DNA of 32,000 nucleotides from Candidatus Bathyarchaeia archaeon (GTDB lineage Archaea; Thermoproteota; Bathyarchaeia; Bathyarchaeales; Bathycorpusculaceae): the NCBI GenBank assembly GCA_049970895.1, contig JBMFMB010000015.1:3207-35206 (forward strand). Reading direction: 5' to 3'. Both the position numbers and the translations under genes were made by a program. Positions within the stretch are counted from its first letter, which is position 1. The number at the start of each line of letters is the position of its first letter. The notes under the pieces were generated by a model. It was not told where the DNA came from. It worked only from the letters and a program-made list of their open reading frames with translations, and did no database searches. This document shows positions 1 through 32,000 of this stretch, in pieces.

Positions 1-175
1 CCGACGTTGCAGATATAAGATTTATAGCCGGAGAGTTGAGAAAAAGGGGTTGGGCCGTCTCCCTTTTTAACGGGTATATGCGGGTCGTAATCATGCCGCA
101 CACTAAGCCTTCCCATTTAAAATGTTTTCTTAAAGATTTAAGTGAGGTTTTGATAAAATTTAAGGGAGGCACATT

Positions 176-1420
176 TTGAACCGCCACCCGTCCAAAGATA
201 TTGTCGGTAGAAGGGGAAGCGAACTGAAAGGAAGGAAAATTGTTTTATGTATAACTGGAAGCGTGGCCGCTGTTAAATCGCCGGAAATTGCTAGGGAACT
301 GATGCGTCACGGCGCTGAAGTCTATGCTGTGATGACGGAGGCCGCGCAGAAAATCATACACCCTAACCTCATGGAATGGGCTACAGGTAACCCTGTGATA
401 ACGGAGTTAACTGGGAAGATTGAGCATGTAGCTTTGGCAGGCAACCATCAGGAGAAAGCTGATTTAGTTTTGGTGGCGCCAGCCACCGCAAACACAATAA
501 GCAAAATCGCCTCCGGAATAGACGACACGCCCGTCACCTCCTTTGTCTCAGCAGCATTCGGATCAAAGATCCCGATAATAATTGTTCCTGCAATGCATGA
601 GTCCATGTATAGGCACCCAATAGTAGCTGCAAACATTGAGAAGCTGAAATCGTTTGGAGTTGAGTTTGTGGGTCCAAAGATTGAAGAGGGTAAGGCAAAA
701 ATCGCCGACGTAGAGGATGTTGTAAGCGCCGTAATCAGAAAAATAGCGTATTTAAAGGACTTGCTTGGAAAGAAGATCCTCATCACCGCTGGGCCGACAT
801 TGGAGTACATAGACCCAGTTAGGGTTTTAACAAACAAGAGTTCAGGAAAAATGGGGGTAGCCATCGCTGAGGAGGCCCTGTATAGGGGTGCTGAGGTAAC
901 ACTCATTTATGGAAGAGGAACAGTTCCTCCACCAGCTGGAGTAAGGGTGATTAACGTGGAGACCACTAAAGAAATGTATGACGCCGTTGTGGAGGAGCTG
1001 CAAACGCAAAAATATGATGCAGTTATAGCGTGTGGAGCGCCTGCTGACTTCACCCTTGAGAAGCCTTTTGAATCCAAAATACCAACCCTAACTACCCCTG
1101 AGCTAACTTTAAAGTTGAAGTCGACGCCAAAGATTATTGAAGCGGTGAAACAGATAAGCCCAAACACTTTTCTTGTAGCTTTTAAGGCGGAGTACAGGAT
1201 GTCAAATGAGGAGATCATTGAAAGCGCCTATAAAACGTTGAAAGCTTCGAATGCAGACTTAATTGTTGCCAACGATGTTGGCAGGCGAGGCGCAGGTTTT
1301 GGCGCGGACACAAACGAAGTATTCATAATTGATAAAGACAGAAACATTATTCATATACCGTTAACCGCAAAACGAGAAGTTGCAGAGAAACTCTTAGACA
1401 ACATAGTCAAAAAACTTTAA
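176..1420 (+). CDS. coaBC: bifunctional phosphopantothenoylcysteine decarboxylase / phosphopantothenate-cysteine ligase (CoaBC/Dfp)
   Basis: 414-aa ORF with a TTG start a few nt after GGGAGG. The N-terminal half looks like the flavoprotein decarboxylase (ITGSVAAVKSPEIAREL, PATANTISKIASGIDD). The C-terminal half looks like the CoaB ligase (ITAGPTLEYIDPVRVLTNKSSGKMG, DLIVANDV). Confidence 0.9.
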   Translation: MNRHPSKDIVGRRGSELKGRKIVLCITGSVAAVKSPEIARELMRHGAEVYAVMTEAAQKIIHPNLMEWATGNPVITELTGKIEHVALAGNHQEKADLVLVAPATANTISKIASGIDDTPVTSFVSAAFGSKIPIIIVPAMHESMYRHPIVAANIEKLKSFGVEFVGPKIEEGKAKIADVEDVVSAVIRKIAYLKDLLGKKILITAGPTLEYIDPVRVLTNKSSGKMGVAIAEEALYRGAEVTLIYGRGTVPPPAGVRVINVETTKEMYDAVVEELQTQKYDAVIACGAPADFTLEKPFESKIPTLTTPELTLKLKSTPKIIEAVKQISPNTFLVAFKAEYRMSNEEIIESAYKTLKASNADLIVANDVGRRGAGFGADTNEVFIIDKDRNIIHIPLTAKREVAEKLLDNIVKKL

Positions 1421-1570
1421 CATCAAGCCTCTTATATCCCTCAGCAAATTTTAAGTGTCAAATTCATCTGCGTGACTGAGAATTGCGCATTCCAGTTCTT
1501 TTAGCTGTTTTGGATAAACTTTCATGGATAGAAAGGTAATACTAATTTATAAAAAAGTATTACAGTGCGA

Positions 1571-1795
1571 GATGATGAAATTATAGAAAAAGCTTATCAA
1601 ATATTGAAAGCCATAAACGCGGATCTAATCGTTGCCAACGATATGCCAGTAGACAGGGAGTAGGCTTCGAAACAAATACTAATGAAGTGTTCATAATCGA
1701 TAAAAACAAAAAGGTCTCCACATACCATTAACCACAAAACGTGAAGTGGCAAAGAAACTTATAAATGATGAGATTATTAAAAACATTAACATCAA
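1571..1795 (+). pseudogene. degraded second copy of the last ~70 codons of coaBC
   Basis: It aligns by eye to 1205-1428, at roughly 70% nt identity over the first ~70 nt. It translates DDEIIEKAYQILKAINADLIVANDMPVDRE* against the gene's NEEIIESAYKTLKASNADLIVANDVGRRG, then loses frame. Similarity runs through the stop region (aaaaacattaacatcaa vs aaaaactttaacatcaa). Confidence 0.7.
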
Positions 1796-1907
1796 TCGAA
1801 ATACTTGCGCATAAAACCGTGTTTAAGACTTCTCGACATTTTCCTCGAAGCTTAAAATATTATAAACATTCGCCTCTCACAAAAATTTAAAGCATAGCTC
1901 CAAAATG

Positions 1908-2122
1908 GCTTAAGGACGTGGCAACTTAAGTGGACAAAATGGTGACAATTCCTCTTTTGGGGGCTTGGGCAGTTTTAGACTTCTTTAAGCGTTTTTAGAC
2001 GATATACTGGTTAGAGGGTTCCGCTTTAGAGCTTTGTTTCCGCTTAAAACGACCTCCAATTTATTAAAAGGAGATAAAATAAACCGAGAAAGCTCAGCTT
2101 AAGTTGCCACGTCTGCTTAAGC
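1908..2122. repeat. 215-bp element bounded by 23/25-nt terminal inverted repeats (MITE-like or long-stem RNA)
   Basis: The left arm 1908-1930 is gcttaaggacgtggcaacttaag. The reverse complement of the right arm 2098-2122 is gcttaagcagacgtggcaacttaag, identical apart from a 2-nt indel. Each arm carries two CTTAAG palindromes. There is no ORF inside and no obvious target-site duplication. Confidence 0.5.
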
Positions 2123-2154
2123 GTCCAGAAATTTTATCTGAATAAAATGCATGG

Positions 2155-3336
2155 ATGCTCATGGTGAACAGGATGGGCGAATATTCTGCACCGCGATTCT
2201 CAGCGGGTTTCCTCGCACTAATATTCGTAGTTGGACTAATGGCTGGTGGGGCAATAACCTCCTACCTAGCAATCTCACAAATAAACAGTTTAAAAAAGGA
2301 GAACTCAAGGCTAAGGGCTCAAGTATCAGTTTTGTGGGGTCTTAAAAACGTTCCATGCCAAAATGTCACTGTTTATCAAAATTTGACAACACTATCCCAC
2401 ATATATGAGAAAGTTAAGGATTCCGTGGTGCTAATTCGCGTTAAAATACAAAGCGGGACAGTTCAGGGGTCAGGCTTTATCTACAACTTCACCGACAACG
2501 CCACCAGCAGAATGGTTGTCATAACAAATTATCATGTTATCCACAATGCAATAAGCATCAGCGTAACATTCCCGGACGGGGAAGCCTACAAAGCTGAAGT
2601 TTTGGGAAAAGATCCATACGCAGACTTAGCCGTACTTGAAGTGATAGATGTTCCAGAAGACAAGTTTAAGCCGCTTATAGTTGTTAGCTCCTCAACATTA
2701 AAAGTTGGCGACCCGGTTATAGCCATAGGAAACCCCTACGGCCTAATGGGTTCAATGACCACAGGAATAGTGAGCGCCCTCAACAGAACTATCACAGAAG
2801 AGTACACCGGAGGATTTGCAATAGCAAATATAATCCAAATAAGCGCACCCATAAACCCGGGAAACTCCGGTGGTCCACTCTTAAACTACTGTGGCAATGT
2901 TGTGGGGATAACAACAGCTATAGTTGCGGACTCTCAAGGATTAGGCTTTGCAATTCCATCAGACACGCTGCGAAGAGAAATATACGCACTTGTTAAGTAT
3001 GGAAACTACTCGGGACACTCTTATATGGGCATTTATGGACGAGATATGGACTATGAAACAGCACAAAGCATGAAGGTTCCAGTGACTTATGGCTGGCTAG
3101 TAACGGACGTTGTCGAGAATGGTCCCTCTTATAATAGGCTTTACAAATCTGACATCATAGTAGCCTTAAATGGCACACGCGTAAGAAACGGGGACGATTT
3201 GGCAAGCTACCTTGAGGTAAACACTCTTCCAGGAGACTGCCTAGAAGTAACAGTTTGGCGAAAAATTGACAACTCATGGAAGCAAACAACGGTTTCCATA
3301 ACTTTAGACAAGAGACCTTCCCGGCCATCAGTATAA
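2155..3336 (+). CDS. membrane-anchored HtrA/DegP-family trypsin-like serine protease with C-terminal PDZ domain
   Basis: N-terminal TM helix (FLALIFVVGLMAGGAITSYLAI) and a catalytic triad context of TNYHVI (His), DLAVLEV (Asp) and GNSGGPLLN (Ser). The C-terminal ~90 aa are PDZ-like. The start is ambiguous among 2155, 2161 and 2173. Confidence 0.9.
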   Translation: MLMVNRMGEYSAPRFSAGFLALIFVVGLMAGGAITSYLAISQINSLKKENSRLRAQVSVLWGLKNVPCQNVTVYQNLTTLSHIYEKVKDSVVLIRVKIQSGTVQGSGFIYNFTDNATSRMVVITNYHVIHNAISISVTFPDGEAYKAEVLGKDPYADLAVLEVIDVPEDKFKPLIVVSSSTLKVGDPVIAIGNPYGLMGSMTTGIVSALNRTITEEYTGGFAIANIIQISAPINPGNSGGPLLNYCGNVVGITTAIVADSQGLGFAIPSDTLRREIYALVKYGNYSGHSYMGIYGRDMDYETAQSMKVPVTYGWLVTDVVENGPSYNRLYKSDIIVALNGTRVRNGDDLASYLEVNTLPGDCLEVTVWRKIDNSWKQTTVSITLDKRPSRPSV

Positions 3337-3367
3337 AGACATAATGCCACTGTTGGCTTAAATTAAG

Positions 3368-3796
3368 CTACCCCAATTCCTTTTCAAGCTGTAAAGACTT
3401 TTTTGTTAATCCATGCTTTTTGTAAAGTCGAATGGCTGGCTCATTATCAAAACCCGTTACCGCATGAATTTCTAAGCGCCCTTTTCCTCGGCTCTTTCAA
3501 CGATTTTACGCAGAAGCATGCTTCCGATGCCAAGCTCCCATATTTAGGAGCAACATACAAGTTCTGTATGTAAGTTAACTTTCCACCATGCAAAAATCAT
3601 GTATAGTCCATAAGTCTATAAACCCAACAATTTCGCCATCTATCTCGGAAGCCACAACTCGTAATCAGGATTTTAAGAGAACTTTTTAGGATGGAGAAGC
3701 GCTCCTCATCGGTGACAGCTCACGCATAAACTCCCTTGCTAGCAGCATAAGCCTTAAAACGTAATTCTCATTGGCACACTTAATTTTAAAAGCCAT
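3368..3796 (-). pseudogene. GNAT-family N-acetyltransferase, multiply frameshifted
   Basis: No ORF of 60 aa or more on either strand here. Minus-strand pieces in different frames read MAFKIKCANENYV..., VVASEIDGEIVGFIDLW, NLYVAPKYG / LGIGSMLLRKIVERAEEKGA (acetyl-CoA motif A) and RLEIHAVTGFDNEPAIRLYKKHGL...ELG*. At least three frame changes are needed to join them. Confidence 0.65.
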
Positions 3797-3864
3797 GGCA
3801 AACAAAATTTGGCTGACGAATTAAGATTTTCGCACATGCACTGTTTTGAAGGTTTTAAGAGTGT

Positions 3865-3942
3865 TGGTGGGGCTGCCCGGATTTGAACCGGGGTCTAGAG
3901 AGCCCAAGTCTCCAAGCCTAGACCAAGCTAGCCGACAGCCCC
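3865..3942 (-). tRNA. tRNA-Pro(UGG), CCA encoded
   Basis: Hand-folded cloverleaf. Acceptor GGGGCUG/CAGCCCC, D stem GGCU/GGCU, anticodon stem GGAGA/UCUCU with loop CUUGGGC, T arm CCCGG-UUCAAAU-CCGGG, discriminator A followed by CCA. Confidence 0.9.
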
Positions 3943-4028
3943 GCTTATTATTGTATCTATAGGTAAAATTTTGAAATTAGGAGATTTAAAATGTTTCTCT
4001 GCCTAGAGAATGTTGTTTAAAGCGATTA

Positions 4029-4358
4029 TTAGCGTTTTCTTATGCTGCATTGGAGGACTTTTGGGCACACTAGGCACTCGTCTGGAATTGGCATATCCTT
4101 CGGAATAGAGTTCAAGAAGCCAAAGTAGTGGGCGCACTTGGCTGGAGAATCAAGAACTTTTGGATATTCAGCAGCCCTCACGCCAACGATTCGCATGTTC
4201 TCCACAAGAATGTCTATTTTTGACATACAATAAGGACAAGCATAATAGGTTTGCCTTGGTATGGTTGAGTTGTCTGTTAAGACCGCTGGTTTGCCAAAAG
4301 TTTTCCCGCATCCCTTATAGGGGCATTTGAGCTTTTCCTTGTGATGAAGGAAGCGCAT
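4029..4358 (-). CDS. Cys-rich zinc-finger/zinc-ribbon protein, function unknown
   Basis: 109 aa with CPYKGC...(25 aa)...CPYC, then CAH...CLVC...C. It lies directly downstream of, and on the same strand as, the DUF1028-TPR gene. Confidence 0.6.
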   Translation of the reverse strand: MRFLHHKEKLKCPYKGCGKTFGKPAVLTDNSTIPRQTYYACPYCMSKIDILVENMRIVGVRAAEYPKVLDSPAKCAHYFGFLNSIPKDMPIPDECLVCPKVLQCSIRKR

Positions 4359-4451
4359 GTAATTTTCCTCTCCAGCAGCGAAATTTCAAGTTTATCTGTA
4401 ATATTGATATTTAATAAACATTTCTGCTCACATGCGCAACATAAATACAGA

Positions 4452-5435
4452 TCAAATAAGCCCAAGCAGCTTCATGAAGTCTTCTGGAACGTCAACTAAG
4501 CCTAGCTTTGGAATCTGTCTAATAACAGAAACTATCTTCGGGTTTATTTCGACAGCCTTTCTGAAGGCTTCAGCAGCCTTATCCAGTCTCTTAGCTCTAA
4601 GATATATAAGCCCTAAATCTAAATAGGCGTCGTCGCATCTTGGGTTAATTTTTAAAGCCTCTTCTATGCGTTGGACCGCCTCCCCCAGCTTTCCCTGAGT
4701 GAACCTTGATTCAGCCTCATCTATCAGGTAATAGGCTTTATAGAGGCTTAACAGCCTTTTAAGTTCGCCCACCGGGTCCGGGTGATCTTCAGCTCTCAAA
4801 TCAATAAGCCTATCACCATATCCTCCTCTTCCGCAGCCCTCCTTGACAACGAGCAGCGCCGACGACTGCATGTCCCTTACGTCTCCACCAGCCCTTTCGC
4901 CAGCTTCTAATGCCGCAACAAGTCTTTCAGCGAGGCCTTCTTTTGTGGATTCATAGACCTCCGCCATTGCCTCTACAACTTCCTCGCTTGCCAATATGTT
5001 TCCCTGAGCAGAGTAGCCCTTCCCAGTTTTGCTTCCAGCCCATTCGAGGCATTTCGCCCCGGTGTATGCCGCGGCATTACCCTTCGCGTCCACAACCCCT
5101 AACTGCCTGTAATCTCTCCCCTCATCTTCGCTGACAAGCCTTTCAACAACTTCATTGGCTTTAAGCCCCTTCTTCAGTAATTCTAAGCCTTTCGGCCCAT
5201 AAGAAATGTTGACGAAGGATTGGGTGGCTATGGCGCCTACACCAGCCTCCGCCCATGGAACGACAGAGCCCACTGAAAAGTATCTTGACTGCACAGCAAC
5301 TCCAAGCTCACGCGTTTCAAAGTCATATGCCACTATAGAATATGTTGGAACTAGATAAGCAAGCTTTGGCTTTAAACTTTGAGCTATCATGTAAGAAGGG
5401 TATATTTGCATCCAGCTAAATGTTTTTTGCAACAA
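4452..5435 (-). CDS. DUF1028 (Ntn-hydrolase-fold) protein fused to C-terminal TPR repeats
   Basis: TYSIVAYDFETRELGVAVQSRYFSVGSVVPWAEAGVGAIATQSFVN matches my memory of the DUF1028 N-terminus. The C-terminal ~100 aa are TPR-like (AYYLIDEAESRFTQGKLGEAVQRIEEALKINP, AYLDLGLIYLRAKRLDKAAEAFRKAVEINP). The start is uncertain: TTG at 5435, or an internal ATG at MQIY or MIAQ. Confidence 0.8.
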   Translation of the reverse strand: MLQKTFSWMQIYPSYMIAQSLKPKLAYLVPTYSIVAYDFETRELGVAVQSRYFSVGSVVPWAEAGVGAIATQSFVNISYGPKGLELLKKGLKANEVVERLVSEDEGRDYRQLGVVDAKGNAAAYTGAKCLEWAGSKTGKGYSAQGNILASEEVVEAMAEVYESTKEGLAERLVAALEAGERAGGDVRDMQSSALLVVKEGCGRGGYGDRLIDLRAEDHPDPVGELKRLLSLYKAYYLIDEAESRFTQGKLGEAVQRIEEALKINPRCDDAYLDLGLIYLRAKRLDKAAEAFRKAVEINPKIVSVIRQIPKLGLVDVPEDFMKLLGLI

Positions 5436-5444
5436 ATTAGTGAG

Positions 5445-5520
5445 TGGAGCCTCGGCCGGGCTTCGATCCCGGGACCTGCGGCTTACGAGGCCGCTGCTCT
5501 ACCAGCTGAGCTACCGAGGC
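5445..5520 (-). tRNA. tRNA-Thr(CGU), CCA encoded
   Basis: Hand fold. Acceptor GCCUCGG/CCGAGGC, D arm GCUC-AGCUGGUA-GAGC, anticodon stem GCGGC/GCCGC with loop CUCGUAA, T arm CCGGG-AUCGAAG-CCCGG, discriminator U followed by CCA. Confidence 0.9.
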
Positions 5521-5635
5521 CCACCTGGCTCATTAATATTTTGAGAGCTAGCCTATTTTTAAGATGTTCGGAAAAGAATTTGGGGGAGTGGAAGTCTATT
5601 TTAGGCTCTATGATAAAGCATTGGTGTTGTGTCTT

Positions 5636-6165
5636 ATGGCAAGGGCTGGTTTATTAAATGCCATTTTGGAAAGGGCTTTCGTGAGAAGCTTTGAAGAAGG
5701 CAGAAGTGTTTTGAAGAAGATTTTGTTGGCTGGGGTAAGGGCTCCTTCTGCGGGGAACATTCAGCTAAGAACCTTTATCGTCGTTAAGGATGAGAAGGTT
5801 AAGAAGACGCTTTATGAACTATGTGAGAATCAAGCGTTTATGAAAGCAGTCTCCGTCTGGATTGTTGTTTGCCTCGATTTTCATAGAAATTTGAAAGCTG
5901 CAAAATTAACTGGTGTCAACTACGATTTTGAGGGATTCTACCATACACATTTGGGATTTTGGATGCCGCCTTATTCCTTGAGAACATGGTTATCGTTGCA
6001 GAAGCTTTTGAAACTGCCAGAACACGACCTATCAATTTTGTGCATTGAACACCTGAAAAAGAAACTCAGACGGAGAGAGAAATGGAGTTATAGGTTATAG
6101 TGTGCGAAAACAGTTATAGAGACATAAGCTTGCAGGATGTATCAGAATACTGGAAGAAAACTACT
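5636..6165 (+). pseudogene. nitroreductase-family gene, apparently frame-disrupted
   Basis: The N-terminal part is nitroreductase-like (RSF...LKKILLAGVRAPSAGNIQLRTFIVVKDEKVKK). After about 5940 the family-like sequence moves to another frame (YTFGILDAALFLENMVIVAEAF). It returns later (LLKLPEHDLSIL), and further pieces (VIGYSV, SLQDVSEYWKK) lie in other frames or after stops. An assembly indel error cannot be excluded. Confidence 0.45.
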
Positions 6166-6339
6166 TTAAACGGTTTAAAGCATGCTGGGAAAAAGCCGAC
6201 AAAAAAGGAAGTGGAAAGAATTTGTAAAGAGAGAAGAATTTGTGAAAGAAGTGAACAAAAGCTGACGAGCTTTCTGATGGAACAGTCGCTGCTAAAATAA
6301 AAGGGTTAAGAACTTTTAAGACCGTGTACACCAGTTATT

Positions 6340-7347
6340 TTGAAGGTGCAAATCTTGGAAACGTTAAGTGACATTGGCGAGAGAAAAGCCATCGAGCTTA
6401 TTTTAGAGCAGTTGGATAAGATGCCAAAAATGCCCATCCCCTTCGGTGATGATGTTTCAGCCTACCCCATAGGCAAGAAGCAGCTTTTCGTTTTGAAGAC
6501 TGACATGTTGGTCGCCGAAACTGATGTGCCGAAAGGTATGAATTTTTGGCAGGCGGCCCGCAAGGCTGTTGTCATGAACGTAAGTGACTTTGCAGCGAAG
6601 GGTGTGAAACCCCTTGTGATGCTTGTTTCTCTTGGAATGCCAAAAGACACCATGCGAAAAGAGCTTTGGGAAATTGCAAAGGGCTTAAATGCTGGAGCCC
6701 GCGAATACGATGCCTACATCATTGGTGGGGATACAAACGAGGCTTCAGACCTCGTTATAAGTCTTTCCGTCTTTGGCTTGGCAAGAAGAGATCATGTGAT
6801 GTTGCGGAGTGGAGCAAAACCAGACGACATAGTGGCTGTTACCGGCTCCTTTGGGAAAACATCAGCCGGATTGAAGATGCTTCTTGAAAAATGTAAAGCG
6901 CCAAAAGATATTCGCAGCTCTCTTTTGGAGGCTGTTTATATGCCGAAGGCACGTTTAAAGGAGGGTTTAGCCTTAAGCACCACAAAGGCTGTTACATCTG
7001 CTATTGATTCAAGCGACGGCTTGGCTTGGAGCCTTTATGAGCTTTCAAAGGCTAGTAATGTTGGCTTCCTAATAGAAAATGTTCCAGTGGCCACCGAAGC
7101 CGTCAAATTTGCTGAAATAAATGGTTTAGACCCGCTGGATTTAGCCCTTTATGGAGGCGAAGAATACGAGCTCGTTTTAACCATAAAGCCCAGCCTTTGG
7201 GGTGAGGCGGAAAAAGCCGTTAAAAGTGTTGGTGGAAATCTCATTAGAATAGGAAGAGTGGCAGCTGAAAGGCAAATAGTTCTTGAGGTTGATGATGAAA
7301 GGCGAGTTATTGAGCCTAGGGGTTGGGAGCATTTCAAAAAACAATAG
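6340..7347 (+). CDS. thiL: thiamine-monophosphate kinase (AIR-synthase-related fold)
   Basis: 335 aa with a TTG start. Motifs seen are FGDDVSAY, LKTDMLVAETDVP, VMNVSDFAAKGVKPL and IIGGDTN, in the PurM-like two-domain layout typical of ThiL. Confidence 0.8.
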   Translation: MKVQILETLSDIGERKAIELILEQLDKMPKMPIPFGDDVSAYPIGKKQLFVLKTDMLVAETDVPKGMNFWQAARKAVVMNVSDFAAKGVKPLVMLVSLGMPKDTMRKELWEIAKGLNAGAREYDAYIIGGDTNEASDLVISLSVFGLARRDHVMLRSGAKPDDIVAVTGSFGKTSAGLKMLLEKCKAPKDIRSSLLEAVYMPKARLKEGLALSTTKAVTSAIDSSDGLAWSLYELSKASNVGFLIENVPVATEAVKFAEINGLDPLDLALYGGEEYELVLTIKPSLWGEAEKAVKSVGGNLIRIGRVAAERQIVLEVDDERRVIEPRGWEHFKKQ

Positions 7348-8419
7348 TAAGAAGACTTTTTTCACCTATCCAACCGCTAAAGAGGCGCTATTTTATGAAA
7401 GGCTAGCTAATAACAAGGTTAGGTGCCATCTCTGCGAAAGGAGATGCGAAATTGCAGAAGGCAAAGCGGGATTCTGCAAGACTAGGAGGAATTTTAGCGG
7501 CAAGCTTTACACACTTATTTACGGCGACATAAGCGTCATCGAAAGCCGCCCAATAGAGATAAAACCCTTCTTCCACTATTGGCCTGGTTCAACAGCTCTA
7601 ACTTTCTCCACATGGTCATGCAACTTTGACTGCGCATGGTGTCAAAACTTTCACTTGTCAAAGGTTGCTCCAGAACCAGCCAAAGCAGTTCATTACCAGC
7701 CAGATAAAATTGTTGAATTAGCCCTTGCCTATGGAGATGCAGGCTTATGTGCGAGTTTCCAAGAGCCAACACTTTTAACCGAATGGGCTATTCAGGTTTT
7801 TAGCCTAGGCAAAAGTAGAGGAATAAAATATTGCTGTTACGTTTCGAACGGTTATATGACCCTTGAAGTTTTAAAGGCACTTTGGAAGGCTGGTATGGAT
7901 GGACTTAAAATAGACGTTAAGGGCAACCGTGAAGTCTACATGAAATATTGTGGCGGCGCAGATGTGGAGAAGGTTTGGAGAAACGCTGCGGATGCCAAAC
8001 GCTTAGGGCTTCACGTTGAAATTGTGAACCTTGTTGTTAGCGGCGTAAATGACGGTGAAAATGCTCTACGTTGGATAATTGAAAGCCATTTAAAGCATGT
8101 TGGGCCTGAAACGCCACTGCATTTCACAAGATATTTTCCAGCCTACAAGTTTCATAACCCGCCCACCAAAGTTGAAACTTTGGAGAAAGCCTATGGGATG
8201 GCTAGAAAGGCTGGAGTTTTATATCCATACATTGGGAATGTTGCCGGGCACAGGTACGAGAACACATACTGTCCAACGTGTGGGGAGTTACTCATTAAGC
8301 GTTATGGATACTATGTTTTAAAATACGCTGTTACAGAGGATAAGAAATGCCCAAAATGTGGAACCATAATCCCAATAACTGGGCAATATTTAGGAAAATG
8401 GAATGCTCTGGCTTTTTAG
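7283..8419 (+). CDS. amrS: AmmeMemoRadiSam-system-type radical SAM enzyme (AmrS-like)
   Basis: N-terminal Cys cluster VRCHLCERRCEIAEGKAGFCKTR, radical SAM site STWSCNFDCAWCQNFHLS and C-terminal zinc ribbon CPTCG...CPKCG. The start overlaps the thiL end; candidates are 7283, 7292 and 7295. Confidence 0.8.
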   Translation: MRLMMKGELLSLGVGSISKNNSKKTFFTYPTAKEALFYERLANNKVRCHLCERRCEIAEGKAGFCKTRRNFSGKLYTLIYGDISVIESRPIEIKPFFHYWPGSTALTFSTWSCNFDCAWCQNFHLSKVAPEPAKAVHYQPDKIVELALAYGDAGLCASFQEPTLLTEWAIQVFSLGKSRGIKYCCYVSNGYMTLEVLKALWKAGMDGLKIDVKGNREVYMKYCGGADVEKVWRNAADAKRLGLHVEIVNLVVSGVNDGENALRWIIESHLKHVGPETPLHFTRYFPAYKFHNPPTKVETLEKAYGMARKAGVLYPYIGNVAGHRYENTYCPTCGELLIKRYGYYVLKYAVTEDKKCPKCGTIIPITGQYLGKWNALAF

Positions 8420-9673
8420 GGGCTTTCTGTCTTTAAGGGTTTCCCTAAGCCTAAAAAATGTGGCAGCTCCTATGAATCTTCCAACAGCGGAGACTATGTA
8501 AACTATTTGCAGGCCCAAAACTAAGCCGTATATGCTAACCGTCAAGTCTGATAGGTAGCCGCCAATAAGGGAGCCGAAAAACGTTACAGTTCCTATCAAC
8601 AGATTGTAGAAGGCTATGAAGCTTCCTTTATGCATTTCTGGAGAAACATCAAGTAAATAGGTGGTCACACTTGCTTGCTCAAAAGCCGCAACAGTGCCCC
8701 AAAAAGTACCTATAGCTATTAGGACATAAATGTTAGGCGAAAAGGCGTAAGCCAATGGAACTGAAACGTAGCTGAATCTCACAAGAATAAGCAGCGGTTT
8801 TCTACCAACAGTGTCAGCAAGCCTTCCAGCCCACCTAATAAAAATTATCGTAAATATTCCTTGAACAACTGAGAACAACGCGATTTCCAGCATAGAAGCC
8901 TTCAAGACCTTAACCTGTGTTATCGCGAACAGCGGCCAGGCAATTGACATGAAGAAATTGAAAACTGCACTGCACATGCAGTATCGGATGAAGTCTGGAG
9001 AGTGCTTTGCAACCTTAACAACGTCGAATAAATCCTTCACGAAGTTTTTCTTCACTTCACCTCTGTTTTTGCTGGGCTTTTCGACTCTAACATAAAACAT
9101 AGCAAATGACGATAACAGTCCACATGCCGTCGCAACCGCTATTGGAATTATGATCTGGTTCCTCACAGAACCCCCGATGACTGACATGATGGCTCCGGAA
9201 AACATGGTGGCTGAAATACTTCCTACAGAAGCCCAAAGATTGATTATGGCGTTGATTCTTCCCAGGTGTGAGGATGGAACCATGTCGCCTATCAGGGCGG
9301 TCCAAGCTGGAACAGCCATAGAGCCTAGAAGTGCTTGCAAACTGATTAATACAACCAGCTGGCTTGCAGTCTTCACAAACAATATTGGAAGCCAAAGTAT
9401 AGCAACAATTAATCCACCCAAAACAATGAAGGGGATTCTTTTTCCAAGTCTGTCGCTTAGTCTTCCCCAAAAAACCTGCATAACATTGTTTGACAGATTG
9501 CTCATCGACTGGAGCCAACCCATATCAGAGGAAGAAGCACCCAGCTCCTTAACCGCATAGGGACCGATAAACGGGTTTATCGTGCCAGTTCCTAGAGCGT
9601 TCGCTACCGAGCGAATATATACGATTTTCAGCTTCCTCTTGCTCTTAGATAGTCCACCATTTCCTTCCAGCAT
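8390..9673 (-). CDS. major facilitator superfamily transporter
   Basis: 427 aa with about 12 hydrophobic helices and an MFS loop 2-3 motif (GRLSDRLGKR), repeated in the second half (GRLADTVGRKP). Confidence 0.85.
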   Translation of the reverse strand: MLEGNGGLSKSKRKLKIVYIRSVANALGTGTINPFIGPYAVKELGASSSDMGWLQSMSNLSNNVMQVFWGRLSDRLGKRIPFIVLGGLIVAILWLPILFVKTASQLVVLISLQALLGSMAVPAWTALIGDMVPSSHLGRINAIINLWASVGSISATMFSGAIMSVIGGSVRNQIIIPIAVATACGLLSSFAMFYVRVEKPSKNRGEVKKNFVKDLFDVVKVAKHSPDFIRYCMCSAVFNFFMSIAWPLFAITQVKVLKASMLEIALFSVVQGIFTIIFIRWAGRLADTVGRKPLLILVRFSYVSVPLAYAFSPNIYVLIAIGTFWGTVAAFEQASVTTYLLDVSPEMHKGSFIAFYNLLIGTVTFFGSLIGGYLSDLTVSIYGLVLGLQIVYIVSAVGRFIGAATFFRLRETLKDRKPLKSQSIPFS

Positions 9674-9897
9674 AGTGCTCCGCTTTCTTTTGAAGTCTCA
9701 TCATGTTCTAGGAGAAGCTTAAAAGCTAAGCGGTTCGCTCTAACCCTTTTCAGAATCATTCCATGCTTGCCACGTCATATTTCTGAAAATTAAGGTAACT
9801 ATGTTGAAATTTCCATTTTTCAAGGGAAAATTTATATGAAGGAAAATTTGGTTTTATTTCAATCTCATTTCCAAAGCCAGATTTCTGGGTGAGAAAA

Positions 9898-10203
9898 TTA
9901 CTTCCTTATAATCCTCCGCTTGCCTTTGCATTTCCTAACAACAGTCACTGTTGGTTCTTGGTTCAGCTGTCTAATTTGAGCGTTTGGGTATAAGCGTTCA
10001 ATATCCCTTCTAATTTTTGATAAGTCCACATCCCCATAAGTTTTAACGTCAACTACAGGGTTGCCATCCTCGTCATAGCTTATCGAAACAGCGTATCCGG
10101 AGCCTATCTCAATTTTTGCTGGTTCTAAAATGAAACCCAAATCTTCAGCCAAATCCGGTTTAATCGGGCTTGCGGTTTCGCGTTTATGCCTTTTTTCAGC
10201 CAT
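9898..10203 (-). CDS. hypothetical small protein with basic termini
   Basis: 101-aa ORF with no motif I recognise. Coding is inferred only from ORF length and from fitting the gap between neighbouring genes. Confidence 0.45.
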   Translation of the reverse strand: MAEKRHKRETASPIKPDLAEDLGFILEPAKIEIGSGYAVSISYDEDGNPVVDVKTYGDVDLSKIRRDIERLYPNAQIRQLNQEPTVTVVRKCKGKRRIIRK

Positions 10204-10287
10204 TAAACCACCGCTTAAAGAAAAGCCTAAGTGAATTTAAAGTGTTGCTATTCTAGAATAAGAATTGTTTTTACAGCTTGTAAAAGT

Positions 10288-11664
10288 TTAGTGCACCAAC
10301 AGCTTCTCTTCATACTTCCTTAAGTATTCGGCAGCCTCACCAACATCCATGAATAAGTCGTCCACCCGCTGTACATCTTCGACAGTCACTTTATCCCTAT
10401 TGGCTGACTTTGCATTTTGAGCTGCCAAGCTTAACAGTTGTACAGCGTACCGCATGGAGCTTTTCGCTCCAACCTCGGCAAGCTTTTCAAGTGCATCCTT
10501 ATCCAGCTTAATCTTCTCCTCGGAGGCGCGAATCCTCAGGATTTCCTTTATGCTTTCAAGGTCGTATGGTTGTGTTGCAATTATGACTGAGCGGTCTATG
10601 AGGTCAACTGGAAAGCCCAGCGGACTCCTTATGTCTGTTCCGCGGATTCTTGCCACTCCACGGTTTGTGGCAAGAATTATTATTGGGACGAGTTCGCTTT
10701 CCATGGCTCTTCCAAGAAAGCTGAACGCTTCCAAATCTAATAGGTGAGCGTCATCTATGAAGAGCACACCAGGATGGATGAAGGCTTTGCCACTGTCAAC
10801 CCACTCCTTCACTTGCTGGTCAACAGCCATCCGCACCTCGGTGTCAATCTCCTTCGACTCAGAACCGCCGAAAAACAACGAGAACAACCCACCTGAACGT
10901 TGCCTGGCGTTTAATTCGTCCAAATCCGCCAAAGTAAGCATATATACGAACTCTTTCTCTTTCAAAACCTTGCCGTTTGGACGGGGAATCTTCCTCCTTG
11001 TGTCAACATCATAAGTTTTCCCTTTCTGGCTTTCAAGGCATAATCCAAGGTTAACAACCCTACCGGTTTCAGCATCTATCTGGATAACATGCCCTTCAGA
11101 TATGCCCTCAGCGATTATCTGCTGGGCTATGGAGGCGCCAGCCTCAATAGTTTTCTCTTCTTCCTTAGTTTTTAACGTGAGCCTAACGCTTTCAGGAATC
11201 TTCTGGTAGGGATTGTAGGGGTGCGGTGCCGTTCTAATGTCAACCATGGTGACTTCGCCCTCATAGACCTTCCGCATTTCATGGATTTCAACGCCTATGC
11301 ATTTTCTTATGGCTTCTATGAGGACTTCGGTTTTCTTCCTTTCAGTGCTGTAGATTTCGCTTCCGCTCATCTGTATGAATGGAACATTTTCGCCAAGTTC
11401 CTTAGAAATAGCCACGGCTATAGCTGTTTTTCCAGTGCCAGGCGGACCAGCCAGGATAATGCATTTTCCGCTGAGTTTTCCTTCCTTAATCATTTTCACA
11501 ACTAAGCCTGCAGCTTCCCTAGCCTTTTCCTGCCCAACCATTCCATCCTTTATCTTCACAGCCTTTAGATTCTCGTCTAAGCCTAAACCCTTAATGTGGG
11601 TGTGGGCGCCTATCCTTTCAAATCTTGATACGGGTGCGGTGGGCAGCTCCCTAATAGCCGCCAT
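10288..11664 (-). CDS. TIP49 / RuvB-like (pontin/reptin-type) AAA+ ATPase
   Basis: RIGAHTHIKGLGLDE...GMVGQEKAREAAG, Walker A GPPGTGKTA, an inserted OB-like domain II, and Walker B GVLFIDDAHLLD. I place the start at MAAIRELP (11664); the ORF extends to 11733. Confidence 0.9.
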   Translation of the reverse strand: MAAIRELPTAPVSRFERIGAHTHIKGLGLDENLKAVKIKDGMVGQEKAREAAGLVVKMIKEGKLSGKCIILAGPPGTGKTAIAVAISKELGENVPFIQMSGSEIYSTERKKTEVLIEAIRKCIGVEIHEMRKVYEGEVTMVDIRTAPHPYNPYQKIPESVRLTLKTKEEEKTIEAGASIAQQIIAEGISEGHVIQIDAETGRVVNLGLCLESQKGKTYDVDTRRKIPRPNGKVLKEKEFVYMLTLADLDELNARQRSGGLFSLFFGGSESKEIDTEVRMAVDQQVKEWVDSGKAFIHPGVLFIDDAHLLDLEAFSFLGRAMESELVPIIILATNRGVARIRGTDIRSPLGFPVDLIDRSVIIATQPYDLESIKEILRIRASEEKIKLDKDALEKLAEVGAKSSMRYAVQLLSLAAQNAKSANRDKVTVEDVQRVDDLFMDVGEAAEYLRKYEEKLLVH

Positions 11665-11752
11665 AAACGCCACCCCAAGCTTGAAAGGTTTAAAATCGCC
11701 TTTTATAATCAACAGATTTAAACCAGAAATCACAAGGATAAAAATTTAGCGC

Positions 11753-12319
11753 TCATTTCTTGCCCAGTTCCCTTCTATCCAGCAAATAGTTCAAAACTGT
11801 TATGCACGTAGCAGCCAGGTAAGGCTTTTTCCCAAGGGATATTTTCTCTCCATAGCGTAATGTAAAAGCCTCAACCTTCTTAGGCAAGCCCACATGGTCT
11901 CCCAAGACAAAAACCGGATTTTCCCCAACATCAACCTCGAATACATCTTTTCCGCCTTCTTCCAGAACGTGGATTTTGCTCTGTTCCGCCTTCTGCTTTA
12001 TCAAAGCCTCAAAACTAGTCTTTGAGAGGCTTATCCCCGGATGGGGCTTCCCAGACAAAACCTTTTTCAATATTTGGGTCCATGTGTCAACGTCGGTTCT
12101 AACATCATGCAGTGTTAAACCCTCAATTCTTAAATGCAATGGCGGTTGAGGTGGACCATTTAATATGGCATGGAAAACTGTGTCCTTGCGTATTGCATGG
12201 GATAAGAAAAGGCTTGCAACTGCACATTCGTAAACTATGTCTAGGCGTCCAGCATCATGCAAATTTTTCCATTTTGCGTCTGTTCGACCTAGCCGCGAGT
12301 ACAAGATGAATTCACGCAT
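11753..12319 (-). CDS. trmY: tRNA (pseudouridine54-N1)-methyltransferase TrmY (SPOUT, DUF358)
   Basis: MREFILYS...GRLDIVYECAVASLFLSHAIRKDTVFHAILNGPPQPPLHLRIEG...NPVFVLGDHVGL resembles the Mja_1640-type TrmY sequence as I remember it. The start is taken at MREF. Confidence 0.8.
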   Translation of the reverse strand: MREFILYSRLGRTDAKWKNLHDAGRLDIVYECAVASLFLSHAIRKDTVFHAILNGPPQPPLHLRIEGLTLHDVRTDVDTWTQILKKVLSGKPHPGISLSKTSFEALIKQKAEQSKIHVLEEGGKDVFEVDVGENPVFVLGDHVGLPKKVEAFTLRYGEKISLGKKPYLAATCITVLNYLLDRRELGKK

Positions 12320-12357
12320 GCTATTTGCCCTCACCTTTCTTTAATTATTGCCGAAAG

Positions 12358-15300
12358 CTAAGCTTTCCTAATTTCCAAAATTTCCCTGTACAGCTCTTTG
12401 AGGATTTCCTTATAGTCCACTTTTCCTTGCTCTATCATATTCATTATTGACTCGAGTTTTCGTGTTGCCTCCTCGGAGGTGTACTTCCCAAATCTTAAAC
12501 TTAGGTGCTTGTAGACTTTGAAGCCCAATTTTGTGCTGATGAGCCTATTCCCCTTTTCAATGGCATAGTGCCTCTCCAATATTGTTGCAACAGTTTTAGC
12601 GTAGGTGCTGGGTCTTCCAACGCCTCTATCTTTCATTAGGGCTATTATCTCTCCTTGAGTGAAGGGTCTAGTCGCTGGCAAGTACAGAAGCCTCGCAAAC
12701 CTTAACTTGTATTCGCCCTCCTCAACGATGCTTGCAGTTTTTATTGGCAGTATGGCGTTAAATCCTTCGCTTAAAATGCTGACTGGGTTCTCGACAGACG
12801 CTTGGTTTCCATTTATTAGAACCTTAAATTGTTGATAGAGGATTTTAGCCTCCCTCATCTGGCTTGCAATGAAACGCTTAAATATTAAATCGTAAAGCTG
12901 GAAATGATCATTTGTAAGTCTTTTCGGAAACCTCAAAATTCCCGTGGAAATCAAGTTTTTCAACTGTTCCACGTCTAAAGCCCTCGTTGGTCTGATGCAC
13001 TCATGCGCTCCTTCCATGAAGTATCTCCGCGGGACAAACAGCGACGGATACCTTTCTTGAATGTAGTTTTTGGCAATTCCTATTCCAGTGGCGGAAACTG
13101 TTGTTGAGTCTGTTCTGTGGTATGTGCATAACCCCATTTCAAACAAGTCTTGGGCGATCATCATAGTTTTTGTGGCTGAAAAACCAAGCTTAGCCGAAGC
13201 ATCACGGAGCAGCGTGTCAGTGGTATATGGCGGTGGTGGATTCACACCTTTTTCTTCGGTTTTTAAGTCCACTATTTTCGCTTTTAGCTCGCTAATATGT
13301 TTTTCAATTTGCTGTTCTGGGAATTGGATGACTGGATTTTCAATTGAAACCCTTAAGCCGTTTGAAAGCACTACTGACAAAACTTTCTTCTTCTTTCTTG
13401 ATTCGCTAACCCTCTCTATTATCCATCCAAGCACTGGAGTTTGAACCCTTCCAGCAGAAAGTCTATAGTTCTGGAATCTGTGCCAAAGTTTCTGGCTTAG
13501 CTCAAAGCCTATCCAACGGTCTTCTATGCGTCTGACCAGTTGGGCTTCAACCATCCTCAAATTGATTTCTCGCCTATTCTTTATCGCTTGCAGAAAAGCC
13601 TTCTTTGTGATTTCGTGAAACTCCAGCCTTTCAACTTTATGGTTCATGGGGTAAAGCGAACAGTAAACGTCGTAGGCTATTTTCTCCCCCTCAATATCTG
13701 GGTCTGTGGCTATGAAGATGCTGTTAACTTCTAGGGCGATTTCCCTCATGGCTCCAACAAGCTCGCTTTTGGAGTAGAACTCTTGACTTTTGCATTTTGG
13801 ACAGAACTCTAAACCTGTGAATTGCTCCCCGCATTTTTTGCACTTCTTTATGAAATCGTATATGGGCACAAAATTTCCATCTTCAACTTTTACGCCGTGA
13901 AATCCCTCATTAACCACCAAGTCGTAAATGTGTCCCATGCTTGCCACAATGTTAAGCACAAATTCCCCGGTGCTAACCTCAAAAACTGTTACGTTTCCAA
14001 TTTTCCTCTTATAGGGCTTTCCAAAAAACCTCGATATGGTTCTTGCCTTTGTTGGTGACTCCACAATCAATAGAGCCGCCTTAATGAAGTCCTTTACTCT
14101 CTTGACGATTTTGCCCTCCCTAATCTCCCGTATAATCGCTCTGTCATCGTCTATTTTCCTGAACCATTTCTCAGCAGCTTTGGCGGTGAACCTCGTCCAC
14201 GTGGCTTCTCCAAGCATGAACTCCAGTTTACGCCTAAGCGAGTGGAAAGCCTTCTCATCATCCACAAGGAGAAAGCTTGCACCGTGTGTTATGCCTCCAG
14301 CAAACATTCTTGAGGCCCTTCCAGAAGCTTGAACATAAGCTATGGGATCAGCCGCAATGAGGTAAAAGTCTCCATTCCTCTTCTTTAGGGAAACCTCCTT
14401 ACTCTGCGTTATATGCTCTATAACTTTGGGCGTTATGGCACTTTTTAGAAAATCTCTAGCCTCCAAAACAAGCCTTTTAACATAATCTTCATAACCGCTG
14501 AGTGGGGCGCCGGTCTCTATGGATGTTTTAACCTTTTCCAGCGTCTGCTTGTCTATGGGGACTATTCTGCGAAGACTGCTGATTATCTGGCTTGCCTTGT
14601 CTTGCTGGTCTTTCTCCAGAAACTCCCTAATGTTTTTAAGAAGCGTGAGGATTTTGGAAGGGTTGTATTCTTCCCAGCTCAGCCTAATCTCCATCCTTGG
14701 CACGCCTGTGAAGATTACGTAGCGAACCCTTTCTGGGAGGTCTATCCCCCTAGCAAGGGGGCTTCTGAAGCTTGCAACCCCTATCAAGGCGTCATATTCG
14801 CCCTTCTCAAACTTTCCCAGAAGCCCCTCATCCATTTTCACGTAGACGTTCGCCCTCACACCATTTGCGTTCAAAAAATCGCTTAGCTTAATGGCGTAGT
14901 CTCTGCCAAAAACTGATGGGACAAAAACTAGGCATCCGGAGCCAAAACTCTTGATTAAGGATAGCACTTGGCTATCGATTTCACCATTGTTTGCCTCAAT
15001 GTAAAAGTCTTTGATGTTTCTTAGAAATTCTGGTTTAAAGCCTATCTGAAACCTCAAAAGTTCCTCGAAGAGTTTTATCCTCTTCGTCCTCTTTGCCTTC
15101 ACGGTTGCTCCTGAAACAATCAGCAAGCCGATGTTGTTTCGGCTTTTATAATCCTCAATCTTACGCCTTATCGCCTCCATCTGTTCTAGAACTTCTAACG
15201 AAGATTTACCCATCCTCTTTAATCGGTTCGCCTCTTTTCGGAGGTCTATAAGCTGAAAAGCCAGTGTTATTGTGGCATTGTCAAAGCCCAAAATCGCCAA

Positions 15301-15969
15301 AATCCTATCAATGTTCCTCGGAGATTTTAGGAAGGAGTCAACATCGTCCACAAACACGAAGTCAAAACTTTTGCCTTTTAGGGCGTCAAAGTGGCTCATC
15401 AAAAACCTTTCGGTTGTCACGAGAATTTCAAAATCGCCATTAGCCACCCTTTCCAAGGCCGTTTTTCGTTCTTCATCGCTTAAGGCTACGTGATAACATA
15501 TTTTTCTAGGCTTTATTCCAAGCCTTTCCGAATAGGCATCTAATTTTTCTGAAACCTGCTGAACAAGGAGGGCTGTGGGCACTATTATGTAGCTTTTCTT
15601 CCCACAAACAGCAAAATAGAGGGCCGCAACAGTTCCCAAAACAGTTTTCCCAACACCAGTCGGCGCAACTATAGAAAAGTTCCGTTTTAAGAGGATTCTC
15701 CTAGCCCAAGTCTCCTGAAGGGACCACATCCTCTGCCCAACAGCCCTCTTAAAAAACATAGAAAATTGGCTGAACTTCCTATAAAAATCGAAAACTTCGC
15801 CGGCAAAGTACAGTCTTCCTCTTTCCTCAAGGGCTTTTAACGCTTGTTTCCACGACTTCACATCTTCAACGCTTTCAAGACAATTTTCACACATCCCAAA
15901 TTGTAGGAGACGCTCATCAGAAATTGCGCCCTTACAGTTCACGCATAACCCGTAATAAATCCCCCTCAA
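12358..15969 (-). CDS. rgy: reverse gyrase
   Basis: 1203 aa. N-terminal zinc finger CVNCKG...CENC, helicase Walker A APTGVGKT and VFVDDVD, TOPRIM LLIVESPTKARTI, internal zinc ribbon CKKCG...CPKC, and topo IA catalytic Tyr context CTYHRTDS. Confidence 0.97.
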   Translation of the reverse strand: MRGIYYGLCVNCKGAISDERLLQFGMCENCLESVEDVKSWKQALKALEERGRLYFAGEVFDFYRKFSQFSMFFKRAVGQRMWSLQETWARRILLKRNFSIVAPTGVGKTVLGTVAALYFAVCGKKSYIIVPTALLVQQVSEKLDAYSERLGIKPRKICYHVALSDEERKTALERVANGDFEILVTTERFLMSHFDALKGKSFDFVFVDDVDSFLKSPRNIDRILAILGFDNATITLAFQLIDLRKEANRLKRMGKSSLEVLEQMEAIRRKIEDYKSRNNIGLLIVSGATVKAKRTKRIKLFEELLRFQIGFKPEFLRNIKDFYIEANNGEIDSQVLSLIKSFGSGCLVFVPSVFGRDYAIKLSDFLNANGVRANVYVKMDEGLLGKFEKGEYDALIGVASFRSPLARGIDLPERVRYVIFTGVPRMEIRLSWEEYNPSKILTLLKNIREFLEKDQQDKASQIISSLRRIVPIDKQTLEKVKTSIETGAPLSGYEDYVKRLVLEARDFLKSAITPKVIEHITQSKEVSLKKRNGDFYLIAADPIAYVQASGRASRMFAGGITHGASFLLVDDEKAFHSLRRKLEFMLGEATWTRFTAKAAEKWFRKIDDDRAIIREIREGKIVKRVKDFIKAALLIVESPTKARTISRFFGKPYKRKIGNVTVFEVSTGEFVLNIVASMGHIYDLVVNEGFHGVKVEDGNFVPIYDFIKKCKKCGEQFTGLEFCPKCKSQEFYSKSELVGAMREIALEVNSIFIATDPDIEGEKIAYDVYCSLYPMNHKVERLEFHEITKKAFLQAIKNRREINLRMVEAQLVRRIEDRWIGFELSQKLWHRFQNYRLSAGRVQTPVLGWIIERVSESRKKKKVLSVVLSNGLRVSIENPVIQFPEQQIEKHISELKAKIVDLKTEEKGVNPPPPYTTDTLLRDASAKLGFSATKTMMIAQDLFEMGLCTYHRTDSTTVSATGIGIAKNYIQERYPSLFVPRRYFMEGAHECIRPTRALDVEQLKNLISTGILRFPKRLTNDHFQLYDLIFKRFIASQMREAKILYQQFKVLINGNQASVENPVSILSEGFNAILPIKTASIVEEGEYKLRFARLLYLPATRPFTQGEIIALMKDRGVGRPSTYAKTVATILERHYAIEKGNRLISTKLGFKVYKHLSLRFGKYTSEEATRKLESIMNMIEQGKVDYKEILKELYREILEIRKA

Positions 15970-16038
15970 GCAGCCACCACCTTAACATTTAGGCTTTTAA
16001 CCCAAACATGCCAGCCATGCCTATGAAGAGCCTCGGGC

Positions 16039-16131
16039 GGGATTTGAACCCGCGACCACCGCCTATCCGTAGCCTTACAGCTTTACCAAGGCGGTGCCCC
16101 ACCAGGCTAGGCTACCGAGGCATAGCACCAG
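16039..16131 (-). tRNA. tRNA-Thr(GGU) with ~19-nt intron 3' of position 37
   Basis: Hand fold. Acceptor GCCUCGG/CCGAGGC, D arm GCCU-AGCCUGGUG-GGGC, anticodon stem CCGCC/GGCGG enclosing 26 nt (UUGGUA + intron + A), T arm GCGGG-UUCAAAU-CCCGC, discriminator U, no encoded CCA. Confidence 0.85.
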
Positions 16132-16230
16132 CGCCACCAAACAACATAGCACATAAACGTTTTAAAGGATTTCGCGCACCGCACAACAAACAATTTATAA
16201 TCTCGAACCTCAACCATCCACTATGAAAGG

Positions 16231-16315
16231 GCGGGGGTCGCCAAGCCTGGTCAAAGGCGCAAGGCTTAGGACCTTGTCCCGTAGGGGTTCGTGGGTTCAA
16301 ATCCCACCCCCCGCA
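16231..16315 (+). tRNA. tRNA-Leu(UAG), class II with long variable arm
   Basis: Acceptor GCGGGGG/CCCCCGC, 3-bp D stem GCC/GGC, anticodon stem CAAGG/CCUUG with loop CUUAGGA, variable arm UCCCGUAGGGGUUC, T arm GUGGG-UUCAAAU-CCCAC, discriminator A. Confidence 0.92.
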
Positions 16316-16513
16316 CTTTATTGGAACCTACAGTTCCGATACCTCCCTTAAAGCATAATAAGGTTTTATAGGTTATCTGCTTGACGAAGGAATGCCGAAA
16401 TCTTCAACTGTTGAGCGGAAAGTTAGAGCTTTGAAAAGTTTGTTAATGCATGTTGATTGTCCATTCCTCTATTTCGCAAACATAAATAAGTTGCAAATAA
16501 AACCTAATGGCTA

Positions 16514-17200
16514 GTGAAAACTTTGAGAGTTAAGTTAGACCTCCATGTTCACACATGCTACTCTTATGATGGGTTAATAAAGCCAAAAGAGCTTGTCGCC
16601 TACGCCAAGAGGGTTGGTTTGGATGGAATAGCCATAACAGACCACGACAGAATAGACGGAGCCCTAAAACTGGCAAAAAATTTGGCGGACTTGTTAATTA
16701 TTCCCGGCATAGAAGTCTCAAGCTTGGAAGGTCACGTAGTTGGGTTAAACATTCAAGAGGTTGTTCCTAAAAACCTAACGGCGGAGGAGACGATAGACAG
16801 AATCCACAACCTTGGCGGTTTAGCCATAGCATGCCACCCAAGAGCCCTTTTCAAAGCAAGTTTGGGATGGAAAGTCAGCAAGAATTTTGATGCTATAGAA
16901 GTTGTGAACGCTTCGGCATTCCCCTTCAAACGCTCCACTAGGCAAGCACTGGAAATAGCCAATAGGCTTGGAATCCCGCGGGTTGGTGGCAGCGACGCTC
17001 ATTACGCTCCGGAAATAGGCTTGGCGTACACGCTTGTGGACGCTGAACTCAGCTGCGAAGAAATTGTTAAAGCCATAAGCAAGGGACTGTGCGAACCCTT
17101 TGGAAAAGCAATACCATTGGGAACTAGGCTGAAAAGGGAATTTCTAGCCTTAAAAAATAAATATTTTAGGAAAAACAGCGAATCATGTTCCAATTATTAG
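16514..17200 (+). CDS. PHP-domain metal-dependent phosphoesterase
   Basis: LDLHVHTCYSYDG, IAITDHD, ACHP and GGSDAHY form the PHP His/Asp motif series. GTG start. Confidence 0.8.
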   Translation: MKTLRVKLDLHVHTCYSYDGLIKPKELVAYAKRVGLDGIAITDHDRIDGALKLAKNLADLLIIPGIEVSSLEGHVVGLNIQEVVPKNLTAEETIDRIHNLGGLAIACHPRALFKASLGWKVSKNFDAIEVVNASAFPFKRSTRQALEIANRLGIPRVGGSDAHYAPEIGLAYTLVDAELSCEEIVKAISKGLCEPFGKAIPLGTRLKREFLALKNKYFRKNSESCSNY

Positions 17201-18004
17201 GGGTTCTGTCATCCTCTTTAGTGTTGCTATGGCGGATAGTGCCGCCAAAAAACTCGTTTTCGGATTTTCCTTTGAAGGCACATTTTCCACGTGAACCCGT
17301 AGCTCGCCAAACTCTCCCCTAACCTCAATTTCGTGGATGTTACGGCTTAGGGTTGGGTCAGCCACCACCCGCACAACAGTCTTTTCCACGCCTATGCCAG
17401 CCAAGCCAAGGGTTGCCGCCACATTAACATTGGCTGGAAAAAGCTTGCAAGCCTCTAAGGCTGAACCTTCATATATGAGGGTTGGCTTCTCAATCCTCCC
17501 ACCAGTCTTCTCCATGAAATATGGGTTATCCATCAACCCCTCAACAGGTTTCCTCGTTGTCAAAATCACACTTTCAATCTTGCTCATTGCGGAGGCTTTA
17601 ACCGCGTCCAGCCCAGCTATGGCTCCGGATGGGATGTAAACCTTCCTCCCTTTTTCCCTTGCAACTTGGCTGATTTCGCTTAATAGCCTAGAATCGACTA
17701 GGGCGCCAACGCTCATAATTATGAGGTCTTTTCCAGCCCTTAAAACTTCGACGGCATAAGCCCTAACAGCCTCTTGAGAAGCAGCCTCAACAACAAACCT
17801 AACATCCTCTTGTTTTAAAAGTTCCTTAAAGCTTTTGGCAACTTTTGGCTTGCTTTTCAGCTTCCTCGCCAAACTTTCGGCTTTTTCAATGTTTCTGTCA
17901 AAAACCACAAGTAGGCGTGCGTCTCCAGCTTGTCCCTCATCTATGGCTTGCGCCAAAACAGTTCCAATAGCACCACACCCAATAAGTCCTACACCTAACG
18001 GCAT
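17183..18004 (-). CDS. nadX: L-aspartate dehydrogenase
   Basis: Rossmann N-terminus VGLIGCGAIGTVLA, plus IPSGAIAGLD and C-terminal NPKTSFLAALSAIATLKR, typical of the TM1643-type family. I take the start at MPLGVG; the ORF extends to 18073. Confidence 0.75.
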   Translation of the reverse strand: MPLGVGLIGCGAIGTVLAQAIDEGQAGDARLLVVFDRNIEKAESLARKLKSKPKVAKSFKELLKQEDVRFVVEAASQEAVRAYAVEVLRAGKDLIIMSVGALVDSRLLSEISQVAREKGRKVYIPSGAIAGLDAVKASAMSKIESVILTTRKPVEGLMDNPYFMEKTGGRIEKPTLIYEGSALEACKLFPANVNVAATLGLAGIGVEKTVVRVVADPTLSRNIHEIEVRGEFGELRVHVENVPSKENPKTSFLAALSAIATLKRMTEPLIIGT

Positions 18005-18142
18005 TTTACGTTTTACCTTCTTATGCTTGTTCATATGAATGCTGGAGGTTTTCCTACATAAACCATTTGCCAAGAAAAATCCTAACTGCTTAAGAGCTTG
18101 CCTAAAAAGGCTACTGAAATATAAAGCAGAGAAATTGTAGAT

Positions 18143-19267
18143 TTATAGATGATCTTGTTCCATCTGGTATAAGTCCAGTTCTATACCTAATGGCTTTTCT
18201 GGTTCAGCGTAAGGCTCTAGGTTGAAGAGTTGTGGTGCTATTACTCCAAGTCCACTTGGTATGTATGGCGAGTTTACACCGGTTAGCACTAGGGTTACTT
18301 TGAGTTTTCCATCCATTTCTGGGTTAACCCTTGCACCCCAAATCACCAGTGCATTGTCGTCCATCATTTCTGTGACTATTTCTCCGACGCGGTTTGCCTC
18401 CTCAATGGTCATTTGGGCGTCTCCTGAAACATGGATTAGGGCGCCCTTTGCACCAGCATAATCCACGTCCAAAAGCGGATTCCTCAAAGCATTTCGAACA
18501 GCCTCCTCGGCTCTGTTTGGCGCATCTGACTCACCAACGCCTATTACCGCTAAGCCGCCTCGCTTAACAATGGTTTTGAAGTCTGCAAAGTCCAAGTTTA
18601 TTAGGCTTGGAGCCGATATGGTTTCCACTATTCCCTTAATCATGTTCGCCAAAACCTGATCCGCAATCTTAAAAGCCTCATTTATAGGCATGTTCGGAGC
18701 CAAATGAATGAGCTTATTATTGTCAATCACGACGACAGTGTCGCAGTGCCTTCGCATTTCTGTTAGGGCTTGGGCTGCATATTCTATACGTCCTTTCTCA
18801 ATTCGGAAAGGCGTTGTTACGACGCCAACGGTTAGGGCGCCCTTTTTCTTGGCTATTTCGGCTATGACTGGCGCCGCGCCTGTTCCTGTTCCGCCGCCTA
18901 AACCAGCCGCTATGAAGACTATGTCCGCTCCATTCAGCAGTTCTTCAATCTTTTTCCTCGACTCTTCGATGGCTGCTCTTCCAAGCTGTGGGTCTCCTCC
19001 AACGCCTAAACCCTTCGTAAGCTTTTCGCCAATCAGAATTTTTCTATGGGCTTTTGAAATGTTTAGGTGGAGGGCGTCAGTGTTTATAGCTATGCATTCA
19101 GCTCCAACAATGCCCATCTCCATGAGCCTTGTAACAGTGTTGTTTCCAGCCCCGCCCACGCCGAGAACCAGCATGCGGCAGAAGCTTGGCGGGCGGATCT
19201 CCTCTGGAAAAGTGTTCTGCCAGGAATATTTGAAGGTCTGTTGCTGACCAGCCGAATACATCTGCAT
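18143..19267 (-). CDS. ftsZ: cell division GTPase FtsZ
   Basis: GVGGAGNN, tubulin signature GLGGGTGTGAAPVIAEIAKK, and NTDAQAL-like INTDALHL. Confidence 0.95.
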   Translation of the reverse strand: MQMYSAGQQQTFKYSWQNTFPEEIRPPSFCRMLVLGVGGAGNNTVTRLMEMGIVGAECIAINTDALHLNISKAHRKILIGEKLTKGLGVGGDPQLGRAAIEESRKKIEELLNGADIVFIAAGLGGGTGTGAAPVIAEIAKKKGALTVGVVTTPFRIEKGRIEYAAQALTEMRRHCDTVVVIDNNKLIHLAPNMPINEAFKIADQVLANMIKGIVETISAPSLINLDFADFKTIVKRGGLAVIGVGESDAPNRAEEAVRNALRNPLLDVDYAGAKGALIHVSGDAQMTIEEANRVGEIVTEMMDDNALVIWGARVNPEMDGKLKVTLVLTGVNSPYIPSGLGVIAPQLFNLEPYAEPEKPLGIELDLYQMEQDHL

Positions 19268-19423
19268 CTAACCAACCCTCTTCTTACGCCAAACCTCATT
19301 ATTTATTAAATCACGGATAGCTACACGAATCGCCTCAGCCCTGTTAGGATAAAACCTCTCATTAACAAGCTGGTCCAAAGCCTCAATATATGGCTCGGGA
19401 AGATAGAGTGTGATTAACTTCAT
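19268..19423 (-). CDS. ribbon-helix-helix (CopG-type) regulator, CdrS-like by sequence and context
   Basis: MKLITLYLPEPYIEALDQLVNERFYPNRAEAIRVAIRDLI has the RHH pattern. GGAGGGG lies 7 nt upstream of this ATG. Its TAG stop abuts the ftsZ ATG (TAGATG). Confidence 0.7.
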   Translation of the reverse strand: MKLITLYLPEPYIEALDQLVNERFYPNRAEAIRVAIRDLINNEVWRKKRVG

Positions 19424-19484
19424 TTTAATCCCCTCCGGTAAGCGAGAGAGAAACATTTCGAAGCTATACTTTTACATATTATGA

Positions 19485-19501
19485 TTTAAACATGTTTTAA
19501 A
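19485..19501. promoter_or_regulatory. near-palindrome tttaaacatgttttaaa in the divergent cdrS-like-ftsZ / mtaB intergenic region
   Basis: Two opposed TTTAAA boxes around CATG. It lies ~62 nt upstream of the RHH gene ATG. Confidence 0.3.
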
Positions 19502-19617
19502 TATGCTCGTTCTTTTTCTTATAAGATTTATGCCTATTGCATTCCAGAAACTTGTAAATTCAGGTTTAGGCTGACCTCTAGGTTTTTATTCCTTGTTAAA
19601 GCATTTTACGTATTGCC

Positions 19618-20913
19618 ATGGAAGCCGCACGCATATTCCTTAGAAGCTTCGGGTGTTCAACAAATTTAGCTGATGGTGAAGTCATGGCTGGTTGCCTAGC
19701 GGAGGCTGGGTTCAAACTCGTTGACAGTGTGGCTGAAGCCGACATAGTCATTTACAACACTTGTGCTGTTAAGGGACCAACGGAAAACCGCATGATCGAC
19801 ATATTGAAAAAGGTTCCTAAGGGGAAGAGGCTCCTCGTTGTTGGGTGCCTCCCACTAATCAACCTTGATAGGCTATGCCGAGAAGTACGTTTTGACGGTG
19901 TCGCAGGTCCAGCACTGGGCGGAAAAATAATTGATATAGTTAACGGCGTTTTGGGGGGCAAGAAGGTTGTGGCTTTGGAAGGTGCGAATAAGGCTAAACC
20001 AGACTTAAGCCTTCCAAGGGTTCGCCTAAACCCTTTTGTGGGCATAATCCCAATAAGCTATGGATGTTTGGGCTCATGTGCCTATTGCTGTGTTGTTTAT
20101 GCCAGAGGACGCCTAAGAAGCTATAGCATAAACGAGATTGTAGAGCGTGTCAAAGCCGATTTAGTTGATGGGGTGCGGGAGTTTTGGCTTACATCGCAGG
20201 ACACCGCTTGTTATGGAAGGGATATTGGCACAAACTTGGCTGAGCTTATTGAGGCAGTATGCGCCATGGAAAGTGATTTCAAAGTGCGGGTTGGCATGAT
20301 GACTCCTAACATGGCTCTTGGCATTTTAGAAGACCTAATTGAAGCCTATAAGGACGAGAAGGTTTTCAAGTTTCTCCACCTGCCTGTCCAAAGCGGAGAC
20401 GACAATGTCCTTAAAAGGATGCGCCGCTTCTACACGGTTTCCGAATTCAGAAAGATTGTGGAAGCCTTTAGGGCTACATTTCCAAAAATTACAATAGCAA
20501 CAGACGTTATTTGTGGTTTTCCGGGAGAGGATGAAAAAGCCTTTGAAGAAACCCTAAAGCTGATAGAGAATGTTAAGCCCGACATAGTTAACATATCAAA
20601 GTTTTTTGCGAGACCGCGAACACCAGCCGCAGCCATGAAAGACACTGTTCCATTTTCAGAGATCAAACGGCGAAGTGCTATGCTGAGTGGTTTGGCTTCA
20701 AAAATTGCCTTAGAAAGGAATCGCGAGTGGATCGGTTGGGAGGGCGGAATCCTCGTAGATGAGGCTGGGAAGGTTGCTGGTTCATGGGTGGGTAGAAACT
20801 TTGCTTACAAGCCAGTAGTTTTGAAAAGCAAGAAGAACTTACTGGGCAAAGTTGTGCGTGTTAAAATTTATGACGTTTTTCCAACGCATCTTGTAGGCGC
20901 ATTATTAGATTGA
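19618..20913 (+). CDS. mtaB: MiaB-family radical SAM methylthiotransferase, archaeal/eukaryotic MtaB (CDKAL1) type
   Basis: UPF0004 N-domain (FGCSTNLADGEVMAG, YNTCAVK), radical SAM site YGCLGSCAYCCV, and a C-terminal TRAM-like domain. Confidence 0.88.
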   Translation: MEAARIFLRSFGCSTNLADGEVMAGCLAEAGFKLVDSVAEADIVIYNTCAVKGPTENRMIDILKKVPKGKRLLVVGCLPLINLDRLCREVRFDGVAGPALGGKIIDIVNGVLGGKKVVALEGANKAKPDLSLPRVRLNPFVGIIPISYGCLGSCAYCCVVYARGRLRSYSINEIVERVKADLVDGVREFWLTSQDTACYGRDIGTNLAELIEAVCAMESDFKVRVGMMTPNMALGILEDLIEAYKDEKVFKFLHLPVQSGDDNVLKRMRRFYTVSEFRKIVEAFRATFPKITIATDVICGFPGEDEKAFEETLKLIENVKPDIVNISKFFARPRTPAAAMKDTVPFSEIKRRSAMLSGLASKIALERNREWIGWEGGILVDEAGKVAGSWVGRNFAYKPVVLKSKKNLLGKVVRVKIYDVFPTHLVGALLD

Positions 20914-21032
20914 AAAATATTTTGTAATTTTTACATCAAAAAAGCATTAGAATGATTAATTTTTGCCTTCCTTACCGTCGAGTTAGCTGAAAATTTATAT
21001 ACGTCCTTCCTTAATGCGTTAAGGAATTCGAA

Positions 21033-22940
21033 ATGCAGCAAATCATTGACGAAATAAGCAAGTGCCTCAAAGCCATACGCCCAAGGATTAGCGAAAAGGA
21101 TTACGTGAAACTCTCCGCAATAAAAGTTCCAAGGGTTCACCAATTTATCGCTGAGTCTGCGGAGCTCTGCAACCCCGAAAGGATTTTTATCTCTGATGAT
21201 TCGCCTGAAGATATAGCCTACATTAGGCGGATGGCAATAGAAACTGGTGAAGAGAAACCCCTTGCCATGCCTGGACACACAGTTCACTTTGATGGACCTT
21301 ATGATCAAGGAAGGGATCGTGAAGCCACGAAATATCTTGTGCCTAAGGGAGATTACTTGAGCAAGGCGTTAAACCAAATTGACAGAGATGAGGGGTTAGC
21401 CGAAGTAAAGGGGTTGCTTAAGGACTCGATGAAGGGACGCACCATGATTGTTCGCTTCGTTTGCCTTGGACCACCAAACTCCGTTTTCACAATTCTCGGT
21501 GTGCAGTGTACAGACTCGTGGTATGTTGCCCACTCAGAGTATCTCCTCTTCAGGCCGGGTTATAAGACTTTCACTAAGGCTGATCCGGACACCCACTTTC
21601 TGAGGGTGCTTCATTCAAGCGGAAGGCTTAACGAAAACATGGTTAGCGTAGACCACGACAAGAAGAGGGTTTACATAGACTATTCTGAGGACATAATCTA
21701 CAGCGTTAACACTCAGTATGCTGGCAACTCTGTGGGCTTTAAAAAGCTTGCCTTTAGGCTTGCCATAAGGAAGGCAAATCAGGAGGGTTGGCTTGCAGAG
21801 CACATGATGATTATGGGGGTGCACGGACCTGGCGGTAGGAAAACCTATTTTGCTGGAGCCTTTCCAAGTGCGTGTGGCAAAACAGCAACTGCAATGCTTC
21901 CAGGAGAAACAATACTTGGCGATGATATTGCCTACATCCGAAACGTAGGCTCTGTGGCTAGGGCGGCAAATGCGGAGTGCGGAATTTTCGGCATTCTTCA
22001 AGGCATAAATTCACATGACGACCCAGTGCTTTACAAGGTGCTCACAAGCCCATGTGAAGTCATTTTTTCAAACGTTCTGGTGAAGGATGGGAAGCCCTAC
22101 TGGCTTGGAATGGGCTGCGAACTACCAAAGGATGGAATAAATTATACTGGTTATTGGTGGGAGGGGAAGAGGGACGAAAATGGCGAGCCCATACCTCCAG
22201 CCCACAAAAACGCCCGCTACACTGTTTCCCTAAAGGTGCTGGAGAACTGTGACCCTGAGCTTGACAATCCCATAGGTGTTGAGCTTGGCGGAATAATGTA
22301 TGGGGGCCGCGATTCCAAAGCCTACGTTCCCGTCCAGCAAAGCTTCAACTGGGAGCATGGAATAATCTGTTACGGCGCAGCCCTAGAAACAGAAACAACC
22401 TTCGCAATAGTTGGAAAAGAAGGCATACCGGAAATAAACATGATGAGCATACAAGACTTCATCTCCATACCCATGGGGCAAAACATCCGGAACAACCTAA
22501 ACTTTGGGAAAAAACTCAAAAAACCACCCCTAATATTCGGGGTAAACTACTTCTTGAGAGACCTAAAAACAGGGGAATACCTAAACTCGCCAAGGGACAA
22601 GCATGTTTGGGTTAAGTGGATGGAGCTACGCGTGCACAACGACGTTGGCGCAAGGGTTGCACCAACAGGGCTTATTCCAAAATATGAAGACTTGCGTTTG
22701 CTCTTCAAGAAGGTGTTGAACAAGGAATACAGCCAAGCAGACTACACGAAACAGTTTACCATTCGAGTGCCTGAAAACCTTGCAAAAATTGAGCGGGTTG
22801 AGAGGTTTTACAAGGAAAAGGTTGCAGACGCTCCAGAAGAACTTTTCATAATACTTAATCAGCAGCGGGAGCGCCTTGTAGAGGCGAGGGAAAAATCTGG
22901 AATGGATTATATTCCGCCTGAACTCTTCGAAGAAGAATAA
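21033..22940 (+). CDS. pckG: phosphoenolpyruvate carboxykinase (GTP)
   Basis: 635 aa with the GTP-PEPCK kinase-1a loop GAFPSACGKT, plus GWLAEHMMIMG, GDDIAY and NARYT. Confidence 0.93.
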   Translation: MQQIIDEISKCLKAIRPRISEKDYVKLSAIKVPRVHQFIAESAELCNPERIFISDDSPEDIAYIRRMAIETGEEKPLAMPGHTVHFDGPYDQGRDREATKYLVPKGDYLSKALNQIDRDEGLAEVKGLLKDSMKGRTMIVRFVCLGPPNSVFTILGVQCTDSWYVAHSEYLLFRPGYKTFTKADPDTHFLRVLHSSGRLNENMVSVDHDKKRVYIDYSEDIIYSVNTQYAGNSVGFKKLAFRLAIRKANQEGWLAEHMMIMGVHGPGGRKTYFAGAFPSACGKTATAMLPGETILGDDIAYIRNVGSVARAANAECGIFGILQGINSHDDPVLYKVLTSPCEVIFSNVLVKDGKPYWLGMGCELPKDGINYTGYWWEGKRDENGEPIPPAHKNARYTVSLKVLENCDPELDNPIGVELGGIMYGGRDSKAYVPVQQSFNWEHGIICYGAALETETTFAIVGKEGIPEINMMSIQDFISIPMGQNIRNNLNFGKKLKKPPLIFGVNYFLRDLKTGEYLNSPRDKHVWVKWMELRVHNDVGARVAPTGLIPKYEDLRLLFKKVLNKEYSQADYTKQFTIRVPENLAKIERVERFYKEKVADAPEELFIILNQQRERLVEAREKSGMDYIPPELFEEE

Positions 22941-23019
22941 CAACCCTAAAGGAGAAAAGCCTAATAATAAATACCTATGATTAAATTATTTATCCCATTA
23001 AAGCGTATTATCTCTGGAG

Positions 23020-23289
23020 ATGAAGGTGTTGGTTGAGGAAAACCTTGTTGAGGTTGGACGTGTAACCCACTACTTCACTAAAATTGGTGTGGCTGTTGTT
23101 GAGCTTAAGGCGCCATTAGCTGTTGGAGATCGCATAGCCATTAAGGGGCCAACAACAGACTTTGAGCAGGTTGTGGAGTCCATGCAGATTGAGCATAAAA
23201 ATGTGCAGAGGGCTGAGGCTGGACAGAGCATAGGCTTGAAAGTGGTTCAAAGGGTAAGGGAAAAGGATATAGTCTATAAAAAACTGTAG
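23020..23289 (+). CDS. small EF-Tu-domain-2-like beta-barrel protein (translation elongation factor-like)
   Basis: 89 aa. VGRVTHYFTKIGVAVVELKAPLAVGDRIAIKG...MQIEHKNVQRAEAGQSIGLKV resembles the stand-alone EF-Tu D2-like barrel family. Confidence 0.55.
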   Translation: MKVLVEENLVEVGRVTHYFTKIGVAVVELKAPLAVGDRIAIKGPTTDFEQVVESMQIEHKNVQRAEAGQSIGLKVVQRVREKDIVYKKL

Positions 23290-23334
23290 CCATCCAAAAT
23301 TTCCCTCATTTTTGATGCTGGGTGTTTTCCATCT

Positions 23335-23688
23335 TTAGACTGGTTTTTCCCAGTCTGTTTGGCAGCCGTTTTCAGGGATTAAAATCACTGTTGCCCCGTC
23401 AGGCAGTTGCATTGCGGGATTTTCTCTAACATTTATGGGTTTAGAATCGACGTTAGCGTGTATCGCCACTTGTTTATAGAATCTCTTCTCATGTGGGTGA
23501 TAAACCATCTGGAGCAAGCTTTCATAATCCTTAACGGGGAAAGCGCCCGCCCTACTTCTTATTTCCTCATCCACAGCTTTGATGACGTCCATTACGGAGG
23601 CTTCGTCTTTTAGGGTTAGTTGAAACGCTTGAGGGAAAAGCTTGTTTATTTCCCGTTGGCGGATAATTACCGTGACTCTTTTCATCAA
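23335..23688 (-). CDS. hypothetical protein, possibly beta-grasp (MoaD/ThiS-like) fold
   Basis: 117 aa, starting 17 nt after the ABC-2 permease stop. VTVIIRQ...LTLKDEASVMDVIKAV...LPDGATVILIPENGC follows a beta-grasp-like pattern but lacks a terminal GG. Confidence 0.45.
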   Translation of the reverse strand: MMKRVTVIIRQREINKLFPQAFQLTLKDEASVMDVIKAVDEEIRSRAGAFPVKDYESLLQMVYHPHEKRFYKQVAIHANVDSKPINVRENPAMQLPDGATVILIPENGCQTDWEKPV

Positions 23689-23705
23689 TGTTTCTATGTT
23701 TTTAA

Positions 23706-24458
23706 TTAACTTAACCGTTTCGCAAGGGTTTCCTCATGCAGTTTTATAGCTGCAAATGCAAATGCCACAGCGAAGGCTATAACAGCCATAAAGTCTAGCG
23801 CCAGCGGATAAAAGCCCCTGCCTAGGAACAGCTGCCTAACCATGTCTGTGAAGTATGTTAATGGCGAAATGGAGGCTATGATTGTTCCCCATGGCGGCAG
23901 CTGGTCTACTGGTATGAAGACTCCGCTTATAAACACAAGTGGGAACTTAACCAAGGATGAGAGCATCATTGATGTGGCTGGTATGTCTGTTGGCGGGTAA
24001 GCCGAAAGCAAAACACTTAGGGCTGCAAAGCAAAGGTTTGCAACGATTAAGCCGAAAAGCAGCACTACGAAGTTTAATGGCTCAATTGCCAGCACTAGCG
24101 TCAATGCTAAGGGAATAATTGATATTATGAGCCCGAAAAGGAAGGAGGAAAGCATATCTCCAACAATAATAGTCCATAAGGCGACTGGGCAGCACAAAAG
24201 CCGTTCAAGGGTTTTTGAGCGGGTTTCCCAAGGCACAATGGAAGGTCCAACAGAAGTTGCTGTGAAAAAGGTTGTCATGCCAATTAATCCGGGCAAGACC
24301 TCTCTTAAGGGTATGTTTCGCCCTATAATGTAGGCTAAAGCCAAAAACAGTGGAAAAACTAGACCGAAAATTAAGACGGGCCCCTTTGAATAGTAGATTT
24401 TAATGTTCTTTTCTGCTATGACAAAGGAACGCTTAAACTGTTCTGTTAAGCGGCTCAT
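23706..24458 (-). CDS. ABC-2-type exporter permease
   Basis: 250 aa with about 6 TM helices. Its start overlaps the ATPase stop by 4 nt (ATGA). Confidence 0.85.
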   Translation of the reverse strand: MSRLTEQFKRSFVIAEKNIKIYYSKGPVLIFGLVFPLFLALAYIIGRNIPLREVLPGLIGMTTFFTATSVGPSIVPWETRSKTLERLLCCPVALWTIIVGDMLSSFLFGLIISIIPLALTLVLAIEPLNFVVLLFGLIVANLCFAALSVLLSAYPPTDIPATSMMLSSLVKFPLVFISGVFIPVDQLPPWGTIIASISPLTYFTDMVRQLFLGRGFYPLALDFMAVIAFAVAFAFAAIKLHEETLAKRLS

Positions 24459-25393
24459 TGTTTTGCTGCCTCCTTTCCCTTTATGAGTTTGAGGAAAACG
24501 TCTTCAAGCGAGGGCATCATGGTGTTTAGGCTTAAAATTTTTAGGTGTTTCCTTTTGGCAAATTCCACTAGAAACTCAATCACCTCTGATGGTTGAGCCG
24601 TGTAAATGCGCATTTTATTCCCTGCAGTCACGGCCCTTGTAATGTTTGGGTTTTCCAAGAGCCCTTGCTGGTTTACTGGTTTGCTGAATGCAACTTCAAT
24701 GTATTGGAGTTCCATGCTTTCCGCTCTGAGGTTTTCTGGAGTGTCTATGGCTGCTATTCTTCCATGGTTTATTATGGCTATTCTATGGCAGAGCTGGTTG
24801 GCTTCATCCATGTTATGAGTTGAAAGAAAAACGGTTTTCCCATCCCTATTATACTCGTTTATTTTCTCCCTAAGAAGCCTTGCACTTTCCACGTCCAGCC
24901 CGGAGGTTGGCTCGTCTAAGAATAGCACTTCTGGGTCGTTAACCAGAGCCATGCATAATAGAAGCCTCTGCTTCATCCCCTTTGAGAAGGCTCTGACAAG
25001 CTTGTCCCTAACCTCATATAGCCCAAATTCTTTCAGAAGCCTTGTAGCGTTTTCCCGAAGCCTCTGCGTTGGGACACCGTAAAGCCTCCCTATTAGGACT
25101 AGGTTATCCCATGCTGAAAGGTCTACGTAGGCGTTGGAAACTTCTGGGACAACACCAATACGCTGCTTCGCCTCTACAGGGTTCTTTAAGACGTCAAATC
25201 CGGCTACGAAGGCTTCTCCTTCATCCGGCCTTAAAAGCCCTGTTAAGATTCTAATGGTTGTTGTTTTCCCAGCGCCGTTTGGTCCGAGAAATCCGAAAAT
25301 TTCGCCCCTTTTAACTTTGAAGCTTACGTGGTCAACAGCGGTGACATCCTCGAAATGTTTCGTTAAATCCTTAACAGCTATTGCGTTTTCCAT
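24455..25393 (-). CDS. ABC transporter ATP-binding protein (DrrA/CcmA-like)
   Basis: Walker A GPNGAGKTT, signature FSKGMKQRL, Walker B VLFLDEPTSGLD. The start is taken at MENAIAV, which has GAGGTGG upstream; the ORF extends to 25435. Confidence 0.9.
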   Translation of the reverse strand: MENAIAVKDLTKHFEDVTAVDHVSFKVKRGEIFGFLGPNGAGKTTTIRILTGLLRPDEGEAFVAGFDVLKNPVEAKQRIGVVPEVSNAYVDLSAWDNLVLIGRLYGVPTQRLRENATRLLKEFGLYEVRDKLVRAFSKGMKQRLLLCMALVNDPEVLFLDEPTSGLDVESARLLREKINEYNRDGKTVFLSTHNMDEANQLCHRIAIINHGRIAAIDTPENLRAESMELQYIEVAFSKPVNQQGLLENPNITRAVTAGNKMRIYTAQPSEVIEFLVEFAKRKHLKILSLNTMMPSLEDVFLKLIKGKEAAKQ

Positions 25394-25406
25394 GTCTACG
25401 CCACCT

Positions 25407-25742
25407 CTAGTGGGGTTCTTGTATGCCAAGCACAACCATGCGTTCTTTGCTTCTTATACCTCTAGCCACGTTTGCTGGGACAAAGACCATTTGAACACTG
25501 GATAAGTCGGCTTTTTCCTTGCCAACAGTGAAAGTTCCAGAGCCTTCAACAACATAGAAGCACACGTCGTAGGGTTCGGGTCTGGATGGAATTTCCTGCC
25601 CAAAGTCAAGGGAGAGAAGCATAAGGTTGAAATTTCTCGTCTTTAACAAGTCTTTTTTGACGCGTCGACGCTTCTCCATAGAATCCAATAAGCCTTTATC
25701 CTGCGAATACCCTACAAGCTTTCTCAAATCTATTACATCCAT
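25407..25742 (-). CDS. cupin-domain protein
   Basis: FYVVEGSGTFTVGKE...VFVPANVARGI matches the two-motif cupin_2 pattern. It is the first gene of the ABC unit. Confidence 0.7.
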   Translation of the reverse strand: MDVIDLRKLVGYSQDKGLLDSMEKRRRVKKDLLKTRNFNLMLLSLDFGQEIPSRPEPYDVCFYVVEGSGTFTVGKEKADLSSVQMVFVPANVARGIRSKERMVVLGIQEPH

Positions 25743-25798
25743 TTCTCTTCCATCTTATTTTGTGATTTCGAAATTGGAAAGGGGGGATTTTGGTGGTA

Positions 25799-25996
25799 TT
25801 AGCGTTTTAGGGCTTCTAGACGCTTGTTGATTTTCTCAATTCTTTTTGTTAGGGCTTCCTTGTATTCTTCCAGCATTTTTATTTCCTCTTCAACGTCCAT
25901 TATTGGCCATGGTAAGCCCATATAGTGCTTATGTTCGTGTTCATGCTCGTGGTGGTGATGGTGCCTTTCCATTCCACAACAGCAGCATCTACACAT
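25799..25996 (-). CDS. Cys5/His9-rich micro-protein with C-terminal coiled coil (DUF5320-like tail)
   Basis: MCRCCCCGMERHHHHHEHEHEHKHY... is followed by VEEEIKMLEEYKEALTKRIEKINKRLEALKR. GGAGGTG lies 8 nt upstream of this ATG, and the ATG overlaps the PadR stop by 8 nt. The ORF track extends it to 26038. Confidence 0.6.
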   Translation of the reverse strand: MCRCCCCGMERHHHHHEHEHEHKHYMGLPWPIMDVEEEIKMLEEYKEALTKRIEKINKRLEALKR

Positions 25997-26393
25997 CTGG
26001 CTTTTCACCTCCCTTCCCACTTTTTTCAAAATTTTCATAATAAAATTTCACAAGATCTTCAAACAGCCTCTTCCGCTTGACTATGGATGCCAGCCCCATT
26101 TTTAGGGCTTCAACGCCTTTGCCAGTAAGCCTATAGACGCGCCTGTCTGGGCCCCCTTCAACCTTCTCCCATTGCGACTCCAGTAGGCCACGTTCTTCCA
26201 TCCGTCTTAGGAGCGTGTATATGGAACCTGGCTCTAGCCTGTGGCATCCGCAGCTTCGCTCCTCAATTTCTTCTAGGAGTTGGTAGCCGTGCATTGGCTT
26301 TTCATAAAGTACTCGCATTATTAGGAATTGTATCCATCCCCGTTCTGGGTATTCGTGCCAGCATCCGCAGTGATGCCTACTTGGTCCGCACAT
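25989..26393 (-). CDS. PadR-family transcriptional regulator with Cys/His-rich N-terminus
   Basis: Winged HTH MHGYQLLEEIEE...GSIYTLLRRMEERGLLESQWE...RRVYRLTGKG. Extra MCGPSRHHCGCWH at the N-terminus and a CGCH insert. Confidence 0.85.
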   Translation of the reverse strand: MCGPSRHHCGCWHEYPERGWIQFLIMRVLYEKPMHGYQLLEEIEERSCGCHRLEPGSIYTLLRRMEERGLLESQWEKVEGGPDRRVYRLTGKGVEALKMGLASIVKRKRLFEDLVKFYYENFEKSGKGGEKPDV

Positions 26394-26443
26394 TTTAATC
26401 GCTAGATAACAATGTTACATATATAAGTGTTACGCATTTAAAG

Positions 26444-26471
26444 GAAACAATAAATTTAAATCCTTAAATAT
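26444..26471 (+). promoter_or_regulatory. BRE/TATA-like promoter box, copy 1 of a duplicated module
   Basis: gaaacaataaatttaaatc is identical over 19 nt to 27091-27109 (26/28 when extended). It lies ~35 nt upstream of ATG 26495. An upstream acgcattt (26432-26439) is also shared. Confidence 0.55.
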
Positions 26472-26494
26472 GAAGATAATGCTGAGGAAAACGC

Positions 26495-26629
26495 ATGAGC
26501 GAAACAAAACAGAGTAAAATTGAATGCGATCATGAGTGGAAGGCTGAAGGGCTAACAGAAGACAAGTCCCATGTTAAGCTTGTCTGTGTGAAGTGCGGCG
26601 CAAAAAAGGAGATTGAACTGTTTCCATAA
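26495..26629 (+). CDS. possible 44-aa zinc-ribbon-like micro-protein
   Basis: MSETKQSKIECDHEW...LVCVKCGAKKEIELFP, with GAGGA upstream. It lies behind a promoter box that is duplicated at 27091. Too short for the ORF track. Confidence 0.3.
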   Translation: MSETKQSKIECDHEWKAEGLTEDKSHVKLVCVKCGAKKEIELFP

Positions 26630-26642
26630 GAAGCGTTGAAGT

Positions 26643-27038
26643 GTGCAAGCCTTAAATGGAAAAACGAAACTATTGGATGAGGAAGCCATGCAGTCAAAGG
26701 AACGTTCAGGTGAAGGCGTTGTCAAAATTAGGAGTTGGGCTGAGTTTAAGCGTCTAGCCGAAAGCCTAAAGCCAAAAGCCGTAGTCTACAACATAGAACA
26801 GAACGGCCTATCGCCAGAAAGAGAATTGACAAATTTGAGGCTTATACTGCCAGCTGGATCAGCCTACTATGTTTTGATAGATTCTCCGAGAGGCGAGGAA
26901 AGGCTTAAGGAGACTGGCATACCACTGCGGAAAGACGAGAAAGGAAACCGTTACTTGGAGGAGGAAGACGTCATAAAATTCTTGAAGGAGCAGTTTAAAC
27001 GCGAAGACCTAATCATATGCTCATACTGGACCATTTAA
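26643..27038 (+). CDS. hypothetical protein
   Basis: 131-aa ORF with a GTG start; an alternative ATG at 26688 has GAGGA upstream. I recognise no motif. Confidence 0.5.
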   Translation: MQALNGKTKLLDEEAMQSKERSGEGVVKIRSWAEFKRLAESLKPKAVVYNIEQNGLSPERELTNLRLILPAGSAYYVLIDSPRGEERLKETGIPLRKDEKGNRYLEEEDVIKFLKEQFKREDLIICSYWTI

Positions 27039-27073
27039 TACATTAGGCTATGTCAGATTTAACGCATTTTTCT

Positions 27074-27094
27074 TTCAGAAAGGATTTCTGAAAC
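27074..27094 (+). promoter_or_regulatory. perfect 9-bp hairpin (tttcagaaa-gga-tttctgaaa): operator or terminator
   Basis: It lies 36 nt after the stop of 26643..27038, and its right arm overlaps the conserved promoter box. It is absent from promoter copy 1. Confidence 0.35.
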
Positions 27095-27118
27095 AATAAA
27101 TTTAAATCTTTGAATATA
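27091..27118 (+). promoter_or_regulatory. BRE/TATA-like promoter box, copy 2
   Basis: Same 19-mer as copy 1, ~40 nt upstream of ATG 27147. The shared acgcattt is at 27063-27070. Confidence 0.55.
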
Positions 27119-27146
27119 TGCAAATATCACCTAAAGGTGAAAGAAT

Positions 27147-27527
27147 ATGAGTGAAAGGAAATTGCCAAGATTTATAATGTGTTTCTGTACTGGTGAGTGC
27201 CCTGGATTCGCAAAGTTGGATTTGTGGAAGTTGATAAACTTTGTTAGGAACGAGCTTGACGTGGAGTACGCCATAATTCATCCACAACTATGCGTCACAG
27301 ATGGAGACAACTTTTTCAGGGATTACTTGAAGGAAACGGATAAGGATAAGATATACATTATAGGCGGTTGCGACCCTAGGATGCAAAGGAAAATGTTCAA
27401 GGATGCCTTTGCTGAGAAAGGTTTGGACTTTGATAAGCAAGTAATTTCTTTGGATTTGAGGAATATGGAAACTGCAGAGGCTATGAAGAAGGTTGAGGAA
27501 GCTGTAAGTAAGGTGGTTGGCGCATAA
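27147..27527 (+). CDS. stand-alone HdrA-N-terminal-domain-like Cys protein
   Basis: FIMCFCTGEC...HPQLCVTDG...IIGGCDPRMQRKMF...LDLRNMETAEAMKK lines up with my recollection of the HdrA N-terminus (VCHCGVNIGG...YYCSDPG...AACSPRLHEPTF...NIREQ...ATEKAK). The four aligned Cys are conserved. Confidence 0.6.
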   Translation: MSERKLPRFIMCFCTGECPGFAKLDLWKLINFVRNELDVEYAIIHPQLCVTDGDNFFRDYLKETDKDKIYIIGGCDPRMQRKMFKDAFAEKGLDFDKQVISLDLRNMETAEAMKKVEEAVSKVVGA

Positions 27528-27528
27528 T

Positions 27529-27891
27529 ATGGGCGAGGAAAAGAAGGAGAAGTACCTCGCTGAGGAGCGGTACTACGGACCTAAGGTTATGGCTCCACAG
27601 AACCCCTTCGGACTGCCTAGAAAGGAGATTAAATGGTACCCGACAATTGACTATAGCAAATGCGACCCAAAAGTATGCGACTACTTCTGCGTTGACTATT
27701 GCCACATGAGAGTTTACAAACGTGTAGGAGACAAAGTTTTTGTCGACGACCCATACAACTGTAATGTGCCGAGCCAGTCATGCGCCCCAAGATGCCCAAC
27801 GGGAGCCATAAGCTTCCCATCGCAAGAGGAGTTAAAACGCCAACTTAGGGAGTTAAGAAAGAAGTATGGATACGTCACAACCAATCCGTAG
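27529..27891 (+). CDS. ferredoxin-like protein, degenerate Cys spacing (paralogue of 27911..28204)
   Basis: GLPRKEIKWYPTIDYSKCDPKVCDYFCVDYC...CNVPSQSCAPRCPTGAISFPSQEELKRQLRELRKKYGY. I prefer ATG 27529, with AAGGTGG upstream; the ORF track starts at TTG 27517. Confidence 0.7.
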   Translation: MGEEKKEKYLAEERYYGPKVMAPQNPFGLPRKEIKWYPTIDYSKCDPKVCDYFCVDYCHMRVYKRVGDKVFVDDPYNCNVPSQSCAPRCPTGAISFPSQEELKRQLRELRKKYGYVTTNP

Positions 27892-27910
27892 CAAGCAAAA
27901 ACACTAGAAG

Positions 27911-28204
27911 ATGAGAGTCGTGGGCGAGGAGAAGACGTATTTAGGAATACCAAGAAAGGAGATTAAATGGTATCCATCAATTAATCATGAACTTTGCACT
28001 GGCTGCGGAATTTGTGTGGAATTCTGCCACGAACACGTTTACGAAAAGCAAGGTGACAAGGCAGTTGTTGCTAGACCTTACGATTGCCTGGTGGGCTGTG
28101 AATCATGCAGACCGCGATGCCCAGTGGGAGCTATAAGTTTCCCTTCAAGGCAGGAACTTAAACAGATGCTTAGAGAACTACGGGAGAAATACGGATACGG
28201 TTAA
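27911..28204 (+). CDS. 2x[4Fe-4S] ferredoxin-domain protein
   Basis: CTGCGICVEFC (CxxCxxCxxxC) plus CLVGCESCRPRCP, and the same C-terminal helix, SRQELKQMLRELREKYGYG, as its upstream paralogue. Confidence 0.8.
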   Translation: MRVVGEEKTYLGIPRKEIKWYPSINHELCTGCGICVEFCHEHVYEKQGDKAVVARPYDCLVGCESCRPRCPVGAISFPSRQELKQMLRELREKYGYG

Positions 28205-28593
28205 GGCTTGGCAAAATCCCACTTAAGCATACTTTCTATCATTTTTGGATTTTTAATGCTGTAGTATACCCATCTGCCCTCTTTTCTGCCCTTCACCAGT
28301 CCAGCGTTTTCCAGTATTTTCAAATGATGAGAGGCTGTTGGCTGTGTTAGGTCAAGGGCTATCATAATTTCGCAGACACACATTTCCCGTACGCCTAAAA
28401 GCTTCAAAATCCTAAGCCTCGTCGTATCAGCCAACGCCTTAAAAAGTTTACATCGCTCCTCAGCCTCATTAACCCTTGCCACATCATCAGCGAGCTGCCT
28501 CAATTCCGCCGCATACTTTTGTGGATCTTCATGAGGGCAAAGTCCGGAACTTATCAGCCGCATAAGCCTCTTATCTATTTTAGACTCAAACAT
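28201..28593 (-). CDS. ArsR/SmtB-family metalloregulator with N-terminal extension
   Basis: LFKALADTTRLRILKLLGVREMCVCEIMIALDLTQPTASHHLKILENAGLV, including a CVC alpha-3 site. The start is taken at MFESK, with a TATA-like box at 28626-28635; the ORF extends to 28638. Confidence 0.85.
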   Translation of the reverse strand: MFESKIDKRLMRLISSGLCPHEDPQKYAAELRQLADDVARVNEAEERCKLFKALADTTRLRILKLLGVREMCVCEIMIALDLTQPTASHHLKILENAGLVKGRKEGRWVYYSIKNPKMIESMLKWDFAKP

Positions 28594-28648
28594 TTTGGTT
28601 TCCCCTAGTAATAGTGAGATTAAAATATTTAAATACATTTTGAAGCTG

Positions 28649-29230
28649 CTACTTCAGTTTAATAGGATTCATCATCCTTTCTATTTGAAACTTATAATTG
28701 CTGTACTCCTTAGAATCTAGTGGAGGGCAATCCCCCAATGTTTTTTCGCCATTTAGGAGTTTGGCCGCAAAAGTGAAACAGCTTTGTTCACCGCACATTT
28801 TGCAGTTCGTTTTCGGCAGAAGCTCGTAAATCTTTGTTGCCGTTAGCTCTTTCTTTGCTTGAACAGCTTCGGGATTTGGTTTTCCATGGGTTTTAAGGTA
28901 TATTATGGCGCGGTTTATAAGGCGCCTAGCCTCTTCCACGAGCTGGTTTGCCTCGTTCCGGTCTTTAACATAGGTCATGGTGATTCTGCCGTTAGCAAAA
29001 ATTGTTATCAAATGCTGTTGGTACATGTAGCTTAGTGCGCCAAGCTTTTCAGAGTATTTGGCGTTTGGAATAGCCAAATAAAGGATTGGCAAAACATCCC
29101 CCAAGGGCTTGTCAGCTTGAGCCCAAAACTTTATCCTTTCAGGATCAGCCGTACAAGGCGAAATCTCCTTAATCTCAACCTTTTTAACAATGGCATCTGC
29201 AAATAAAAGTTCCTCAAATTCACTACTCAT
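28649..29230 (-). CDS. protein with CFeSP/RnfB-type N-terminal [4Fe-4S] domain (PF04060-like) after an unknown ~125-aa domain
   Basis: KIYELLPKTNCKMCGEQSCFTFAAKLLNGEKTLGDCPPL resembles the AcsC/CdhE N-terminus (LPKxNCGECGxPTCxAFAxKLAxGK...CP). Confidence 0.65.
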   Translation of the reverse strand: MSSEFEELLFADAIVKKVEIKEISPCTADPERIKFWAQADKPLGDVLPILYLAIPNAKYSEKLGALSYMYQQHLITIFANGRITMTYVKDRNEANQLVEEARRLINRAIIYLKTHGKPNPEAVQAKKELTATKIYELLPKTNCKMCGEQSCFTFAAKLLNGEKTLGDCPPLDSKEYSNYKFQIERMMNPIKLK

Positions 29231-29234
29231 CCAT

Positions 29235-29786
29235 TTACGCTCCCAGCTCCAGCTTTATTGGCTGTATCATTTTCTCTAATTGTTCTCTGTTAACCGTGTA
29301 TTTTGGTTGTTGGATTTGGGTGCATTCCTGTAGAGTTTTCTCTCCGTTTGCGAGTTTTACGGCGAAGGGGAAACATCCCTGTTCTCCGCATTCCTTGCAG
29401 TTTATTTTAGGCAGAAGCCTGTATATCTCAATGGGGTTGAGCTTTTGTTTAGCCTCTAAAAGCTTTGGGTCTGGAGAACCATGCCTCTCATAATACTCAT
29501 AAGCCTTGTCCAGTACAACCTTCAACTTTTCTAAGAGTCTTAGAGCTATTTCCTCCCTCAAAACACAGCCTAACTTAATCTTTCCATCAGAGTAAACTGT
29601 TACAAGCTTACCGTCTATTAGGAATGTGACGGAGCCGAAGGCTTTAGCATACTGCGAATGAGGTATAGCCAGAAAAAGTATGGGAACAATCTCGCTTAGA
29701 GGCTTGTCTGCTTGGGCTGTTATCTGGAGCTTTCTAGGCTCTAATAGGCAAGGGGTCTTTTCCGTAATGCTGATTTCATAAGCCAT
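29235..29786 (-). CDS. paralogue of 28649..29230 (PF04060-like [4Fe-4S] domain protein)
   Basis: EIYRLLPKINCKECGEQGCFPFAVKLANGEKTLQECTQI. The N-terminal domain is also alignable to its neighbour (ADKPL..I.PILFLAIP, HG.P.P). The gap to the next gene is 4 nt. Confidence 0.65.
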   Translation of the reverse strand: MAYEISITEKTPCLLEPRKLQITAQADKPLSEIVPILFLAIPHSQYAKAFGSVTFLIDGKLVTVYSDGKIKLGCVLREEIALRLLEKLKVVLDKAYEYYERHGSPDPKLLEAKQKLNPIEIYRLLPKINCKECGEQGCFPFAVKLANGEKTLQECTQIQQPKYTVNREQLEKMIQPIKLELGA

Positions 29787-29799
29787 AATCTCAAATCAC

Positions 29800-30192
29800 T
29801 TACAGTTTCGCTTCTTTGATGACAACTTCTGCTATTTTCTTAACATCCGCCTCATAAATGTCAAGGGTTGGCACCTTCTGCAAATACTTTGAAATGTCAA
29901 TTTCATAATCTATCCTTTTCCCAGCCTTCTCCAAGACTTTTGACGCGCATCTGTTACCGCACCCGTTTATAACAATGTTTTTCATGGCTTTCTCTGCTAT
30001 TTCTAAGTGGGGTTTTGAGTTAGCCGCCACAGCTGTTGTGCAGCACATCCTCGCCTTATCAAGATTTGTCAGCAAAACGCCTACGGCGTGTCCTATTTGG
30101 CCGACGTTGGCTGCTCCGTCGCAAACCCAGACCACATTTTCATGTTCGGCAACTTTATAGCATAATGGAAGAATTTTTGGCTGAACTGTCAT
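29800..30192 (-). CDS. DGC-domain (putative zinc-binding) protein, variant motif NGC
   Basis: VCDGAANVGQIGH...CCTTAV...VINGCGNRCASKVLEKAG. Paralogue of the gene immediately upstream. Confidence 0.65.
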   Translation of the reverse strand: MTVQPKILPLCYKVAEHENVVWVCDGAANVGQIGHAVGVLLTNLDKARMCCTTAVAANSKPHLEIAEKAMKNIVINGCGNRCASKVLEKAGKRIDYEIDISKYLQKVPTLDIYEADVKKIAEVVIKEAKL

Positions 30193-30194
30193 GC

Positions 30195-30638
30195 TTATTT
30201 CTCCATAATCGCCTTTATAATCAGTTCTTTAGCCTTCTTTATGTCTTCTTGGGAAATGTATTTTTCAACGCCTAAGCCCTTTCCAATGTCCGTGTGCAAC
30301 GCTATCTTCTTCATGCCTATGTCCCTGGCAAGGACTATGCTTTTTGATATCTTGAAGCCAGCAGCCTCTATGGTTTTTCTGGCACATTCAAAGGGGCAAC
30401 CATCCACAGTTATTATCTTCTTTGCAGCCTTAGCTTTGCCCAAGACGGGCTTAACACCAAGAGGCACCGAAGGCAAGCAGCCAATAGCCACTTTCTCCAA
30501 GCCCAACTCCCTGACAACTTCCAAACATGCCAATGCGCTTGTTAATCCGGTGTTAGATAAGCCGCCAAAACAAGAGAACAATATGTTCTCATGGGTCGGC
30601 ATGCCTTCCTGCCATTCTCCCTCCCTAGACATTAACAT
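30195..30638 (-). CDS. DGC-domain (putative zinc-binding) protein
   Basis: FSCFGGLSNTGLTSALAC...IGC...ITVDGCPFECARKTIEAAG shows the named DGC motif and the conserved Cys set. Confidence 0.72.
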   Translation of the reverse strand: MLMSREGEWQEGMPTHENILFSCFGGLSNTGLTSALACLEVVRELGLEKVAIGCLPSVPLGVKPVLGKAKAAKKIITVDGCPFECARKTIEAAGFKISKSIVLARDIGMKKIALHTDIGKGLGVEKYISQEDIKKAKELIIKAIMEK

Positions 30639-30648
30639 TCAGCACCTC

Positions 30649-30909
30649 CTACTGCACACCTGCCTCCCTTAAGGCTTCTTTGAAGGTTTCCTCGCTTGGG
30701 CAGACGCCTATGATGCGGATGTCCTTGTCGATTACGACGGCGGGGCTTGCGTTTATGCCATATTCGCTTAGCTTCTGGTTCACTCCACGATAAATTTCAA
30801 TTTCAATTTTGTCCTTATACTCCTCTCTTATCTTCTCTATCAATTTTAGCAGCAGTCTTCCACCCGAGCATGGCGGCTCCGAAGTGAAAACTTCAACTTT
30901 TACTGGCAT
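30649..30909 (-). CDS. Thioredoxin_3 / MTH895-type small thioredoxin-fold protein, CxxG variant
   Basis: MPVKVEVFTSEPPCSGG...YGINASPAVVIDKDIRIIGVCPSEE. The second active-site Cys is replaced by Gly. Its start overlaps the upstream paralogue by 17 nt. Confidence 0.75.
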   Translation of the reverse strand: MPVKVEVFTSEPPCSGGRLLLKLIEKIREEYKDKIEIEIYRGVNQKLSEYGINASPAVVIDKDIRIIGVCPSEETFKEALREAGVQ

Positions 30910-31171
30910 GTTTAAACCTCATTTCTTTAAGCGCTGCTTCAATGGTTTGCATGCTTGGGCAGACGCCCATAATCTTTATTTTGCCTTCGTTGAAGACTAT
31001 GGCTGGAACCACTGTTATGCCATACTTTCCAAACTCTTCGCATGGTCCAACATGCTTAATCACTTCCACCCTGTCGCCATACTTCGCCTTAATCAGGTCC
31101 GCGTACTCCAAGAGTTTTAGGCAACCGGCACACGGCGGCTCAGCCGTAAAAGTTTCAACCTTCACAACCAT
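30893..31171 (-). CDS. Thioredoxin_3 / MTH895-type small thioredoxin-fold protein (CAGC)
   Basis: MVVKVETFTAEPPCAGC...YGITVVPAIVFNEGKIKIMGVCPS. Confidence 0.8.
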   Translation of the reverse strand: MVVKVETFTAEPPCAGCLKLLEYADLIKAKYGDRVEVIKHVGPCEEFGKYGITVVPAIVFNEGKIKIMGVCPSMQTIEAALKEMRFKHASKS

Positions 31172-31182
31172 TTAGCAACACC

Positions 31183-31506
31183 TTAAACTATTTGCTCAAC
31201 AACATGCTTTACAAGTGCATCCACGAAATTGACATCAACAGCATCAATCACCTTGAAAACGGCTGGATTAGTCACAGAGTAAAAGCGCCTGTTCCCTTCC
31301 CTTCTGTCTCTGACAAGCCCACATCTTTTAAGAATGGCAAGATGCCTAGAGACCAGCGGTTGGGTTATCCCCACATAGGGGACGATTTCGCAGACGCATC
31401 TTTCGCCACCACGTAAAAATTCGAGAATTTTAAGCCTCACCGGGTCGGCTAGCGCATTAAAGACTTTAGCCCTAAACTTTTCCATGTTTTTCATTTTTGG
31501 ATGCAC
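31183..31506 (-). CDS. ArsR/SmtB-family metalloregulator
   Basis: VFNALADPVRLKILEFLRGGERCVCEIVPYVGITQPLVSRHLAILKRCGLV, including a CVC site. GTG start at 31506 or ATG at 31494. Confidence 0.85.
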   Translation of the reverse strand: MHPKMKNMEKFRAKVFNALADPVRLKILEFLRGGERCVCEIVPYVGITQPLVSRHLAILKRCGLVRDRREGNRRFYSVTNPAVFKVIDAVDVNFVDALVKHVVEQIV

Positions 31507-31526
31507 GTTTAAAGCAAAGTCTATAA

Positions 31527-31542
31527 CAATATTTAAATATTG
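31527..31542. promoter_or_regulatory. perfect 16-bp palindrome centred on a TATA-like TTTAAA in the divergent arsR / trx-like intergenic region
   Basis: caatatttaaatattg. It lies ~21 nt from the arsR GTG and ~36 nt from the trx-like ATG. Confidence 0.5.
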
Positions 31543-31577
31543 CTATACTCCTTCACATTCTCCAGGGTGAAAACCAC

Positions 31578-31850
31578 ATGAAAGAAGTAAAAGTCGAGGT
31601 TATTGGGACCGAACCGCCTTGCATGCGTTGCCAAGCGACAAGAAAAGCCGTGGAAAAAGCTGCTGTGAAGCTTAAGCAAGCTGGTGTCATGGTGAACATT
31701 GAAAAGGCGAACATAATGTCGAAGGAGGTTGTCCAAAAATACGGCGTTTTGGTTTCGCCAGCCGTAGCCATAAACAACACGGTCAAAATCATGGGGCGGG
31801 TTCCAAGCCCAGAGGAAGTTGAAAAGCTGATTATGGAAGAAGCCAAATAG
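31578..31850 (+). CDS. Thioredoxin_3 / MTH895-type small thioredoxin-fold protein (CMRC)
   Basis: VKVEVIGTEPPCMRCQATRKAVE...YGVLVSPAVAINNTVKIMGRVPSPEEVEKLI. Confidence 0.8.
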   Translation: MKEVKVEVIGTEPPCMRCQATRKAVEKAAVKLKQAGVMVNIEKANIMSKEVVQKYGVLVSPAVAINNTVKIMGRVPSPEEVEKLIMEEAK

Positions 31851-31865
31851 AAGGCGAAAAAGCAT

Positions 31866-32000
31866 ATGGAGGAAAAAACTAAGGGGGCTATCAGAGCTGG
31901 CGTAATCCTAGCCTTCGTAGCTGTTGTAATAGGGCTTTTAATCTACAGCCGCATAGTGGCTTATTCAATGGCGCCGCAATCAAAACCCATTGATTTACGC
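31866..32000 (+). CDS. membrane-anchored protein, 5' partial (runs off the window)
   Basis: ATG 16 nt after the Trx-like stop. MEEKTKGAIRAGVILAFVAVVIGLLIYSRIV forms one TM helix followed by a hydrophilic stretch. Identity is undeterminable from 45 codons. Confidence 0.4.
   Translation, partial: MEEKTKGAIRAGVILAFVAVVIGLLIYSRIVAYSMAPQSKPIDLR

Follow-up and report, generated by a model that had tools for sequence, protein, structure and literature searches.

Organization of the locus

The window analysed here, a 32,000-nt stretch from a thermophilic hot-spring Bathyarchaeon, contains a minus-strand unit of eight tightly packed genes, in the order ArsR1, TrxA, TrxB, DGC1, DGC2, FeS1, FeS2 and ArsR2 (intergenic gaps, in the same order, of 11, -17, 10, 2, 13, 4 and 10 nt), from which the plus-strand gene TrxC diverges (Table 1). 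Re-derived open reading frames bore out the positions and gene order given in an earlier note on this DNA, and an HMM check it had asked for upheld its domain calls: all nine ArsR, thioredoxin-like, DGC and Fe-S proteins score above the Pfam gathering thresholds. The motifs it had listed were also seen in the translations: CVC in both regulators, CAGC and CSGG, DGC and NGC, and the cysteine patterns of a plus-strand ferredoxin pair (CxxCxxCxxxC vs Cx4Cx3Cx3C).

Table 1. Features of the locus and its flanks (window coordinates)
Feature	Position	Strand	Description
PadR, 57-aa ORF, Cupin_2, ABC ATPase, ABC-2 permease, 117-aa ORF	23335..26393	-	accessory set
p131, p126, Fd124, Fd97	26643..28204	+	convergent set; neighbours co-conserved with the locus
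ArsR2	28201..28638	-	ArsR/SmtB repressor, CVC, N-terminal arm with GLCP (alpha3N-like)
Internal box GTATTTAAATATTTTAAT (coding strand)	28619..28636		TATA-like box or operator 5' of the probable arsR2 start
FeS2	28649..29230	-	FeS1 paralogue, same architecture; cognate neighbour of DGC1 and ArsR2 in relatives
FeS1	29235..29786	-	single TBP-like domain (~residues 1-105), helical linker, CFeSP-type [4Fe-4S] domain
DGC2	29800..30192	-	DGC-domain paralogue, NGC variant; cognate neighbour of FeS1
DGC1	30195..30638	-	Cys4 DGC-domain protein, extremely conserved subfamily
TrxB	30649..30909	-	monothiol partner of TrxA, CSGG and GVCPS
TrxA	30893..31171	-	small thioredoxin fold, CAGC; extra Cys in GPCEEF, GVCPS
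ArsR1	31183..31506	-	ArsR/SmtB repressor, CVC in helix alpha3; first gene of leftward operon
Palindrome, 26 bp, TATAACAATATTTAAATATTGCTATA	31522..31547		centred on bidirectional TATA-like box
TrxC	31578..31850	+	thioredoxin-like, CMRC; first gene of rightward efflux operon
ArsP_1 (PF03773) permease	31866..32000	+	first 45 codons of 344 aa; TVCSCTMVP motif; continues past the window

Extending the contig, as the earlier note had also called for, identified the membrane protein behind TrxC as an ArsP_1 permease (151 bits, extension L001), behind which lies p118, a ferredoxin-like protein of 118 aa that has a zinc ribbon. The previous remark that no resistance gene is visible holds for the window, but only since the window ends 135 nt into this permease gene; ACR3, ArsB, ArsC, ArsA, ArsD and ArsM are found neither in the window nor in the 20-kb contig L004. 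TrxC itself (Thioredoxin_3, 53 bits) resembles the MTH895/ArsE type, its best NCBIfam match being TIGR00412 at 50 bits, under the cutoff of 62, and in relatives it is always followed by ArsP_1.

Regulators and operators

Both regulators are clear ArsR-family members by HTH_5 (67 bits for ArsR1, 66 for ArsR2) and NF033788 (99 and 106 bits, cutoff 55), and the CVC motif is retained in every ArsR1 orthologue; the cysteines of ArsR2 are conserved among its orthologues as well. The inverted repeat of the 26-bp palindrome between arsR1 and trxC is 94% complementary; it is kept between the divergently transcribed genes of L010, L012, L015, L016, L019, L020 and L022, while L013 and L017 have variants of it, and it is likely the ArsR operator and promoter common to both divergent units. 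The ArsR1 mRNA is probably leaderless or carries a short leader. For ArsR2 the true start is most likely Met16 (ATG at 28593), because orthologues begin there and because the resulting 55-nt gap ahead of arsR2 encloses a conserved TATA-like box. This internal box is conserved 5' of ArsR2 in L010, L019, L020 and L022. The two operator boxes proposed earlier are real elements; they share a 12-mer, TATTTAAATATT, which occurs in the window only in the palindrome and at 28624-28635, and both are conserved in relatives.

Conserved neighbourhoods and a probable link to arsenic

The gene families of the locus recur around homologues in more than 30 archaeal and bacterial species. Within 3.5 kb of the TBP-like Fe-S (TBP-FeS) family in 57 species-level loci, the commonest neighbours are ferredoxin-like proteins (17), ArsR (16), Trx_3 (16), ArsP_1 (14), SBF (10) and DGC (8); the families found here are thus the ones that recur most often, and the genes cluster more than chance would have them. 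DGC1 alone has 651 homologues, 70-96% identical, in archaea and bacteria (70-88% when compared between the two domains), and the bacterial ones occur within ArsR/ArsP_1/Trx_3/FeS/SBF/LMWPc clusters.

It seems to us unlikely, even if several observations lean that way, that the island handles a thiophilic species other than arsenic, whether a metal (Cu, Zn, Cd, Hg), an organometal, or a reactive form of sulfur or selenium (persulfide, polysulfide, selenide). The closest curated families of the permease, SO_0444 Cu/Zn efflux (2e-24) and SaoE (1.5e-20), share its CSC motif, and the ArsR and thioredoxin-like proteins match TsoR, BigR, CmtR, TsoX and SaoT weakly. Cd/Pb/Zn sensors, e.g. CadC, have CVC sites as well. 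Some TBP-FeS proteins carry a fused Se/S-carrier domain (E=8e-16) or adjoin cysteine desulfurase and DsrE/DsrH genes; as an example, in the cultured Acetoanaerobium noterae the TBP-FeS homologue comes after a cysteine desulfurase. However, the Cu/Zn, Sao and Tso matches all lie far under the curated cutoffs of these models, and the homologous clusters often adjoin genes for true ACR3 pumps, which export arsenite, and for ArsC-like reductases, such genes lying in at least 10 of them. Six of the seven SBF neighbours tested, plus that of L094, are true ACR3 (L020, L022, L031, L053, L054, L069 and L094; 330-474 bits, cutoff 282.8), and the LMWPc neighbours find their best matches among arsenate reductases. 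In the sister Bathyarchaeia loci L020 and L022, the order ArsR1-TrxA-TrxB-Fd-DUF169-FeS2-ArsR2 is followed by ACR3.

A second line of evidence against a non-arsenic role comes from Pseudodesulfovibrio mercurii ND132, where an ArsR5-ArsP-ArsE(PF13192)-DGC(PF08859) operon, made of the core also found here, is induced by As(III)/As(V). Together with the ACR3 and arsenate reductase-like neighbours, this operon supports the previous proposal of a metalloid-linked, ArsR-controlled unit. The accompanying statement that no characterised system has this composition is true of the eight-gene set but overstated for the ArsR/ArsP/Trx_3/DGC core, which is already known; it is the helper proteins that are biochemically uncharacterised. 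In the literature searched we found no experiments on DGC or TBP-FeS proteins, and one paper there mentions PF08859. In our reading the locus is probably the Bathyarchaeial form of a resistance island, against arsenic or more broadly thiophilic metal(loid)s, that is found widely among anaerobes.

Old paralogue pairs and cross-family adjacencies

The arrangement in three successive pairs could suggest duplication in place, and the asymmetry of motifs within pairs had been taken as a sign of obligate heterodimers. The first is contradicted by the age of the paralogues, which are only 30-47% identical, each subfamily being conserved independently. The second has partial support, and TrxA and TrxB (Thioredoxin_3, 33 and 32 bits; 43% identity) come closest to it: CSGG is found in 3/3 TrxB orthologues, and the CAGC-CSGG pair co-occurs in 4/4 loci (the window, L020, L022 and L024), the only pair always together. 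The 17-nt overlap reported between them is present here but stems from a 1-nt difference in a G-run: the 3' end of TrxA varies by a 1-nt indel, and in the near-identical contig L004 TrxA stops 2 nt before TrxB.

The DGC proteins (PF08859, 64 bits for DGC1 and 79 for DGC2) are 30% identical. In its AF2 model (pLDDT 90) DGC1 folds as a flavodoxin-like alpha/beta protein, and no PDB entry matches it significantly. The asymmetry noted between DGC and NGC is genuine as a D/N difference, and the N is fixed in all Bathyarchaeia DGC2 orthologues (L010, L013, L015, L017 and L023), but the metal site of DGC2 is not degenerate, all four invariant cysteines being intact in both proteins. FeS1 and FeS2 (PF04060, 47 and 50 bits; 41% identity) likewise both keep the full Cx2Cx4Cx16C motif.

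These data bear on the idea of a linear electron or thiol relay in which FeS1/FeS2 feed DGC1/DGC2 and these in turn TrxA/TrxB, each pair being an obligate heterodimer of one catalytic and one degenerate copy; we judge this idea distinctly improbable. All three families are duplicated here, DGC and FeS also in L010; the two Trx genes are inseparable and translationally coupled; tandem DGC pairs exist in L027 and L029, and two FeS genes in L013, L035, L043, L045 and L062; and in CFeSP and RnfB the PF04060 domain serves electron transfer. Yet a single DGC or Fe-S gene suffices in L012, L016, L017, L019, L085 and L092, and L010, the closest relative (93% identity), has neither TrxA nor TrxB. There is also no catalytic-versus-dead split, because both DGC proteins keep their four cysteines and both Fe-S proteins their cluster motif. 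Finally, conservation of the paired order across genomes, which the earlier note had proposed to check, applies to TrxA-TrxB, but the other recurrent adjacencies run across families, as DGC2-FeS1 (the five loci with NGC orthologues) and DGC1-FeS2, and the FeS2-ArsR2 order is kept in L010, L019, L020 and L022. The pairs probably came from the merger of two modules of greater age, ArsR-DGC2-FeS1 and ArsR1-DGC1-FeS2-ArsR2, with a TrxA-TrxB cassette.

TBP-like Fe-S proteins

The FeS1 model (AF2 pLDDT 92) matches archaeal TBPs in Foldseek (probability 1.0, rmsd 2.0-3.3 A over ~80 residues) as well as the CFeSP N-terminal domain (40% identity); the family profile hits CFeSP (3e-12) and TBP (0.0036) in the PDB, and FeS2 matches Pfam TBP (E=0.0036). 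The family is small and frequently next to ArsR, directly so in the window, L010, L012, L016, L017, L019, L020, L022 and L034, while ~25 loci, mostly Anaerolineae, are without any of the neighbours described above. Some members are fused to an ArsR-like wHTH, a call that at E 6e-4 to 8e-3 stays under the Pfam threshold, and one such fusion sits in a true ACR3 cluster. This adjacency and fusion make the Fe-S proteins look less like relay links than like modules associated with a regulator.

That they bind DNA themselves, as an FeS1-FeS2 heterodimer or homodimers forming a TBP-like saddle which sits on the TATA-centred palindrome in a cluster- or redox-dependent manner in competition with TBP, is very improbable: structure and sequence converge on archaeal TBP half-domains, the operators have the form of extended TATA palindromes, the locus has two paralogues and JGI names the family transcriptional regulators, but the family is also bacterial, and bacteria are without TBP or TATA promoters, many loci have a single copy, TBP-like folds serve other roles in glycosylases and RNase HIII, and the separate wHTH of fused members suggests that DNA is read by a part other than the TBP-like domain.

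A proposed model for the probable resistance island

The reading as an arsenic or thiophilic metal(loid) resistance island builds on domain identities, conserved operators, neighbourhoods and domain fusion; we infer the regulation, from the anatomy of the locus, and the inducer, substrates and biochemical roles as follows. ArsR1 and ArsR2, each with an alpha3 CVC thiolate pair and ArsR2 with an extra N-terminal cysteine arm, would bind the palindrome on the shared TATA box and the related box before arsR2, blocking access of TBP/TFB. The repressors would be released once their cysteines bind As(III) or some related soft species. The rightward unit, with the ArsE-like TrxC, the permease with its CSC motif and the small ferredoxin, would export the toxic species, and the leftward unit would supply the cytoplasmic Cys-rich TrxA/TrxB and DGC1/DGC2 and the two TBP-like [4Fe-4S] proteins. 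The DGC proteins may bind or process the metalloid, and the TBP-like Fe-S proteins could act with ArsR as modules that sense or co-regulate through their cluster rather than as electron-transport links.

Flanking genes

In the convergent set, p126 resembles the HdrA N-domain or MvhD. In some relatives the p131/p126/Fd set diverges from the same ArsR palindrome, and in L013 and L015-L017 a p126-Fd operon replaces TrxC-ArsP opposite ArsR. The accessory PadR/cupin/ABC set recurs near bacterial ArsR/ArsP_1/Trx_3/DGC clusters (cupin homology, E=2e-21), L087 and L092 sharing its ABC_tran, ABC2_membrane and Cupin_2 members.

Gene layout of the cluster

ORF listing and Pfam scans bore out the eight minus-strand genes of the earlier note at the coordinates tabulated below. 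Every protein exceeded its Pfam gathering score, and the motifs claimed for the cluster were all found (CVC in both regulators, CAGC, CSGG and CMRC in the thioredoxin-like proteins, DGC and NGC in the DGC proteins). The CVC in alpha3 of the ArsR proteins, which we take to be the cysteine site at the R773 ArsR position, is kept in every orthologue. The 17-nt overlap between TrxA and TrxB is present in the window, yet it results from a 1-nt difference in a G-run: in a near-identical contig the two genes lie 2 nt apart. The probable start of ArsR2 is Met16, where its orthologues also begin, and this would leave a 55-nt gap upstream containing a conserved TATA-like box. Exact matches to the locus exist in GCA_023269895.1, a MAG of Bathyarchaeia, as well as in several metagenomes. 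The reverse gyrase encoded in the window marks the host as thermophilic; hot springs are the source of related MAGs.

Coordinates of the cluster, of neighbouring genes in the window and of the DGC1 homologues compared (L-numbers denote other contigs or loci)
Feature	Coordinates	Strand	Remarks
Reverse gyrase, 1203 aa	12358-15969	minus	helicase, Toprim and topoisomerase IA domains; reverse-gyrase zinc finger
PadR, 57-aa ORF, Cupin_2, ABC ATPase, ABC-2 permease, 117-aa ORF	23335-26393	minus	
p131, p126, Fd124, Fd97	26643-28204	plus	co-conserved with the cluster; p126 weakly similar to HdrA N-terminal domain
ArsR2	28201-28638	minus	HTH_5 66 bits; NF033788 106 bits (cutoff 55)
FeS2	28649-29230	minus	PF04060 50 bits (cutoff 23)
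FeS1	29235-29786	minus	PF04060 47 bits (cutoff 23)
DGC2	29800-30192	minus	PF08859 79 bits (cutoff 27); NGC
DGC1	30195-30638	minus	PF08859 64 bits (cutoff 27)
TrxB	30649-30909	minus	passes Pfam Thioredoxin_3; CSGG
TrxA	30893-31171	minus	passes Pfam Thioredoxin_3; CAGC
ArsR1	31183-31506	minus	HTH_5 67 bits; NF033788 99 bits (cutoff 55)
26-bp palindrome TATAACAATATTTAAATATTGCTATA	31522-31547		divergent intergenic region; bidirectional TATA-like box at centre
TrxC	31578-31850	plus, divergent	passes Pfam Thioredoxin_3; CMRC
DGC1 homologue in L025	5812-6249		
DGC1 homologue in L085	5001-5444		
DGC1 homologue in L092	6001-6441		

A probable ars-type efflux island

The locus is probably an ars-type efflux island under ArsR control. 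The apparent absence of a resistance gene, pointed out in the earlier note, was an artefact of the window end, because the window stops inside a permease gene. Contigs extending past base 32000 show a 344-aa ArsP_1 (PF03773) permease with the motif TVCSCTMVP (151 bits against a Pfam cutoff of 32.3), located in the divergent operon and followed by a gene for a 118-aa ferredoxin-like protein with a zinc ribbon. The closest curated models of this permease are the Cu/Zn (SO_0444) and SaoE efflux families, both below cutoff, and its CSC signature is common to SO_0444 and SaoE relatives; arsenical export by it therefore stays putative. Neither ACR3/ArsB nor an arsenate reductase was found in the window or in the near-identical 20-kb contig L004.

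Comparative context supports the metalloid interpretation. A GTDB scan with one genome per species yielded 75 loci, onto which the window families were mapped by phmmer and HMMs. When every gene lying up to 3.5 kb from the Fe-S gene was clustered without bias in 57 loci, the most frequent neighbour families were ferredoxin-like proteins (17 loci), ArsR (16), Trx_3 (16), ArsP_1 (14), SBF (10) and DGC (8). Testing of seven SBF neighbours identified six as genuine ACR3 arsenite pumps (330-474 bits, cutoff 282.8), including those of the sister Bathyarchaeia L020 and L022; ACR3 is present in L020, L022, L031, L053, L054, L069 and L094. For the LMWPc neighbours in L017, L019, L047, L087 and L094, the top-scoring models are arsenate reductases, at scores below the curated cutoffs. 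Bacterial DGC1 homologues likewise sit among ArsR, ArsP_1, Trx_3, PF04060, SBF, LMWPc, DsbD and Usp genes.

One transcriptomic study adds to this context. An ArsR5-ArsP-ArsE(PF13192)-DGC(PF08859) operon of Pseudodesulfovibrio mercurii ND132 ('operon C'), whose DGC protein is labelled 'unknown function', was upregulated under As(III) and As(V) as measured by RNA-seq (bioRxiv 10.1101/2022.10.17.512643). The arsenic responsiveness of the window locus is predicted indirectly, from the induction of this homologous operon. Its four families (ArsR, PF03773 permease, PF13192 thioredoxin-like protein, PF08859 DGC protein) are all represented in the window locus, but in ND132 each occurs once, in one bacterial operon transcribed in a single direction, and the TBP-like Fe-S proteins, the TrxA/TrxB pair and the second ArsR are absent. 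TrxC has as its best NCBIfam match TIGR00412 (50.3 bits, below the curated cutoff of 62) and retains CMRC, while TrxA and TrxB reach 27 and 26 bits, also under this cutoff. We count the NCBIfam name of this model, 'MTH895/ArsE family', as literature support for the arsenic link; the biochemical identity of ArsE and ArsF is taken from a secondary citation and from the NCBIfam name.

Other known systems resemble the locus in part. Features in common with classical ars operons (arsRBC, arsR-acr3-arsC) and the methylarsenite permease ArsP are a Cys-site ArsR, an efflux permease that this repressor would control, and chemistry linked to thioredoxin; unlike them, the window has no ArsB, Acr3, ArsC, ArsA or ArsD, and its permease is a PF03773 member by family match only. 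With the SAO system of anaerobes, proposed to handle a thiophilic metal (Haft & Gwadz), it shares a CSC-bearing PF03773-type permease and a small Cys-rich thioredoxin-like protein. Membership in that system was rejected: the SaoE model gives 74 bits (cutoff 325) and the SaoT model 18 (cutoff 65), the locus has no MerB-like SaoL, Sao ABC importer or selenocysteine, and, unlike SAO, it carries ArsR regulators and has ACR3 adjacent in relatives. A CcdA/DsbD gene is absent from the window; DsbD/CcdA-type genes accompany the DGC1 homologues in L091 and L092.

The island may reach 23335-26393, since the ABC/ABC-2/cupin set encoded there (cupin E=2e-21) also lies beside ArsR/ArsP_1/Trx_3/DGC clusters in the bacterial loci L087 and L092. 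What is new in the locus is its accessory families, above all the ArsR-linked TBP-like/[4Fe-4S] module and the ultra-conserved DGC1. How strict anaerobes and archaea resist arsenic is far less understood than the resistance of aerobic model bacteria, and in the window and more than 30 related loci the uncharacterised DGC proteins, TBP-like/[4Fe-4S] proteins and small ferredoxins accompany ArsR, ArsP_1, ACR3 and ArsC-like genes in both domains. Assigning functions to them would close a recurring gap in the annotation of ars islands and could uncover a new Fe-S-based input to ArsR-type regulation.

Origin of the paralogue pairs

The paired genes (order AA'BB'CC') had been read as obligate heterodimers. 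Recent tandem duplication as the source of the pairs was rejected on the basis of protein identities of 43% (TrxA/B), 30% (DGC1/2), 41% (FeS1/2) and 47% (ArsR1/2), with DNA similarity limited to short motifs. The paralogues are old, and every subfamily is conserved separately in other genomes.

Cluster composition among Bathyarchaeia relatives is modular. L010 (93% identity) has ArsR1-DGC1-DGC2-FeS1-FeS2-ArsR2 without TrxA and TrxB, L019 has ArsR1-DGC1-FeS2-ArsR2, L017 has ArsR2-FeS1-DGC2, and L012 and L016 are reduced to ArsR1-FeS1; L020, L022 and L024 carry ArsR1-TrxA-TrxB-Fd-DUF169-FeS2-ArsR2. DGC2-FeS1 are neighbours in six loci, FeS2-ArsR2 in five and DGC1-FeS2 in two, so recurrent adjacency crosses families. 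The AA'BB'CC' order is best read as two DGC-FeS modules that would have merged with a Trx cassette.

The same distribution splits the heterodimer proposal. TrxA and TrxB are the only pair always found together (window, L020, L022, L024), and an obligate partnership is backed by co-conservation for these two, whereas DGC or Fe-S proteins occur singly in L012, L016, L017, L019, L085 and L092. A relay of paralogue heterodimers is thus plausible for TrxA/TrxB only and is not supported for the DGC and Fe-S proteins. The CSGG of TrxB is a conserved monothiol variant. DGC2, taken for a degenerate copy, keeps the four cysteines that are invariant in the alignment (C23, C54, C81, C85), as does DGC1, and its D-to-N change is fixed across all Bathyarchaeia orthologues.

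Independent metagenome assemblies (L001-L003, L005-L007, L009) break at the arsR1/palindrome junction (~31469-31521) and within DGC1 (30195-30638), a pattern consistent with an exchange of modules between strains at the palindrome and with the cross-organism near-identity of DGC1.

TBP-like/[4Fe-4S] proteins

In the AlphaFold model of FeS1 (pLDDT 92), a long helix connects the N-terminal alpha/beta domain to a small C-terminal cluster domain. The N-terminal domain is predicted to adopt a TBP half-domain fold: Foldseek matched it to the archaeal TBP half-domains 1ais_A, 2z8u and 1mp9 (probability 1.0, rmsd 2.0-3.3 A, 74-85 columns). In the FeS proteins, the N-terminal ~100 residues would correspond to one such half-domain, although, unlike in the TBP superfamily, sequence similarity is below threshold (Pfam TBP E=0.0036 for FeS2 and 8.6e-4 for the member protein P0193; family profile against PDB TBP E=0.0036) and the proteins are also present in bacteria. 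Single-domain TBP-like proteins are known in archaea; a paper on the TBP-domain superfamily (Brindefalk et al. 2013, PMC3597702) does not mention a fusion of TBP and Fe-S domains. In FeS1 and FeS2, the last 45-60 residues correspond to the [4Fe-4S] domain found at the N-terminus of the CFeSP large subunit (AcsC/CdhE; PDB 2ycl, 4c1n, 4djd), with E ~1e-12 and 40% identity; Foldseek places the C-terminal domain of FeS1 there, and the family profile hits PDB CFeSP chains at 3e-12. The spacing Cx2Cx4Cx16C is equal, with C130, C133, C138 and C155 conserved and the full motif in both proteins; unlike CFeSP, they have no TIM-barrel or corrinoid-binding part, and the TBP-like domain is attached instead.

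Searching 1.84 billion representative proteins with the N-terminal domain recovered only 122 clusters, mostly of ~180 aa. Some longer members carry an N-terminal ArsR-like wHTH (best Pfam HTH_20 and HTH_5, E 6e-4 to 8e-3, below threshold), others a Se/S-carrier domain (PF11823, E=8e-16, e.g. the member protein P0241) or an unknown 200-aa domain; none of these extensions is a second TBP domain. One fused wHTH-TBP-FeS gene lies in the company of genes for an ArsR, an ArsC-like protein and a genuine ACR3 (437 bits). Such wHTH fusions, the direct adjacency of ArsR to the TBP-FeS gene in nine loci and the minimal ArsR-FeS operons of L012 and L016 suggest that TBP-FeS proteins may work with ArsR-type regulators. 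The family is not solely ars-linked, as ~25 loci, mostly from Anaerolineae, have no ars-type neighbours. No relatives of FeS1 were found in viral contigs, and the literature searched on COG4871, PF04060 and DUF318 contained nothing relevant.

In the cultured Firmicute Acetoanaerobium noterae (NZ_CP154629.1; L095, 5711-7495), the TBP-FeS homologue lies 25 nt downstream of a class-V aminotransferase gene of the cysteine desulfurase type, with no ArsR nearby. This context and the Se/S-carrier fusions hint at a sulfur or selenium connection of the family.

Conservation of DGC1

Between DGC1 and its homologues in Methanocellales and in several phyla of bacteria, identity is 70-88%, compared with only 25-48% for the adjoining ArsP, TrxC, FeS and ArsR proteins. 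This disparity indicates unusual constraint, horizontal transfer, or both, and a function for DGC1 would account for its identity between archaea and bacteria. The only plasmid relatives found were distant 'putative zinc-binding proteins' of haloarchaea, encoded outside ars contexts. The AlphaFold model (pLDDT 90) has a flavodoxin-like alpha/beta fold; Foldseek gave no significant PDB match, only weak flavodoxin-like/LMW-PTP ones (E>0.01, TM ~0.4), too weak for an ArsC-like fold to be claimed. The DGC profile had no significant match among PDB sequences either (best CutC, E=0.023), and in the literature searched a single paper mentions PF08859.

Operators and regulation

The two operator boxes proposed in the earlier note are real elements conserved in relatives. 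Within the window, the 12-mer core of the palindrome recurs at a single other site, 28624-28635, which lies upstream of the probable start of arsR2. Palindrome and arsR2 box are kept in related Bathyarchaeia, with either the TrxC-ArsP or the p126-ferredoxin operon as divergent partner. In the simplest mechanism, a repressor would occlude the TATA box, and binding of a thiophilic metalloid at the CVC site would lift repression. The TATA-centred palindrome, a putative operator, offers a ready-made and testable archaeal repressor-operator system. In L013 and L015-L017 the p126-ferredoxin operon diverges from the ArsR palindrome, while in the window it shares an intergenic region with PadR; the palindrome is absent between PadR and p131, and ArsR therefore probably does not control the plus-strand ferredoxin operon in the window organism.

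A joint reading of these data, which we consider rather unlikely, is that the ~180-aa proteins with TBP-like and CFeSP-type [4Fe-4S] domains form an unrecognised class of Fe-S co-regulators, partnering an ArsR-family wHTH in trans here and fused to it in cis elsewhere, that would gate arsenic-responsive promoters by cluster or redox state; in archaea they might bind at the TATA-centred palindrome or next to it, and DGC1 would be a newly recognised central protein of arsenic handling.

Further families in related islands

DUF169 (PF02596, 203 bits) lies between the ferredoxin and FeS2 in L020 and L022 (7210-7953), recurs in five TBP-FeS neighbourhoods, and is a further uncharacterised family tied to ars-type islands. 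Conserved 116-118-aa proteins after SBF transporters (L085, 6968-7324; L087, 7334-7684) have no Pfam or NCBIfam match, and their N-terminal 'GGLKSCCS' resembles the site of vicinal Cys residues in ArsD. Directly 3' of the TBP-FeS gene in the bacterial ars-like island L087 (9803-10441) is a fusion of corrinoid-binding MtrA and PF04060, which suggests a possible connection to corrinoid-dependent methyl transfer.
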